Shown here: positions 1-64,000 of the stretch, one piece after another
Position numbering within the stretch: the stretch's first letter is position 1
How the letters are laid out: each line of letters starts with the position of its first letter
Assembly (NCBI GenBank): GCA_049509455.1
Contig: JBEKZX010000001.1
Span: 64,001 to 128,000, forward strand
From: Conexivisphaerales archaeon
Lineage (GTDB): Archaea; Thermoproteota; Nitrososphaeria; Conexivisphaerales; DTJL01
Direction: 5' to 3'
DNA length: 64,000 nucleotides
Made by a program: the position numbers and the translations under genes
The notes under the pieces: generated by a model
Database searches by the model: none
What the model was told of the DNA's origin: nothing
The model's input: the letters and a program-made list of their open reading frames with translations, nothing else

Positions 1-1240
1 TGACCTCCACGGTCCCCCGTTCCTCGGGTGCCCTTATCACAAAATCTTCGGGGACGGGGAGGCGCTTGAGATGAATCGACTCCACCATCTGCTTGGGAGC
101 CTTCGGCTGCTTGATGTCGACTTCCAGGCGACCGTCCCTGGCTACGACTCTGCCGTCGGCCATCACCATGGAGGGCCTGAAGTCCTCCAGAGACGGGAGC
201 AACAACAGGTCGGCGCTCCTCATGGGCGAAATGGATCCCAGATAGCGTCCCATTTCATAGTGTTCGGCCGGGTTTATCGTGGCCATCTGGATGGCCACGA
301 CGGGGGAGACGCCCTCTTCGACGGCCCTCCTCACCACATGGTCCATGTGGCCTTCCCTCACTAGGGAGCCTGGCTCCCTATCATCGGTCACGAGGCAGAC
401 GTGGCGACTGTCCACCCCTCCCTCGGTTACTGCCCTGATGGTCTCCTTCAGGTCAAGCCACGCCGAGCCCTCCCTCACCTGGAGGTACATACCCCTCCTC
501 AGCTTCTCGACAGCCTCCTCCTTGCTCGTCGCTTCATGGCACGACGTGATCCCTGCGGCCACGTATGCCGACAGAGATCGGTCACGGAGGCCAGGGGAAT
601 GGCCTTCCACCAGCATCCCAGCTTCGAGGGTTGCCCGAATCTTTCCCATTACGTTCTTGTCCAGGCTCAGGACCCCGGGATAGTTCATCATCTCGCCCAG
701 GGCCACCACGTTCGGCCACTTCAGCGCCTTCGAAATATCAAGGGGGCCTATGGCCGCGCCCGCCGTTTCGAACCCCGGGAAGGCTGGCACGCACGAAGGC
801 AGGGTGAAGTAGACCTTCAAGGGGAGGGAAAGAGACTCCCTGAGCATGTACCTGACCCCCAACATCCCCATGACGTTCCCGATTTCATGAGGGTCCACGA
901 AGACCGTGGTCGTCCCCCTGGGGAGGACGGCCCTCGCAAACTGGGTAGGCGTGACCATGGAGCTCTCTATGTGCATGTGAGCGTCGATGAGCCCGGGGGC
1001 AAGGTACATCCCTCTCGCGTCGATGACCTCCGTACGGGGTCCCACGGTATGCTTAGCTTCCCCCACCAGCGCTATCCTGTCCCTTTTGACGGCGACGTCC
1101 ACGTCCTCCTCTATCTCGCCTGTGTTGACGTTCACAAGACGAGCATGGCGAATGACCGCGTCGGCATAGGTGCGACCCATAGCGGTGTCGACGAGAAGAC
1201 CTCCGATGGCGCTAGGTCGGCTGCGCCACTTCACAGACAT
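1..1240 (-). CDS. ade: Adenine deaminase (AdeC family amidohydrolase), 3' end truncated by the window edge
   Basis: Not in the ORF track because no stop lies in the window. Manual minus-strand translation from ATG at 1240 gives MSVKWRSRPSAIGGLLVDTAMG...PGLIDAHMHIESSMVTP...DPHEIGNVMG...GEMMNYPGV, the diagnostic AdeC motifs. Confidence 0.9.
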   Translation of the reverse strand, partial: MSVKWRSRPSAIGGLLVDTAMGRTYADAVIRHARLVNVNTGEIEEDVDVAVKRDRIALVGEAKHTVGPRTEVIDARGMYLAPGLIDAHMHIESSMVTPTQFARAVLPRGTTTVFVDPHEIGNVMGMLGVRYMLRESLSLPLKVYFTLPSCVPAFPGFETAGAAIGPLDISKALKWPNVVALGEMMNYPGVLSLDKNVMGKIRATLEAGMLVEGHSPGLRDRSLSAYVAAGITSCHEATSKEEAVEKLRRGMYLQVREGSAWLDLKETIRAVTEGGVDSRHVCLVTDDREPGSLVREGHMDHVVRRAVEEGVSPVVAIQMATINPAEHYEMGRYLGSISPMRSADLLLLPSLEDFRPSMVMADGRVVARDGRLEVDIKQPKAPKQMVESIHLKRLPVPEDFVIRAPEERGTVEV

Positions 1241-1342
1241 TTAAATTCAATCGTCGTCCGTTTCTATTAAGTGTTTACGGTCGAGTCTGTAAGGTCTTGA
1301 CATACGATGCCCCCCTGACAGACAGTTTGGGCGAAATGTCCA

Positions 1343-2725
1343 TTGGACAACCTTAAATCTCAGATGAAGCCAATTTATTTTGAGTGTCTACCGTTGGGAG
1401 AAAAACAAGATGTCAACAAGCCCTATGAGCTGGCGGTCAAATATGCGAAATACTACGGTGGAAAGGTCGAAGTCGTCCCCCGTGTTCCCGTCACCTCGCT
1501 GAAGGATTTTGGGGTGTGGTACACGCCTGGCGTGGCTCAGGTCTCGAAGGAGATATTCAAAGACAAAGGCCTCTCCTTTGAGTATACCAACCGTTGGAAT
1601 ACGATCGCCATCCTCACCAACGGGACCAGGGTCCTCGGCCTGGGCGACATCGGCCCGGAGGCTTCGGCGCCTGTGATGGAGGGGAAGGCTCTAATATTCA
1701 AGTACCTAGGAGGGGTCGACGCCTTCGCCCTTCCCATCAGAGTCCCAGACAAGGAACGTTTCGTCGATGTGGCGAAGGTCCTCGAGCCGGCCCTGGGCGG
1801 CATCAACCTCGAAGACATCAGACAGCCCGACTGTTTCTACATACTGGAGAGATGCAGGAGGGAGATGAACATCCCTGTCTGGCATGATGACCAGCAGGGG
1901 ACCGCGGCTGCCACCGTCGCTGGGTTAATCAATGCCGTGAAGGTGGTCGGCAGGAAGATGGCCGACGTCTCGGTGGTCTTCCTCGGTGCGGGTGCTGCCA
2001 ACATCAGCAACGCGCGCCTGGCCATGACCGCCGGCGTCGACCCGAAGAAGATAATCCTCGTGGACAGCAAGGGCATCCTGCAGCCCGAACGCGAGGACAT
2101 TGACAAGATTGCCCTGCAGAACCCCTGGAAGTACGAAATCACGCTCAAGACGAACGGCGATAAGAAGAAGGGCGGCATCTCCGACGCGCTGAAGGGAGCG
2201 AACGTCCTGATTGCCGCCGCCACCCCAGGCCCCGACGTCGTGAAGACCGAGTGGATCAAGAGCATGGAGAAGGATTCGATTGTGTTCGCTATGGCGAACC
2301 CCGTGCCCGAGATATGGCCCTGGGAGGCGAAGAATGCTGGCGCCAAGATCGTCGCCACCGGCCGCAGCGACTTCCCCAACCAGGTGAACAATTCACTGGT
2401 CTTCCCCTCACTGTTCAGGGGCGTCCTGGACATCAGGGCTAAGACCATCACCGACGAGATGGCCGTCGCCGCCTCAATCGAGCTGGCGGAGTTCGCCGAG
2501 GAGGGAGGGCTCAGCGAAGAGCGCATCGTCCCCAAGATGACCGAGTGGGAGGTCTATCCGCGCGTGGCCACGGCGGTCGCCATGAAGGCCATGGAGCAGG
2601 GCATCACCAGGAAGAAGATGACTAGGAATGAGCTCATGGAGACGGCCACCGTCATGATATCCCATGCTAGGAACCAAATCGACGTGCTGATGAGGAACGG
2701 CGTAATACCACCTTTCCCGGAATGA
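1343..2725 (+). CDS. NAD(P)-dependent malic enzyme (true start possibly TTG near 1394)
   Basis: Motifs YTPGVA, TNGTRVLGLGDIG, VMEGKALIFK, GINLEDI, HDDQQGTA, GAGAA, FAMANPVPE, TGRSDFPNQVNNSLVFP. Confidence 0.93.
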   Translation: MDNLKSQMKPIYFECLPLGEKQDVNKPYELAVKYAKYYGGKVEVVPRVPVTSLKDFGVWYTPGVAQVSKEIFKDKGLSFEYTNRWNTIAILTNGTRVLGLGDIGPEASAPVMEGKALIFKYLGGVDAFALPIRVPDKERFVDVAKVLEPALGGINLEDIRQPDCFYILERCRREMNIPVWHDDQQGTAAATVAGLINAVKVVGRKMADVSVVFLGAGAANISNARLAMTAGVDPKKIILVDSKGILQPEREDIDKIALQNPWKYEITLKTNGDKKKGGISDALKGANVLIAAATPGPDVVKTEWIKSMEKDSIVFAMANPVPEIWPWEAKNAGAKIVATGRSDFPNQVNNSLVFPSLFRGVLDIRAKTITDEMAVAASIELAEFAEEGGLSEERIVPKMTEWEVYPRVATAVAMKAMEQGITRKKMTRNELMETATVMISHARNQIDVLMRNGVIPPFPE

Positions 2726-2825
2726 GCGACGACGCAGGGAAGTTGCGAAGAGGCTCCTCATTCTACGCAAGGGAGGCTTCAGATCCCTCAGCGGTGCCCA
2801 CGCCACGGCTATGAGATGGGCGTCT

Positions 2826-4118
2826 CTAGAGGCGCTGGACCTTCAGCTTAAGGAAGTGCGTAGCGCATGATATGCACGGGTCGTAGTTCCGCACCGCCAT
2901 TTCGCTTATCCTCCTGGCCTCAGCGGGAGGTGCTTCGATGATTCTCGGGGCCAGCTGCCTCACATCCTCCTCGATCCGCACCTGGTTTTGGGCCGTTGGT
3001 GGGACGATTTTCGCCTTCTCAATGTACCCCTTCCGGCTCACCTCGTAGCTGTGGTAGAGGACCCCCCTCGGCGCCTCGCTCACCCCGAAGCCCGTTCCCT
3101 CGCGATACTCATAGCTCGAATAGGGATGAGCCGGTTTGGAATACAGCCTCACCTCCTCCTTGACCTGTTCTAGGGCGTGCACCAGTTCGAGCGCCCGGCC
3201 CACGATGCTCTTGAATGGGTCGGTCACCGGTGACTTGAAGCCGACATCGTCCGCCAGCTCCCTGGCCTTCGGGCTGAGCTGGTCGAAGTTCAGGTTGACC
3301 CTCGCCAACGGCCCCACCATGTATGACTCTCCCTCCCTGGTCAGGGAGCGGAGCGCATTAGAGTACTCCACCTGGTGTTCGACGAAATTATCCTCGTAAG
3401 CCGACGGAGCAATGTGGAGCCCTCTATTCGAGACGATGTCTCCGCCGGTGATCGCGTAGCGCGTGGACTCCCTTAAGCTCACGAAGGTCACGTCCCTTTC
3501 CAGCGCGGGAGCTTCGAATGAACTAGTGAGGCGGACGGCCTCTTCAGCGAAGCCCTGTAATGTCTCCAGTTTCAAAAGCGACCCAGCCAAAGACTCTCTC
3601 TCAGGTGCCTTGTATATCCCTCCCAGTTTCAACGATACCGGGTGCACCTCCCTTCCGCCTATCACCGCCATCAGGCTGTTCCCGAGGTGTTTCAGAGAGA
3701 GGGCCTTGTTGACGAGGTCCGGCTTCTGCTTCGCTAGGGTCATAGCGTCTGGAACCCTGAGGAAGTCCGGGGCGGCCAGCATGAACACGTGGAGGGCGTG
3801 GCTTTCTATCCATTCGCCTAGGTAGATGAGCCGCCGCAGCCGCTGCACCTGCTCATCTATCTCCACGCCGAAGAGCCCTTCTAGGGCGTTCAGAGCACTG
3901 ATCTGGTAGGCCACGGGGCAGATGCCACAGATCCTGGATACTATATCCACCACCTCTTCGACCTTCCTCCCTTGCAGGAAGGCTTCATAGTAGCGCGGTG
4001 GCTCGAACATGTTCAGGCGGACGTCTAGGACCTTCCCGCCCTCGCTCTCAATCGTGAGAGAACCCTCGCCTTCGACCCTGGCGAGAGGACCCGTGTCCAC
4101 GACAAGCCTCTTAGTCAA
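2826..4118 (-). CDS. hydA: Group 3b [NiFe]-hydrogenase large (alpha) subunit
   Basis: N-terminal ARVEGEG, L1 motif RICGIC, L2 motif YDPCISCATH followed by a short C-terminal extension; last gene of a beta-gamma-delta-alpha operon. Confidence 0.93.
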   Translation of the reverse strand: MTKRLVVDTGPLARVEGEGSLTIESEGGKVLDVRLNMFEPPRYYEAFLQGRKVEEVVDIVSRICGICPVAYQISALNALEGLFGVEIDEQVQRLRRLIYLGEWIESHALHVFMLAAPDFLRVPDAMTLAKQKPDLVNKALSLKHLGNSLMAVIGGREVHPVSLKLGGIYKAPERESLAGSLLKLETLQGFAEEAVRLTSSFEAPALERDVTFVSLRESTRYAITGGDIVSNRGLHIAPSAYEDNFVEHQVEYSNALRSLTREGESYMVGPLARVNLNFDQLSPKARELADDVGFKSPVTDPFKSIVGRALELVHALEQVKEEVRLYSKPAHPYSSYEYREGTGFGVSEAPRGVLYHSYEVSRKGYIEKAKIVPPTAQNQVRIEEDVRQLAPRIIEAPPAEARRISEMAVRNYDPCISCATHFLKLKVQRL

Positions 4119-4878
4119 CTGTCTCCAACCACCTTCTGAACTCCTTCGAGTACGAGTTTATCCCCTTTACAAGCAGCTTGACGGCGGAAAGGTCGATGCC
4201 GCTCTTCTCGAGCCAGGAGGCATAGGATTTCAGGTTGACGTCGTCTGACGGCCCGAAGCAGCCGTAGCAGCCCCTGCCGAACGAGGGGCAGATGGCACCG
4301 CAGCCGTCCACCGTGGCAGGTCCCATACAGGGCGTCCCGTTGGCCACCACTACGCAGACGGTCCCCTTCCTTTTGCACTCGAAGCAGACGGCATTGGCGG
4401 GTAGCCTCGGCCTGGCGCCTCGGAGCACCGCCGAGAAGAACTGCAGCAACTGCACCTTGCTGATCGGGCAACCGCGAAGCTCGAAGTCCACCGCAACGAA
4501 ATCACTGACCGGCAGCGCCTTCTCCAAGGAACGCACTATCTTCGGCTCCGGATAGACCGCCTCCTTAAAGATGTCCAGCCTGCTCCAGTTCCTCAGAGCC
4601 TGCAGCCCGCCTGCCGTGGCGCAGGCGCCTATGGTGACCAGCATCCTGGAGTCCTCCCTAACACGCAGGATCTTCTCCACCTCGTCCGGCGTGGAGATGG
4701 AGCCCTCGACGAGGGCCACGTCGTAGGGTGCGCCGGCCGAGGCGCTGGTGGCCTCCAGGAAGTCGCAAATCTCCACGCTGTCAGCAATTGCCAGAAGCTC
4801 ATCTTCGGCGTCCAATATGGAGAGCTGGCATCCGTCGCACGACGAGAACTTGAAAACTCCCAGCCTGGGCTTCGCCAT
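4111..4878 (-). CDS. hydD: Group 3b [NiFe]-hydrogenase small (delta) subunit
   Basis: KFSSCDGCQL, VEGSIS, IGACATAGG, GCPI, VCFECK, PCMGPAT..GCGAICP..GRGCYGCFGP Fe-S motifs; overlaps the alpha gene start. Confidence 0.9.
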   Translation of the reverse strand: MAKPRLGVFKFSSCDGCQLSILDAEDELLAIADSVEICDFLEATSASAGAPYDVALVEGSISTPDEVEKILRVREDSRMLVTIGACATAGGLQALRNWSRLDIFKEAVYPEPKIVRSLEKALPVSDFVAVDFELRGCPISKVQLLQFFSAVLRGARPRLPANAVCFECKRKGTVCVVVANGTPCMGPATVDGCGAICPSFGRGCYGCFGPSDDVNLKSYASWLEKSGIDLSAVKLLVKGINSYSKEFRRWLETVD

Positions 4879-4881
4879 GGC

Positions 4882-5787
4882 CTACACCCCCTCCTTCGCG
4901 AAGAACCTCTTCACCATGGGGTAGGCGAAGATGGGCCCGTCCTTGCAAATGAACACCGGCCCCATCTGGCAATGGCCGCAGGTTCCGACGCCGCAGCTCA
5001 TGTGCCTCTCAAGGGAGACGAAGATATTGTCCTGAGGGACCCTGCGCCGGAGGAGTTCCTGCACTGTAAACTTCATCATTATTTCGGGCCCGCAGACAAA
5101 GGCCATGGCTTCTTCGGCCAAGACGTCCACCTCCTTGAACAAGGTCGTCACTACGCCGACGTTCTTCGACCAACCCTCTTCGGCCCTGTCCACGGTGGTA
5201 AGGAATTGGCCTCCTTCCCTTTTGCTCCAGCTTGCGTGCTCGTACTTGTAAAGCAGGTCCTTCGGGGTCCTAGCACCGTAAAGTATCTTCACACCTTTGA
5301 AGCTGTGGGCGGAAGCAAGGGCATCCAGGATGACCGGGCGCAAAGGCGCCAGCCCCAGCCCTCCGGCGATAATCAATAGCTCCTTTCCATGGCTGCGCTC
5401 TACTGGCCACGAAGAGCCGAATGGGCCTCGCAGCCCTAAGACGTCCCCCATCTTCAGCCTAGAGATGAGCATGGTCACAGCGCCCACGGAGCGAATCGTA
5501 TGTTTAACCGTCTTCTCGCTGCGGGACGACGCGATGGAGATGGGCACCTCGCCTACTCCATAGACGTAAAGCATGTTGAACTGGCCCGGCTGGAAGTCGG
5601 CCGGCCCCCTTCCATCTGATAGCTCAAACGAAAAGGACAACGTGTCGGGGGTTTCAGGCACTATCTCCTTGACGACGGCCTGCGTGTATGTGAGCGCCAG
5701 GGTTTCAGGCAACCTTGACCACCTCCGGGAGCGGCCTCTTCTCTCCCTGCGTCCTGAGAACCCTGTTAACCGTGTCGGAGATGTCAA
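4882..5787 (-). CDS. hydG: Group 3b hydrogenase gamma subunit (FAD/NAD(P)-binding, 2Fe-2S); true start probably near 5706
   Basis: FQPGQFNMLY..GVGEVPISI, RGPFG, IAGGLGLAPLR, CGPEIMM, SLERHMSCGVGTCGHCQ...CKDGP. Confidence 0.9.
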   Translation of the reverse strand: MTSPTRLTGFSGRRERRGRSRRWSRLPETLALTYTQAVVKEIVPETPDTLSFSFELSDGRGPADFQPGQFNMLYVYGVGEVPISIASSRSEKTVKHTIRSVGAVTMLISRLKMGDVLGLRGPFGSSWPVERSHGKELLIIAGGLGLAPLRPVILDALASAHSFKGVKILYGARTPKDLLYKYEHASWSKREGGQFLTTVDRAEEGWSKNVGVVTTLFKEVDVLAEEAMAFVCGPEIMMKFTVQELLRRRVPQDNIFVSLERHMSCGVGTCGHCQMGPVFICKDGPIFAYPMVKRFFAKEGV

Positions 5788-6829
5788 TCCCCACCGGGCA
5801 CCAAGTGATGCACCTGCCGCATCCGACGCAGCCGTAGAGCTTGAACTGGTCCGGCCAGTAGGCGAACTTGTGCATCACGAACTGGCGGTAGCGGGCCTTC
5901 CTCTCCAGGCGTGGGTTCCCGCCAGCGCTGTAGGTGAAGTTCTTGGAGAGGCAGGAGTCCCAGACCCTCACCCTGGTAACGCTTCCGTCTTTCAGGTCCG
6001 TGGCGTCCTGGAGGATGTTGCAGAAACACGTGGGACATACCATGGTGCAGTTGCCGCAGCTCAGGCATCTCTGCGCCATCTCTTCCCATATCGGGCTCTC
6101 CAGCCCCGTGTACATGAAGTCGGAGGGGTTCTCCCTGTCGATCCTCTTGTGCATATCCTTGCTCACCTTGCGGATCAGGTCCCGCTCCTGGTGTAGCTCC
6201 TCCGGCGTGGCAGGCCACATCTCAATTCCCTCCATCAGGCTCATCCTTCCTTCAGTTACGTCCACGAGGATCTTGTCAGGTAGCTCGGTGATGGCGAGGT
6301 CGTAGCCGCCCTTCGCCTTCGGGCCCGTCCCCATGGAGGCGCAGAAGCAATTCTCTCCTGCCCTGCCGCAGTTGACCACGATCGTTAACGACACCTTCCT
6401 GAGAGGCGTGTACACCGGGTCCTTGTACTGCTCCATCATGAGCGCCCTGTCGAGCACTTCGACAGCTTTCAGATCGCAGGGTCGGAGGCCTAGGAAGGCG
6501 TACTTCTCTTCAGCCCGATAGACCGACTCCACCTTCAGCCCGACCCGGTCCTCCTTGAGCGTCACCATCGGCACGGAGCTCGGGTGAAGGAACTTCTTGG
6601 CTGACTGGGGGCCGTTCACCGCGGAGAATACGAACGGAGACGGTCCTTCCACCCTATACTTGCCTGGGGCCTGGACGTCCACCACGCCCGATGCCAGGTC
6701 CCCGAACGCTTCTATCTCCTTGAGGCAGACCGCGCCGTCTTCGAGCTTGGGGCCTATCACGGTATAGCCTAGGGAACGCAGGTTGGAGATCAGCCTCGAA
6801 AGGGCTTCTCGCTTTGCGACGTATTGCAA
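5705..6829 (-). CDS. hydB: Group 3b hydrogenase beta subunit (4Fe-4S dicluster)
   Basis: GLRPCD, NCFCASMGTGP, CLSCGNCTMVCPTCFC, WDSC, CVGCGRCITWCPVGIDI. Confidence 0.9.
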   Translation of the reverse strand: MQYVAKREALSRLISNLRSLGYTVIGPKLEDGAVCLKEIEAFGDLASGVVDVQAPGKYRVEGPSPFVFSAVNGPQSAKKFLHPSSVPMVTLKEDRVGLKVESVYRAEEKYAFLGLRPCDLKAVEVLDRALMMEQYKDPVYTPLRKVSLTIVVNCGRAGENCFCASMGTGPKAKGGYDLAITELPDKILVDVTEGRMSLMEGIEMWPATPEELHQERDLIRKVSKDMHKRIDRENPSDFMYTGLESPIWEEMAQRCLSCGNCTMVCPTCFCNILQDATDLKDGSVTRVRVWDSCLSKNFTYSAGGNPRLERKARYRQFVMHKFAYWPDQFKLYGCVGCGRCITWCPVGIDISDTVNRVLRTQGEKRPLPEVVKVA

Positions 6830-7013
6830 GGCTCGCTCAGGGCTTTCACCGTCTCCCCAGCCTAAGAAGATTTGTCATGGAGGACCAATGGGACGGAGCC
6901 CGTCTTGGCACGCATAAACCCACGAAGAGAATTATAGTATATATTTTGTGGGAATATTGTCAGGTTTTTGGGTATTTTACAATGGTTCATGGAGCGATGA
7001 AAGGCGGAAGGAT

Positions 7014-7880
7014 CTACCCAGGGGGAATGCCGAGCTTCTCACGTATCGCCTGGCTCTTCTCGGTCGCCTCCATCACGGCTCGCATGAGCGCCTGCCTAAT
7101 CTGGCTGCCCTCTAGCTCGTAAATGGCTTCGATAGTGGTGCCGCCCGGCGTCGTGACCATGTCTTTGACCTTCGCGGGGTTCTCCTTCAGCTCGAGCACC
7201 AGCTTCCCCGTTCCAAGAACCGTCTGGGCGGAGCTCATTAGGGCCAGGTCCCTGGGCAGGCCCACCCTCAGCCCCGCGTACATCAGCCCCTCTATGATGA
7301 TCGAAAGGTAGCCGGGGCCGCTCCCGCTCAGGGCGGTGATGGCGTCCATATGCCTTTCCTCCACCTCGGCGCAGATGCCGAACTCCTGAAACAAGCCGTG
7401 GACAAGCTTCCTGTCCTGCGCCGTCACACCTTCTCCGCAGCAGTATCCTGTGAACGACTCGCCGACCAGCACGGCAACGTTGGGCATGGCCCTCACGAAC
7501 CTGGCTCCCGGGACGAGCTTCGCGTAGAAATCTAGGGGGACGGTCGCCGCGGTCGAGATCACCAGCTTCCCCGCCAACTCCCGGGACATCTCCTTGAGCA
7601 CCTTCGAGGCGTCGGCAGGCTTGACGCAGAGGAAGACGATGTCCGCTTCCCTTGCGGCCCTCCTATTGTCCGAAGTGACTTCAGCGCCCAAGGCTTCAAG
7701 TTCACTGGCGTTCTTGACAATCCTTCTGGTGGCGAGGACCCTCCTTCCCTTGGCGCTTAGAAGGCTCTTCGCTATGGCCCCTCCGATGACCCCTGCGCCA
7801 ATGACGGCGACGGTCTCACGTTTTCTAGCCTTTCCGAGTCTTGAGCTCAACTGAACGTTCCCCTGCGTCTCGCCTTTCAT
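7014..7880 (-). CDS. proC: Pyrroline-5-carboxylate reductase
   Basis: IGAGVIGGA Rossmann motif, LCVKP, RAMPN, TALSGSGPGY, VTTPGGTTI. Confidence 0.93.
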   Translation of the reverse strand: MKGETQGNVQLSSRLGKARKRETVAVIGAGVIGGAIAKSLLSAKGRRVLATRRIVKNASELEALGAEVTSDNRRAAREADIVFLCVKPADASKVLKEMSRELAGKLVISTAATVPLDFYAKLVPGARFVRAMPNVAVLVGESFTGYCCGEGVTAQDRKLVHGLFQEFGICAEVEERHMDAITALSGSGPGYLSIIIEGLMYAGLRVGLPRDLALMSSAQTVLGTGKLVLELKENPAKVKDMVTTPGGTTIEAIYELEGSQIRQALMRAVMEATEKSQAIREKLGIPPG

Positions 7881-8050
7881 ATAAGCTTGTCCGCTTCGAG
7901 CGCCACTCGGGCCACTTGATCATTCAAACTCTTAGGGGCGAGGACGCAAGGGTTCGGGCACAGACCGATATCCATTCTGATCTGACCGGGCCGGTCAGGG
8001 GAAAGAGGACAACGTTATTAGATGTCTGAAGAGAGAAGAGCGCTTCGCGA

Positions 8051-8311
8051 TTGAACAGGCCGTCTGCCGCCATTATGGTTGACGTCAGGGATCAGCCCTG
8101 CCCAAACCCCATGCTCATCGTCAAGAAGGCCATGCGGACTGCCCAGGCCGGTGAGCTCTTCGAGGTGATTGTGAACGACCGGCTCGCCAAGGAAAACGTT
8201 TTGAGCTTTTGCTGGAACCGAGGAGAGGAAGTCATGAATTCTTGGGAGGACGAAGTTGACTTCCACCTGCTGATCAGGAAGTCCTCTACCCGGAATCCTA
8301 ATCGGGGCTAG
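8051..8311 (+). CDS. TusA/SirA-family sulfurtransferase-like protein
   Basis: VDVRDQPCPNPML (CPxP motif), typical size and beta-alpha pattern, C-terminal FHLLIRK. Confidence 0.8.
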   Translation: MNRPSAAIMVDVRDQPCPNPMLIVKKAMRTAQAGELFEVIVNDRLAKENVLSFCWNRGEEVMNSWEDEVDFHLLIRKSSTRNPNRG

Positions 8312-8394
8312 CCGTTCCGACGATTAAGCATCGCCAATCAGAAACAACAAGAAAGAACGCATGTGTGGACAGGTATGTCTCTCGCTTCGCAGGC

Positions 8395-8745
8395 TTAGGC
8401 ACGCGCGGCCTTGGCGTGTTCCTTGTAAGCTTGGGCACAGGCCTTCGCATGGAAGGGAAGCTCTTTCTTACCGATCGTTTCGACGTAGGGCTCATATGCT
8501 ATGACGCCTCCGCAGAACGCGCACTTCCGCTCGCCGTAGGCGTCAGCGCAAGCCTTCGCATGGAACGGGAGCTTCTTCCCACCTATGGTCGTAAAGTATG
8601 GATTGTAAGCGATGATTCCCCCGCAAAACGCACACTTCGGTTCTTTCGCCAATTCGCTTCGCTCTGGTATATCGCGGCTGAGCTTAAATACCTTTAGCCA
8701 GCTGTAGCAAATCTTCAAGGACGCATTACAGCCTTGCAAACTCAA
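8395..8745 (-). CDS. Small protein with two tandem TRASH/YHS-like metal-binding repeats (start probably downstream of 8745)
   Basis: Two 37-aa repeats KCAFCGG(I/V)IAY.PY..TIG.K.LPFHAKACA.AY. Confidence 0.7.
   Translation of the reverse strand: MSLQGCNASLKICYSWLKVFKLSRDIPERSELAKEPKCAFCGGIIAYNPYFTTIGGKKLPFHAKACADAYGERKCAFCGGVIAYEPYVETIGKKELPFHAKACAQAYKEHAKAARA
8441..8638. repeat. 111-bp-period tandem duplication encoding the two TRASH-like repeats
   Basis: gccttcgcatggaa occurs at 8441 and 8552; the CAFCGG codons recur with the same period. Confidence 0.8.
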
Positions 8746-8796
8746 ATTCGTGTTGTGGGCTTTTCCGAGACAGTAGGCAATCCACTGGAGGACTCT

Positions 8797-9534
8797 TCAG
8801 CTCTTGCCGATCCTCTGCTTAAGCTCGTCAATGATCTGGAAGCCGGACCACGTGCCAAGGATAGAAGCCCCGTCGTCTATCAAGCGCAAAGCCGTGTCCA
8901 GGTCCCTGATTCCACCGGCAGCCTTGACTTGGACTTCTGAACTCACCGTGGTCCGCAGGAAGCGGATACCTTCATCCGTCGCTGGCCCTCCCGTCCCCCA
9001 CCCGCTGGAGTTGGTTACAGCTGCCATTCCAGCCTGTTCGGCCAGCAATGCAGCCCTTATCCGCTCGTCGATGTTCAGCTGAGGAAGCTCCAAAGCCGCG
9101 ATTACCGGCCTACCCTGCGCCGATCTCACTACCGCGGCCAGCTCTTCCCTGAATCTAGTGTACAGGCCGGATCTGAGGTAGCCCAGATTCGGCAGGTAGT
9201 CAAACATGTCTGCTCCAGCTGTAATCCCGCGTTCGACTTCAATGACCTTGGCCTCCATAGTAGAGCCGCCCAAGGAGTACCCAACGAAGACCGAAAGCTG
9301 TACGTCCTGTCCTTTGATTACATGCTTGACATCTTCCGCCCAGCAGCCCTGGATGGCAAGGGCACGGAATCCATATTCGGCTGACTTTGTCGCGAATGAG
9401 AGTATCTCCTGCCAGGACGCTCCGGGTGGGGAGAAGGAGCTATGGATTATCGAGCACAGCCTCTTCACTGAGGGCAATTCTCTGGTCGACAAGCCACTTG
9501 TCAAGTGGTTCGCCGCCTTCTCTTTAAAGAGCAT
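8797..9534 (-). CDS. DeoC (deoxyribose-phosphate aldolase)-like TIM-barrel protein lacking the Schiff-base lysine
   Basis: DeoC-like segments SVFVGYSLGGSTMEAKVIE, GADMFDYLPNLG, QVKAAGGIR and GASILGT are present, but VTNSSGWG replaces the canonical VKTSTGF. Confidence 0.8.
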   Translation of the reverse strand: MLFKEKAANHLTSGLSTRELPSVKRLCSIIHSSFSPPGASWQEILSFATKSAEYGFRALAIQGCWAEDVKHVIKGQDVQLSVFVGYSLGGSTMEAKVIEVERGITAGADMFDYLPNLGYLRSGLYTRFREELAAVVRSAQGRPVIAALELPQLNIDERIRAALLAEQAGMAAVTNSSGWGTGGPATDEGIRFLRTTVSSEVQVKAAGGIRDLDTALRLIDDGASILGTWSGFQIIDELKQRIGKS

Positions 9535-9661
9535 GGGTCTGAAGCTTCATCCTTAGACATCTACAGTTCGGGGACAGGCGAACGCAGGGAATCGCCGGAG
9601 CGGCGGCGAAGCTGAGCGTTCAAGACCAGGGGAACAATCGACTCTGAGAAAGGAAGCTAGG

Positions 9662-9776
9662 CGGGCCTGGAGGGATTCGGACCCCCGACCTACTGGTTTC
9701 TCCGGCACCCGATCGGTGTCGTAAGAGCCAGCCGCTCTAGGCGAGGTCAATCTCTACCTGGCTGAGCTACAGGCCC
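9662..9776 (-). tRNA. tRNA-Lys(CTT) with two introns (17 nt in the D arm, 24 nt at canonical 37/38)
   Basis: Removing 9698-9721 and a 17-nt insert near 9740-9756 gives a 74-nt cloverleaf GGGCCTGTAGCTCAGCCAGGTAGAGCGGCTGGCTCTTAACCAGTAGGTCGGGGGTCCGAATCCCTCCAGGCCCG. The acceptor stem GGGCCTG/CAGGCCC is perfect and the anticodon intron forms a BHB motif. Confidence 0.9.
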
Positions 9777-9792
9777 ACAGCGATAGCGTTTT

Positions 9793-10617
9793 TTGTGTGG
9801 ATTATTTAAGGCTTTGAGGCTGACCGCCGTCTGTCGAAGAATCAAACTTCAAACTTTAATTCAGGGCGCATGCGCCCGTCGAGTTATCATGAACGTGGTC
9901 GAGGGGAGGGACCTCACGAAGGTGTACGGCTCGATCGTCGCCTTAGATGGAATCACTTTCGAAGTGCGACAGGGGGAGATCTTTGGTCTCATCGGTCCCA
10001 ATGGGTCCGGGAAGACCACCACGCTTCGGATCCTTTCCACCCTCATTAAGCCCACGTCGGGCAGCGCCATCGTCCTCGGCTACGACGTCGTCAAGGACGC
10101 GCAGAAGGTCAAGAGCTTGATTAGCTACCTTCCCGGCGAGGCCGGAGCATACCAGAACCTGTCGGGCAAGGAGTACCTTCACTTCATGGCCAACCTCTAT
10201 GCTTCGAACCGCGAGGAGCTGGATCAGATGGTCACCGCCGCCAGCGACATTTCCGGGCTAGGCGACAGGCTGAAGGACAAGGCCAAGACCTACAGCCAGG
10301 GGATGGGGAGGAGGCTCCTCATCGCCCGCTCTCTGATGTTCAAGCCGAAGCTGGCCATCATGGACGAGCCCACGTCGGGGCTGGACGTTGTGCACGCCAC
10401 CTACGTGCGCCGTATGGTCAAGGACTACGTGCGCAACTTCGGCGTGACGGTCCTCCTTTCCAGCCACAACATGCTGGAGGTCGACTATCTCTGCGACAGG
10501 ATAGCGCTCATAAACACCGGCCGCCTCCTGGCCGTGGGTTCTCCCAGCGAGGTCAAGGCCTCTGCAAGGGCCGAGAACCTCGAGGAGGCATTCATGAAGG
10601 TGATCAACAACGGCTAG
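9793..10617 (+). CDS. ABC exporter ATP-binding subunit (true start probably ATG near 9889)
   Basis: Walker A GPNGSGKTT, signature YSQGM, Walker B IMDEPTSGLD, H-loop SSH. Confidence 0.92.
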   Translation: MCGLFKALRLTAVCRRIKLQTLIQGACARRVIMNVVEGRDLTKVYGSIVALDGITFEVRQGEIFGLIGPNGSGKTTTLRILSTLIKPTSGSAIVLGYDVVKDAQKVKSLISYLPGEAGAYQNLSGKEYLHFMANLYASNREELDQMVTAASDISGLGDRLKDKAKTYSQGMGRRLLIARSLMFKPKLAIMDEPTSGLDVVHATYVRRMVKDYVRNFGVTVLLSSHNMLEVDYLCDRIALINTGRLLAVGSPSEVKASARAENLEEAFMKVINNG

Positions 10618-10636
10618 CGTCTTCAGGACCCTGGTC

Positions 10637-11905
10637 ATGAAAGAGCTGCGGGACCTCCTCAAGGACCCGAAGCTGCTCTTCGGGATGATAGTCGTGCCGC
10701 TCCTGATGTACCCTCTGATGGGCGTGGCCATCAACGTGTCCACTCAAGCCGTGCAGAATAGCATTGGCACGGGTAACTTCGCCATCATGGACCTCGACGG
10801 AGGAAACTACTCCTCCCTGGCAGTGCAGTACTTCACTTCGCTCCCTAATGTCACCGTCAACGTTATACAGCCTGAACAGATTAGCGCCGCCATAACGGAC
10901 GCTCAGCACCTGAACGCCACTACCCTCGTCGTCATACCGCAAGGCTTCAGCCAGAATGTGACGGACCGCGGCGAGGTCTCCCTCCAAACATATACGCCGC
11001 TGAAGACGTTCGCCACCACCGAATCGGCAAAGGCGGGAGTGGTCTCCGACATCATCTCCTCCTTCTCCAGCTATCTCTCAGCCTACTACATCCAGACTGC
11101 CGACCCCACGCTCAACTCATCCGTTGTCATGCAGCCCCTGCAGGTGAACGCCACCAGCATCGTCAACGGCGAGCAGGTGGACATACCTCCCTCCACGCTG
11201 GACAGCATCATGCTGAGCCAGTCCTTCGGGACTCCCATCGCACTGATGGTTGTAATCATCCTGGCCATGCAGATCGCCGCCACCGCCATCGCCGTGGAGA
11301 AGGAGCAGAAGACCCTCGAGACCCTTCTCACCCTTCCGGTGTCCAGGTTCAACATTCTGTCCGCCAAGCTCATAGGTTCCACGGTCATCGCCGGCCTCGG
11401 GGCAGTGACCACGGTCATCGGCTACACCTACTACATAGATTCCTTCTCAAGCTCCTTCACAACCGCCACGTCGGTATCCTTCAATCTGGCGCCCTCTCTC
11501 CTCTTCTATGTCATCCTTGGAGCCCTTCTGTTCCTGACCCTCGCCTTCGCCACGTCGCTGGCCATCGTGATAGGGGTCTTCTGCGAGGACGTGCGCAGCG
11601 CTCAGGCCGTCGTCGGCTACCTCATCATACCCATCATGATTCCGACCTTCATGCTCCTCTTCAGCGACCTGCAGAGCTTCTCCACCGGAATACAGGTAGG
11701 CCTCCTTCTCTTCCCCTTCTCCTACGCGACGATCTTCTCCAAGATGGCCTATACGGGCAATTACACCATCGGTCTCCTGGGGATTGGCTACGTACTCCTC
11801 TGGACCGTCATCGTGCTTTACATCGGCTCCAGGATCTTCAGCTCGGAGAAGGTGCTGACGGCCAAGTTCACTTTTTCGAGGAAGAAGAAGCAGCGTCAGG
11901 AATGA
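10637..11905 (+). CDS. ABC-2/NatB-like permease
   Basis: N-terminal KELRDLLKDPK plus TM helix, a large extracellular loop, AVEKEQKTLETLLTLPVSR and several C-terminal TM helices. Confidence 0.85.
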   Translation: MKELRDLLKDPKLLFGMIVVPLLMYPLMGVAINVSTQAVQNSIGTGNFAIMDLDGGNYSSLAVQYFTSLPNVTVNVIQPEQISAAITDAQHLNATTLVVIPQGFSQNVTDRGEVSLQTYTPLKTFATTESAKAGVVSDIISSFSSYLSAYYIQTADPTLNSSVVMQPLQVNATSIVNGEQVDIPPSTLDSIMLSQSFGTPIALMVVIILAMQIAATAIAVEKEQKTLETLLTLPVSRFNILSAKLIGSTVIAGLGAVTTVIGYTYYIDSFSSSFTTATSVSFNLAPSLLFYVILGALLFLTLAFATSLAIVIGVFCEDVRSAQAVVGYLIIPIMIPTFMLLFSDLQSFSTGIQVGLLLFPFSYATIFSKMAYTGNYTIGLLGIGYVLLWTVIVLYIGSRIFSSEKVLTAKFTFSRKKKQRQE

Positions 11906-12663
11906 GCCCTTGCGCCCACACCCTTTGACAGTGACCTGAAGGCTTCGGCGAGCTCCTTGTTGTTCTTGAGGAGTAGCAGGAGGCCTTCCTCGTTCACCTT
12001 CGGCTCCAGCGGTATCTCGGCCAGGAGCTTCGCTCCCAGAACCTTCTCCACGGACTTCGGCTCAGCTTTGCCGAGCACGTAAAGCTTCTTCTTGCCCACC
12101 ACTAGGTAGCTCATGTTCAGCACGAACCCGACCACCTCGACCTTCTCCTGCTTGGCCAGCTTCGACAGCTTGGCCACGACGGAAAGGGCGCGCTTCGAAG
12201 GGGTGGCCACCAGCAAGAGGCGACAGTTGTCGGCGAAGAGCCTAAAGGCGGCGAGCAGCTCGTCTCCCGTCCCCGGAGGCAGGTCCACCACCATGTAATC
12301 CAGCCTCCCCCAGTTGGTCTGGGCTAGGAGCTGGGTCACCAATGCCTGCTTCTCCCCTCCCTTCAGGGGGGCCGGCCTGTCACCGGTGAAGAACCCAACG
12401 GACATGGTCTTCAGCTTCCCGATGGCCTTGGGCTCCAGCCCCTCCTTAGTGCTCCTAATGGGCGGTCTGGCGTCAAGGTAGCTTGGAAGGCTGGGGCCGT
12501 GCACATCGATGTCTAGGAGCGCCGTCGAAAAGCCCTCCTTGGACAGGGTCACGGCTAGGGCGCTCGCCACGAAACTCTTCCCCACTCCGCCCTTACCGCT
12601 GCCGACCAATATTACGTGTCTGATCCGCTTCAGCCTTGTGAACGCCTGGTCTTGCTGGAACAT
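11896..12663 (-). CDS. Mrp/MinD-family P-loop ATPase, probable HypB-equivalent nickel-insertion ATPase
   Basis: Deviant Walker A GKGGVGKS, DIDVHGPS, DLPPGTGD. It lacks the C-terminal CxxC of Mrp/NBP35 and lies 11 bp downstream of hypA. Confidence 0.8.
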   Translation of the reverse strand: MFQQDQAFTRLKRIRHVILVGSGKGGVGKSFVASALAVTLSKEGFSTALLDIDVHGPSLPSYLDARPPIRSTKEGLEPKAIGKLKTMSVGFFTGDRPAPLKGGEKQALVTQLLAQTNWGRLDYMVVDLPPGTGDELLAAFRLFADNCRLLLVATPSKRALSVVAKLSKLAKQEKVEVVGFVLNMSYLVVGKKKLYVLGKAEPKSVEKVLGAKLLAEIPLEPKVNEEGLLLLLKNNKELAEAFRSLSKGVGARAHS

Positions 12664-12674
12664 CAGAGGCGTTT

Positions 12675-13121
12675 CTATTCACTCTTCTCCAGGACGAGCC
12701 TGGTGATCTTGATTACGCCGCCGTCGCTGAGGAAGATGTCCGAGCTTCCGCACTTTGGGCAGTGGATGAAAGCCGGGTAGAGTTCCGGAAGGAAGTGGAG
12801 CGGGAGCTCCTTGCTTTCGGGCTCGCTGATCATCAGCTCCGCGGCGACGCCCTTCAGTTGCTTCTTCGCCTCCTCGATGCCCCACTTCGCGGAACACTTC
12901 TGGCATGTGAAGGCGGCCTTGTCGTCGGTGACCTCCAGCTCGGCGCCGCCCAAAACTGGGCCCTCCAGCAGCGACTTGAAGGACTCGACCAAGATGGGCT
13001 TGTCCAGCTGCATTAGCTCCCCTATGGCAAGGTGAATCTTCAGGACCTTCTTCGCTTCATGTTTGTCGGCCTCTGACAGGACGGAGGCGATGACGCTCTG
13101 GGCCAAGCTCATTTCATGCAA
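12675..13121 (-). CDS. hypA: Hydrogenase nickel chaperone HypA (long-insertion type)
   Basis: MHEMSLA start, IGELMQLD, CQKC...HFLPE...CPKCGS with a long insert between the zinc-finger halves. Confidence 0.93.
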   Translation of the reverse strand: MHEMSLAQSVIASVLSEADKHEAKKVLKIHLAIGELMQLDKPILVESFKSLLEGPVLGGAELEVTDDKAAFTCQKCSAKWGIEEAKKQLKGVAAELMISEPESKELPLHFLPELYPAFIHCPKCGSSDIFLSDGGVIKITRLVLEKSE

Positions 13122-13267
13122 GAGTGCTCACTTTCCTTCCTTGTTAGGTGCACCACGTAGACCGTATATGAGGCTTGTTGGTGAATGGGGGGAGTGGCCG
13201 TGTCTCATGGTCAACGCATAAATCACCCGACCGTCCCCTGGACCCGCATAGCCGAGCCTGATGCAAG

Positions 13268-15556
13268 ATGAAGGAAGCCCTGGAGCTGACCGTGACCGGC
13301 GTCGTCCAGGGCGTCGGCTTCCGGCCTTTCATCTACAGGCTCGCCACCAAGCACGGGCTATGCGGCTACGTCCAGAACGTGGGCGGGAGCGCCGTCACAG
13401 CCGTGGTGGAAGGCTCTCGCTCCTCCATCGAAGCCTTCGGACGCTCCATCGAGCCCGAGAAGCCCGTCGCGGCCTACATCGAGTCCATCGAGATGAGGCC
13501 GCTGGAGCCGAAGGGCTACGGCTCCTTCTCCATCTTGGAGAGCGACGCCAGCGCCAACAGCCCCTCTATGATACCCGCCGACATCGCCGTATGCAACGAC
13601 TGTCTCGGCGAGGTCCTGGACCCCCATAGCAGGTTCCACCTCTATCCATTCAACTCGTGCGCCGTCTGCGGCCCCAGGTACTCGGTGATCAAAGCGACGC
13701 CGTACGACCGTCCCAACACTTCGATGGAGCCCTTCAAGCTCTGCAAGGACTGCCGGCACGAATACGAAGACCCCGGGGACGTCCGGCGCTTCCACGTGCA
13801 GGGGATAAGCTGCCCCGCGTGCGGTCCTAGGGTCTGGCTGGAGGACCGCAGAGGCCGCGGGGTGGACGGCGTCGATCCCATTGAAGAGGTGGGGAGGCTC
13901 CTAAGTCAGGGGAAGATCGTTGCGATAAAGGGCCTGGGGGGCTTCCACGTTTCGGCTAGCGCCAGCGACGACAGCGTGGTTGAAAGGCTACGCGAAAGGA
14001 AGCGCCGGCCCAGCAAACCCTTCGCCGTGATGGCGCTAGACATGGAGGCCATCCGGATGTTGGGCGCCGCATCTCCTGCCCAGAGGAAGCTCCTGGACTC
14101 TCCGGAGAAGCCCATCGTCCTGGTGAATGCGCGAAAGGACACCCCGCTGTCCCCTCGAATCGCCCCCGGCCTCCGCCAGGTGGGCCTCTTTCTTCCCTAC
14201 ACTCCGCTCCACCACTTGATCCTCCGGCAGTTCAGGGACCATTTCGCCATAATGACCAGCGGTAACCCTCCCGGCGAGCCCATGTGCATCAACGAGCGCG
14301 ACGCCAAGGAGAAGCTTTCGCCCTTCGTCGACTTCTTCCTCCTTCACAATCGTCGCATAGTGAACAGGGTCGACGACAGCGTTGTGAGGACGACGGATGG
14401 ACGCCCGACGCTCCTTCGCCGGGGCCGGGGCTACGCTCCTAGATGGATAAACCTCCCGGCGAGACTGCTATCCCCCTCCGTCTGCTTCGGCGCCATGCTC
14501 CAGAGCGCGGGGGCCGTCGGCTTCGGCGACAAGGCCGTCCTCACCCAGTACATCGGGGACACCGACGAATACTTCACCTCACTGGAGCTGGAGAGGTACA
14601 TCCGACTCCTCCTCAAGAACTATGGGATTCGCCCCCAGGATTCCACCACAGTCTGCGACCTCCACCCAAACTATCCCAGCACGGCCTTGGCCGAGAGATG
14701 GAGCGAGAGGTTCCACTCCCCTCTGCGTAGGGTCCAGCACCACTGGGCCCACCTTGCGTCCGTGGCCGCAGAGCATCAGATCGAAGGCGAAGTCCTCGGT
14801 ATCGCCGTCGACGGCACGGGGTTCGGCGACGACGGCAACATCTGGGGAGGCGAAGTGATGCGTTTCAGCACGAAGGGTTATAGACGGCTGGGCCACCTCC
14901 AGTACCAGTCGCTCCCCGGCGGGGACCTGGCCTCCACATATCCTGCGAGGATGCTCGCCTCGGTCCTCTCCCGATTCCTAAGTGATTCCGAAATCGCCAA
15001 GCTCTTCTCCTCCAGAGATCTCCTTCGCGGCCTCCCCTATGGTCGCCAGGAGCTCGAAATAGTGCTCCAGCAGGCTCGTGCACCTGGCATAGCCACATCC
15101 AGCCTGGGGAGGGTTCTGGACGCGGCGTCCGCGTTTCTTGGAGTTAGTTTCATGCGCAGCTACGAAGGAGAGCCCGCCATCAGGCTAGAGGCTTCGTCGA
15201 GGCGGGGGGACCCACCCCTCAGGCCTCGTATACTGAAGGGGGAAATCGACATCCTTGACACGACCTCGCTCTTTGATCAGCTCCTTGAGCTGGGTAGCTC
15301 GCACGACGTGGGCCTCCTGGCCTATGCGGTGCAGCATTCCCTGGGCCTGGGGCTGGCGTCAATGGCCCTCTCTAGGTCCAGAAGGAGCGACGCCATGTTG
15401 GCCGTGTCAGGTGGCGCCGCCGTGAACACATACATTATGGAGGGGATACGGGAAGGGGCCCAGGGCCGGCTGAGGGTGCTGACGAACTCAAAGGCCCCTC
15501 CCGGCGACGGCGGCATAGCGCTGGGCCAGTGCGCCTTAGCAGATTCTGGGAACTAG
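13268..15556 (+). CDS. hypF: Carbamoyltransferase HypF
   Basis: Acylphosphatase domain GVVQGVGFRPF, zinc fingers CNDC/CAVCGPRY and CKDC/CPACGP, KGLGGFH, HHWAH, DGTGFGDDG, SSLGR, PPGDGGIALGQ. Confidence 0.96.
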   Translation: MKEALELTVTGVVQGVGFRPFIYRLATKHGLCGYVQNVGGSAVTAVVEGSRSSIEAFGRSIEPEKPVAAYIESIEMRPLEPKGYGSFSILESDASANSPSMIPADIAVCNDCLGEVLDPHSRFHLYPFNSCAVCGPRYSVIKATPYDRPNTSMEPFKLCKDCRHEYEDPGDVRRFHVQGISCPACGPRVWLEDRRGRGVDGVDPIEEVGRLLSQGKIVAIKGLGGFHVSASASDDSVVERLRERKRRPSKPFAVMALDMEAIRMLGAASPAQRKLLDSPEKPIVLVNARKDTPLSPRIAPGLRQVGLFLPYTPLHHLILRQFRDHFAIMTSGNPPGEPMCINERDAKEKLSPFVDFFLLHNRRIVNRVDDSVVRTTDGRPTLLRRGRGYAPRWINLPARLLSPSVCFGAMLQSAGAVGFGDKAVLTQYIGDTDEYFTSLELERYIRLLLKNYGIRPQDSTTVCDLHPNYPSTALAERWSERFHSPLRRVQHHWAHLASVAAEHQIEGEVLGIAVDGTGFGDDGNIWGGEVMRFSTKGYRRLGHLQYQSLPGGDLASTYPARMLASVLSRFLSDSEIAKLFSSRDLLRGLPYGRQELEIVLQQARAPGIATSSLGRVLDAASAFLGVSFMRSYEGEPAIRLEASSRRGDPPLRPRILKGEIDILDTTSLFDQLLELGSSHDVGLLAYAVQHSLGLGLASMALSRSRRSDAMLAVSGGAAVNTYIMEGIREGAQGRLRVLTNSKAPPGDGGIALGQCALADSGN

Positions 15557-16585
15557 GTTCCCGGCCGGCGCCTCAAGGATCCTGAAGCCACCGATTCCGC
15601 TCTTGAGCAGGACGATCCCCCTATGTTCCTTGGGCTTCCTGGCCTCGCCGATTATGGCGGCGTCCTTAGCGCCCGCCTCCTTCAACGTCCTGAGTACAGC
15701 GTCGGCGATTCCCGGCTCGACGCCCAGGACGGCAGCGCCTTCATTGGCGAGGTAGAGCGGGTCGATGCCCAGCATGCCCAGGTATAGGCGAACGCTCTCC
15801 TTCACCGGGATGGCCGCTTCGTCGACGGCCACAACCGTACCGCTGCCTTTGGCCCAGTCGTTCAGCGTCATGGCCAGGCCCCCTCTTGTGGGGTCACGGG
15901 CGGCGTGGAGTCCCTTTCCAAAACGGTCGATCACGGGGAGCATAAAGGAAGTCAGGGGCTTCGCGTCGCTCTCCAGCCCTGACTTCAGGACGTCGACCCC
16001 CTGCTGAAGCGCTAGTATGGTGGCGCCATGGTCTCCCATGGACCCGGTGACTACGATCTTGTCCCCCGGCTTGAGCTCCGCGTCCACAATCGGCCTCCTT
16101 GTCAGCCCCAGCCCCACCGTCGTGATGATAATTTTGTCCAGCTGGCCCTTGGGCATGGTCTTGAAGTCCCCTCCAATTAGAGGTATGGACTCCCTCCGGA
16201 GCGTCGCCATCAAGGAATCCATGAGCTGGGAGAGCAGGTCTAGGTCGAAGCCCTCCTCGACTACCGTCGCGTCGAGGAGCGCGAGGGGCTTCCCTCCCAT
16301 CATTAGCACGTCATTGATGCTGCCTGAGGCTGCGAGGCTCCCTATGTCTCCGCCCGGAAAGATCAGAGGGCTCACGGTATAGGAGTCCACCGTCGCCACC
16401 AGGAACTGGTCTCCAATGGGCAGGGCCGCCGCGTCGTCGGGGGAGTCGAGGCCCACTCCTCCCTCCACGCTCTTGAGCTTCTTCTCCAGCTTCTGGAAGA
16501 GCATCCTGTCCAAAAGCTCCTGAGTCTCCTTCCCTCCAGCCCCGTGTGCGAGGGTTACGAAGCGCCTACCCAACTGTCCATTCAA
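15536..16585 (-). CDS. hypE: Hydrogenase maturation protein HypE
   Basis: TLAHGAGG, DSYTVSPLIFPGGDIGSLA, RDPTRGGLA, ANEG, C-terminal PRIC. Confidence 0.95.
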   Translation of the reverse strand: MNGQLGRRFVTLAHGAGGKETQELLDRMLFQKLEKKLKSVEGGVGLDSPDDAAALPIGDQFLVATVDSYTVSPLIFPGGDIGSLAASGSINDVLMMGGKPLALLDATVVEEGFDLDLLSQLMDSLMATLRRESIPLIGGDFKTMPKGQLDKIIITTVGLGLTRRPIVDAELKPGDKIVVTGSMGDHGATILALQQGVDVLKSGLESDAKPLTSFMLPVIDRFGKGLHAARDPTRGGLAMTLNDWAKGSGTVVAVDEAAIPVKESVRLYLGMLGIDPLYLANEGAAVLGVEPGIADAVLRTLKEAGAKDAAIIGEARKPKEHRGIVLLKSGIGGFRILEAPAGNLVPRIC

Positions 16586-16890
16586 CCCTTGCTCTTCACG
16601 CTGAGCAGACCCTTGAGGGACCTGTCCACGTCTTTTTCGGCCTTCCTCTTGGAGACGCCCGCATCGATTTCCAGCTGGACGGCGATGTCCCTGTAATAGG
16701 TGAAACTCTCCAAGAACTCCTGCTCGCTCAACCTAGAGATGGCCACCCCCGCGTGCACTAGGACATAGTCCCCGACGGACAGCTCTTCAGGCGTGGCCGC
16801 CAGGACCTCCCTGATGGTCCCGCCTCCGAAGTCCACCTTCGCTATCATGTCGTTGATCTCCAGGACCCTTGCCGGAACTGCCCAGCACAA
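16582..16890 (-). CDS. hypC: Hydrogenase maturation chaperone HypC
   Basis: MCWAVPARV start and VGDYVLVHAGVAI. Confidence 0.95.
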   Translation of the reverse strand: MCWAVPARVLEINDMIAKVDFGGGTIREVLAATPEELSVGDYVLVHAGVAISRLSEQEFLESFTYYRDIAVQLEIDAGVSKRKAEKDVDRSLKGLLSVKSKG

Positions 16891-18087
16891 CTATCGCCCC
16901 ACCCCCGTCTCCGCCGCCACCTTGTCGGCCAGCCCGCCGCCCCCATACTTGGCCCATACGGCGCAGGTCCCCTCCGAAGATACCATGCAGGGGCCGTAGG
17001 GCTTCTCAGCCGTGCAGGCCACCAGGAAGAGCGGGCAGTCGGTGGGCTTAATGAGGCCCAGCGTGACTTCGCCGCAGCGGCACCCTTCCGGGAGGTCCTC
17101 CGTCCAAGACTCCTTCGTAGGGTCCTTGATGTCAAAGCGCGACTTCGCATCGTGCGAAGCGTACTTCTTGCGAGGCTCGAGCCCGCTGGCAGGTATCACG
17201 CCTATCCCTCTCCAGGCGGCATCCGACTCCTCGAAGACCTTGGCCGTCGCGGCGAGCGCCCTCGCGTTACCTTCCCAGCCTACGGCCCTCCGGTATTCTA
17301 TCTCCACCTTGTGCTCCCCCCGGCTCATCTGATTGAGGAGCCCCGCCACCGAAATCAGGAGGTCCAAAGGCTCGAAGCCCGAGACGACAGCAGGGGTCTT
17401 GAACCTCTCCGCGATGGGGGCCCAAGCGGAAGCCCCAGTGATGACCGAGACGTGGCCTGGTGCGATGATGCCGTCCACTCCGCCCACCTTCTCTAGTGCG
17501 AAGCAAGCCGCCGGGGGAGTGAGCCGCAACGCGCTGAGGAAGTAGAGGTTGTCCGGGACCATGTCATGCGCCAGAGGCTCCGAGTAGCTGGGGGTGGTGG
17601 TCTCGAAGCCGATGCCCAGGAAGACGCAATCCTCCCCGTACTCCCTGGCGTCCTTCATGGCGTCGAGGAAGCTATAGACAACCTTCACGTCCCCGCCCAA
17701 TGCCTTAGCCTCCTCAAGGCTCCTGGCGTTGGAGACGGCCTTCGTGTTGGGGAGCCTGAAGGCGTCGCCGTATGAATAGACGCGGACGCCCTCCAGTGCC
17801 AAGCGAATGCAAGTATCCACGTAGTTCGAAGGGGTCACGCAGACTGGGCATCCCGGTCCTGAAATCATCTCCACGTTGCCGGGGAGGAGGCTCCTGATGC
17901 CATAGTGGGTCGTCGTCCACTCATGAGTGCCACAGAAGTTCATTATCCGTATGTGCTCCATCCCCTTCCTGTCCTTGAGCTCCTTGGCGATCTGACCGAT
18001 GGTCCGAGAAATGCTCTCGGCGACATCGGCATCCTTCCTGAAATACCTCTCGACATCGACTGAGAGGTCACGTCGAGCCTTCGGCAA
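16891..18087 (-). CDS. hypD: Hydrogenase maturation protein HypD
   Basis: CGTHE, GPGCPVCV, GFETT, PGHVS, C-terminal CRCG..C..F..C....PYGPCMVSSEGTC. Confidence 0.96.
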   Translation of the reverse strand: MPKARRDLSVDVERYFRKDADVAESISRTIGQIAKELKDRKGMEHIRIMNFCGTHEWTTTHYGIRSLLPGNVEMISGPGCPVCVTPSNYVDTCIRLALEGVRVYSYGDAFRLPNTKAVSNARSLEEAKALGGDVKVVYSFLDAMKDAREYGEDCVFLGIGFETTTPSYSEPLAHDMVPDNLYFLSALRLTPPAACFALEKVGGVDGIIAPGHVSVITGASAWAPIAERFKTPAVVSGFEPLDLLISVAGLLNQMSRGEHKVEIEYRRAVGWEGNARALAATAKVFEESDAAWRGIGVIPASGLEPRKKYASHDAKSRFDIKDPTKESWTEDLPEGCRCGEVTLGLIKPTDCPLFLVACTAEKPYGPCMVSSEGTCAVWAKYGGGGLADKVAAETGVGR

Positions 18088-18263
18088 CCGTGGTCAGAGC
18101 CTTCTTGGTAGAGATAAGCCTTTTCCTTCATGCCGCGCAACTGATCAATCCGCATGGGCGCGAACTCCGTTACAGAGGTAACCTCTCCCGACACTCTTGC
18201 AAGGAGGAACATTCCACGAATTGCCTTCCGGGCAAACCAATAATAGCATCTGAGGTCAGGTGA

Positions 18264-19331
18264 ATGAGGAGTCATCCTTTGACGCTCGCTCTTGTGGGCC
18301 TCGGCACGCAGGGGACCGAAAGCATCCCCATCGGGGCAATTGAATTCGCCCGTCGTTGCGACCATTTGTACGCCGACGTGTACACCAGCCCCTGGCCTGA
18401 GGGGCTCCTCGCTCAGGTGGCGAAGCTCATCGGCAGGGAGCCCGCCCCGGCTTCGCGCACTCTGCTTGAGGATGGCAGGAAGATACTCGAGGAGAGCTCT
18501 AAGGCTGACACGGCCGTAATGTGCATTGGCGATCCTCTGGTCGCAACCACTCACATGACCCTTCGGCTGCGGGCCCTAGAGCTAGGCCTGCCGGTCAAGG
18601 TCTTCTACGCTGCCGGGATCCTGACCGCGGTCTTCGGCGAGACAGGACTCCATCCCTACAAGCTGGGCAGGGTCATCACGCTGGTGAGGTCCACTCCATC
18701 CGCTCTCGGTTCCGTCTACGCCGCCGTGAAGGAGACCCTCTCCTTGGGGCTCCATGTGCTCCTCCTCATGGAGTACAGCCACGACGAGGGCTTCAGCCTG
18801 CGACCCAACGACGGCCTGAAGATGCTCAGCGAGGTGGAGGCTTCATACAGACTGGGGGTCTTCTCCGATGACCGCCTCCTCGTCGTAGTATCGCGCCTGG
18901 GCCGGCCGGACCAGTCGGTCATCGCGGGCCGCCTCTCCGATCTGGCCTCGATGGACTTCGGCTCCCCTCCCCACAGCATACTCGTCCCGGGAAGCCTTCA
19001 CTACACGGAATCGGACGCCTTGCGGGCCCTGGCAAAGGCCGACCCCGCCGTCCTTTCTTCATCGAGGACTTCGCTGGTCCTTCCCAGCAAGACCATCGTT
19101 GAAAGGACCGTCGCCAAGACCAAGGCGGCCCTCAAGACGGCCAGGGAGCTGGCGGCCGGGCCTTCGATGCCCGACCTGGGAAGCGTCTTCGAAAACGTGG
19201 AAGCTTACCTGTCCGACGCCGATCGTTTCCTCCTCGAAGGGAAGCCAGAGCTGGCGCTGGTGGAGGCCGGCTACGCCGAGGGCCTCTTGGACTCGCTCAG
19301 GCTCCAGGGGATCCTGAAGATGACTTGGTGA
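18264..19331 (+). CDS. dph5: Diphthine synthase Dph5 fused to a C-terminal DUF357-like domain
   Basis: LVGLG, VYTS, IGDPLVATTH, ETGLHPYKLGRVITL, PPHSILVPGSLHYTESDAL; C-terminal ENVEAYLSDA..FL..G..ELAL...GYAEGLLDSLR matches DUF357. Confidence 0.82.
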   Translation: MRSHPLTLALVGLGTQGTESIPIGAIEFARRCDHLYADVYTSPWPEGLLAQVAKLIGREPAPASRTLLEDGRKILEESSKADTAVMCIGDPLVATTHMTLRLRALELGLPVKVFYAAGILTAVFGETGLHPYKLGRVITLVRSTPSALGSVYAAVKETLSLGLHVLLLMEYSHDEGFSLRPNDGLKMLSEVEASYRLGVFSDDRLLVVVSRLGRPDQSVIAGRLSDLASMDFGSPPHSILVPGSLHYTESDALRALAKADPAVLSSSRTSLVLPSKTIVERTVAKTKAALKTARELAAGPSMPDLGSVFENVEAYLSDADRFLLEGKPELALVEAGYAEGLLDSLRLQGILKMTW

Positions 19332-19383
19332 AAGAAGGTCTAAATACTCACAGGATGTTGTAGTCATCTCTCGGACGAAAGAC

Positions 19384-20769
19384 TTGCCCGGCAGCATCTT
19401 CGTTAAGGAAGCCTGCGTGGCCACCTTCGACGGCAGGTTCCGCCTCTTGCAGCCCGCTTCCGTCTACGCGGAGGACGGGAGCTTCGTCAAGGTCGGCTCC
19501 CCCGAGGAAGTCAGGCCCGTGGCCGTGCATCCCGACATAACTATCGACGGGCGCAACAAGCTCGTCATGCCCGGCTTGGTCAACACTCACGTCCACTTAG
19601 CCCAGTCGCTGCTGAGGAGCTTGGTTCCTGACGACGTTACGCTCCTCGACTGGCTGACGCGCTGGGTTTGGCCTCTCCAAGGCAGCTTCAAGGCCGAGGA
19701 CGGTCTCGTCAGCGCACAGCTCACTCTGCTGGAGATGATCAAGGCGGGCACGACTGCCTTCGTTGCGACCTCGGTCAACGGAAGGTACGGGCCGGAGCGC
19801 ATCGCCGAGGCCGTCCATGCCTCAGGAATCAGGGCGGCCCTCGGAAGGCAGGTCATGGACATGCCTGGCTATGCGTCCAGGAAGGACGCGGTCCCCGCCT
19901 CCCTCCAGGAGGACAAGGTGGCGTCACTCAAATCGTTCAGCGAACTCCATCGCCGGTGGCACGGGAGGGACGGAAGGATCTGGATTTGGCTCTCCCCGCG
20001 GACGCCCGGCGCCTGCAGTGACCAGCTCTTCGAGGAGATGGCCTCACTCCTGACGGAAAGCGACGCCGGGCTGACCATGCACCTGGCGGAAATCAAGGAC
20101 GACGTGGGCTACTTCAGGAAGAAAGGGACGACCCCCGGCGCCTTCCTACGGAGGATGGGCCTCCTCAGGAGGAAGACGGTCTATGTGCACTGCGTCTGGC
20201 TCTCCGACGACGACATCAGGGAGTTCGTCAAGGGAGGTTCTACCGTTTCTCACAACCCCTCCTCCAACATGAAGCTGGGCTCGGGGATCGCCCCCGTAGC
20301 CAAGATGCTAAGGGCAGGGCTCAACGTCGCTCTGGGCACCGACGGCGGCCCGAGCAACGACTCCTACGATCTGCTGAGGGAATGCAAGCTGGCCTCCCTC
20401 CTCCAGAAGGTTGCCCTCGGCGACCCGAGAGCTGTTGGCTACGCTGACGTCCTGAAGATGGCCGTCACGAACGGCTACAGGGCGTTGGGGCTTGAAGGCA
20501 TCGCGGGCAGAATGGCGGCGGGGCAGAGGGCGGACTTCATAGTGGTGGACCTTGCTCAGCCCCACCTCACACCTGCGATCAACCCTCTGTCGAACTTGGT
20601 ATATTCGGCCACGGGTCAGGACGTTTCCGACGTATTCGTGGACGGCAGGGCGCTAATGCTGGGAAGGAAGGTCACGGTGCTCGACGAAGCGAATGTGCTC
20701 AGAGAGGCGAAGAGACGGGCGCCGATCTTGGCGGAGCGCGCCGGCCTCGGCAGGCGATCAAAGGCCTGA
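19384..20769 (+). CDS. Amidohydrolase of the MTA/SAH deaminase (MtaD-like) family
   Basis: PGLVNTHVH, MHLAE, VHCVWL, HNPSSNMKLGSG, ALGTDGGPSN, ADFIVVD. Substrate cannot be determined from sequence. Confidence 0.85.
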   Translation: MPGSIFVKEACVATFDGRFRLLQPASVYAEDGSFVKVGSPEEVRPVAVHPDITIDGRNKLVMPGLVNTHVHLAQSLLRSLVPDDVTLLDWLTRWVWPLQGSFKAEDGLVSAQLTLLEMIKAGTTAFVATSVNGRYGPERIAEAVHASGIRAALGRQVMDMPGYASRKDAVPASLQEDKVASLKSFSELHRRWHGRDGRIWIWLSPRTPGACSDQLFEEMASLLTESDAGLTMHLAEIKDDVGYFRKKGTTPGAFLRRMGLLRRKTVYVHCVWLSDDDIREFVKGGSTVSHNPSSNMKLGSGIAPVAKMLRAGLNVALGTDGGPSNDSYDLLRECKLASLLQKVALGDPRAVGYADVLKMAVTNGYRALGLEGIAGRMAAGQRADFIVVDLAQPHLTPAINPLSNLVYSATGQDVSDVFVDGRALMLGRKVTVLDEANVLREAKRRAPILAERAGLGRRSKA

Positions 20770-21897
20770 CAAAGTCGGGTCCGCCGGCTTCATTAACTCT
20801 CGCAGAAGGACGGTGGCGTAGCACCCACTGTAAAGCCCGAACCTCAACTCAGCATAATCCTCCTTTCGGAAGCCTTTGAACCAGCCCACCATGGAGGCCG
20901 GCCGATATCCTCCCTCAACGCTGAGCTCCTGCATCTCTTTGATGTAGAAGTCCGTCGGAGTCAGCCCCTCCTCCTCCAGGACGTCTGCTAGGGCGACGGA
21001 ATACGGGTCGTGTCTGTTCCTAAACGCGAACCCCGGCAGCTGTGCCAGCGGCACCGGGAGGAAGCCTTCAGTCGCGTCGGCGGGGTCCCTCACATACGCC
21101 TCCAGTACGACGGGTCTCTTCCTGTGCTTCAGGATGTACATCGCAGACTCCTCCGAAAGCGAGCCGTTCCTCTCCAGGACCTTGCTCAGCGCCCTGTTGA
21201 ACAGGTAAGACTGGTAGGACTGCACGAGAAGGCGCCTAAGCCTCAAGGGGACCTTTCGCAACGCCACGACGGCGTCGGCCTCGGACAGCTCCTCCTCTAG
21301 CAGGATCCCCGCAGCCTCGGCGAACTTCCGCTTCACCATGGCATCTCCCACCTTCTGGTTGGGCTTGTCCCTCCCGAAGCGTTGCGAGCCGAAGAAGTTG
21401 GGGAGCTTCCCCTCGTCCAAGAGATGCCCAACCCTTTCCCCGTCCGCCTCTTTTCCACCGAACGAATGAATCCTGATTCTGAAGAAGTTGCCCAGCAGGT
21501 CCACCTTCTTCAACGGCCTCAGGGTCTCGGCCACCAGCGTGGCCCTGAAGGACGGCCCCGTCACATGCGCGGACGGGCTCTCTGCCATCTTCCTGCCCGA
21601 GACAAACTGATACGTCAGCGCCAGCTTATCCTTCAGGCCGAGCGAGTTCATGGCAATCCCGGTTGTCCACTGCAGTTTCTCGCGGGCCTCCATCGTCCCC
21701 GAGTTCCACTTGCAGAGGACATAGAGTGGGTATCCTCCCGATCCCAGCTTGGAGATGAGCTTCTTCGAATCGTCCATCAGGACCTCCGTCACCACGAAGT
21801 CGTCGGGGGCGGTCTTGGTCCTTCCGCTGGCGCCCTTTTCGGCGGTGGCGTACTGCTCAATGCCGATCTCCAGTTCCTCTTTGACGGTTGTCTTCAT
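20758..21897 (-). CDS. truD: tRNA pseudouridine(13) synthase TruD/Pus7
   Basis: PDDFVVTE, GLKDKLALTYQ with the catalytic Asp, GNFFRIRI, PNFFGSQRFG, AYQSY-like QSYQSYLFN, YATVLLRE. Confidence 0.9.
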   Translation of the reverse strand: MKTTVKEELEIGIEQYATAEKGASGRTKTAPDDFVVTEVLMDDSKKLISKLGSGGYPLYVLCKWNSGTMEAREKLQWTTGIAMNSLGLKDKLALTYQFVSGRKMAESPSAHVTGPSFRATLVAETLRPLKKVDLLGNFFRIRIHSFGGKEADGERVGHLLDEGKLPNFFGSQRFGRDKPNQKVGDAMVKRKFAEAAGILLEEELSEADAVVALRKVPLRLRRLLVQSYQSYLFNRALSKVLERNGSLSEESAMYILKHRKRPVVLEAYVRDPADATEGFLPVPLAQLPGFAFRNRHDPYSVALADVLEEEGLTPTDFYIKEMQELSVEGGYRPASMVGWFKGFRKEDYAELRFGLYSGCYATVLLRELMKPADPTLSGL

Positions 21898-21913
21898 GAG
21901 CTATCGCGCTGGC

Positions 21914-22279
21914 CTACAGAAGCTTGAGGTCTCCCGTGATGCGGTCGACGAGCTCGGAGGGGCCTGGGCCGATGCCTAGGCAGGTGACGGTGTCGGGCGC
22001 TATCTGAGTTAGGCCTCGGTCCACGATGAGGACGGTGGGCAGCCCCAGCTCCTCGGCCTTCCGCCGCAGGGAGTTCAGCTCAGATTCGCTTCTCGCCTTG
22101 ACTACGATCTTGGCCTGGCCCTCAGCCCACCACCGCTTGAACCATTCAGGCTTCTTCCTTTCTGTGTCTCTCGATGCTGAAACGGCAGCGTGGGCCACTT
22201 GCGCCGCCAGCTTCCCCTTGCCCATGGAGATGTCCGTCCTGACGGCGACGACCAACTTATACTCGAATTCCCCCTCCAT
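21914..22279 (-). CDS. pth2: Peptidyl-tRNA hydrolase Pth2
   Basis: YKLVVAVRTDISMGKGKLAAQVAHAA, GQAKIVVK, DRGLTQI, TCLGIGP. Confidence 0.96.
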   Translation of the reverse strand: MEGEFEYKLVVAVRTDISMGKGKLAAQVAHAAVSASRDTERKKPEWFKRWWAEGQAKIVVKARSESELNSLRRKAEELGLPTVLIVDRGLTQIAPDTVTCLGIGPGPSELVDRITGDLKLL

Positions 22280-22352
22280 GACCCCTCAGACAATGGGCCG
22301 TCCTCCTCTTGATTTAAAGTTGGGGTAGCTTCGTCGGGTCATCAGCCAGATG

Positions 22353-23384
22353 TCAGATGGACTTTTCGGTCTTCGCGATGGCTTCGATGATGGTCTTGTA
22401 CAGCCCGGGGTTCGTCTCCGCAAGCCTCTCTAGCCTCGGAGGCTTGAGCCCGATCCTCTTCGCCCTGTTGATGTTGTACCTCACCAGTCTCTCGCCGTTG
22501 GTCTCGTGCCAGCCGCACTTCTGCATGTACTTCATTATGACCTCGAAGGCCTCCTCGTCGGTGACCTTCTTCACGTTGACCAGATAGGGCGGCAGTATGA
22601 GCCAGAGTATCCTGTGCCTGCCGTCCATGATGGGGCTCTCAAGGATCTTTTCGATGTACTTGTACTGACCCGAATCCTGGTAGGGCTTTGGCTTGGGGAG
22701 CCGGACCGAAATCCTGTCGACTATCTCCTGCATTGAAGGAGGGAGCCTGACCGGTTTGTCCATCCGCTTGAAACGCTGGAAGATGAAGACGGAGAACTGG
22801 TCCTGCACGATGTCGACCAGCCTTTCCTCAGAGAGGTAGATGTAGCCTCGGCAGAGGATGTTGTTGACCAGAGCGAGCCGGGGGTTATCTAGGAGCTGCA
22901 GTCCCGCCATCACCTCCAAGTACTTCTCCGCGGGCACCCTCAGCTGAAGCCTCATCTTGGCATCCTCTGAGGCCCTCCAGGGGAGCTTCTCCACCGTCTC
23001 CATCTTCAGGTCGAACAGCCCGTTCATGATGTTGCACATGGCACCCACCCTCTCCTCCCTGAACGCCTCCATGGATCTCATCCCCTCCGATCGAGAGAAG
23101 GCCCTCTCCAGGAAGGTGGAAGAGATGGCCTTGACCATAATCATTGCGACGATGAAACTGAATATCTCCACGAACCTGTCATCGTACCGGATCTTGCTGG
23201 TCTTCTTCTCGAGGGCCTCCAGAATCCTATCCTGGGCCCTGGAAAGGATGTCGTTCGCCCTGCTGTTGGTCTTAGGGTCGGAGATTTCGTCGATGGAGAA
23301 GCCCGAGTCCCTGAGGTATGTCTCGACGCCTGGAATGAACGGGTACCGGACGAACTCCGCCTCCCTAGAAACGGACGAACTCAT
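22353..23384 (-). CDS. DNA primase large-subunit (PriL) N-terminal domain fused to a PriX-like C-terminal domain
   Basis: N-terminal RYPF...A..RI..A pattern and GYIYLS resemble the PriL NTD; C-terminal DGRHRILWLILPPYLVNVK resembles PriX; no four-Cys Fe-S set. Confidence 0.7.
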   Translation of the reverse strand: MSSSVSREAEFVRYPFIPGVETYLRDSGFSIDEISDPKTNSRANDILSRAQDRILEALEKKTSKIRYDDRFVEIFSFIVAMIMVKAISSTFLERAFSRSEGMRSMEAFREERVGAMCNIMNGLFDLKMETVEKLPWRASEDAKMRLQLRVPAEKYLEVMAGLQLLDNPRLALVNNILCRGYIYLSEERLVDIVQDQFSVFIFQRFKRMDKPVRLPPSMQEIVDRISVRLPKPKPYQDSGQYKYIEKILESPIMDGRHRILWLILPPYLVNVKKVTDEEAFEVIMKYMQKCGWHETNGERLVRYNINRAKRIGLKPPRLERLAETNPGLYKTIIEAIAKTEKSI

Positions 23385-23479
23385 CGGGCCACTCTAGCTT
23401 CCTCCTCCGTGCACGATATAAGGTTTAGAAATCAGGGACTTGCTGACGAAGGCGCGCCACATTTCAAGACTAGGTTTAT

Positions 23480-24505
23480 TTGAGGTGGCCGGTTGACATT
23501 GTCTGCGGGACAATGTACGTCATCATCTCTCACCGCAAGGACCTGGACGGCCTGGCCTCGGCAGCCCTTTCGCTTCGTTACGTCGTCAAGCACAAGCGCT
23601 CTCCCTACACGATCTCCCTCAAGGACTACACCGACGAGGAGCTCGTGGTGGAGGAGAAGTTCTTGGACCTTCAGAACTGCAAATTCATCATCACGGACCT
23701 CTCAACCAACATCCCGCGCCTCGAGCTAATACTGGAGAAGTTCAGGACGTTGAAGTCTTGGAATAACGAGATTTGCTGGTTCGACCATCACCCGTCCACC
23801 GAGGTAATCAGGTCCTCTTTGGCGGCCGTCGTCGACTTCCTCGACCTACGCTCCAGCTCCACCGTCGCATCTGAGATTACATACCAGAACCTATTCGTCC
23901 GCAACGGACTCTACGACTCCCACGCCCTCCTCCTCTCCAAGCTGGGCCGGGATTCGGACCTCCTGGAGCTGAAGTACGGGGTGACGTCGAAGCTCATGTC
24001 CATGATCGACTTCTCTAACTACTTGGACAGGGGCTCGATAATATCGCCAAGGCTCCTCGCCATCGTGCTCCAGCTCGCCTTCCCGCGCATCGAGGCCGAC
24101 GAAGACGGGATAGTTGAACCCTACCAGAACGGTCTGATCGAGCAATACGAGACTCTGAAGACCAGAGAGAGGAAAAGGATCCTCGCCGACTCGGAGCTCT
24201 TCCAGGCGGGGAAGCACACGGTGGTCCTTTTCAGTTTCCCCCAGCTCTTTTCCGGAACGCAGGCATCGATGATAGTCTTGGATCACTTCAAGGCCGACGT
24301 TTCCATAGGCATCAGTGACTCCGGCGAAGGGAGCGTCAGGAGGTCGGTGGAGGACATCAGCTGCAGGAGGATCGCGGAGCTCTTCGGGGGCGGAGGGCAT
24401 GACTTCGCAGCCGGCTTCCCGACTGAGAAGGGAAATATGTCGGAGCCTGAGCTGGCCCAGTACAAGGAGAAGGTTAAGAAGGCCGTAATCAAGCTGCTCT
24501 CCTAG
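23480..24505 (+). CDS. DHH/DHHA1 family phosphoesterase
   Basis: SH..DLDGLAS, TDLS, WFDHH, C-terminal GGGGH. Confidence 0.85.
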   Translation: MRWPVDIVCGTMYVIISHRKDLDGLASAALSLRYVVKHKRSPYTISLKDYTDEELVVEEKFLDLQNCKFIITDLSTNIPRLELILEKFRTLKSWNNEICWFDHHPSTEVIRSSLAAVVDFLDLRSSSTVASEITYQNLFVRNGLYDSHALLLSKLGRDSDLLELKYGVTSKLMSMIDFSNYLDRGSIISPRLLAIVLQLAFPRIEADEDGIVEPYQNGLIEQYETLKTRERKRILADSELFQAGKHTVVLFSFPQLFSGTQASMIVLDHFKADVSIGISDSGEGSVRRSVEDISCRRIAELFGGGGHDFAAGFPTEKGNMSEPELAQYKEKVKKAVIKLLS

Positions 24506-24547
24506 AGGGGCTCCCCGTGGGGGAGTCCGTCGGTTTCGGGCGATACC

Positions 24548-25807
24548 ATGAGACAGCTTCGTTTCGTCGAGGTGCAGAGGGGGGAGCGTCGGAGGGAGGT
24601 GAAGTGTCCCGTCTGCCATGGCATGTCGTCGCTCTGTCGTGAGAATTACTGCCCCTACTTGGCGAAGCTCAAGGCCTTCCAGTCGGTCGCTCGCCTAGAG
24701 AGGATGGAGAGGGTCTTCGGCGCGTCGCCTCCCTCGGTCTTCGTCGGCGAATATGGATACCCGAAGGTGTTGGCCGGCCCCCTGGTGCCACCGCTTCCCC
24801 ACGAGGATACTGCACTCATGGACATGCCTGAGAGGTGGGTGGACAAGAGTTTCGAGGAGCTCCTGCGATACCGCCTGAGCCTAGTGAGGGGGAAGTACAC
24901 CATGGAGGTGGGCGAAGCGGTGAACCCTTCGCGGATCCTCTCTGCAACCCAGGAGGTTATAATGGCCTCCAGGCCCACCGACGTGGAAGCCGTCCTAGGG
25001 AAGAGGCCCGTGTTGACCGAGATCTTCAACTCCAGGAGTCCTCCCAATGGGCCCTCCGCACCGCTGATCAGCGTCAAGCTGGCGGAGAACCCCTCGGTCT
25101 CCGTTAGGGTTGAGAGGGTGGTGAGCGACGGCGACTTCAGGGCCGCCGAGGCGATACCCGAGCTCTTCTCCGGCGGCGTCAGGCAGAGCCAGATCACGAA
25201 GCTCCTCAGCATCGGCCTCCTCGGCGTCAAGAAGCGCAGGCGGCTGGTCCCCACCGAATGGAGCATCACAGCCGTCGACGATATTCTCGGAAAGGGGCTC
25301 ATCGACAAGGTGATGGACTTCTCCGAAGTGGACGGCTTCACCTTCTTCAGCCACCAAGCGCTGGGGAACGCCGTTTGCGTTGTCTTCCTTCCCTCTCCCT
25401 GGATGTTCGAAGGGCTGGAGGGTTGGGTGACCTCCGACCCCCGGGTCTATTCGGACCACGAGCTCTCCTCCGGTCGGAAGACCTACCCCACCAACCTCGC
25501 CGGGGCCTATCACGCCGCGAGGCTTCCTGTCTTGGAGTACCTGGCGGGACTGAGGAGGCAGGCCGGGGCCCTCGTCTTCATGGAGGTCCATCCTGAATGG
25601 ATCCCCCTCGGCGTCTGGCGCTTCCGCGAAATCGCCCGGAAGGCCTTGAGGCGGCCTCCCGTGGAGGCAGAAGACCTCAATCACGCTCTCCGGCTGGTCG
25701 CCGGAGAGCTCTCCATCCCCATCGAGAAATGGGTCCGTGCTTCCAGGGTAATCCCGTACTTCCTCCATCAGACCAAGCTCGAGGATTTCTTCCGCTCGAA
25801 GGGTTGA
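24548..25807 (+). CDS. Archaeal Nre-family DNA repair protein
   Basis: C..CHG...LC....CP, GASPPSVFVGEYGYPKV, RRLVPTEWSITAVD, AYHAARL, PLGVWRFRE, and a C-terminal PIP-box-like QTKLEDFF. Confidence 0.9.
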   Translation: MRQLRFVEVQRGERRREVKCPVCHGMSSLCRENYCPYLAKLKAFQSVARLERMERVFGASPPSVFVGEYGYPKVLAGPLVPPLPHEDTALMDMPERWVDKSFEELLRYRLSLVRGKYTMEVGEAVNPSRILSATQEVIMASRPTDVEAVLGKRPVLTEIFNSRSPPNGPSAPLISVKLAENPSVSVRVERVVSDGDFRAAEAIPELFSGGVRQSQITKLLSIGLLGVKKRRRLVPTEWSITAVDDILGKGLIDKVMDFSEVDGFTFFSHQALGNAVCVVFLPSPWMFEGLEGWVTSDPRVYSDHELSSGRKTYPTNLAGAYHAARLPVLEYLAGLRRQAGALVFMEVHPEWIPLGVWRFREIARKALRRPPVEAEDLNHALRLVAGELSIPIEKWVRASRVIPYFLHQTKLEDFFRSKG

Positions 25808-26259
25808 AAGGCTCATCTCGAGACGGGAGCCATATCCTGAGCGGTGAACATCCTGGGAATCCGCGGAAACCATCGTGCGGAGGCGCTCGACTCGCGCCTT
25901 CGGAATCAAGCCAATGAAGATGGGAGGCTTGTTGGCCTCTATGAGATGACCATCTCCGCGCCCTCCAAAGGAAACCTTCCCCAGTGCCTGGATGAACAGC
26001 CGGCTGATCAGCCTTCTTGTTCGTCGCCTGCCGTCCAACGCCCCAAGGTTCCTTGCGGTCGTCTCGACAGCCTTGCTGGCCTCCTCCCTCTTCGGCAGGT
26101 ACCCTTCGTGGACCACGTTCCATCTCATTGAGGACAGCTTCCTAAGCCCACCCACGTTCACTCCGGCGGCGTCACGATAGGCGCTCCTCCGCCTCCCTCA
26201 GGAAAGGGTCCTTGGGAGGCCAGAAGCTGGGGGCAGATGTTCGCATTTCCTGGGGGAGA

Positions 26260-26775
26260 TTAACGGAATCTCGTCTTCAGCGCGAGTGTAAGAGGTATCC
26301 CCAGCCCCACGCAAGCCACCAGCTCCCCGGCGAGGACCGATGCGAAGGAGACGACGGGGTCGGTAGAGTAGACCCACCCCAGGAGCACCACCCCTATGAG
26401 GAAAGCCACGATTACGCTGGCTTGAAGGGCTGCCACCACGAGCGATCCCAGAGACTGGTTTCTGCCTAACCAGTAGGCGAGCGAGCCCACCACGGCGTTG
26501 GCGATCGTCCCGATGAGTAGGTCGGGGAAGCCGTAGGGCGATATGAGGTTGGATATCATGACTCCCAGAGTCACGCCCAACACCCCCGCCACGCCCACCC
26601 TCCTGTTCCAGGGTATAGGCAGGAGCGCGTCGGTAATCCTCAACTGCAGGGGTCCAAAAGCGATGGAGGCGATGGCATACGTCCCTATTCCATACACGGC
26701 CGCAATGAGGGCAGTCTGGGCTAGCAGCTCAGAGCGAGGCTTGCGACGCCCTGCCATTACATTCTTAGTGTCCAC
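26260..26775 (-). CDS. QueT-family membrane transporter (ECF S-component-like)
   Basis: ALIAAVY....AIASIAFGPLQLRITDAL matches the QueT N-terminal pattern; G.TLG..ISNL.SPYG..D; about five TM segments. Confidence 0.8.
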   Translation of the reverse strand: MDTKNVMAGRRKPRSELLAQTALIAAVYGIGTYAIASIAFGPLQLRITDALLPIPWNRRVGVAGVLGVTLGVMISNLISPYGFPDLLIGTIANAVVGSLAYWLGRNQSLGSLVVAALQASVIVAFLIGVVLLGWVYSTDPVVSFASVLAGELVACVGLGIPLTLALKTRFR

Positions 26776-26867
26776 ACTCTATTCCTCCCAACCGGGGTTT
26801 CTTGAGCGGAACGGTGGGAGGCCCCACCACCCGCCAGAGCCGGTCATCCTCCGCCCATTATATTAAA
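26776..26867 (-). promoter_or_regulatory. TATA box and structured 5' leader with Shine-Dalgarno and anti-SD element (candidate riboswitch)
   Basis: Minus strand: TTTAATATAA (26867-26858), hairpin GCGG-GT-GGTGGG-GCCT-CCCACC-GTT-CCGC, and SD GGGAGG 8 nt before the GTG start. CCTCCCACCG can alternatively pair with CGGTTGGGAGG. Confidence 0.5.
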
Positions 26868-27013
26868 CTTGACTTACTCCGACCGTCGGCCCGCCTCCGA
26901 GTCGAGAAAACCTCTGCAAACCTGGAGCTCCGCGAGTTTTCACGAGTGATTAATCAAATGTTTTAAAAACACATAACTCCACATCCTCTCCGTAAAAGGA
27001 GTCCTGCGTCTCA

Positions 27014-29734
27014 TTGGCTACCAAAGACCTGCTTCGACGGAAGTTCGCGGAGGACTACTCGAAGTACTACAAGGTCGCCCTCTTCAGCGAGGAGGGCTTC
27101 GCCCGAAGGCAGTGCAGCAACTGCGGCAAGTTCATCTGGACGACCACCGAGGCGATGCTCTGCCCCGACTGCCAGGGGTACTCCTTCATCGGCAGGCCCC
27201 CCACCAGCGTGAGGAAGGACTACACCACCGCCTGGGCCGCCATCGAGAAGTATTTCGTCGATCGCGGCCACACGAGCGTCAAGAGGTACCCCGTCGTGGC
27301 TCGCTGGAGGCCCGACCTTTACTTCACCGTCGCCTCCATAATCGACTTCCAGAGGGTGGAGAACGGGAAGATAATCTTCGACTTCCCCGCCAACCCCCTC
27401 ATCATCCCCCAGATGTGCTTGAGGTTCAACGACATCGAGAACGTCGGCGTGACCGGCCGCCACTACACGTCCTTCTGCATGGTGGGCCAGCACGCCGTGA
27501 ACAACGCCCACGGATACTGGAAGGACAGGACCATCGAGCTGGACTACGGGCTTCTCACCGGGCCTTTCGGCGTCCCCAAGGATGAGATAACCTTCGTCGA
27601 GGATGTCTGGCTGGGCTACGGGGCCTTCGGCTATTCTCTGGAATACTACGTGAGGGGCCTTGAAATCGGGAACGCCGTCTTCACGGAATTCGAAGGCTCG
27701 CCCGAGAGCTACGTCACGATGCCCCACCCCATAGTAGACATGGGCGCAGGCTTGAATCGTTTCTCCTGGATGACTCGGGGCACCCCCACTAGCTACGAGG
27801 CCGTCTTCGGTCCAGTTTACGACCATATCATCAAACGGCTGGGGCTCCACCCGGACTCGAAGCTATTGACGAGGTACTATTCCCTCGCCGGCTCACTGGA
27901 CGTCACCGAAGTGCAAAATCCCGTCGCCGCCAAGGAGGCCGTCGCCAAGAAGTTGGGCCTCACTGGCGAGGGCCTTGAAGCGCAGATCGCTCCAATGGAG
28001 GCGGTCTTCTCTCTGCTCGACCACAGCAGGACGTTGCTCTTCGCCATAGTCGACGGAGCGCTCCCCAGCAACGTGGCCGGCGGGTACAACCTCCGGGTCC
28101 TGTTCCGCAGGGCCCAGAACTTCATCGAGGAGTACGGCTGGGACATAACGCTGGCGGAGCTGGCTTCGCTTCATGCCGAGTTCCTGAAGCCCATGTACCC
28201 GGAGCTAGCCGAGGGCGTCGCCTCGGTGGAGGAGATATTTGACGTCGAAGAGAGGAGGTACGACGCCAGCAAGGCTCGCGTCTCGTCCATTGTCCAGCAG
28301 CTGCAGAAGTCCAAGAAGTCGCCGTTGCTAGAGGACCTCATCCGTCTCTACGACAGCGAGGGGGTCACACCGGAGCTCCTCAAGGAGAACGGCCTCTCCA
28401 TAACGGTCCCCTCCGATTTCTACATGAAGGTCACGGAAAGGCACATCGTCCAGAAGCAGGCGGAGGAGAAGCCCCTCTATGACACTTCCGGGCTGCCCAG
28501 GACCAGGCCGCTCTTCTACGAAGAGAGGTCACTCTTCGACTTCGACGCAAAGGTGCTCCGGGCCTTCCCGGGCGACGCCATCGTGCTGGACCAGTCGGCC
28601 TTCTATCCACGCTCGGGCGGCCAGGAGCCCGACTTGGGGACCATCGAGGGGGTCCCAGTGGTAGATGTCATCAAGTACGGCGACGTCATAGTTCACGTCT
28701 TGAAGGGGAGGGCCCCGGCAGAGGGGGCGACGGTTCACGGAAGGGTGGATCAGGTAAGGAGGGGCATCCTCATGCGCCACCATACGGCCACACATATCGT
28801 CAACGGGGCCGCGAGGCAGGTCCTGGGCCCGTGGGTCTGGCAGCATTCGGCCTACAAGGACATCGACAAGGCGAGGCTGGACATAACCCACCACAGCCAC
28901 CTAACCCGCGAAGAGATGCTCAAGATCGAGGAAGCGGCGAACCAGGTGGTCCGTGAGAACATCCTTGTCGACCTCCAGGTCCTTCCGCGAAGCGTGGCTG
29001 AGCAGAAATACGGCTTCAGGCTGTACCAGGGAGGCGTCATCCCCGCGAAGGAGCTCCGCGTCCAAAAGATCGGCGACTTCGACGTGGAGGCCTGCGGAGG
29101 GACCCACTGCCAGCGGACCGGGGACGTGGGCTACATCAAGCTCCTCAAGGCTGAAAGGCTGCAGGACGGCGTTGAACGCCTCGAGTTCGCGGCCGGAGGC
29201 CCCGCTGTGAAATACATGGCCGACGAGGAGTCGAGGGTCCTGAGCGTCGCCGAGCAGCTCCAGACTCAGCCTGATCAGATAACGACGGTGGTCGGCTCGC
29301 TGAAGGACGGGAACGACCAGCTGAAGAAGAGGTACAAGAGCATTTCGAAGGAGCTATCCGCCCAGATGGCCGCCAATCTCAACTCCATTTCGGAGGACAT
29401 CGGAGGGATTCGCCTCCTCTTCCTCGATGCCGACTACTACGACGATCAGGCGCACATTACCATGGGCGAGCAGATAGTCGAGAAGAGGCCAGACGCCATC
29501 TACGTCGGTGCGGCCAAGCTCAACGGCAGGTGCAGGATAATCATCTTCGCCGGCGAGAAGGCCAGGGCGGCAGGCGTGGACGCCTCCTTACTCGTCAGGG
29601 GATCCTCGACGCTGCTGAAGGGCTCCGGCGGCGGCACGGCCAAGATGGCCCAGGGGGGCGGCGAGATACCCGTCACGATGCAGCCCCTGAGAGACCTTAT
29701 AACTCGCCTCATAAGAGAGGCAACCAAACAGTGA
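27014..29734 (+). CDS. alaS: Alanine--tRNA ligase
   Basis: YPVVARWRPDLYFTVASIIDFQ, CLRFNDIENVG.TGRH, GLEIGNAVF, DMGAGLNR, editing domain HHTATH...CGGTHC, C-terminal GSGGG. Confidence 0.97.
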   Translation: MATKDLLRRKFAEDYSKYYKVALFSEEGFARRQCSNCGKFIWTTTEAMLCPDCQGYSFIGRPPTSVRKDYTTAWAAIEKYFVDRGHTSVKRYPVVARWRPDLYFTVASIIDFQRVENGKIIFDFPANPLIIPQMCLRFNDIENVGVTGRHYTSFCMVGQHAVNNAHGYWKDRTIELDYGLLTGPFGVPKDEITFVEDVWLGYGAFGYSLEYYVRGLEIGNAVFTEFEGSPESYVTMPHPIVDMGAGLNRFSWMTRGTPTSYEAVFGPVYDHIIKRLGLHPDSKLLTRYYSLAGSLDVTEVQNPVAAKEAVAKKLGLTGEGLEAQIAPMEAVFSLLDHSRTLLFAIVDGALPSNVAGGYNLRVLFRRAQNFIEEYGWDITLAELASLHAEFLKPMYPELAEGVASVEEIFDVEERRYDASKARVSSIVQQLQKSKKSPLLEDLIRLYDSEGVTPELLKENGLSITVPSDFYMKVTERHIVQKQAEEKPLYDTSGLPRTRPLFYEERSLFDFDAKVLRAFPGDAIVLDQSAFYPRSGGQEPDLGTIEGVPVVDVIKYGDVIVHVLKGRAPAEGATVHGRVDQVRRGILMRHHTATHIVNGAARQVLGPWVWQHSAYKDIDKARLDITHHSHLTREEMLKIEEAANQVVRENILVDLQVLPRSVAEQKYGFRLYQGGVIPAKELRVQKIGDFDVEACGGTHCQRTGDVGYIKLLKAERLQDGVERLEFAAGGPAVKYMADEESRVLSVAEQLQTQPDQITTVVGSLKDGNDQLKKRYKSISKELSAQMAANLNSISEDIGGIRLLFLDADYYDDQAHITMGEQIVEKRPDAIYVGAAKLNGRCRIIIFAGEKARAAGVDASLLVRGSSTLLKGSGGGTAKMAQGGGEIPVTMQPLRDLITRLIREATKQ

Positions 29735-29740
29735 TTCGCA

Positions 29741-32608
29741 TTGGGCGACGTTGAGGCCAAGTGGGTGCGGCGATGGGAGGAGAGCCGGATCTTCCAGGCT
29801 GACCGCGACCCGTCGCGCCAGAAGGTCTTCGTCACCTTCCCTTATCCCTATATGAACGGGCCCCTCCACCTCGGGCACGCGTATTCAGCCCTCAGGGTGG
29901 ACGTGTTCGCTCGCTATCAGAGGATGAAGGGCTTTAACGTCCTCTTCCCGTGGGCCTGGCACTGGACCGGCCAACCCATTGTTTCGGCGGCAGAGCGCCT
30001 GTCGAGGGGAGACCCCCTCATGGTCCACGAGTTCCGTGACGTCGACCGCGTCCCTGACTCCGAGCTGGCCAAGTTCGAGGACCCCCTCTACATGGCGGAG
30101 TATTACACGGAGCACAACAGACAAGCCGTCAAGCTGCTGGGGATGTCGATAGACTGGCGAAGAGAGTTCCACACGTCCAGCCACGAGCCCGCCTTCAGCA
30201 AGTTCGTGGAGTGGCAGTACTTGAAGCTAAGGGAGCTGGGCTACGTCGTCCAGGGGACCCATCCCGTCGTCTGGTGCCCTCACGACAAGAGCCCCACGGG
30301 CGACCATGACAGGCTCGAAGGGGAGGGAGTCGCCTCAGAAGAGTTCACCCTAGTCAAGTTCAAGCTGGAGCTGGAGGACAAGTTCCTGGTGGCCGCTACC
30401 CTCAGGCCGGAGACCATCTTCGGCGCCACCAACCTATGGATTAACCCCGAGGGCTTCTATTCCGAAGTCGTCGTGGACGGAGAGAACTGGATCGTCAGCA
30501 ACGAAGCCGTGAACAAGCTGTCGGAGCAGGGGAGGACCGTCAGCATCATCCGGAAGCTCGACGGCCTCTCACTCCTCGACACGAAGTGCTTGGTCCCCCT
30601 GGTGGGGAGGACGATTCCAGTCCTGCCGGCCGTGTTCGTCGACACCGACAACGCCACCGGCGTGGTCTACAGCGTCCCCGCCCATGCCCCCTACGACTGG
30701 CTGGCCCTAAGGGACCTCAAGACGGGGAACGAGAAGCTGGGCGCTTACAAGGTGAAACCGGAGAGCGTAGAGGAGACGGTCCCCATTTCGATAATCAGCC
30801 TGGCGGGATACGGCCAGTACCCCGCCGTGGATGCCGTCAACGCCCTCCAGGCCGTTGATCAGCTCGACCCCAAGGGCGAGGTGGCCACCAAGGAGATCTA
30901 CAGCAAGGAGTTCCACCTGGGAACCATGAAAGAGAACTGTCTTTCATACTCCGGGATGAAGGTGTCAGCGGCGAAGGAGGCCGTCACAGGAGAGCTACTC
31001 AGGCTGCGCCTAGCCGACAGGATGTTCGAGCTCCCCCAGAAGGTCATCTGCCGCTGCATGACCAAATGTATCGTGAAGGTCCTCCAGGACCAGTGGTTCC
31101 TCCGCTACAGCGACCCTGCCTGGAAGGAGAGCTCACTCAAATGCATAGCGGCCGCCGAGGTCTACCCCGAGGAGGCGCGGCAGTGGTTCGTCGAAAGCGT
31201 GAACTGGATCAGGGAGTGGCCCTGCGCCAGGAAGGTCGGCCTGGGCACTCCCCTTCCGTGGGATAAGGAGTGGATCGTTGAGACGCTCAGCGATTCGACC
31301 ATCTACATGGCCTTCTACACCATCTCGCATATCATCCGCTCTCAGGGGATAATCGAAGAGATGCTCACCCCCGAGGCCTTCGACTACATCTTCCTGGGAG
31401 CCGGCGACCCCGCCGCAGTCTCGGCCAGCTGCGGCATCCCCGTAAAGGTCCTAGACGAGATGAGGGCGGAGTTCCTTTACTGGTATCCGGTCGACCTGAG
31501 GAACAGCGCGAAGGAGCTCGTCCCTAACCACCTCACATTCTTCATCATGCAGCACGTCGCAATGTTCAGGCCAAGTCAGTGGCCCAGAGGGTTGGGCGTC
31601 AACGGAATGATGCTGCTTGAAGGCGTCAAGATGTCCAAGTCGAAGGGCAACGTGATACCCGTCTCGACGGCCATCGGTGATCTGGGAGCCGACACGGTGC
31701 GCGGAACTCTTCTTTCCAGCGCCGAAGGGATGGACGACCCCGACTGGCGTTCCAAGAACGCAGAGGACATCCACGCTAGGGTGACTTCGCTTCCCTCTTT
31801 CATCGAGAAGGCCCTAGCCTCATCCATCGATCGCGAGGAGCTGCCCATCGACAGGTGGCTCACCGCCACCCTGCAACTCAGGATCTCCTCCGTGTCGCAG
31901 GCCGTGGAGAAGCTCAAGACGAGGACGGCCTTCCAGGCTGCCTTCTTCGACATCTGGAACGATCTGAGATGGTATCTCAAGCGGTCTTTACCCAGGAAGG
32001 AGACGCTTAGGGCCTACGTTCGCACATGGTCGCTCGTCCTGTCCCCCTTCATACCGTTCACCGCCGAGGAGCTCAACGAATGGCTGGGAGGAAAGGGGCT
32101 CGTCTCCGTGGGGCGCTGGCCCGAGCCGGAGGGAAGGCTGGTGGACGCCAATGCGCTGCTCGGGGAGTGGGACGTGGACCACGCGATAAGCGACGTCAAG
32201 GAGATTCTGGCCGTCGTTAAGCAGCGTCCCACCAAGGCCTCCATCTTCGTGGCGACCTCCGACCGACTACAGCTCTTCCGGAAGATTGCCGACGACCTGC
32301 AGAAGGGGAGGAAGGATGGAGACATCATCAAGGAGGCCTTGAGCGCGGCACCCCCTTACGACCGCCAGGCCGTCGTGTCGCTCGTACAGTCAATCATCAA
32401 GCACTGCAGGGGCCTGGGAGCCGAAGTCCTGGACAGGCTGCGGGCCGCCACCGCCTTCGACGAGCTGGAGTTCCTCCGCAGCGCGACCTCCTTCATGGCA
32501 TCTGAGACGGGCCTGACGGAGGTGAAGGTCGTCAGATACTCCCCCACCGCCACCTACAGGAAGCCCCTCAACCCGCTGCCGCTCAAGCCCTCCATAGTCT
32601 TGGAGTAG
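29741..32608 (+). CDS. leuS: Leucine--tRNA ligase (archaeal type)
   Basis: FPYPYMNGPLHLGH (HIGH), TLRPETIFG, SVPAHAPYD, TLSDSTIYMA, KMSKSKGN. Confidence 0.97.
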   Translation: MGDVEAKWVRRWEESRIFQADRDPSRQKVFVTFPYPYMNGPLHLGHAYSALRVDVFARYQRMKGFNVLFPWAWHWTGQPIVSAAERLSRGDPLMVHEFRDVDRVPDSELAKFEDPLYMAEYYTEHNRQAVKLLGMSIDWRREFHTSSHEPAFSKFVEWQYLKLRELGYVVQGTHPVVWCPHDKSPTGDHDRLEGEGVASEEFTLVKFKLELEDKFLVAATLRPETIFGATNLWINPEGFYSEVVVDGENWIVSNEAVNKLSEQGRTVSIIRKLDGLSLLDTKCLVPLVGRTIPVLPAVFVDTDNATGVVYSVPAHAPYDWLALRDLKTGNEKLGAYKVKPESVEETVPISIISLAGYGQYPAVDAVNALQAVDQLDPKGEVATKEIYSKEFHLGTMKENCLSYSGMKVSAAKEAVTGELLRLRLADRMFELPQKVICRCMTKCIVKVLQDQWFLRYSDPAWKESSLKCIAAAEVYPEEARQWFVESVNWIREWPCARKVGLGTPLPWDKEWIVETLSDSTIYMAFYTISHIIRSQGIIEEMLTPEAFDYIFLGAGDPAAVSASCGIPVKVLDEMRAEFLYWYPVDLRNSAKELVPNHLTFFIMQHVAMFRPSQWPRGLGVNGMMLLEGVKMSKSKGNVIPVSTAIGDLGADTVRGTLLSSAEGMDDPDWRSKNAEDIHARVTSLPSFIEKALASSIDREELPIDRWLTATLQLRISSVSQAVEKLKTRTAFQAAFFDIWNDLRWYLKRSLPRKETLRAYVRTWSLVLSPFIPFTAEELNEWLGGKGLVSVGRWPEPEGRLVDANALLGEWDVDHAISDVKEILAVVKQRPTKASIFVATSDRLQLFRKIADDLQKGRKDGDIIKEALSAAPPYDRQAVVSLVQSIIKHCRGLGAEVLDRLRAATAFDELEFLRSATSFMASETGLTEVKVVRYSPTATYRKPLNPLPLKPSIVLE

Positions 32609-32659
32609 CCTGTGCTAACCTAGCAATCCATTAATTCTGATTCGACGGACAAAGTCGCG

Positions 32660-33679
32660 TTGAAGGCTCTTTACCTCGAAAGCATCGGCAAGGAGCTAGT
32701 GCTGAAAGACGTTCCGGTCCCGTCCGCCCTGGCACCTGACGAAGTCCTGGTTGAGACGGAGCTCACCGGCATCTGCTACAGGGACATCCTTACGTCGAAG
32801 GGCTTCTTCCCCAGGACCAGGCTTCCCATAGTGCTGGGGCATGAGATATCCGGGAAGATCGTCAAGCTCGGGTCTGCCGTCACCGGCTTCAAGGAGGGAG
32901 ACAGGGTCGGCTCCCTGATCTACGAGCCATGCGGCAAGTGCGAATACTGCCTATCCGGTAGAGAGAACCTGTGCCGTTCCAAGAGGACCTTCGGCGAAGA
33001 CATCGACGGCTCCTACGCCAGCTTCGTTAAGGTGAGCAGCCGTTCTCTGATCAAGGCCCCCGACGGCGTGTCGTCCGCCGGCCTGGCCATCTCTGCGTGC
33101 GTCACGGGGATGCTGATGCACGCGTTCAGGACCCGGGGCGCCCTGTTCCCGGGCGAAACGGTGCTCGTCACGGGGGCCGGAGGAGGCGTGGGCATACATG
33201 CCGTTCAGGTCGCCAAGGCGTTGGGCGCCAAGGTCATAGCTGCCACTTCGTCCGAATGGAAGGCGGCCAAGATAAAGGAGGTCGGTGCCTCTGACGTCAT
33301 AGTGTGGAACGAGGGCTTCGGCGACCAGGTCAAGAAGCTCACCGAAGGGAGGGGTGTTGACGTCATCCTCGAGTCGGTGGGAGGTCCCACCTTCGGCGAA
33401 AGCATGAGGAGCCTGGCCCCCGGCGGCAGGCTGGTTGTCGTCGGGAACGTCCTCCCCTCGCCGGTCCAGTTTCAGCTGGGGACCCTCATCCTGAAGGAGC
33501 TCTCCATCGTGGGCAGCATCAGCTCCGTCAGGAAGGACGTCGAGGACGCCCTGAGGCTCACGGCGGAGGGGAAGATCAAGCCGGTCGTGCACGACACCCT
33601 CCCCCTAGAGGAAGCCTCCAGGGGTCACAAGCTGATGTCCGAGAAGGCGACCCTCGGCCGCGTCATGCTGAAGCCCTAG
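32660..33679 (+). CDS. Zinc-binding MDR dehydrogenase resembling Sulfolobales acryloyl-CoA reductase
   Basis: CYRD, GFFPR, VLGHE, CGKCEYC...C, CVTGM, TGAGGGVGIHAVQVAKA, ALRLTAEGKIKPVV. Confidence 0.75.
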   Translation: MKALYLESIGKELVLKDVPVPSALAPDEVLVETELTGICYRDILTSKGFFPRTRLPIVLGHEISGKIVKLGSAVTGFKEGDRVGSLIYEPCGKCEYCLSGRENLCRSKRTFGEDIDGSYASFVKVSSRSLIKAPDGVSSAGLAISACVTGMLMHAFRTRGALFPGETVLVTGAGGGVGIHAVQVAKALGAKVIAATSSEWKAAKIKEVGASDVIVWNEGFGDQVKKLTEGRGVDVILESVGGPTFGESMRSLAPGGRLVVVGNVLPSPVQFQLGTLILKELSIVGSISSVRKDVEDALRLTAEGKIKPVVHDTLPLEEASRGHKLMSEKATLGRVMLKP

Positions 33680-34116
33680 CGTTTCTCCATTAGGTAGGCG
33701 TCTTCGCCGTCGGGGTAGTAGCCCCGGAGCGTCTTCACGATCGAAAAGCCGAAGGCGCGATAGAGGTCCTGCGCCTTCAGGTTCGAGACGCCGACCTGGA
33801 GGGTCACCTCCCTGCACTCCTTGGACAGGCGCAGCAGTGCCTCCTTGAGCAGCGATGTCCCCACCTTCTTCCGACGCATGTCGGCCCTGACGGCCATGGA
33901 GACGATCAATCCCCTTCGGCCATACTCGACGATGACGTAGCCCGCCACCTTCTCCCCTTCCGCCGCCACGAGGAACCCGTCGAAGCTAGAGTGTTCGACT
34001 CGCATGAGGTAGGCCTCGAAGACGTCGCGGTCGTAGGGATGGGGGAAAGAGGTCTTCTCTATCTCGTAGACGTCGTCGAGGTCTCTTCGGCGGCATTCCC
34101 TGATCTCCATGGGCAA
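33676..34116 (-). CDS. GNAT N-acetyltransferase (RimI/Ard1-like)
   Basis: EIEKTSF..PY, SMAV....RRKKVGTSLL, LQVGVSN..AQDLY...GF, YYPDGEDAYLM. Confidence 0.9.
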   Translation of the reverse strand: MPMEIRECRRRDLDDVYEIEKTSFPHPYDRDVFEAYLMRVEHSSFDGFLVAAEGEKVAGYVIVEYGRRGLIVSMAVRADMRRKKVGTSLLKEALLRLSKECREVTLQVGVSNLKAQDLYRAFGFSIVKTLRGYYPDGEDAYLMEKR

Positions 34117-34213
34117 GGCTGACGGAGCCCCTTTGATGCTTCCACCTAATAACCAGTCTCGTTGGCAACGGTATCTTTAAGACGGACGCATCCCGACCTT
34201 TTGTGACCAAGAT

Positions 34214-34513
34214 ATGTTCGTTCCGTTGCTGCTTCAAGGTTCGGAGTGGCTGGTAGTTGTCGTCATCGTGGTGGTGTTGATTTTCGGTGCCAGCAGGATC
34301 CCCACCTTGGCCAAGTCCCTAGGACGCGCTCAGGGCGAGTTCCAGAAGGGGAGGGTCGAATCCGAGATTGAGGTACAGAAGCTCAAGGAAGGAGCCAATC
34401 CGCAGCCGTCAGATCATGACAAGCTCTTGAAAGCTGCGTGGGCGCTCGGCATCTCGACAGAAGGCAAGACCGACGACCAGATCCGCGCAGAAGTAAAGAA
34501 TTCCATGGGATAG
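34214..34513 (+). CDS. tatA: Twin-arginine translocase TatA/E subunit
   Basis: EWLVVVVIVVVLIFGASRIPTLAKSLGRAQGEFQKG. Confidence 0.9.
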   Translation: MFVPLLLQGSEWLVVVVIVVVLIFGASRIPTLAKSLGRAQGEFQKGRVESEIEVQKLKEGANPQPSDHDKLLKAAWALGISTEGKTDDQIRAEVKNSMG

Positions 34514-34603
34514 GCTCGGCGAACCCTTCATCTGTGAAGGTATCCCGTTTTCGTTTCCATTATGACCACTAGTGGTAGCTCTGCCCCGCCTCCGAGGCGG
34601 CCT

Positions 34604-36106
34604 TCATTTCCAATCGCTATGAAAAGAGCCCTTCCTGTCCACCCGTTCATAGGTGTGGGCCCCGAAGATGTCCCTCAGACCCTGTATCAGGTTGGCCGGC
34701 AGCGTCTCCCTGTGGTAGGCGTCGAAGTAGTTCAGGGCGGAGTCCATCGCTGGGGTAGGGACGCTGAGCATCTTTGCGACTCGGACGACATGCCTCCAGC
34801 TTGCCTCGAACTTGACCAGGATCGACCTGATATCTTCGTCGATCAGCAAGTTGGCTAGGTCATGGTCGGCGGCATATGCCAATTGGACCAGGTCCAGCAG
34901 CTTGGCCCTAATGATGCAGCCTCCCTTCCAGATTCGGGCTACCTCGTCCAGCGGCAGCCCGTATCCGTACTCCAGGGAACCAGCCTTCAGAAGCGCGAAC
35001 CCCTGGGCATATGAAGTCATGAACGAGCAGTACAGGGCGTCACCCAGCTCCCCGCACAGCCGGGAGCGGTCCCCTCTAAACGCGGCCTTGACCGGCGGAT
35101 AGCACTTCGAAGCCCTGACGCGTTCCTCCTTGTACGCCGAAAGGTTCCTCGCCGACACCCCCGCATCGATGGTGGGGATGGGGACGCCGAGGTCCAGGGC
35201 CGTCTGAGACGTCCACTTGCCGGTCCCCTTCTGCTTCGCCCGGTCCAAGATCATCTCCACGAGGGGCCTCCCCGTCATCGCGTCCACCTTGGAGAGGGCC
35301 TGAGCTGTGATCTCCATCAGGTAGGACTGCAGCTCGTGGTCGTTCCAGTAGGCGAAGTAGTCTCTGGCGGTCCCCACCTTCATGCCCAGTCCTGCCACTT
35401 GGAGGTCGTAAGCCTCCGCGATGAGCTCCATCAGGGCATATTCGATTCCGTTATGGACCATCTTGGTGAAGTGGCCGGCGCCGCCGGGACCTAGATAGGC
35501 CGAGCAGACCCCCGAGGTGGTCCTGGCAGCTATCCTCCCGAAAATGGTCTTCACCTGCTCATACGCATCCTTGGGTCCTCCGGCCATGATGCAGGGTCCC
35601 TTCAGGGCGCCCTCCTCCCCTCCGCTTACGCCTACCCCTAGGAGGTGCAGCCCCAGTTCGGAGGCCTCCTTTGCGCGACGTTCCGTATCTCTGAAGAACG
35701 AGTTCCCCGCGTCCATGAGGATATCTCCCTTCGAAAGCAATGGCGACACCTGATTGATCACCTGGTCGACTGCCGGGCCGGCCGTGACCATCATCAGGAT
35801 CCTCCGCGGGGATTCTAAGGCGTCAAGGAAGGCGGAGAGGCTGTAGGTCAGCATGACGGTCATCGATTTCTCGACCCGACCTTCGAACTCCTTGGTCCTT
35901 TCCGAGGTCCGATTATAGACCGCCACCGGGAAGCCCTTCCCGGCCATGTTCAGGGCCAGGCTTTCGCCCATGGTGCCCAATCCGATTACTCCGATCTGAG
36001 CCTTAGGCAAGGTCCCGCTCCATCCAGTTGTCTGCCTCACATCCGCTTTTTTGTGTTGCGACCAAGGCCCTCTCGGAAGCGTTATGTCTCGGCGACGACC
36101 GTGCAA
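34604..36106 (-). CDS. gnd: NADP-dependent 6-phosphogluconate dehydrogenase, long decarboxylating form (true start probably near 36020)
   Basis: IGVIGLGTMG, VYNRT, DAGNSFF.DT, GVSGGEEGA..GP, HFTKMVHNGIEY, QKGTGKWT, WKGGCIIRA, LPANLIQGLRDIFGAHTYER. Confidence 0.96.
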   Translation of the reverse strand: MHGRRRDITLPRGPWSQHKKADVRQTTGWSGTLPKAQIGVIGLGTMGESLALNMAGKGFPVAVYNRTSERTKEFEGRVEKSMTVMLTYSLSAFLDALESPRRILMMVTAGPAVDQVINQVSPLLSKGDILMDAGNSFFRDTERRAKEASELGLHLLGVGVSGGEEGALKGPCIMAGGPKDAYEQVKTIFGRIAARTTSGVCSAYLGPGGAGHFTKMVHNGIEYALMELIAEAYDLQVAGLGMKVGTARDYFAYWNDHELQSYLMEITAQALSKVDAMTGRPLVEMILDRAKQKGTGKWTSQTALDLGVPIPTIDAGVSARNLSAYKEERVRASKCYPPVKAAFRGDRSRLCGELGDALYCSFMTSYAQGFALLKAGSLEYGYGLPLDEVARIWKGGCIIRAKLLDLVQLAYAADHDLANLLIDEDIRSILVKFEASWRHVVRVAKMLSVPTPAMDSALNYFDAYHRETLPANLIQGLRDIFGAHTYERVDRKGSFHSDWK

Positions 36107-36738
36107 GGTGCGCTGTCGATGCCTTCGACGAAGAGCGGGGCTACCAGGACTCGCTTGGCCTTCTTGGGGAAACTAGCGAGGTCCATGTCCTCTATTATGA
36201 AGAAGTCCCGGCCCCGGAGCAGGGCTGAATGCGCCCTTCTCCCCTCCTCCCTGTTCTGGACCGCCGACAACGAGATGAAGTCCAGCCCCAGGGCCCTCAG
36301 ACGCGGAAACATCGACGCGAGGTAGCGCGCTGCCTCGGCCGACACGCCGGGGTTCATGGTCATGTAGGTAACCGGGTCCTTATCCCTTCGAACTTGGAAT
36401 CCGGTCCGCAGGAGCAGGAGATCCGCTTTCGAGATTTCGCGATCATGACCTTCCAATTCGGCCACCGTGATGAGCTCAGATTCGCCTTTCGGCAAATCCA
36501 AGATTAGAGGGTGGACGAAAACGAAGGCATTGAACGGATACTCGCAGACAGCCTTCCCCTCATCATCTACATGCCTGGGCGCGTCGATGTGCGTCCCCAG
36601 ATGGTTGGGGAAAGAGATCGAATAGCTGTTGCTCGAGCCCCCACTCCTTACCTCCTTTATCGGGGCGATCGTCAAAGAAGGGCCGGCCGCAAACGACGGA
36701 GTCTTGGCGTCCAATCTATGCGAGAGAAGGACCCACAA
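36082..36738 (-). CDS. Cyclase-family (KynB-like) metal-dependent hydrolase
   Basis: PNHLGTHIDAPRH (HxGTHxDxPxH), LLLRTG, GLDFIS, AHSALL, IIEDM; its stop lies next to the likely gnd start. Confidence 0.88.
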   Translation of the reverse strand: MWVLLSHRLDAKTPSFAAGPSLTIAPIKEVRSGGSSNSYSISFPNHLGTHIDAPRHVDDEGKAVCEYPFNAFVFVHPLILDLPKGESELITVAELEGHDREISKADLLLLRTGFQVRRDKDPVTYMTMNPGVSAEAARYLASMFPRLRALGLDFISLSAVQNREEGRRAHSALLRGRDFFIIEDMDLASFPKKAKRVLVAPLFVEGIDSAPCTVVAET

Positions 36739-37145
36739 TCCGTCATTGCGTGACCCTCATGGTATTTTTGGATATCTATTGCTGCTGGAAAAGAAATCAA
36801 TATCATCTGGGTCATGCCTGACGGGCTGACGCGACTGGGCCCAGCCCATCAGATACCTACCCTTAATCCGTCTTGAAGCGTCACCACCTCGCATGGCATG
36901 ATTGAGGCCCAAACCTTCGTTGAAGGAAGGGCGTCAAGCCAAAGTCGAGGCCGGTCGGCTCCAGCTATTTCTTTCGCCGCACAAACCATCTCACCCGCAG
37001 TTCCAATCGTTTTGGCTCGCCAGCATCAACAGACCAGCCGCCATTTTCGCTAAATGAGCTAACGTCGATGTTCTCCACGAGTCGTATTACGTGCCCGTGT
37101 GCTTTGGATGCAACCTTATTAGCATGTGCAGTCAGAGCCTGAGAT

Positions 37146-38258
37146 ATGAACTGTGCTAACTGCGGAGCGCAGCTTCCCGACGATGCATCATTTTGCTCCA
37201 AGTGCGGGAGTCCCACTAATCAGGCGGCCGGCATGGGCCAGCAGACCGGCGGCGGCTCGGCTTCACAATACGGAGGAGCTGCTCAAGCCGCTGCCTCCCC
37301 CCCGAGGCCAATCATCGCTGCTTCAGGAGTGACTTCTCTGAAGTGCCCCACCTGCGGCGCTCCTTTAACTCCCAAGTTCGGCGAGATGGTGATAACATGC
37401 GAGTACTGCGGGGCCAGCGTCACTTTGGGAGCCCAAGGATGGGCTGACATACAGAAGCAGACGATGCTCGCCCTCAAAATCGCCAGTACTGACCAGGTGA
37501 ATTCCATAATCAAGCCGCTGATGGACAACGGCCTTCTTCACAGACACCTCCAGGAGAACTCCACTCTGGAGGAGATGAGCCTCTCGTATGTGCCTTACTG
37601 GATCGTCAGCGTCTCCGCCCGTACGACCGTAGTCTGCGAGAATGTCGCTGCGCAGATTGGACAGACTGCCACGACCGCCGCACTGATGGGCATCATGTTT
37701 GGCGGGATGGGCGGTGGATTCGGAGGAGGAGGTCGCGGAGGCGGCCGCAGACGCGCTTGGGACACCAGCGGGATGAGATCTATAGGCTTTTTCGGCGGAG
37801 CCTTCCTTCCAAGTCCGATCATGGCCTTCGGAATGGGGATGGGATACGGTGGCGGGGGAATGAGGAAGACCGAGCAGATGGACGCGAACTACAGTTTCCC
37901 TGTGGTTGCACTGAAAGCGCTTACGGAGTATCAGCCGCGGAGCTATCAATTTGATCTTGAAGGCAGAACGCTGTTCGATATTACCAAGTTGCCCAAGAAC
38001 ATTAAGGTCCTTAACGGGGACATCAGCGAAGACGTTGCGAAATCCCAGGCGAAGACCTTGGTTGACCAGCTGCAATCGGACGGTGCGCACGCGAAATATC
38101 ACATGATTCAGCAGATAAACACCCAGTCGGACGTCGGGGATGCGGAGTTGCTTCACGCTCCGATATGGTTCGCCAGATATGATCACAAGGGGAAGAAGGT
38201 CGTGCTAGTGATCGATGCAAACTCCGGCAGGGTAATCAACAGCTTAGGTTTGGAGTGA
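37146..38258 (+). CDS. Hypothetical protein with multiple zinc ribbons and a Gly-rich central insert
   Basis: CANCG...CSKCG, CPTCGAPL...CEYCG, GGMGGGFGGGGRGGGRRR, C-terminal LLHAPIW...Y......IDANSGRV. Confidence 0.7.
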   Translation: MNCANCGAQLPDDASFCSKCGSPTNQAAGMGQQTGGGSASQYGGAAQAAASPPRPIIAASGVTSLKCPTCGAPLTPKFGEMVITCEYCGASVTLGAQGWADIQKQTMLALKIASTDQVNSIIKPLMDNGLLHRHLQENSTLEEMSLSYVPYWIVSVSARTTVVCENVAAQIGQTATTAALMGIMFGGMGGGFGGGGRGGGRRRAWDTSGMRSIGFFGGAFLPSPIMAFGMGMGYGGGGMRKTEQMDANYSFPVVALKALTEYQPRSYQFDLEGRTLFDITKLPKNIKVLNGDISEDVAKSQAKTLVDQLQSDGAHAKYHMIQQINTQSDVGDAELLHAPIWFARYDHKGKKVVLVIDANSGRVINSLGLE

Positions 38259-38363
38259 CGTGCAATCAATGGCGGCGGGATGTTGATTGCGATCGGCATT
38301 TCAAATTGAGGCGGTAGTCGATGATTCGGTCGGTTCAGACAGCCCGCACCTGATGGGAGGAGA

Positions 38364-39470
38364 ATGGACGGAATGAGGATTTCAAGAGTAATCATTATAG
38401 TTCTGGTGGTCGTCATAGTCGCGATAGCCGGTCTTTACGCATATACGAGCTTGTTCGCCCCTCAAACGAGCATTTCGCCATGGGATTCGGCAGCTGGGTA
38501 TCCCCTTCAGCTTGGCGGAACGTTCGCGGTGGCCGGACAGCAGTGCGTCAGCAACGGGGCGTACGTCTATTGCATCGGGGGACAGGATGCCAACGGCGGC
38601 CCGCGCAGCGAGGTGTACTCCTCCTCAGCGATCTCTTCGTCTTCCGCTAACGTCACCGGCTGGACGTCCGACTCCAATCAGTACCCTGTGACCATAAACG
38701 GCCAATCATGTGTGGTCTACTCCGGCTACGTGTATTGCGTCGGGGGGAGCTACGACAGCGGCGGCGATGACGTTGCCTCGAGTTATTTTGCGCCTCTGAG
38801 CAGTGGTGGCGTCGGAGGGAGCTGGAACTCAACAGCGTCGTATCCCATCCCGATAGACAGCCAGTCTTGCGTGGCTTCATCCGGATACATTTACTGCGTG
38901 GGCGGGAATAATGAGACAGACGGCACCAACGCCGACTCCATTGCGAGCAGCTCCGTCTGGTATGCCCAGCTCTCCTCTTCGGGCATCGGTAACTGGACCG
39001 CTTCGGCATCATATCCCTACAACCTCTATTTTTCGAGCTGTTCCGCGGCCAACGGCTACATCTACTGCCTGGGGGGCGCTGACAGCAGCGACAACGCTGT
39101 GAGCGCGGCCTACTCCGCACCTCTTTCCCCCGCTGGCGTGGGGACGTGGACGCAGACGACGGCTTATCCACTTCAAGAAAGTGGTCTGGCCTGCGCAATC
39201 TCATCGGGTTACATCTACTGTGTCGGAGGTCAGGGGCAACTGAACTCGTATACAAACGCCGTTTACTACGCTCCGATATCATCTGGAGGCATAGGGACCT
39301 GGGAAAAGGCGGCCAACTACCCCCTGAGCGTGGAGACGACCTGCGTCATTTCTTCGGGCGATCTATACTGTATAGGAGGTTTCGACGGTAGCTCGGTGGG
39401 TGAGAACAACGCCGTACACTACATCTCCCTGGCTACGCTCTCTGGCGCGACCACGTCAGGCCAGGGATGA
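38364..39470 (+). CDS. Membrane-anchored Kelch-like six-bladed beta-propeller, Cys/Ser/Gly-rich
   Basis: N-terminal TM helix followed by six repeats of W...(A/Q)YP......C....GY(I/V)YC(V/I/L)GG. Confidence 0.8.
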   Translation: MDGMRISRVIIIVLVVVIVAIAGLYAYTSLFAPQTSISPWDSAAGYPLQLGGTFAVAGQQCVSNGAYVYCIGGQDANGGPRSEVYSSSAISSSSANVTGWTSDSNQYPVTINGQSCVVYSGYVYCVGGSYDSGGDDVASSYFAPLSSGGVGGSWNSTASYPIPIDSQSCVASSGYIYCVGGNNETDGTNADSIASSSVWYAQLSSSGIGNWTASASYPYNLYFSSCSAANGYIYCLGGADSSDNAVSAAYSAPLSPAGVGTWTQTTAYPLQESGLACAISSGYIYCVGGQGQLNSYTNAVYYAPISSGGIGTWEKAANYPLSVETTCVISSGDLYCIGGFDGSSVGENNAVHYISLATLSGATTSGQG

Positions 39471-39595
39471 ACAAGATGGTCTTGTCCGCGTGATTTCTCG
39501 GCGCGTCGTGAAATCCGCAGGTGCCCGAGCATGAAGTTCCATCGCCGTCAGCCGCCAAGTTGACGGTTCCGTCTTGGAATCTGAAACCCGCGGAT

Positions 39596-39617
39596 ACTGA
39601 GTGATACGTCACTCAGT
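39596..39617. repeat. Perfect 9-bp inverted repeat ACTGAGTGA-TACG-TCACTCAGT
   Basis: Read directly from the sequence; part of a hairpin-rich intergenic stretch. Confidence 0.85.
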
Positions 39618-39681
39618 CCAGTGAATAGAGACTCCATATCTATCTGCCGCTGGAGGGAATTACAATGGGGATCGGCCCAGG

Positions 39682-39900
39682 TCATGCTCGCAAGCGTTGG
39701 GCCAACGGGCCCCGACTAAAGCGTGGTTCTCTACGGATAGGGGGGAGACTCGCATGCAAACAGTCAAAGCAGATGATGTGTTCCTTGCCAGCGGGAACTC
39801 TTTCCACCATCTTTCCGACTACATCATGTCCGCATAGTGTCCTCCGATCGAACGGGACCAGGTGCCACTTGGGGCTTGATTTCGTCCTGCCATATCTCAT
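39682..39900 (-). CDS. Small putative zinc-finger protein (H..C..CxxC)
   Basis: WHLV....TLCG...IICFDC spacing; ATG start; fills an otherwise empty gap. Confidence 0.45.
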   Translation of the reverse strand: MRYGRTKSSPKWHLVPFDRRTLCGHDVVGKMVERVPAGKEHIICFDCLHASLPPIRREPRFSRGPLAQRLRA

Positions 39901-39974
39901 ATTAGACGCCGTTAGTTAGAGCGCCGTCGCGTTATTTCAATTCTCTGTTGGGCCAGGTCATCTGTATAGTCCGC

Positions 39975-40268
39975 TCAATAGTCGCCTATCTGCCTTCCCG
40001 ACCCTACGACCAAAGCGATGCAATCGCCCACCACTTCGCCCAAGAAAAAAGAAATCAGATGCAACATGCTATCCAGTGAGAAGACGGACATCACTGACTG
40101 GACGGCCTGCTGCACGGTTGGGTTCACCTGTCCTTCGTGGATGGCCCAGAGGATTGGTACGACGATACCTGTTAATCCGACTACGGTGGTGAGAAACACT
40201 CCCCACCTGGCGCCAGCCCTCCCCCCTAGGAATAGACCCACGAATGCCATGAAAATGACGAAGAACAC
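39975..40268 (-). CDS. Small hydrophobic membrane protein, possibly 5'-truncated
   Basis: Two to three TM-like segments. The frame stays open for about 21 more codons upstream with no ATG. Confidence 0.45.
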   Translation of the reverse strand: MFFVIFMAFVGLFLGGRAGARWGVFLTTVVGLTGIVVPILWAIHEGQVNPTVQQAVQSVMSVFSLDSMLHLISFFLGEVVGDCIALVVGSGRQIGDY

Positions 40269-40324
40269 GTCACCGAAAAGGGAGAAGAAATCAGTCGAGA
40301 ACGAGTCCCAGACCCAAACGATCT

Positions 40325-40987
40325 CTACGTTTCAGCCTTCAAACTCGGAATGATTTCGTTCTCCACCCAAACCTTCCCTGGCCCGGTCAGTCGATATCCG
40401 GTTGGCTCCCTGATGACATAGTTCGGCAGCTTGTACCTAGATTTGACGGTGAAGCAAGCATAGGTATTGTTGATCTTGATGCGTCTGAATCCACGATTGA
40501 TGAGACGGTCAACCTGATTAGGGCCGATGGGCTCGCCAATTTCGTAAAGCAGCAAACCGATGGCTTCTTGGAAGCTCAGCTTTCTAACAGCTATTTCTGG
40601 GAATCTGACCTCGGTCTTGCTGAACTCCAGCACCCCTGCAATACCCTTTGGAGGCAACTCTACATCTGGAAACTGTCCGCCTGTAGCGACCACGGAAGTC
40701 TTACTTGGCTTCCCTTTGACCGCCTTCGGAATAGGCGATGCATCAGTAGCACTTGCCTTGAATGAACGGGACGCTTCTATGAGCTCGTTCTTGTACATTG
40801 AGACTGTGCTCAGAGCATTCTTGATACTCGCAATGAAGGCTTCAGAGGAGACATCGGCTGTCTTCGTTGCCTTGACTCGAAACTTCATCCCATCTAGCTC
40901 GAGCTCCAGGATGACATCGACCGGAATCGGTTCCGGTCCCTTGGTCATTTCAGTTGCCTCCTTCACCCGTCGGCAACGTGTACCCAT
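40325..40987 (-). CDS. Hypothetical protein with a C-terminal winged-helix-like domain
   Basis: LSFQEAIGLLLY...EPTGYRLTGPGKVWVE is a typical wHTH wing ending; overlaps the upstream gene. Confidence 0.6.
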   Translation of the reverse strand: MGTRCRRVKEATEMTKGPEPIPVDVILELELDGMKFRVKATKTADVSSEAFIASIKNALSTVSMYKNELIEASRSFKASATDASPIPKAVKGKPSKTSVVATGGQFPDVELPPKGIAGVLEFSKTEVRFPEIAVRKLSFQEAIGLLLYEIGEPIGPNQVDRLINRGFRRIKINNTYACFTVKSRYKLPNYVIREPTGYRLTGPGKVWVENEIIPSLKAET

Positions 40988-41642
40988 AGATTCCTCCTTC
41001 CTTCACTCTCCGAAGCCTGTTTGAGCGAACGAGATATGTCAGAGCGCCTGTGATGCTGCCTTGGCTGAAATGCTGAGCATTGGACTTCATCGCCTCATCA
41101 ATCTCATGCCAGGTTCTTGGTCTCTTACGACCCCAAACGCTTGAAAGAGATTTGATGATTGCGTCATTGAGCCCAGCAGGATTCCCAATATCCGGTAGCT
41201 CCTCCGGCGACAGGTCCGTTTCTTGGTTTGCAAGCACATATGCGGAGCCCGACAGGTTGTCAAGAAGCTGACCAAGCAGAGAGTATACTATTCTGAACTC
41301 TCCACGGCCGGAGCGCTCGACATATCCGTCCGAGGCAAGCTCCGATAGCCTCTTGGAAAGAGCAATTGCGTCCACCCCAGTTTCTCTAGAAAGCTCTTCA
41401 AGGCTCATAGTGTCAGATTCAGTCTTGCCCAGTTTGAAGGCGAAGAACCGTCCGGCGAGGAACAACGATGCCAGCTCCTTCTGGCCGAGCTGACTCTTGG
41501 GTACCTGAAGAATGGTGCGTCCGCTCTTCTCTTCGATTGCAATATAGGGTTTGGACTTGGAGACGACCCTTCTGAGGATCTCCATATCATTGACGACCAG
41601 CTCACCCAAGATCTCCTTCTCTGACATAGTATCCATGCCCAT
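40950..41642 (-). CDS. Hypothetical protein with two winged-helix-like domains
   Basis: MSLEELSRETGVD..ALSKRLSELASDGYVERSGRGEFRI, and PRTWHEI...SITGALTYLVRSNRLRRVKEGGIYGY. Confidence 0.65.
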   Translation of the reverse strand: MGMDTMSEKEILGELVVNDMEILRRVVSKSKPYIAIEEKSGRTILQVPKSQLGQKELASLFLAGRFFAFKLGKTESDTMSLEELSRETGVDAIALSKRLSELASDGYVERSGRGEFRIVYSLLGQLLDNLSGSAYVLANQETDLSPEELPDIGNPAGLNDAIIKSLSSVWGRKRPRTWHEIDEAMKSNAQHFSQGSITGALTYLVRSNRLRRVKEGGIYGYTLPTGEGGN

Positions 41643-41654
41643 GGATTAAGTCTT

Positions 41655-41733
41655 ATTTAAAGCTCTAGGGTGGCCCATGTATTCAGCGCCGTTTGCATCA
41701 TCTTCAGAGGGGCATCTCATACATGGAGATGCC
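41655..41733 (-). promoter_or_regulatory. TATA box plus an 8-bp inverted repeat upstream of the wHTH pair
   Basis: Minus-strand TTTAAATA at 41662-41655; GGCATCTC-ATACATG-GAGATGCC at 41711-41733. Confidence 0.5.
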
Positions 41734-42008
41734 AGTAAGTGCGCAAGCAAACCGTAACCAGATATATCGAAACGACATCAATCTGATTACTGAAGGCCCG
41801 CGTGAAATGCGTTAATCGACCCAGGGTTAATTCGGGAAGACCGCTAGTGATTTGGTACGACTATGCATATGCGGCCGAACACCTTCTTGGAGGATAGTCT
41901 GCTCGCCTGAATCCCCGTCGTCATCGCCAGGGAGGTGGAACCATCGCAGTACGCGACGTCTGGAGCTAGACGGACCTAACGCTGCAGGCCGGGCCGTCGG
42001 TCGGATTC

Positions 42009-42159
42009 GTACGGGGACGTACTAGCCTGATTCAACGACGGGCTTCGCAACCGGCCTCGCAATTCTTCAGTCCTTCCCCTGAGCCTTGCCCGACCACTTC
42101 ATCCTAGTGGGGGAATGCTTTAGTACGAGCTAGTACAGATTCACGGTACGAGGGTGTAC
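42009..42159. repeat. Three GTAC-N6-GTAC boxes (candidate operator or iteron array)
   Basis: GTACGGGGACGTAC 42009-42022, GTACGAGCTAGTAC 42123-42136, GTACGAGGGTGTAC 42146-42159. Confidence 0.7.
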
Positions 42160-42163
42160 GAAT

Positions 42164-42748
42164 TTGAAGGGAGCAAAACTACCCGAGGAACTGGTGAACG
42201 AAGCCAAGAAGCTCAGGATGGAGGGTGGCACGTACAGGGAGATAGCCGCCAAGCTTAACCTGAGGTCCCCCAGCTCGCTGCAGCCACATCTGAAAGGCAT
42301 CCCGAAAGGGAGAAGAGGAGGAACTGCAGTCATCGAGGTCCCTGTTGACCATGGCCAGCGGGTAGCTGAGGAGAAGGCTCACCGGGCGGAGACTACGGAG
42401 ACAGTTGAATGGAGTAAGACGATCGCGGAGGCCCTGTTGGAGGTGGCCCGGGCCGAGCAGAAACTAGTGCAAGAACTCGAGGCGGAGAGGGAGACCAGGG
42501 GGACGCAGCCTCACGCGGGAATCTACGACACCTTCACTTTGCAGCAGCGAGAGGCCATCAAGGACAGGCTTGACAAGTTGGAAAAGGTCGCTGCCGAGCG
42601 CAAGGACGCGCTGGAAGCCTTTGAGGCTCTCGTTACGAAAGTGAATGGTTTGGAATCAATAGATGCCGGTTTGATTGGGAACCAGGGGGCTCTCGCTAAG
42701 AGAGTGAGTGATTTGGAAGTCATAGTTGCCGGCTTGGCTATGAGATAG
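42164..42748 (+). CDS. Hypothetical HTH DNA-binding protein with a C-terminal coiled coil
   Basis: EAKKLRMEGGTYREIAAKLNLRSPSSLQPHL is HTH-like; the C-terminal half is heptad-rich. Confidence 0.65.
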   Translation: MKGAKLPEELVNEAKKLRMEGGTYREIAAKLNLRSPSSLQPHLKGIPKGRRGGTAVIEVPVDHGQRVAEEKAHRAETTETVEWSKTIAEALLEVARAEQKLVQELEAERETRGTQPHAGIYDTFTLQQREAIKDRLDKLEKVAAERKDALEAFEALVTKVNGLESIDAGLIGNQGALAKRVSDLEVIVAGLAMR

Positions 42749-42879
42749 AAGCGCTAACACAGAGACCTATGGCGTCCTCAGGGGGTCCTACCCGTCCCTC
42801 TTCCTTTCCGTCATCAAGGCCGCTCGCTGCTACGCTCTCGGGCCCAACTCCGGCGACGACGAGGTTGCGGGCTTCGAGC

Positions 42880-43100
42880 GGTGAGCATGGCATAATCGTG
42901 CAGACTAGAACGGGAAAGGCTTCCGTTGAGGTCAAGAATCTCAAGAACCCTGTCTCCGGAGCGATGGTGGAGAAGTCCGCGAGGAAGGTCAGAAGAGACA
43001 GGAATATCGTGAAGAAGGGCATCTTCGTCTACAAGAGCTGCTTGGGACAAGCTCAACGATCCTGCAATTCCAGCTCCCTGAAGCTCTTAACATTCAGAAG
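42880..43100 (+). pseudogene. Possible degenerate fragment of an Mrr-like PD-(D/E)xK nuclease
   Basis: GIIVQTRTGKASVEVKNLKNPVSGAMVEK resembles D-x(n)-VEVK...PV...V of Mrr-like domains, but the first Asp and a credible start are missing. Confidence 0.3.
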
Positions 43101-43218
43101 AACATGCTCGATGGGCTCAGGTCGGCACCTTGAGTCGACTCCATGATACGGACGGAAAGGCGCTTCGGAGTGCGAGACGAGCAAGATTAAACTATCAGGG
43201 GAGCCGCCGCAATCTGTC

Positions 43219-44142
43219 TTGAATGAAGGGGAGCTGGTTTGCATCGACCTGACGAAGGTCTACAGCGACTCCGGGGGCAGAAGGGCTCTCGACTCGGTGA
43301 CCCTGACCGTCCCTTCTCACGGGATATTCACGTTGATCGGAAGGAACGGGGCCGGGAAGACCACCCTCGTTCGCATACTCGCGACCCAGCTTGAGCCGAC
43401 CTTCGGCTCGGCGTCCATCAATGGGATTGACGTCATGAAGGAAGCCAAGAAGCTGAGGGAGAGGATAGCGATAATCCCCCAAGAGGCCAGGGCCATCCCC
43501 TGGCTGACGCCCCTGCAGACCGTCGTGGCCTATCTGCTCTGGAGGGGGCTAGGCTACGGAGAGGCGAAGAAGCGAGCCGAAGAAGCCCTCGCCAGGGCGG
43601 GGGTGGGGCAATACTCCGGGACGGTGAACAGGAAGCTCTCCGGAGGGCTCAAGAGGAAGGTTCTGGTGGCTACGGCGCTGGCTGCGGACGCGGAGATCAC
43701 CTTCCTTGACGAGCCGACGACGGGGCTGGACCCGATTTCCCGCAGGGAGCTGTGGAAGTCCCTGGACGAGATAGCCAAGGATCGCTTCCTCATACTGACC
43801 ACCCACTACCTTGAGGAGGCGGAGCACCTGGCGAACACCATAGGGATCCTCGACCAGGGGAGGCTGCTCGGGCTCGGCTCCTTGGACTATCTGAGGAGCC
43901 TGGTGAAGTACGAGTACAGCATCAGGTTTCCTACGATGCAGGAGACCCCGTCCTTAGAGGCGGGGGTCGTCACCAGAGGGAGGGACGGACAGACGCAGAT
44001 CCTGACCGACGAGCGGGAGGCTTACAGGGTGTCGAAGGAGCTGCTGGAGATAGGGGCGAAGTTCTCCATAAACAGGATTTCGCTGGACGGCATCTTCTTC
44101 AGCTTGGCGGGCTCCATCGTCGACGAGGAGGAGCAGGAATGA
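43219..44142 (+). CDS. ABC exporter ATP-binding subunit
   Basis: GRNGAGKTT, LSGGLKR, FLDEPTTGLD, TTH. Confidence 0.93.
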   Translation: MNEGELVCIDLTKVYSDSGGRRALDSVTLTVPSHGIFTLIGRNGAGKTTLVRILATQLEPTFGSASINGIDVMKEAKKLRERIAIIPQEARAIPWLTPLQTVVAYLLWRGLGYGEAKKRAEEALARAGVGQYSGTVNRKLSGGLKRKVLVATALAADAEITFLDEPTTGLDPISRRELWKSLDEIAKDRFLILTTHYLEEAEHLANTIGILDQGRLLGLGSLDYLRSLVKYEYSIRFPTMQETPSLEAGVVTRGRDGQTQILTDEREAYRVSKELLEIGAKFSINRISLDGIFFSLAGSIVDEEEQE

Positions 44143-44882
44143 AGCGGAGCGGGGGCGGCCAGATTCTCGCCGCCGTCTTGGTTAACGCCGTGTACGCGAT
44201 GGAGAACTACCCCGTGGTCCTCCTCAACACCGTGCTTTCGCCGCTCTCCTTTCTCCTCGTGATATTCTTCGTCAGCAGGGGGGCGCTCATAGGGGAGGCT
44301 ATCGAAGGGGCCTTCATAATGAGCATGTTCTCGAGTGGCATGGGACTACAGTCCGACCTTTCGCACCTGAAGAACGATTTCAAGGTGCAGGACATGGTGG
44401 TGAGCTCGCCCACGACGCCGACGCTGTACGTCGCCGGCATGGCCCTATCCGAGCTCGTATATTCGCTCCCCGCCCTGACCGTGCTGACGGTTCTCGCTGC
44501 CCTTTTCCTCCGTCCCAGCCTCATCGAGGCCGTCTCTCTCCTCGGGGTAATGCTGCTGATGTTCCTGGCGTCCGTCACTCTGGGCTTCACCCTCTCCACT
44601 TTCACCAGTGATATTCTACAGAGCTACGCTATGTCTAGCCTCATCTCCACGCTCTTCTCGACGCTGCCTCCCGTCTACTACCCCATCACCTACATCCCGC
44701 TTCCCTACAGGTACCTTGCATATCTCTCTCCCACCACCTATGCTGCGGGGATCGCCCAGAACGCCATGGGCTTCCTGCAGCTAAGTTCCACAGGACTGCT
44801 GGCGGACTGGGCGGTGCTGATAGGGGTAAGCCTCTGCCTGGCTTTGGTTGCGACAAGAAAGGCGAGATGGAGAGACGTCTGA
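44139..44882 (+). CDS. ABC-2 type permease
   Basis: About six TM segments, PPVYYPITYIP and SPTTYAA; ATGA overlap with the ATPase gene. Confidence 0.87.
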   Translation: MKRSGGGQILAAVLVNAVYAMENYPVVLLNTVLSPLSFLLVIFFVSRGALIGEAIEGAFIMSMFSSGMGLQSDLSHLKNDFKVQDMVVSSPTTPTLYVAGMALSELVYSLPALTVLTVLAALFLRPSLIEAVSLLGVMLLMFLASVTLGFTLSTFTSDILQSYAMSSLISTLFSTLPPVYYPITYIPLPYRYLAYLSPTTYAAGIAQNAMGFLQLSSTGLLADWAVLIGVSLCLALVATRKARWRDV

Positions 44883-44936
44883 ACGCCGGGGGGCGATCCC
44901 CGCCGAGCGTGCCCACAGACTTCCCCCTTCTCGGTG

Positions 44937-45518
44937 TCAGGATCGCTCGCCGATGGTGATTACCAGGAATCGGCTCATCCTGCGAGGCTGTGCCCGAACG
45001 ACCAGTCCTCCCCGGGCGAACATTTCAAGCACCCTCCGGGGATCGCTGGGCCAGAAATGGCGGGTGAACTTCGAGAGGCCGAAAGGCGGCCACAGGTCGG
45101 CGAGGAGGAGGCGGGAGCCTGGGCGAAGGACCCTGGCTATTTGCCGCAACCCCTGCTCCTGGGCCGGCCAGTGGTGAAAGGAGAAGGTGCTCAAGGCTAG
45201 ATCGATTGAGGCATCAGCCAGAGGGAGCGATTCGGCTCCGCTCACGTAGAAGGTGGCCCCGGGCAACAGCCGTCGAGCCACCTCCACGCTGCCCTTCTCG
45301 GGGTCGATGCCTATCAGCTCTGCCGAAGGGAAGAGGATCTTGGCCTTGCGCAGTAGCCCCCCCGTTCCGCAGCCGACGTCTAGGATGGTCCGCGGCCGCT
45401 CTTGCCTGTCAACGAGGCTGAGGATGATGTTGTGCGCCCGGTCGAAGAAGAAGTTCTGACTGGGCGACCCTCCACGTGGCGTCGGCCTGCGGTCGGACAA
45501 TTCGATTTCGTCGACCAC
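44937..45518 (-). CDS. Class I SAM-dependent methyltransferase
   Basis: ILDVGCGTG, GIDP, AESLPL...SIDLA...SFHHW, RVLRPG. Confidence 0.88.
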   Translation of the reverse strand: MVDEIELSDRRPTPRGGSPSQNFFFDRAHNIILSLVDRQERPRTILDVGCGTGGLLRKAKILFPSAELIGIDPEKGSVEVARRLLPGATFYVSGAESLPLADASIDLALSTFSFHHWPAQEQGLRQIARVLRPGSRLLLADLWPPFGLSKFTRHFWPSDPRRVLEMFARGGLVVRAQPRRMSRFLVITIGERS

Positions 45519-45624
45519 GCGCGCTTTTCACTGGGCCCTGGGCGACTAAGGAGACTATTTCTGGATATCTGTTTCTCCTGCCATCGAAAGGGACGGCGGC
45601 TGCTCTCGCCGTGGACGTTTTTTC

Positions 45625-46185
45625 GTGTTCCCATCAAAGCAAGTTAAATACGCGAAACTGTTGGTCCGTAACGGCAAGGGAATGGGCGAAGTCCTCAAGA
45701 TTGAAGGCGGGCGTTGGACGGATTTCTGGCTTACGGACAGGGATGTCCTGCAGGTCACCGTCGCCCCCTCTTCTTACATCTACGTCACCACCGCCGCCTT
45801 CATCGCGGTAGCCATTCTATTGGCTAGGGTGCTGAACCCGGCATTTGTCAGCGGGATTATCTTGGCAGCGGCCGGTGGCGCCGTCGCGGCCGCGCTCGGC
45901 AGCATATTCGGCTCCCTCTTGGCCAACCGTTCGGCCATCCGGCGGAGAAGAGAGCTCCTCTCTCTCACATCAGATCAGATGCGAGTCCAGAAGGGGAAGG
46001 TGATCAGTGTTCCTTGGTCAGAGGTGGAATCGGTGAAGTTGAGCGGGAGGACGATGACGCTCTGCTACGGTAAGCATCAGATGAAGATGCTGCTTCCGCC
46101 CAAAGCCGTCGTGCCCACGAGAGAATACGTGTCAGCAAAGCTCGCCGGCAGGATAGTCATAGAACAGAGCGGGGCGCCTGCCTGA
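45625..46185 (+). CDS. Hypothetical membrane protein (two TM helices plus a PH-like C-terminal region)
   Basis: Central hydrophobic hairpin; C-terminal IPWSEV-like SVPWSEVESVKL. Confidence 0.55.
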   Translation: MFPSKQVKYAKLLVRNGKGMGEVLKIEGGRWTDFWLTDRDVLQVTVAPSSYIYVTTAAFIAVAILLARVLNPAFVSGIILAAAGGAVAAALGSIFGSLLANRSAIRRRRELLSLTSDQMRVQKGKVISVPWSEVESVKLSGRTMTLCYGKHQMKMLLPPKAVVPTREYVSAKLAGRIVIEQSGAPA

Positions 46186-46261
46186 AGTCCATCCCTTTCG
46201 CAGGGGTGAGCTCACCGGAAGCGGCCGCCTGGCATCTGGAAGCGCGGGGCTCACCTGAAGG

Positions 46262-47254
46262 TCAATAGTGGCCTTCGACTGCGCGTGGCCGGTAGGGCTC
46301 CTCCAACAGCTTGATTTCTTCATGGGTCAGCTTGACGTCCACCGCGCCAACGAGCTCTTCCAGCTGCGGAAGCTTGGTCACGCCTACGATGGGGGCGACC
46401 ACGCAGGGCTTGCTGAGCAGCCAGGCGAGCGCCACCTGGACCGGTGGGACGTCCTTCTCCTTGGAGACAGCCAGCAGCGCGTCCAGCACCTTGAAGTCTT
46501 GGGGTCTGAAATACCTCTCCTTAAGGTACTTGTCCGACTCGTAGCGGCGACCGCTCGGCTTCAGCCCCCTCCGGTATCTTCCCGACAAGAACCCCCTCCC
46601 AAGCGGGCTCCACGAGATGATCCCCACACCTCTCGACAAGCAAAGCGGAATCATCTCTCGCTCCTCCTCTCTATAGGCTAGGTTGTAATGGTCCTGCATG
46701 CTCACGAATTTCTCTAGGCCCAGTCTTTCGCTGGTGTCCAAGGCGGTGGCGAGCTGCCAGGCCCACATGCTCGAGGCGCCGATGTAGTTCACCGTCCCTT
46801 CATGGATGAGATCGTCCAACGCCGACAGGGTCTCCTCGATCGGCGTCTCATAGTCCCAACGGTGTGTCTGATAGAGGTCGACGTACTTCATCTTAAGGCG
46901 CTCGAGGGACCGTCCGATCTGCTGCCGGATGTGCCGGCGAGAGAGTCCCCTGTCGTTGGGGCCCGGCCCCATGGGGTTGAAGACCTTCGTCGCTATCACT
47001 AGGTCGTTCCGTCTCCCCTGCGCCGCCCTCCCAACGATCTCCTCCGATTTCCCCGACGAATACATGTTGGCCGTGTCGAGGAAGTTGATTCCGAGGTCTA
47101 TCGCCTTCTTAATGATGGGCTCGGAGTCCTCGTAACCCAGGGTCCAGGCGAAGCCCCCCTTCTCACCGCCGCCGAAGCTCATGCATCCCAGGCAGATTCG
47201 CGAGACCTTCAGACCGCTGGTCCCAAGACGAGTGTACTGCATGACCTGCATCAT
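46262..47254 (-). CDS. Aldo/keto reductase
   Basis: LGTSGLKVSRICLGCMSFG, FLDTANMYS, IATK, SLERL...YVDLYQTH, YIGAS, WSPLGRG. Confidence 0.95.
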   Translation of the reverse strand: MMQVMQYTRLGTSGLKVSRICLGCMSFGGGEKGGFAWTLGYEDSEPIIKKAIDLGINFLDTANMYSSGKSEEIVGRAAQGRRNDLVIATKVFNPMGPGPNDRGLSRRHIRQQIGRSLERLKMKYVDLYQTHRWDYETPIEETLSALDDLIHEGTVNYIGASSMWAWQLATALDTSERLGLEKFVSMQDHYNLAYREEEREMIPLCLSRGVGIISWSPLGRGFLSGRYRRGLKPSGRRYESDKYLKERYFRPQDFKVLDALLAVSKEKDVPPVQVALAWLLSKPCVVAPIVGVTKLPQLEELVGAVDVKLTHEEIKLLEEPYRPRAVEGHY

Positions 47255-47362
47255 CGCTCTGTCGACTAATTAGTCTTGCTTTACATGGATGTCAAGTCGT
47301 TGCCCGACATCCTATTTCCGCAGCCCTGACCGGCCCTCGTGCGCACGGGACGGCAGTAGCGC

Positions 47363-48457
47363 GTGACCAAAAGCATATCTACCTACGCATGGCTTCCAGC
47401 GACTGTGCCTAAGCTGAGGGTGGGGTACTGGGCCGCGGCCGAGCAACACAATCCCGAGCTTCTTATTCAATACGCAAAGGAGGCCGAGGTCGTGGGCTTC
47501 GACATGATCGCCGTCAGCGACCACTTCTCCCCCTGGCGCGACAAGGAAGGCCAGGCCGGCTTCCCCTGGGTGTGGCTGGCAGCGGCGGCGAGCCAGACCA
47601 GGAGCACCGAAGTGGGGACGGCCGTGACGACACCCACTTCCCGCTATCATCCCGCCATAGTGGCCCAGGCCTTCGCCACCCTAGACTACCTCTTCCCTGG
47701 CCGAATCTTCATCACTCTGGGCACGGGCCACAAAATGAACGAGGCCCCCCTAGGCTTTGACTGGCCCAAGGCGAGCGAAAGGATAGCCCGGCTTGAGGAA
47801 GCGGTGGAGATAATACAGCTCCTCTGGAAGGGCGATTTCGTCAACTATACCGGCAAGTATTACAAGCTGACCAACGCGAAGCTGTACACCCCGCCGAAGA
47901 AGAAGATCCCCCTCTACATCGCCACGGCCAACGCGAGAGTTGCCGCCATCGCCGGGTGGTTGGGCGACGGTATACTCACCAATCCCAGAGGCCTGGAGAA
48001 CCATATCGCGATCCTGAAGGCGATGCAGGACGCCGCCGTCGCGGCGGGCAAGGACCCGTCCAAGCTGGGCACCTGCCTGGAGTTCAAGGTGTCTTACGAT
48101 GTCGACTACGACAGGGCGTTCAAGTCAGCCTCCTACTGGGCCCCCACCGTCATCCCCAAGGACGTCCGGGAGAACATCTCCGACCCTAGGGAGCTGGAGG
48201 CCAACGTCGGCCCGAACGAGCTGGAGGGTATAAAGAAGACCTGGCTCATCACGGACGACTCCGACGACATAATCAGAAGGCTGGGGGAGTTCCTCAAGAT
48301 GGGCTTTAACCGCGTCTACATTCACAGCGCCTCCCCCAACGAGCACAAGTTCCTCCACCTCATAGGCAGAGATATACTCCCGTGGATGAAGGAGTACTAC
48401 GAAAGCCTGACCGACGTTGAAAGGATGACGCTCCCGCTGCGAACCACGCCGGACTAG
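47363..48457 (+). CDS. Luciferase-like F420-dependent oxidoreductase, FGD/G6PDH-like family
   Basis: SDHFSPW, GTAVTTPT.RYHPAIVAQAFATL..LFPGR...LGTG...NE, ERIARLEEA. Confidence 0.85.
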   Translation: MTKSISTYAWLPATVPKLRVGYWAAAEQHNPELLIQYAKEAEVVGFDMIAVSDHFSPWRDKEGQAGFPWVWLAAAASQTRSTEVGTAVTTPTSRYHPAIVAQAFATLDYLFPGRIFITLGTGHKMNEAPLGFDWPKASERIARLEEAVEIIQLLWKGDFVNYTGKYYKLTNAKLYTPPKKKIPLYIATANARVAAIAGWLGDGILTNPRGLENHIAILKAMQDAAVAAGKDPSKLGTCLEFKVSYDVDYDRAFKSASYWAPTVIPKDVRENISDPRELEANVGPNELEGIKKTWLITDDSDDIIRRLGEFLKMGFNRVYIHSASPNEHKFLHLIGRDILPWMKEYYESLTDVERMTLPLRTTPD

Positions 48458-48458
48458 T

Positions 48459-49604
48459 CTAGGCTATTACTGACCTGTGCCACCGTAATATGTTTTCGGG
48501 TAGCTTCAGGCCCCTCTGCTCCACGCGCTCGACCAGGAAGATGGGGAGCGGACTCAACAGGTACGCCGACTTCATGTAGAAGCTGCTGGGCGTGCCTGGC
48601 TTCCAGTCCCCTTTGAGCACGTAGGAGTAGTCCGACAGGGCCTCGATGGTGCTGTCCGGGGTGCCCACGATGGAGGCGATCTGGCCGCCCATCTTCTTCA
48701 AGTTCCTGCACCATCCGGCCACGATCTCGGTTTCGCCGCTCATCGAGACGACGATCACCGTGTCCCCGGCCCTGGGCGGCGGGATGTTCGAATCCCCGGA
48801 GACGTAGACTAGGTCTCCCAGAGCCCGCTTCACATGGCCGACCCTCACAGCCGCCATCCTTACGACCTCCTTGCTGCTTCCTAGGCCGGCGAAGAAGCAC
48901 GTGTTTCGCTGCTCCAGAGAATTGATGAGGAACTCGAATGACTCGGATCCCACGAAGTCGTCCATCAGCGTGGAGATCTCGGTCGACAGGTCCTTCATGA
49001 TTGAAAGGATCTTGCTGGCTGAAGCCTCCTGGAACATGGCCTCCACCATGCTGTGGGAGAGCAGGCCGCTAGCCAGAGAGAACATGTCCTCCAGTATGCC
49101 GTAGCTCTTAAACTCCTTCGACTCCACGAGCGTGTCGGCCTCCTCCCTGTCCTTGAGAACGACCATGTTCCCGTACTTCGCCGAAAGCTTCCCCAGAGGG
49201 GATTCGGGGTCCGACGTAATCAGGTTGATCCTAAAGTCCCTGGCCTGCCCGGTGTTCTCGAGATATATCCCCAGCTTCTGTGCGTCCAGCAGCGGCGTCA
49301 GCGACTTCCCGCTGCTCGAATTGATGAAGAGGCAGACCTGGCCGTACTTCCTTCTCAGTATGGGGGCTGCCAGCGCCATGTCGGTGGCCGGGAAGCCTAT
49401 GTCCCCCCGATCGAGGACCCTCTTTCCGTAATTCATCTTGGCCATCTCGCTGCAGGCGATGCTGATGGCTCCCTTGGACCTCCCTTCGCCGCTGGGGATG
49501 ATCACTCCGGCGCTCATCATATCATGGTAGAAGGTCTCGATTTGGGTCACGTCTAGGGTGCTGAGGTTCTCGAAGATGCGGTTGATGTAGTCAACCTTAC
49601 TCAA
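48459..49604 (-). CDS. Tandem SIS-domain sugar-phosphate isomerase (PHI/HxlB-like)
   Basis: Two SIS-like units: SGEGRS...INSSSGKS, and AGLGSS...GDTVIVVSMSGET...SIVGTPDSTIEALSD. Confidence 0.7.
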   Translation of the reverse strand: MSKVDYINRIFENLSTLDVTQIETFYHDMMSAGVIIPSGEGRSKGAISIACSEMAKMNYGKRVLDRGDIGFPATDMALAAPILRRKYGQVCLFINSSSGKSLTPLLDAQKLGIYLENTGQARDFRINLITSDPESPLGKLSAKYGNMVVLKDREEADTLVESKEFKSYGILEDMFSLASGLLSHSMVEAMFQEASASKILSIMKDLSTEISTLMDDFVGSESFEFLINSLEQRNTCFFAGLGSSKEVVRMAAVRVGHVKRALGDLVYVSGDSNIPPPRAGDTVIVVSMSGETEIVAGWCRNLKKMGGQIASIVGTPDSTIEALSDYSYVLKGDWKPGTPSSFYMKSAYLLSPLPIFLVERVEQRGLKLPENILRWHRSVIA

Positions 49605-49907
49605 AGATGTCTAACTCCGGGGGGAACAAGTGTCATCGCCTTCCGACGATGTCCCTATTGTGAACGCATTAAAATAGCTTCTTTGCGGCGGCCTCAAGAT
49701 GCCAGTGGCTGCTGACCCACGGTGGCGGATGACTGGAGCGGGCCCGGTGAGATTCGGACTCACGGCCTACTGCTATCTCACGCGAAGATAGGAGGCAGTC
49801 GCGCTATCCATATTTCGCCCCGCACCTGCTGGCGGGACTGCGCTACGGGCCCGCATCGGACGAGTCGCCAGAGCTTGTTTATTAAATGTTGGCAGGCACC
49901 TGAGTCT

Positions 49908-52634
49908 CTACACAGTAGAGCTTGTCTGCATCTTCTCCTGGACTATAGCTTGGGCCGCGGCCAGCCTGGCGACGGGTACCCTGTACGGGGAGCAACTCAC
50001 ATAGTCGAGGCCAAGGGAGTCGGCGATAGCGATGGACCTCGGATCCCCGCCGTGCTCTCCGCATATGCCCACCGTGAGCTCATGGTTGACAGCCCGGCCG
50101 TCGTCCACCGCGATCTTCATCAGCCGAGCCACCCCGTCGGGGTCCAGCGATTCGAAGGGGTTGAACGGGAGGATCTTCATCTCCAGGTAGAGCGGCATGA
50201 ACTTGCCCTCTACGTCGTCCCTGCTGAAGGCGAAGGTGGCCTGCGTGAGGTCATTGGTACCGAAGGAGAAGAACTGGGCGTACTGCGCGATCTTCCCCGC
50301 CGTCAGCGCCGCCCTGGGCGTCTCCACCATGGTCCCAGAACGGTAGTTCAGCCGGACCCCCTCCTTCTTCATGACGTCGGCAGCCGTTTCGTCGATCATC
50401 TCCTTCACCCTCCTGAACTCCTCCGCCTCGGCCACCTGAGGGACCATGACCTCGGGCTCCACCTCGACCTTCTCCTTGGCAAGCTCGGCCGCGGCCTCGA
50501 AGATGGCCCTGATCTGCATCTGGTATATCTCAGGATGAGACAGGCCCACCCTCACTCCCCTGTGGCCCAGCATCGGGTTGTGCTCCTGCAGCTCCATCAC
50601 CCTCTTGAGGAGTCTCTCCTTCGCGGGCAGTTCCGGCGAGCCAGGGTTGGACATCCTCATCTGCATCACCTCGGGTAGGAGTTCGTCGTACTTCGGAAGG
50701 AACTCGTGGAGCGGAAGGTCCATGAGCCTGATGGTGACGGGGAGGCCCTCCATGACCTTCAGTATCTCCTTGAAGTCGCTCTTCTGGAGGGGCTTGAGCC
50801 TGTCGAGGTACGTCTGCCTCTCCTCCTTGCTGCCGGCGAGTATCATGGACTGGACCAACGGGAGCCTTTCAGGGGCGTTGAACATCCTCTCCGTCCTCGT
50901 CAGCCCTATCCCCTGAGCGCCGTTCTTCCTAGCCGCCTTGGCCATGGCAGGGGTGTCCGCGTTGGCCCTGATCTTCAGACGCCTTATGGAGTCCGCCCAT
51001 GAGAGAAGCTTGTTCACGGAGGCGGTGAGCTCCGGCTCTACGACGGGGACGCTGCCGAAGAAGACCTGGCCGCTCCCTCCGTCGATGGTTATGACGTCCC
51101 CCTTCTTCACCCGCTTCCCACCGGCCGTAAAGGTCTCTTTCTCCAGGTCAATCTTGACCTCCTCGGCGCCAGCGATACAGGGCTTCCCCATGCCCCTTGA
51201 AACCACGGCGGCGTGGCTCGTCTTCCCTCCCCTGCTGGTGAGCACGCCTTCGGATGCGACCATGCCTGCGATGTCCTCGGGAGCCGTCTCAGGCCGGACG
51301 AGGATTACGGCCTCTCCGTTCGCCTTGGCCTTTATAGCATCCTCCACCGTAAACACCACCTTCCCCGATGCGGCCCCTGGCGAAGCCGCCAGCCCCTGAC
51401 CGATGGGCTTCCCTTTGTACTTCGGGTCGATCTGTTTGTGGAGAAGCTGCTCGAACTGGGCGGAGTCAATCCTCCCTATCGCCTCCTCTCGCGTTATCAT
51501 CTTCTCATCCGCGAAGTCGGTGACGATCTGCACCGCGGCCTGAGCCGTCCTCTTTCCAGTCCTCGTCTGTAACATGTAGAGCTTCCCCTTCTCGATGGTG
51601 AACTCGATGTCCTGTATGTCCTTGAAGTAGCCTTCGAGCTTCCGCGCTATCTCGAGGAGCTTCAAATAGGCCTCTGGGAGGGCCTTCTCCAGCTGGTCGA
51701 TGGGCTGTGGAGTCCTGATGCCTGCGACCACGTCTTCGCCCTGCGCCTTCACGAGATACTCTCCGTAGATTCTGCGCTCGCCCGTCGACGGATTGCGCGT
51801 GAAAGCCACGCCTGTGGCTGACTTATCGTCCATGTTACCGTAGACCATGAGGACGATGTTGACAGCCGTCCCCAGCTCCTCTGAGATCTTGTAGATTTTC
51901 CGGTACTCCTCCGCACGGGGGTTGTACCACGAATCAAAGACCGCGGCCACCGACATGAACAGCTGCTGGGTCGGGTCCTGGGGGACCTCCTTCCCCGACC
52001 TCTCCTTGATTAACGACTTGTAGCGCTGGCAGACTTCCTTCCATATCGCCGCTGGGACCTCGACGTCGGTCTTCACGCCGGCCCTGACCTTCGCCTCTTC
52101 GATGACCTTCTCGAACTCCTCGCCGGGCACCTTCAGGACTATCTTCCCGAAGAGCTGCAGGAACCGCCGGTACGTGTCGTAGGCAAAGCGCGAGTCTCCG
52201 GTGATTATCGCGAGGTCCTCCGCCGTCCTGTCACTCATGCCGAGGTTGAGGATGGTGTCCATCATCCCGGGCATCGAGAACGGGGCGCCCGACCTGACCG
52301 AAACTAATAGGGGGTCCCTGGGGTCGCCGAAGCGCTTCCCCGTGAGCTTCTCCAGCTCGAGGATCTTCTCAGTCACCTTCCCCTCGAACCCATGGGGGAA
52401 CGTCTTTCCGGCCTTGAAGTACTCTCTGCACATGCCAGTCGTTATCACTATCCCCGGAGGGACCGGCAGGCCCAGCTTGGTCATCTCTACGAGGCCGAAG
52501 CCCTTTCCTCCGAGCTCAAACTTGGTGAGGCCCAAACCGGTGGCCTCCTTGAACGAGTACACTTGCAGGTCGCTCTGTTGCATATCGAGTTCCCTACAGA
52601 GTCCTCTGGTGTCTTGGCTTAAAGATTTCGCCAT
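49908..52634 (-). CDS. ppdK: Pyruvate, phosphate dikinase (true start probably MQQSD near 52582)
   Basis: LGGKG.GL.EM, LLVSVRSGAPFSMPGMMDT, LQTRTGKRT, RGGKTSHAAVV, GLTRTERMF, NPMLGHRGVR, SFGTNDLTQ, GICGEHGGDP. Confidence 0.97.
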   Translation of the reverse strand: MAKSLSQDTRGLCRELDMQQSDLQVYSFKEATGLGLTKFELGGKGFGLVEMTKLGLPVPPGIVITTGMCREYFKAGKTFPHGFEGKVTEKILELEKLTGKRFGDPRDPLLVSVRSGAPFSMPGMMDTILNLGMSDRTAEDLAIITGDSRFAYDTYRRFLQLFGKIVLKVPGEEFEKVIEEAKVRAGVKTDVEVPAAIWKEVCQRYKSLIKERSGKEVPQDPTQQLFMSVAAVFDSWYNPRAEEYRKIYKISEELGTAVNIVLMVYGNMDDKSATGVAFTRNPSTGERRIYGEYLVKAQGEDVVAGIRTPQPIDQLEKALPEAYLKLLEIARKLEGYFKDIQDIEFTIEKGKLYMLQTRTGKRTAQAAVQIVTDFADEKMITREEAIGRIDSAQFEQLLHKQIDPKYKGKPIGQGLAASPGAASGKVVFTVEDAIKAKANGEAVILVRPETAPEDIAGMVASEGVLTSRGGKTSHAAVVSRGMGKPCIAGAEEVKIDLEKETFTAGGKRVKKGDVITIDGGSGQVFFGSVPVVEPELTASVNKLLSWADSIRRLKIRANADTPAMAKAARKNGAQGIGLTRTERMFNAPERLPLVQSMILAGSKEERQTYLDRLKPLQKSDFKEILKVMEGLPVTIRLMDLPLHEFLPKYDELLPEVMQMRMSNPGSPELPAKERLLKRVMELQEHNPMLGHRGVRVGLSHPEIYQMQIRAIFEAAAELAKEKVEVEPEVMVPQVAEAEEFRRVKEMIDETAADVMKKEGVRLNYRSGTMVETPRAALTAGKIAQYAQFFSFGTNDLTQATFAFSRDDVEGKFMPLYLEMKILPFNPFESLDPDGVARLMKIAVDDGRAVNHELTVGICGEHGGDPRSIAIADSLGLDYVSCSPYRVPVARLAAAQAIVQEKMQTSSTV

Positions 52635-52684
52635 CTGCGATGCGAAAGTTGAACTTCTCTATGTAGCGATAGGGCGAGCTCGGC

Positions 52685-52933
52685 TCATTCCACGGCGAGC
52701 ATGGTCAACGTCGATCGCACCTTGTTGAGGCGCCTGACCTTCCACGTGATAAGTTCCTTGAGCTTCTCGGCGGTGCTGGCTTCGATCTTCACTACGGTGT
52801 CATAGACTCCATACACACGATAGGCTTCCCTGACCTCAGGGATGGTCTTGAGGGACTGCAAAACCTCGTCCTCCCCACCCGGCTCTACATTCAACAACAC
52901 AAACGCTATTGGCATGCCGAACATTGATGCCAC
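52685..52933 (-). CDS. Stand-alone Lrp/AsnC ligand-binding (RAM) domain protein
   Basis: AFVLLNVEPG...V.EAYRVYGVYD.VVK...VRSTLTM; no HTH domain. Confidence 0.88.
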   Translation of the reverse strand: MASMFGMPIAFVLLNVEPGGEDEVLQSLKTIPEVREAYRVYGVYDTVVKIEASTAEKLKELITWKVRRLNKVRSTLTMLAVE

Positions 52934-52966
52934 AAAGGGGCAATATAAGATTTGTGAGGCAATGAG

Positions 52967-53989
52967 CTAGAGGATGTACTTCGTGACGTCGCCCTGGGGC
53001 ATCGGCAACACGGACACGGTGCTCTGAGCTCCCGCCTTGCAGTTGCAATTCACGATGGCCGTCACGCCTTTCAGGGCGTCGCTATACCTCGCGACGATGG
53101 AGGCAGCCAGCACCAGTTCGTCGTGTCCGAAGGCTCCTCTTAGCAGGCCGACGGGGCCCATTATCTTTTCGACTTCGAGGAGGACGTCGCTGCCCCTGGC
53201 CAAGGGAGGGATCTCGCTGTTCTCCACGACGTCGCGGCCCACCACCAGCTTCGACATCGGGCTGAACCTAAGGTGCCGGCCCAGCTTCAACAGATCGATG
53301 TCATTCTGATCAGGACGCGCTTCGTGCTGGAACAGGTCCTTCAGCCGTCTCGCGAAGCCCTTCTCCGTGAGCAAGCAGCCTCCCGAAGGGTTGGGGTACT
53401 CCTTCCACCCTATCGCCTTCGCCATCTCGATCTGAGTGTGCCGGCTCCTTCCTTCGATGGTAAGGAGCTTATTCCTGTCCACCCATCCCTTCTTCTCTGG
53501 GATCGTAGGCTCTAGGAGCTTCGCCGAGAGAGGCCTGAGTATGAGCCCTTCCAGGCCCGACTCCGTCTCAATGATGCCCAGGGCGTTCAGGTTCTGGCTC
53601 ATGGGCCTCTGGCCGACCACCTCCCCGGTGACCACGAAATCGGCCCCCAACTCCTTCATAAGCTCCTTCGCCCTCCCATACATCATCACGCGGCAATCGA
53701 TGCAAGGGTTCATGGCGCTTCCGTAACCATGGCGAGGCTTCTTCACGATCTCCAGATACTCTGTGCCCAGGCTGACGGGCTTCCACTCGACCCCGTACTT
53801 CAACGTAGTGTCCCCGATCTTGCCGCCGCATGCCCCACTGCCACAGTCGAAGTTGCAGAACGGCGTCTTGAAGCTGACGGCGGTGACGTCTATCCCCATC
53901 TCCCTCATCATGGAGAGGGCGAGGGTGCTGTCGAGCCCCCCCGATAGGAGGACCAGGGCCTTCGGCTTCCTGTCCGCATCGGGGGACAT
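52967..53989 (-). CDS. PP-loop tRNA sulfurtransferase-like ATPase (ThiI/MnmA-related) with a C-terminal DUF814-like domain
   Basis: LLSGGLDS, NPCIDCR, TGEVVGQRPMSQ, ILRPLSAKLL, PSGGCLLT, LLKLGRHLR, VVGR...EN. Confidence 0.82.
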   Translation of the reverse strand: MSPDADRKPKALVLLSGGLDSTLALSMMREMGIDVTAVSFKTPFCNFDCGSGACGGKIGDTTLKYGVEWKPVSLGTEYLEIVKKPRHGYGSAMNPCIDCRVMMYGRAKELMKELGADFVVTGEVVGQRPMSQNLNALGIIETESGLEGLILRPLSAKLLEPTIPEKKGWVDRNKLLTIEGRSRHTQIEMAKAIGWKEYPNPSGGCLLTEKGFARRLKDLFQHEARPDQNDIDLLKLGRHLRFSPMSKLVVGRDVVENSEIPPLARGSDVLLEVEKIMGPVGLLRGAFGHDELVLAASIVARYSDALKGVTAIVNCNCKAGAQSTVSVLPMPQGDVTKYIL

Positions 53990-54089
53990 ACGACGGCCTT
54001 CGATCCTGACGAACGATTTAAGCGTTCACGGTGACTCCGATGGCTAACCTTTTAAACACGTCAACTTCAATTTACGGATACCTAGTCTC

Positions 54090-55223
54090 ATGGCACTCTA
54101 CGAGGCACATTCCTCTCCCCCGCCAAGGGTTTCGGTCATCATCCCTGTCCTCAGATGGGCTAAGACGTTAGAGGATACGCTGCAGAAGCTAACCGCCGAT
54201 CCGTATGCCGAGAAGCAAGTCATCGTGGCCATAGACGAGCCCTCGCCCGCTTCTCTAGCACTTGTCCAAAGGTACGGCAGGGATATATGCTTCAAGCTCA
54301 GCGAGCACCGACGAGGCAAGGTCAAGGCCATCGAGGATTCCTTTGCCGCGTCCGCCGGAGAGATCCTCATCTTCCTCGATTCGGACACCGTGATAAGGGC
54401 GGACTCGATCATATCTAAGACGGCCGCCGAAATCCAGGGCTACGACATGCTCGAGATGAAGAAGGGCGTCGTAACCGAAGGGCTGCTTTCCAACATCGTC
54501 TATTACGAATACGTCGGCTTCAATGCCGCCAACTGGATGCTGGCGAGGAGGATGAAGAAGACCGTAGGCGTCAACGGGGCTGGCTTCGCCATCACCAAGG
54601 TGGCCTACGAGAAGATAGGGGGCTTCCGGAACGTCGTCTCGGAGGACCTGGACCTAGGCCTCAGGGCCTACCTTCAGGACCTCAAGTTCAGGTACGCCGA
54701 CGACATCATAGTGGACACCTTCTCCCCCTCGACGCTGAAGGTATGGTGGAAGCAGAGGAAGAGGTGGTCCTACGGCACGGCGCTCTGGTTCCACGACAAC
54801 TACAGGCCTCTGCTGTCGGCCCTGAAAAAGCATCCGGGCATCTTGCTCACTGCGCTGGTCATGATCTTCCCGACTCTCCTCAGCGCCATCTTCGGGCTGG
54901 CCTTCAAGAATATGGCCGCCCTTGACATCATCGCGCTGGCCATGCTCACCGTCTCTTCCAGATCATTCCCCTTGATATTGGCCTTCATCCCCTACGTTGC
55001 CCTCCCCAACATCTTTGGGGTGGGACTCTCGATACTGGTGGGCTTGATAGGCTACTCCGCTATCTACTTGGGCTTCACCCTGAGGCTGGGTTACAAATTC
55101 AAGCCACACTACTTCCTCCTCTACTACCTGGTCTACTCTCCCGTCTGGCTCGTCGCCATGATCTGGGGGCTGGTGATGGTCTTCGTCAGGAAGGAGACCA
55201 TCTCCATCGACTGGAAGGTCTGA
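54090..55223 (+). CDS. Family 2 glycosyltransferase with C-terminal TM segments
   Basis: VSVIIPV, RRGKVKA, FLDSD, NGAGFA, SEDLDLG, QRKRW. Confidence 0.9.
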   Translation: MALYEAHSSPPPRVSVIIPVLRWAKTLEDTLQKLTADPYAEKQVIVAIDEPSPASLALVQRYGRDICFKLSEHRRGKVKAIEDSFAASAGEILIFLDSDTVIRADSIISKTAAEIQGYDMLEMKKGVVTEGLLSNIVYYEYVGFNAANWMLARRMKKTVGVNGAGFAITKVAYEKIGGFRNVVSEDLDLGLRAYLQDLKFRYADDIIVDTFSPSTLKVWWKQRKRWSYGTALWFHDNYRPLLSALKKHPGILLTALVMIFPTLLSAIFGLAFKNMAALDIIALAMLTVSSRSFPLILAFIPYVALPNIFGVGLSILVGLIGYSAIYLGFTLRLGYKFKPHYFLLYYLVYSPVWLVAMIWGLVMVFVRKETISIDWKV

Positions 55224-55227
55224 CTCC

Positions 55228-56631
55228 CTATCCCTTCACGACCCCTCTCTGCGTTATCCTGTAGGGGTCCAGCACCTTGTCCAGCTCCTCGTCGGTCATC
55301 AGCTTCTTCTCGCTGATCACCTGCCTCACGGAGACTTCCCGCTTCATTGCCTCCTTCACGATTTCTGCCGTCTTATCGAAGCCTAGGTAGGGGTTGAGCG
55401 CCAAAGCGATCCCCGAGCTGGCCTCGAGGAGCCGCTTCTCCTTGGCGATATCGACCACGAGGCCGGCGAGCAGCCTCTCCCGGAGCATCTTCAGGCCATT
55501 CTTCATTATCTCGGTGGAGAAGATCAGCTCGTAGGCTATCAGGGGCATCATCACGTTCAGCTCCATCTGCCCGGCGTGGCTTGCCTCCTCGATGGACCTT
55601 TCGCTGCCCATGACGTGGAAGCATATCATGTTCATGCACTCCGCGATGACCGGGTTCACCTTGCCGGGCATTATCGAGGAGCCGGGCTGGACGGCGGGGA
55701 GGGTCACTTCACCAAAGCCCGTCACAGGCCCAGAATTCATCAAGCGGAGGTCGTTGCAGATCTTGGAGACGTCCACCGCTAGCGTCTTCAGAGAGGACGC
55801 CGCCCAGAGGAGGTCAGCCATTGAGTGGGTCACGTCCACGAAAGAAGCGGGGCTCTTGAACCGGAAGCTGGTCTTGGCCGAAAGGAACCGCAGTGCTTCC
55901 TCGACATACGCGGGCTCGGCGTTCACGCCCGTGCCCACCGCCGACGCCCCGAGGTTCAGCTCGGTGAGCATATCGGCCGCCTTCCTCAGCCTTTCGCCAT
56001 CCTTGGAAAGCGTCCGGCTCCAACCTTCGAAGACTTGGCCGTACCTGATGGGGGCCGCGTCCATGAGATGCGTGCGCCCGGGCTTCACCACGGAGCTGTA
56101 CTTCGTCGCCAGGTCGCCCAGGCTAACCTCCAGGGAGTCCAGCTCGCCGAATAGCTCCCTAAGCAGCAGTAGGGCGGTGACCCGGATGACGGTGGGGATG
56201 AAGTCGTTGGTCGACTGGCCCATATTCACATCATCGTTCGGATGCACCAGAGAATACTGGCCCTTCTTCCCGCCCAGAAGCTCGATGGCCCTGTTAGCTA
56301 TTACTTCGTTCGCGTTCATGTTGTGAGAGGTGCCCGCACCCGCCTGGAAGACGTCCACAGGGAACTGGTCCAACAGCTTCCCAGAATACACCTCTTCGGC
56401 GGCCCTGCATATGGCGTCTCCCTTCCGCCTGTCGAGCGCGCCGGTCTTCATGTTGCCGACGGCAGCGGCCCACTTGACCAGAGCCGAGCTCCTGATGAAC
56501 AGGGGGTGAGCTCTGGTCCCGCTTATCCTAAAGTTGTCGAGGGCCCTGGCGGTCTGGACCCCATAGTATGCATCGAAAGGAACGTTAACCGGACCCAAGT
56601 AGTCCTTCTCGACCCTGAATTGCTCTGCCAA
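55228..56631 (-). CDS. aspA: Aspartate ammonia-lyase (fumarase/aspartase superfamily)
   Basis: YYGVQTARA, QAGAGTSHNMNANEVIANRA (aspartase-like), GQSTND, GRTHLMDA, GSSIMPGKVNP. Class II fumarase is not fully excluded. Confidence 0.8.
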   Translation of the reverse strand: MAEQFRVEKDYLGPVNVPFDAYYGVQTARALDNFRISGTRAHPLFIRSSALVKWAAAVGNMKTGALDRRKGDAICRAAEEVYSGKLLDQFPVDVFQAGAGTSHNMNANEVIANRAIELLGGKKGQYSLVHPNDDVNMGQSTNDFIPTVIRVTALLLLRELFGELDSLEVSLGDLATKYSSVVKPGRTHLMDAAPIRYGQVFEGWSRTLSKDGERLRKAADMLTELNLGASAVGTGVNAEPAYVEEALRFLSAKTSFRFKSPASFVDVTHSMADLLWAASSLKTLAVDVSKICNDLRLMNSGPVTGFGEVTLPAVQPGSSIMPGKVNPVIAECMNMICFHVMGSERSIEEASHAGQMELNVMMPLIAYELIFSTEIMKNGLKMLRERLLAGLVVDIAKEKRLLEASSGIALALNPYLGFDKTAEIVKEAMKREVSVRQVISEKKLMTDEELDKVLDPYRITQRGVVKG

Positions 56632-56685
56632 GGGTGCTTCGCTCTGACCTCTTCCTTTCCATGGTTCTCTTAAACTAAGCGCTCG

Positions 56686-57801
56686 ATGCGCCTCCTCCTG
56701 CGCTTGAAATGGAGGACGGTCTTTGGGCCGCCCATCACATCGTCCCGTTCGTCTTACATGAATCCTGTCTCGGCACTAGCTTTAAATCTCTCGTTCTGTC
56801 GGTCGTTGAGGAGTGTGATACGGTTGGACTACAGCCTCTGGAAGCTTAGGTTTACGATGCTGGGGACGCTGACCCTGGTCATCGGGGCTTCGACGTTATT
56901 CCTAGCCATAGTGTTGTCGTACTTGGGCGCCTTCGACATCATGACGGTTCTGGTGCTCGTCGTCGCCCTCAGTCTGATCCAATGGCTCGTGGGGCCCTAC
57001 CTGGTCGGGTTCATGTACCATGTGAAGGAGGTTCCCGCCAACCAGCAGACCGCGGTCCACGGGATGCTGGAAAGGATAGCCCAGAAGGCCGGCCTCAGGG
57101 TCCCCAGGCTCATGCTTTCGCCCGTGCCGGCGCCCAACGCCTTCGCCTACGGCTCGCCCATCACGGGGAGCAGGGTCTGCGTCACCCAGGGCCTCCTGAG
57201 CACGCTGGAGCCCGCGGAGGTGGAGGCAGTCCTAGGACACGAGCTGGGACATCTCAGGCACAGGGACGTTCAGATAATGATGTTTGTCTCGGTCCTTCCG
57301 GCCATCTTCTACTACCTCGGCTTTTCGCTATTTTTCGGCGGCTCGGTCGGCGGTTCCGGGAAGAACAACGGTGTTTCGGCCGCCGCCATCGGGGCCTTAG
57401 CTATGGTAGCTTACTTCATACTGAACCTCCTCGTGCTGAGCCTCAGCCGCGAGAGGGAGCTGTACGCGGACAGGCACGGCGCCCAAGTCGTCGAAGACGG
57501 CGCCGAGAAGCTGTCTTCGGCCCTAGCCAAACTCGACCTCTATGGGAGGCGCGGAATGTCCAAGAAGGGCCGCTCCTCCCAGGCCATGGGCTTCAAGGCC
57601 CTGCTCATCATCGACCCTGACACGACCCAGAAGGTCGTCACCCAGTCCGGCTACAGCGACGAACAGCTCATTGAGCAGGTGGCCAACAGGAGGATTTCGA
57701 CGGGCGAGAAGGTGTTCGAGGTCTTTTCGACGCACCCCAACATCGTCAAAAGGATTAGAATCCTGCAAGCCATGAGGGCCAGACCCTCCCAGATCCAGTA
57801 G
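56686..57801 (+). CDS. htpX: HtpX-family M48 zinc metalloprotease (true start probably near 56817)
   Basis: PNAFAYG, VTQGLL, VLGHELGHL (HExxH), SRERELYAD, FSTHP. Confidence 0.93.
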   Translation: MRLLLRLKWRTVFGPPITSSRSSYMNPVSALALNLSFCRSLRSVIRLDYSLWKLRFTMLGTLTLVIGASTLFLAIVLSYLGAFDIMTVLVLVVALSLIQWLVGPYLVGFMYHVKEVPANQQTAVHGMLERIAQKAGLRVPRLMLSPVPAPNAFAYGSPITGSRVCVTQGLLSTLEPAEVEAVLGHELGHLRHRDVQIMMFVSVLPAIFYYLGFSLFFGGSVGGSGKNNGVSAAAIGALAMVAYFILNLLVLSLSRERELYADRHGAQVVEDGAEKLSSALAKLDLYGRRGMSKKGRSSQAMGFKALLIIDPDTTQKVVTQSGYSDEQLIEQVANRRISTGEKVFEVFSTHPNIVKRIRILQAMRARPSQIQ

Positions 57802-57917
57802 ACCTCTCCAGCGGGAACGTCATTTCTCTTTCAAGCTTCCCCACCGCGGAGGTTAAATGAGGAACCGTTAAGAGTCTGGGAGGCGACGGTCGTTTTTGAC
57901 ATCGGTGACTGGTAAGA

Positions 57918-58286
57918 TTGGAAGAAACTTCAGGTAAGCCGGTCGTCCTTAGCGACGGCGATTTCAAGAGCGCCGTCCAGAGCCATCCCGCTCTCGTGGT
58001 GGACCTCTGGGCCGAATGGTGCTATCCCTGCAAGATGGTGGGCCCCTTGGTGGAGGAGCTCGCCTCGGAGTACAAGGGGAAGGTCCACTTCGGCAAGCTC
58101 AATGTCGACGAGAACCCCGCCACCGCCGAGGCCTTTGACGTCATGGCCATACCCACGCTGCTCGTCTTCCGAGACGGTAAGCTGGCCGGCAGGATCGTGG
58201 GGGCCCTGCCCAAACCCTCGCTGAAAGCGAAGATAGACCAGATCCTCGCGGGAACGGAGACGAAGCTCTACCCGCCTTCTCCATAA
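57918..58286 (+). CDS. trxA: Thioredoxin (WCYPC active site)
   Basis: VVDLWAEWCYPCKM, KLNVDENP, V.AIPTL. Confidence 0.92.
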   Translation: MEETSGKPVVLSDGDFKSAVQSHPALVVDLWAEWCYPCKMVGPLVEELASEYKGKVHFGKLNVDENPATAEAFDVMAIPTLLVFRDGKLAGRIVGALPKPSLKAKIDQILAGTETKLYPPSP

Positions 58287-58345
58287 CTTTCTGCCCAGCC
58301 TGCGCTGGGCTTTGGCAAATCAAAAGAAATGCGAATGAAAACTTA

Positions 58346-59977
58346 CTACATGCCGCCAGGCGGCGGGCCTCCGCCCTCTCTGCCCATGCCCTTCGAAGCA
58401 ATGACGTCGTCGATTCTCAAGATCATTATGGCGGCCTCGGTGGCCGACTTTATGATCTGCGACTTCACCACCGCTGGCTCGAAGACCTGTTCCTTCTCCA
58501 TGTCTCCCACCTTGCCGTCGAAGACGTTGATGCCGGCCCAAGTCTTGCCCTTAGAATGCGCGGCCCGCAGGTCCACTTGCGTGTCTATAGGGTCCATCCC
58601 GGCGTTGGAGGCCAGCGTCAGGGGGATGACCTCTAAAGCGTCTGCGAACGACTGCGCGGCCAGCTGCTCCCTACCCGACAGCGTGTGGGTCCACTCCCTT
58701 ATGCGGTGGGCTATCTCTGCCTCGGGTGCCCCTCCTCCGCATACGATCGTGGGCTTCTCGATCACGTCCTTGACCACGCTTATCGCGTCGTGCATGGCCC
58801 TCTCTCCCTCGTCAACGACCCTCTGAGAGCCGCCCCTCAGGAGGATGCTGACGGCCTTCGGGTTCTTGCAGCCTTCAACGAAGACCCACTTGTCCTGTTC
58901 GATCTTCCTCTCCTCGACCAACGCAGCCTGCCCCAAGTCGCCGCGAGTGAGGTCGCTGAGGTTTGTGACCATCCTGCCTCCAGTCGCCTTCGCCAGGCGC
59001 GTCATATCGCTCTCTTTCACGCGTCGGACGGCTAGGATGCCGGCTTTCGCGAGATAGTGCTGGGCGATATCGTCGATGCCCTTCTGCACGAAGACCACGG
59101 TGGCGCCAACCTCGGCGACCTTGTCCACCATGTTCTTCAGCATCTTCGCCTCTTCGTCAAGGAAGGACTTCATCTGGGTAGGGTCGGATATCCTGATTTC
59201 GGCGCTCATTTCGGTCTTCTCTATCTCGAGCGGTGAGTTGAGGAGCACGATCTTCGCCCCCTCCACCCTCTTGGGCATGCCGGCGTGGACAACCTCCTTG
59301 TCTATGATGATGCCGTTGATCAGCGTAGTGTCGCTGAGCGACTTCCCGGGCTTCTTCTCGACCTTGACGTTGTCGATGTCCACCTTCAGCTTATCGCTCG
59401 ACCTGTCTACCACGTGGAGCACCGCATCCACCACGATATTCGAAAGCTGCTCGCTCTCCTGCGAGACCAGCTTCGAAGCCAGGCTCGTCTTTGAGACTTT
59501 GATCAACCACTCCCTATCGGTGGGGTCCACCTTGATGGCGATCTTCGCCAAGACGTCTAGGGCCTTTTCGGATGCTATGGTGTAGCCGTCGACGATCAGT
59601 GTTGGATGAACGTCTTTGTCGATGAGCTCCTCGGCCTTTTCGAGAAGCGCGCCCGCCAGCACGACCGCACTCGTGGTGCCGTCGCCCACTTCGCTGTCAG
59701 TGGCCTTGCTTATCTCGACCATCATCTTGGCGCCCGGGTGCTGAACGTCGAGCTGCTTCAGCATGGTAGCGCCGTCGTTGGTGATAGTCACGTCGCCCAG
59801 GGAGTCGACGAGCATCTTGTCCATGCCCCTCGGCCCCAGCGAAGACTTGACTATCTCGGAGATAAGCTTCGCGGCGTTGATATTATTCCTGAGAGCATCC
59901 CTTCCCTTAGTTTCTGAGGCTCCCTCCTTCAGAACTATAACGGGTTGACCACCGGATTGGTATGTCATCAAATCCAC
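58346..59977 (-). CDS. Thermosome (group II chaperonin) subunit
   Basis: [41 protein letters not shown]. Confidence 0.97.
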
Positions 59978-60111
59978 CCTTGAAAAGACTTCGCGGATTC
60001 ACGTTGAGGAAGCCTCTATTTAATTTTTCTGCCTGTTCGGGACGAAGCCTCTTTTTTGATTACATCCTCTGAGCAACCGATATATCCGACTGAACGCCAA
60101 GCGACGTCGTC

Positions 60112-61020
60112 ATGAGCCAGAAAAGCGTCGAGGAACAGATCTCGGAGGCTGCCGCAACACTCATCACGACTGCGGCCATCTATCTGCCCGCCGACGTAAA
60201 GGCCGCCCTTAAGAGGGCCCAGGACGCAGAGGTCACCGAGCTCCCCAAGAAGGTCATCGGCTCCATGCTCGCGAATCTAGACGTCGCCGAGGCCGAGGGG
60301 AGGCCCTCATGCCAAGACACGGGCACCGTCATATTCTACGTGAAGGCGGGGGACCGCTTCCCCCACCTGGGCATACTCGAGAGCTCCTTGCGGAGCGCCA
60401 CCGTCAGGGCCACAGCTGATGCTCCCCTTCGGCCGAACTCCGTGAACATCCTCACGGGGAAGAACTCGGGGAACAACACCGGCGACAGGATCCCATGGAT
60501 AGAATGGGAGATCGTGCCGGGCTCCGAGACGGCCGACGTCACCGTCGTCCTCAAGGGTGGTGGGAGCGAATCACCCAGCATGGCGAAGGTCATCTCTCCC
60601 GCCGAAGGCATGAAGGGCGTCTACAAGATGGTCCTCGACGACATCTTCGAGCAGGGGCCAAAGCCCTGCCCGCCGGTCATAGTGGGCATAGGCCTCGGCC
60701 CTACGGCCGACATTGCGATGAAGTTGGCAAAGAAGTCCCTCCAGCGTGAGGTCGGCCAGCGAAACTCGGATGCGGAGCTCTCCAAGATCGAGGCCTCCCT
60801 GCTGGAGGCCATTAACAAGCTCGGTTGGGGCCCGCACGGCGTCGGGGGGCTGACGACGGCCCTCGACGTGCACATCGACGCCGTCAACCGCCATCCCGCG
60901 TCCTTCGCGGTGGGCATAGCTACTGCCTGCTGGGAGGACAGGAGAAGCACCATGAGAATCTACCCGGGAGGAAGGGTCGAGTTCATTACCCATGCGTTCC
61001 TCAACAAGGGAGGCGCCTGA
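60112..61020 (+). CDS. Class I fumarate hydratase/tartrate dehydratase alpha subunit
   Basis: RPSCQDTG, LRPN, GGGSES, PCPPVIVGIGLG, LGWGPHGVGG.TT, RHPAS, CW..R. Confidence 0.92.
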   Translation: MSQKSVEEQISEAAATLITTAAIYLPADVKAALKRAQDAEVTELPKKVIGSMLANLDVAEAEGRPSCQDTGTVIFYVKAGDRFPHLGILESSLRSATVRATADAPLRPNSVNILTGKNSGNNTGDRIPWIEWEIVPGSETADVTVVLKGGGSESPSMAKVISPAEGMKGVYKMVLDDIFEQGPKPCPPVIVGIGLGPTADIAMKLAKKSLQREVGQRNSDAELSKIEASLLEAINKLGWGPHGVGGLTTALDVHIDAVNRHPASFAVGIATACWEDRRSTMRIYPGGRVEFITHAFLNKGGA

Positions 61021-61627
61021 GTTGACCGAGTACAGGTTCACCACGCCCGTCGGCGACGAAGTCAGGAAGCTTCGCACCGGCGACATATTGTACGTAACGG
61101 GTACTGTCATCACAGCTAGGGACGCGGCCCATCGGCGCGCCCTGGAGCTCCTCAACAAGGGCGAGAAGCTCCCCGTCGACTTCCGCGGCCTGGCGATTTA
61201 CCATATGGGCCCCGTCGTGCGGAAGGTGGGCGACCGATGGGAGGTCATCTCCGCCGGCCCCACCACATCGGCCAGGATCGAGATGTACGAAGCCGAGTTC
61301 CTCGAGAAGACCGGGGCGAAGCTGGTCATCGGCAAGGGTGGCATGGGTGCGAAGACGGCCGAGGCATGCAAGCGGCTGGGGACGGCCTACGCCATCTACA
61401 CGGGCGGCGCCGGCGCCCTGGCCGCCAAGTCGATAAAGAAAGTCAAGGGCGTAGAATGGCTGGACCTCGGGTCGCCTGAGGCGCTGTGGATCCTCGAAGT
61501 GGAGGACTTCGGACCCCTCACGGTCATCATCGATTCCGAAGGGCGGAACTACTACGACGAGGTGAGGTCCAAGGCTAAGGTCAATCTCGCCGAAGCCTAC
61601 AGGATGATGGGGATAGCGACGCAGTGA
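60992..61627 (+). CDS. Class I fumarate hydratase/tartrate dehydratase beta subunit
   Basis: L.TGD...VTG...TARDAAH, GPTTSAR, IGKGGM, WLDLGSPEA.W..EV..FGPLTV.IDS.G. Confidence 0.92.
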   Translation: MRSSTREAPELTEYRFTTPVGDEVRKLRTGDILYVTGTVITARDAAHRRALELLNKGEKLPVDFRGLAIYHMGPVVRKVGDRWEVISAGPTTSARIEMYEAEFLEKTGAKLVIGKGGMGAKTAEACKRLGTAYAIYTGGAGALAAKSIKKVKGVEWLDLGSPEALWILEVEDFGPLTVIIDSEGRNYYDEVRSKAKVNLAEAYRMMGIATQ

Positions 61628-62013
61628 CACGCATACAGCTCACGAAGACGCTGGCCGACTCCCTCCTAGCCTTCTCCAAGGATCAATACCCCAACGAGAT
61701 GCTGGTCCTCCTTCGCGCCAAGAAGACCAGGGGGGTCATGCTCATCCACCAGGTGGTCTTCGCGCCTTTCATGGCGGGGGGGCGTGCGGCATCGACCTTC
61801 AACCCCTATCAGGTTCCCATCGACTCATCAATCGTGGGGACGGCCCATTCTCACCCTTCGGGGAACAACCACCCTTCCCTGCAGGACCTCCTTCATGTGT
61901 ACGGCTCGGTGATGATGATCATCGCTTACCCCTTTATGGGGGCGGAGTGCATAGCCGTCTACGACGCTCACGGCACCCCCCTGAGCTGGGACCTTGTGGA
62001 TGAAGAGGGATGA
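61624..62013 (+). CDS. JAMM/MPN+ metalloprotease
   Basis: YPNEM...AHSHPSG...PS.QD, an intact JAMM motif. Confidence 0.88.
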   Translation: MTRIQLTKTLADSLLAFSKDQYPNEMLVLLRAKKTRGVMLIHQVVFAPFMAGGRAASTFNPYQVPIDSSIVGTAHSHPSGNNHPSLQDLLHVYGSVMMIIAYPFMGAECIAVYDAHGTPLSWDLVDEEG

Positions 62014-62557
62014 ACTGCGGGCCGTAGCGGAGGAGGCCGCCGCATGCACGAAGTGCGACCTCTGCAGGGGGAGGACCAACGCCGTGCCGGGCGAGGGGCC
62101 CGCCAACGCCCGAATAATGCTACTGGGCGAAGCCCCGGGGAGAACTGAGGACAGCACGGGCCGACCCTTCGCGGGGCAGGCCGGCCGCATGCTGGACAGG
62201 GCCCTCTCCAAGGCAGGCTTGAAGAGGGAGGACGTCTTCATTACCAGCGTGGTGAAGTGCCGACCTCCCGAGAACAGGGAGCCTGACGATGACGAAATAG
62301 AGGCGTGCAAGAGCTTCCTTGAGAGACAGGTGGACGCGCTCAAGCCCAAGGTGATAGTCCTGTTGGGTAGGGTGGCTTACCTCAGCCTGACCGGGCGCAA
62401 GAGCAGCATCCAGAGGGGACCCGCTGGCCCCTATAGGGGAGCAGTGCTATACGCGACATGTCATCCGGCCGTCGCTCTCCATGGGAGGCCGCGGTGGCTG
62501 GATGCACTGGCGGTGGACCTCATGTCTGCCGCCGCCATCGCAGAGGCGTCGCGCTAG
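61994..62557 (+). CDS. Family 4 uracil-DNA glycosylase
   Basis: CTKCDLC, VPGEG, GEAPG..ED..GRPF.G.AG, VKCRPP.NR.P, HPA. Confidence 0.92.
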   Translation: MWMKRDELRAVAEEAAACTKCDLCRGRTNAVPGEGPANARIMLLGEAPGRTEDSTGRPFAGQAGRMLDRALSKAGLKREDVFITSVVKCRPPENREPDDDEIEACKSFLERQVDALKPKVIVLLGRVAYLSLTGRKSSIQRGPAGPYRGAVLYATCHPAVALHGRPRWLDALAVDLMSAAAIAEASR

Positions 62558-63787
62558 CTATCTCGTCCTATATCTGTAGTAGAGGATCAGCAACGTAGAC
62601 GCGAGGAGCAGGGCCGAGCAGATGTAGAAGGGGCTGGGGAGATAGACGCTGTACAGGACGGCCCCTATGAGCGGAGCTGGTATGGCCGCCAGCGTGGTCA
62701 AGCCTCCGAAGCCGCCCATCACCGTGGCCCTCTCCTCTATGCTCGAAAGGTCGGCCAGAAGCGCCACCTGGGCCGGCGCGTCCATCTGGCCCAGGCCCAT
62801 CCATGCCACATACATGAGGGCGGCGTAGACCGGGTTAGCATAGAGGATGAAGAGGCTCGCAAAGATGGCCTCCAGCAGGAAGCTCGTGGCTATCACCCAC
62901 GTCCTTCCCTTGAGATCGGCAAAGCGACCGAAGGGGATTTGCAGCAGGAACAGGGAGACCGCTTGGGCGGCATACATCGCACCGAGTAGCCACGGCGGCA
63001 TCGACGTGTGGCTCACCGCGTAAATGGGGACCAGATAGAGCACGAGGCTGAGCCCCGCGTCGTGCAGCATGTAGGCAGCTGTTGGAATCCTGAGGGCCTT
63101 CCGTCGCAGAGGCTCGATGTTATTGGCCACGTTCGCTCTGAAGCCGGCTCGCCCCTTGAGGTTAGGGGCCAACGTTTCCGTCAGAAGGAAGGTCCGTACC
63201 ACGGCTATGATCAGGATCACAGTGCCGCTGAATATGAACAGGGGCGCTAGAGACCGCATGCTGAAGGCGTCCTGGCCGGGGAGGCTGGTCAGGGTGAGGG
63301 TGAATCCCGAGAGCAGGAGGGCGACGGCCGAGATGCTGATTGCCAGCGAATTGAATATACCGAATGCCCTGCCCCTGAATTCGGGCTTTATGCCGTCCGA
63401 AATCATGGCCCTGAAATTCGGCTGAAGTGACGTCTGCGCCCAGTAGAAGAGGATTGGGGCCCCGATAAGCAAGGCGTTGTTGGGGAACAGGAGCAGAAGC
63501 GGTGATAGCCCCAGAAGATAGGAGCTCAATACGATGATCTTCTTCCTTCCATAGCTATCCCCGAGAGGCCCCGAGACAAGGTAGGCGACGGCCGTGACCA
63601 GGCCGTAGATTGAAAACGACCCACCGACCAGCAGGATGCTCGGGAAGCGTCCGTGCAGGAAGACCGAAAGGTAGCCCTGCCAAAGGCTTATGGAGAAGGT
63701 CGAAGCCGCGGATGTTATCCCCAGCACCGCCACGTTGCGGTTGATAGATTCGGTGCTGAAGAGTCGCACTATGCTTGCCTTCAACAT
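62558..63787 (-). CDS. MFS transporter
   Basis: About 12 TM segments, GPLGDSYGRKK and GRFADLKGR loop motifs. Confidence 0.9.
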   Translation of the reverse strand: MLKASIVRLFSTESINRNVAVLGITSAASTFSISLWQGYLSVFLHGRFPSILLVGGSFSIYGLVTAVAYLVSGPLGDSYGRKKIIVLSSYLLGLSPLLLLFPNNALLIGAPILFYWAQTSLQPNFRAMISDGIKPEFRGRAFGIFNSLAISISAVALLLSGFTLTLTSLPGQDAFSMRSLAPLFIFSGTVILIIAVVRTFLLTETLAPNLKGRAGFRANVANNIEPLRRKALRIPTAAYMLHDAGLSLVLYLVPIYAVSHTSMPPWLLGAMYAAQAVSLFLLQIPFGRFADLKGRTWVIATSFLLEAIFASLFILYANPVYAALMYVAWMGLGQMDAPAQVALLADLSSIEERATVMGGFGGLTTLAAIPAPLIGAVLYSVYLPSPFYICSALLLASTLLILYYRYRTR

Positions 63788-64000
63788 TCGCCGCGGTATA
63801 TCATCTGGTTCCCCAACTCATAAATGATACTTTGCGAGAACGGCATAGTCGTTGGGGAGTCGGAACATCGACGCTCAACTGACAAGCGACTTCAGGGCCC
63901 GAAGGCCGGGTACCGACGACGGCCCTTCGACTCGCCCTTTCCTTAAATACACCCCCGTAGACCGAGCCCAAAGACGCGCTTGGACACCAAGAAGGCGAAC

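Follow-up and report, generated by a model that had tools for sequence, protein, structure and literature searches.

A conserved leader RNA with two mutually exclusive folds before archaeal queT genes, a probable 7-deazaguanine riboswitch distinct from the described preQ1 classes

A 2024 review of the preQ1 riboswitches recognises three classes only and never mentions archaea (PMC11625349). PreQ1-I (RF00522; Thermoanaerobacter tengcongensis, Bacillus subtilis and E. coli; types 1-3) is a small H-type pseudoknot of ~34 nt at the 5' end of queT and que-operon mRNAs, in which a P1 helix of ~5 bp is followed by an A-rich linker and the 3' tail pairs into the P1 loop, burying nucleotides of the Shine-Dalgarno sequence (SD), so that a 7-deazaguanine exerts translational OFF control (PMC11625349). 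PreQ1-II (RF01054; the queT/COG4708 motif of Streptococcaceae and Lactobacillales) also lies before queT, is purely translational and holds the SD wholly within its pseudoknot helix (PMC11625349), and its fold is an HLout pseudoknot of four helices, one of which, the P4 hairpin, is embedded in the region of the 3' strand, with a pocket that contains U-A-U triples (PMC11602147). PreQ1-III (RF02680) is a bacterial HLout aptamer of ~100 nt whose expression platform is far from the pocket; its hairpin-loop anti-SD docks on an SD further downstream, and ligand changes the balance between docked and undocked molecules (PMC11625349). For archaea the list of established riboswitch classes is very short (TPP, fluoride and a few predicted from bacterial models), and no class is known to have originated there.

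The locus described here lies in a 64,000-nucleotide stretch of archaeal DNA (the window), for which it had been proposed from sequence alone that the leader of a minus-strand QueT-family gene is a translational switch of a possibly new class sensing a 7-deazaguanine or another transported metabolite. The leader letters quoted in that original prediction are exactly those of the minus strand at 26845-26773, and the gene behind them does belong to the QueT family and is the sole QueT of the genome (Table 1). Its GTG start at 26775 (-) is 8 nt past the GGGAGG of the SD, its upstream neighbour is a divergent alaS, and the intergenic region between them, 26776-27013, carries the promoters of both genes. 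A separate ORF of 388 aa (24995-26161, minus strand) lies between queT and nreA and overlaps nreA (24548-25807, plus strand) in antisense; it has no Pfam match.

Table 1. Features of the queT locus and its leader RNA (positions are those of the window)
Feature	Position	Strand	Remarks
queT	26260..26775	-	171 aa, GTG start, regulated gene; PF06177 QueT, E 1.7e-26
TATA box TTTAATAT of queT promoter	26860..26867	-	-33..-26 from the G of GCGGG
Whole conserved leader RNA motif	26784..26835	-	P1, internal loop, P2, linker, invariant AAACCCCGG, SD; 52 nt
P1 5' strand GGCGG	26831..26835	-	pairs with 26809-26805
Invariant GU of GCGGGUG, internal loop 5' side	26829..26830	-	exception L182 (GCGGGUA)
P2 5' strand GGUGGG (Fold A hairpin)	26823..26828	-	pairs with 26818-26813
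Anti-SD CCUCCCA, P2 loop and 3' strand, pseudoknot 5' strand (Fold B)	26815..26821	-	pairs with 26790-26784
P2 3' strand CCCACC	26813..26818	-	first nucleotides double as anti-SD
Invariant GUU, internal loop 3' side	26810..26812	-	GUUCCGC in 99/100 sequences; L195 has GAU
P1 3' strand CCGCU	26805..26809	-	pairs with P1 5' strand 26831-26835
Invariant single-stranded linker block AAACCCCGG	26792..26800	-	consensus AAAnCCCGG in all sequences
U plus Shine-Dalgarno GGGAGG, pseudoknot 3' strand	26784..26790	-	pairs with anti-SD 26821-26815

Taken alone, the window leader offers no evidence of structure beyond what GC-rich DNA can produce by chance, as the original prediction had cautioned: the minimum free energy of a 101-nt stretch is -33.8 kcal/mol against -33.3 +/- 3.6 kcal/mol for dinucleotide shuffles of it (z = -0.13). 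The significance of the motif comes instead from comparison. QueT orthologues were found in all four other genomes of the genus (QueT protein search of 40 related genomes), and a block of ~52 nt starting GCGGGUG is almost identical upstream of queT in 4/4 of these congeners while its flanks diverge; G039, a genome from a different family of the class, has two copies of this block, one copy per genome being otherwise the rule. A first covariance model, R1, was built from seven sequences (the genus plus both G039 copies), and strong matches (E < 1e-8) were found in 16/151 genomes of the class, including 5/8 in the window's own family and 9/10 in family f8; in f7, the large family of ammonia oxidisers, matches were marginal only (3/81 genomes, all at E > 0.005). 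With model R2 and 150 genomes sampled across the phylum, 27 genomes (26 and the window's own) have a match at E < 1e-8, one copy each, and these matches are free of the bias that a search pattern introduces. The window motif is a single copy in its genome and scores 89.4, 64.2 and 58.5 bits with models R1, R2 and R3, respectively.

An exact-pattern scan of species-representative genomes returned at least 120 stretches, mostly from Bathyarchaeia and also from Nitrososphaerota, Methanomethylicota, Asgard archaea (Promethearchaeota, Hodarchaeota) and Methanocella. In all, 109 distinct motif copies were gathered. Because the pattern that supplied about 80 of the sequences requires GCGGGTG, GTTCCGC and AAANCCCGG, their apparent invariance at these places is inflated; the 28 sequences found by the covariance model alone have the same core with slightly more variation. 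Related sequences are of course not independent events. We do not claim that the motif occurs in bacteria, as each of the three candidate bacterial copies is doubtful: one (L045, Terriglobia) matches the pattern and not the model, a second (L061, Solibacteraceae) is antisense inside a YdjC-like ORF and lacks the SD pairing, and the third (L108, record DASPPK010000097.1, "Candidatus Acidiferrales bacterium") is a perfect motif before queT whose bacterial origin is questionable. In the third the TATA is of archaeal type and at its usual distance, a family-B DNA polymerase gene lies alongside, and the contig may be an archaeal one mis-binned into a bacterial MAG.

Where do the transcripts that carry this motif begin? 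Over 97 distinct loci an AT-rich peak stands at -37..-28 before the G of GCGGG, and the A/T fraction climbs to 0.75-0.92 at -37..-29. The archaeal TATA box is generally centred ~26-27 nt upstream of the transcription start, and a peak at this fixed distance thus implies that transcripts start 1-6 nt before P1 and that the motif is the very 5' end of the mRNA. For the window queT, the standard spacing predicts a start at about 26837-26835. A leaderless transcript would have spoken against the original prediction, and the promoter geometry, which is inference from letters and not a mapped 5' end, argues that the transcript is likely leadered and begins just before P1.

Covariation supports three helices, which make up two sets of pairings. 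P1 (NGCGG/CCGCN', 5 bp) has four inner pairs that never vary and a closing pair that covaries (GC 71, AU 12, CG 5, GU 5, UA 3 and UG 2 of 100). RNAalifold, run on a MAFFT alignment, recovered P1 independently and P1 alone; it misses P2 because of a one-column offset between sequence types. P2 varies in length from 4 to 6 bp and covaries: in MAFFT alignment A5, columns 12:26 have GC 60, UA 10, GU 9, CG 2 and AU 1, and columns 13:25 have UA 62, GC 7, UG 2 and CG 1. Part of this column variation is the register offset between sequence types, and the clear cases of P2 covariation are the changes from U-A to C-G in L041, L031 and L033 and from U-A to A-U in L083. A different P2 register (G4-G8 with C18-C22), used for model R1, fits the G039a copy but fails in G008/L033 and was rejected; the register GGUGG/CCACC fits most sequences and covaries, and it was adopted. 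In the unfitted MAFFT alignment P1 and P2 together are paired in 96.8% of cells versus 89.4% when shuffled (0/500), and slid controls are 44-75% paired; these and the pairing statistics below rest on 88-100 distinct sequences.

The second set joins CCUCC(C), in the loop and 3' strand of P2, to the SD as an H-type pseudoknot over P1. The longest helix between the P2 loop region and the tail takes 43 distinct forms among 97 sequences, nearly all of them centred on the anti-SD/SD pairing, and all seven pseudoknot pairs have changes on both sides. That last count is partly a concerted one-base-pair indel between two sequence types and not many independent substitutions. Compensated variants include ACAUCUC/GAGAUGU (L088), UCUUCCA/UGGAAGG (L084), UUCCGAC/GUCGGAA (L190 and L191), CCACC/GGUGG (L192 and L193), GCCUCCU/AGGAGGU (the L097 group), UGCUUCCC/GGGAGGCA (L113) and UUGCCUCC/GGGGGCAA (L100). 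The SD and anti-SD make up much of the pseudoknot, and the SD is constrained anyway; the pairs that flank the SD core covary too (G-U, A-U, U-A, G-C), so conservation of the SD alone is not a sufficient explanation. P1 and the anti-SD/SD helix together are paired in 91.7% of cells versus 80.2% when shuffled (0/500), with slid controls 46-63% paired. Model R3 mis-registers the tails of window-type sequences by one column (~15 rows), and the 91.7% value is therefore an underestimate for those rows. The 5' G-run could also pair with the invariant tail (GGGU/ACCC), but neither side varies, so covariation says nothing about it.

The folds of the original prediction can be compared directly with these results. 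Its Fold A, the hairpin GGUGGG/CCCACC closed by GCGG/CCGC with the SD free, held and is supported by covariation. Its Fold B, which buries the SD by pairing CCUCCCA(CCG) with (CGG)U-UGGGAGG, held in its anti-SD/SD core; its ACCG/CGGU extension has no covariation support, the A-U pair of which is uncompensated in L083, L041, L031 and L025, and the CGG partner of which is absent in L194 and L195, although the extension may still form in many members. An optional outer helix, GACCGG/CCGGUU, failed on two counts, being not conserved even within the genus and having its GACCGG (26845-26840) upstream of the predicted transcription start, in line with the caveat that the start site might exclude this helix. 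The conservation and covariation of orthologous leaders, on which the prediction was to stand or fall, came out in its favour for both competing pairings, and the concern about chance pairing, true of the single sequence, is overcome by the comparison.

The 3' strand of P2 and the 5' strand of the pseudoknot share 2-3 nucleotides (columns 22-24 of alignment A7; C26818-C26816 in the window), and therefore the full P2, which leaves the SD free, and the full pseudoknot, which buries it, exclude each other. The expression platform overlaps the conserved structure, with alternative pairings that decide whether the SD is free. Within the shared region the L097 group has U in place of C; P2 accommodates this as a G-U pair, and the SD carries the matching G-to-A change, which suggests that selection acts on both pairings. 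Nearest-neighbour energies for the window RNA are -11.6 kcal/mol for P2, -5.4 for P1 and -18.7 for P1 and P2 together; the pseudoknot core is -9.7 kcal/mol, or -15.8 kcal/mol with the ACCG/CGGU extension. From these values we infer that P2 and the pseudoknot are close enough in energy for a ligand to tip the balance.

Three unpaired blocks, GCGGGUG(A), (C)CGUU and AAAnCCCGG, show almost no variation, and this holds for the 28 model-only sequences too; AAAcCCC persists in sequences that were found by the covariance model and not by the pattern. The exceptions are L182 (GUA), L195 (GAU), and L194 and L195 (tail AAACCCCAAAA). The last two (genomes G281 and G196) are divergent members before queT in which CCCGG reads CCCCAAAA, and they are useful natural variants for finding which invariant nucleotides matter. 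We infer, without binding data, that the AAACCCCGG block forms part of a ligand pocket.

The genes behind the motif are nearly uniform. An ORF starts behind the SD in 103 of the 109 distinct copies; of the other six, L050, L065, L093 and L109 are too close to the end of their stretch, and L031 and L057 have none within range. Ninety-four of the 103 ORFs encode QueT and four encode QueE-like radical-SAM/Fer4_12 proteins. For three of these four the best NCBIfam matches are QueE models, all under the curated cut-offs, and the fourth (L033) was outside the NCBIfam scan in its corrected frame. One QueE-like case (G008) belongs to the window's own family, and in another (L060) the QueE-like gene is followed by QueC, forming a queE-queC operon. 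The remaining five ORFs have no family: L022 is a pseudogene, L052, L178 and L179 probably reflect errors of frame or start, and L061 is a probable chance match. As far as gene context goes, then, the motif precedes both import and synthesis genes of one metabolite, the 7-deazaguanine preQ0, with the proviso that the substrate of archaeal QueT is not established. By analogy, such a distribution over transporter and biosynthesis genes in distant lineages is the typical pattern of a riboswitch, and the presence of the motif before preQ0 biosynthesis genes (queE, queE-queC) lends support to the riboswitch reading of the original prediction.

Two loci deserve separate mention. In the congener G001 (contig C26, ~110700-111130; L006/L014/L016) the queT behind an intact leader looks broken, its match being split into three pieces in different frames with TAG and TGA inside; this genome is only 59% complete, and sequencing error is a possible cause. 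The second motif copy of G039 (L009:660-900, the same as L041) is followed by a 25-codon ORF that resembles the N-terminus of QueT and then a stop, and two tandem QueT-like genes follow (L009 828-1286 and 1297-1890). The short ORF could be what remains of a truncated queT, or a leader peptide, or the result of a frameshift. In L031 (G057), the only other genome of the genus, motif and SD-proximal sequence are the same over the aligned part.

Which 7-deazaguanine might be sensed? The window genome encodes QueC and a TGT of archaeal type and size, and QueF was not found in it (95.5% complete). QueF (PF14489) was likewise above cut-off in 0/39 motif-bearing relatives, 28 of them >= 90% complete. 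As a control, the same search was above cut-off in 6/14 control genomes (7 ring), all six bacterial; PF14489 may nonetheless miss divergent QueF-like proteins. With no QueF found, free preQ1 is probably not made. Archaeal TGT inserts preQ0 at tRNA position 15, on the way to archaeosine. As QueC's end product and this enzyme's substrate, preQ0 is therefore the best candidate; on gene content, and without binding data, we regard it as likely that the ligand is preQ0 rather than preQ1.

Our main reading is that the queT leader belongs to an as yet undescribed structural class of riboswitches, exerts translational OFF control and senses a free 7-deazaguanine, most likely preQ0, and we give it a probability of about 0.7. 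It upholds the inference of the original prediction, with ligand binding and control of expression both remaining inferred. Under this reading the riboswitch would occupy about 26835 to 26784 (minus strand), where the queT mRNA begins. PreQ0 would bind a junction formed by the invariant unpaired nucleotides and favour the pseudoknot, which would bury the SD when the base is plentiful and keep ribosomes off queT (or off queE-queC in other genomes). The pocket and the direction of switching are assigned by analogy with the bacterial preQ1 riboswitches and not from ligand-binding or expression data.

Three other explanations must be weighed. The nearest keeps the architecture and changes the ligand, to preQ1, 7-carboxy-7-deazaguanine (the QueE product), guanine, queuine or an archaeosine-related base. 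In its favour, the gene context (queT, queE, queC) alone points to the pathway and cannot separate its intermediates, the known preQ1 riboswitches bind preQ0 too, with lower affinity (PMC11625349), and what archaeal QueT carries has not been settled. Against it, the QueF searches of the window genome and its relatives make the presence of preQ1 unlikely, and preQ0 is both what QueC produces and what archaeal TGT uses; we think such a ligand unlikely. Less likely still is a translational operator at which a protein, either of the archaeosine pathway or a dedicated regulator, controls access to the SD with no small molecule involved. Conserved hairpins with invariant loop nucleotides before a single regulon would fit this as well, and ligand binding is undemonstrated. 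However, the same sequence is kept from Nitrososphaerota and Bathyarchaeia to Methanomethylicota, Asgard archaea and Methanocella, the ~25 invariant unpaired or junction nucleotides with a pseudoknot are typical of metabolite aptamers and unusual for operators, and no adjoining regulator gene stood out in the loci whose neighbours were inspected (unsystematically).

The explanation that we rank last, below even the protein operator, is a leader that needs no ligand: a constitutive attenuator, an RNA thermometer whose SD becomes free on warming, or a 5' structure that stabilises the mRNA. SD/anti-SD hairpins do act as thermometers in bacteria, and the two states are near each other in predicted energy. 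A thermometer, however, has no need of invariant unpaired blocks such as GUUCCGC and AAACCCCGG, nor would one be found with a single metabolic regulon only, in lineages as different as those of mesophilic soil, of sediment and of hot springs. The preQ0 riboswitch remains the reading that we prefer.

A bolder form of it is that the leader represents a fourth class of 7-deazaguanine riboswitch, specific to archaea and natively selective for preQ0 over preQ1. We lean only slightly towards this, in the absence of binding data. If it is true, no earlier riboswitch would be linked to the metabolism of archaeosine as opposed to that of queuosine, and with its occurrence in the five groups named above this one would be among the most widespread archaeal riboswitches. 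Its existence would mean that metabolite-sensing RNAs control translation in archaea that use SD sequences, would give a handle on preQ0 salvage versus synthesis in uncultured Bathyarchaeia, Asgard archaea and non-ammonia-oxidising Nitrososphaerota, and would provide a 52-nt part for archaeal gene control. The known ways of recognising a 7-deazaguanine would rise from three to four, the new one being GC-rich and possibly the first in nature that is selective for preQ0. A synthetic RNA and ligands that can be bought would be enough for a direct test.

How, then, does the archaeal element stand beside the three described classes? No description of the motif was found in the literature searched. 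Covariance-model scans with Rfam 15 gave no family and no preQ1 match for 801 nt around the leader at E up to 10, no family for 14 diverse motif copies at E up to 5, and zero families for the whole window (1-64000) at the gathering threshold; none of the preQ1-I, -II or -III models matched in any of these scans. The judgement made by eye in the original prediction, that the leader matches none of these classes, thus held, and it is very likely that the leader RNA belongs to none of them. The likeness to preQ1-III is that of an anti-SD in a hairpin loop reaching a downstream SD, but the archaeal element is only 52 nt long and contains the SD within the motif. PreQ1-II shares the position before queT and an SD enclosed in a pseudoknot helix, but it is restricted to Bacillota, and neither its P4 hairpin nor its U-A-U triples are visible here: there is no conserved hairpin between the P1 3' strand and the SD in the archaeal motif, and the U-A-U triples that classes II and III have are missing from its GC-rich core (PMC11602147).

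PreQ1-I is similar in plan: P1, the A-rich start of the linker and the pairing of tail to loop are all present in the archaeal element, and translational OFF control, inferred in the archaeal case, would be common to both. The archaeal element is nevertheless longer, by the lengths given above, and has the P2 hairpin inserted in the P1 loop, so that the apical loop of this hairpin, and not a loop adjacent to P1, pairs with the SD. Its linker is 18-22 nt with the invariant AAACCCCGG, versus an A-tract (A-rich L3 of 6-8 nt) in preQ1-I. Its P2 and pseudoknot compete, it is archaeal and GC-rich, and its likely ligand is preQ0, not preQ1. In preQ1-I the specificity cytosine precedes the P1 3' strand, and in the archaeal RNA GUU-CCGC precedes or forms that strand, where a C might or might not read the ligand. 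In function, the archaeal leader is most like preQ1-I in its P1, linker and tail pairing, and most like preQ1-II in holding the SD in a pseudoknot before queT.
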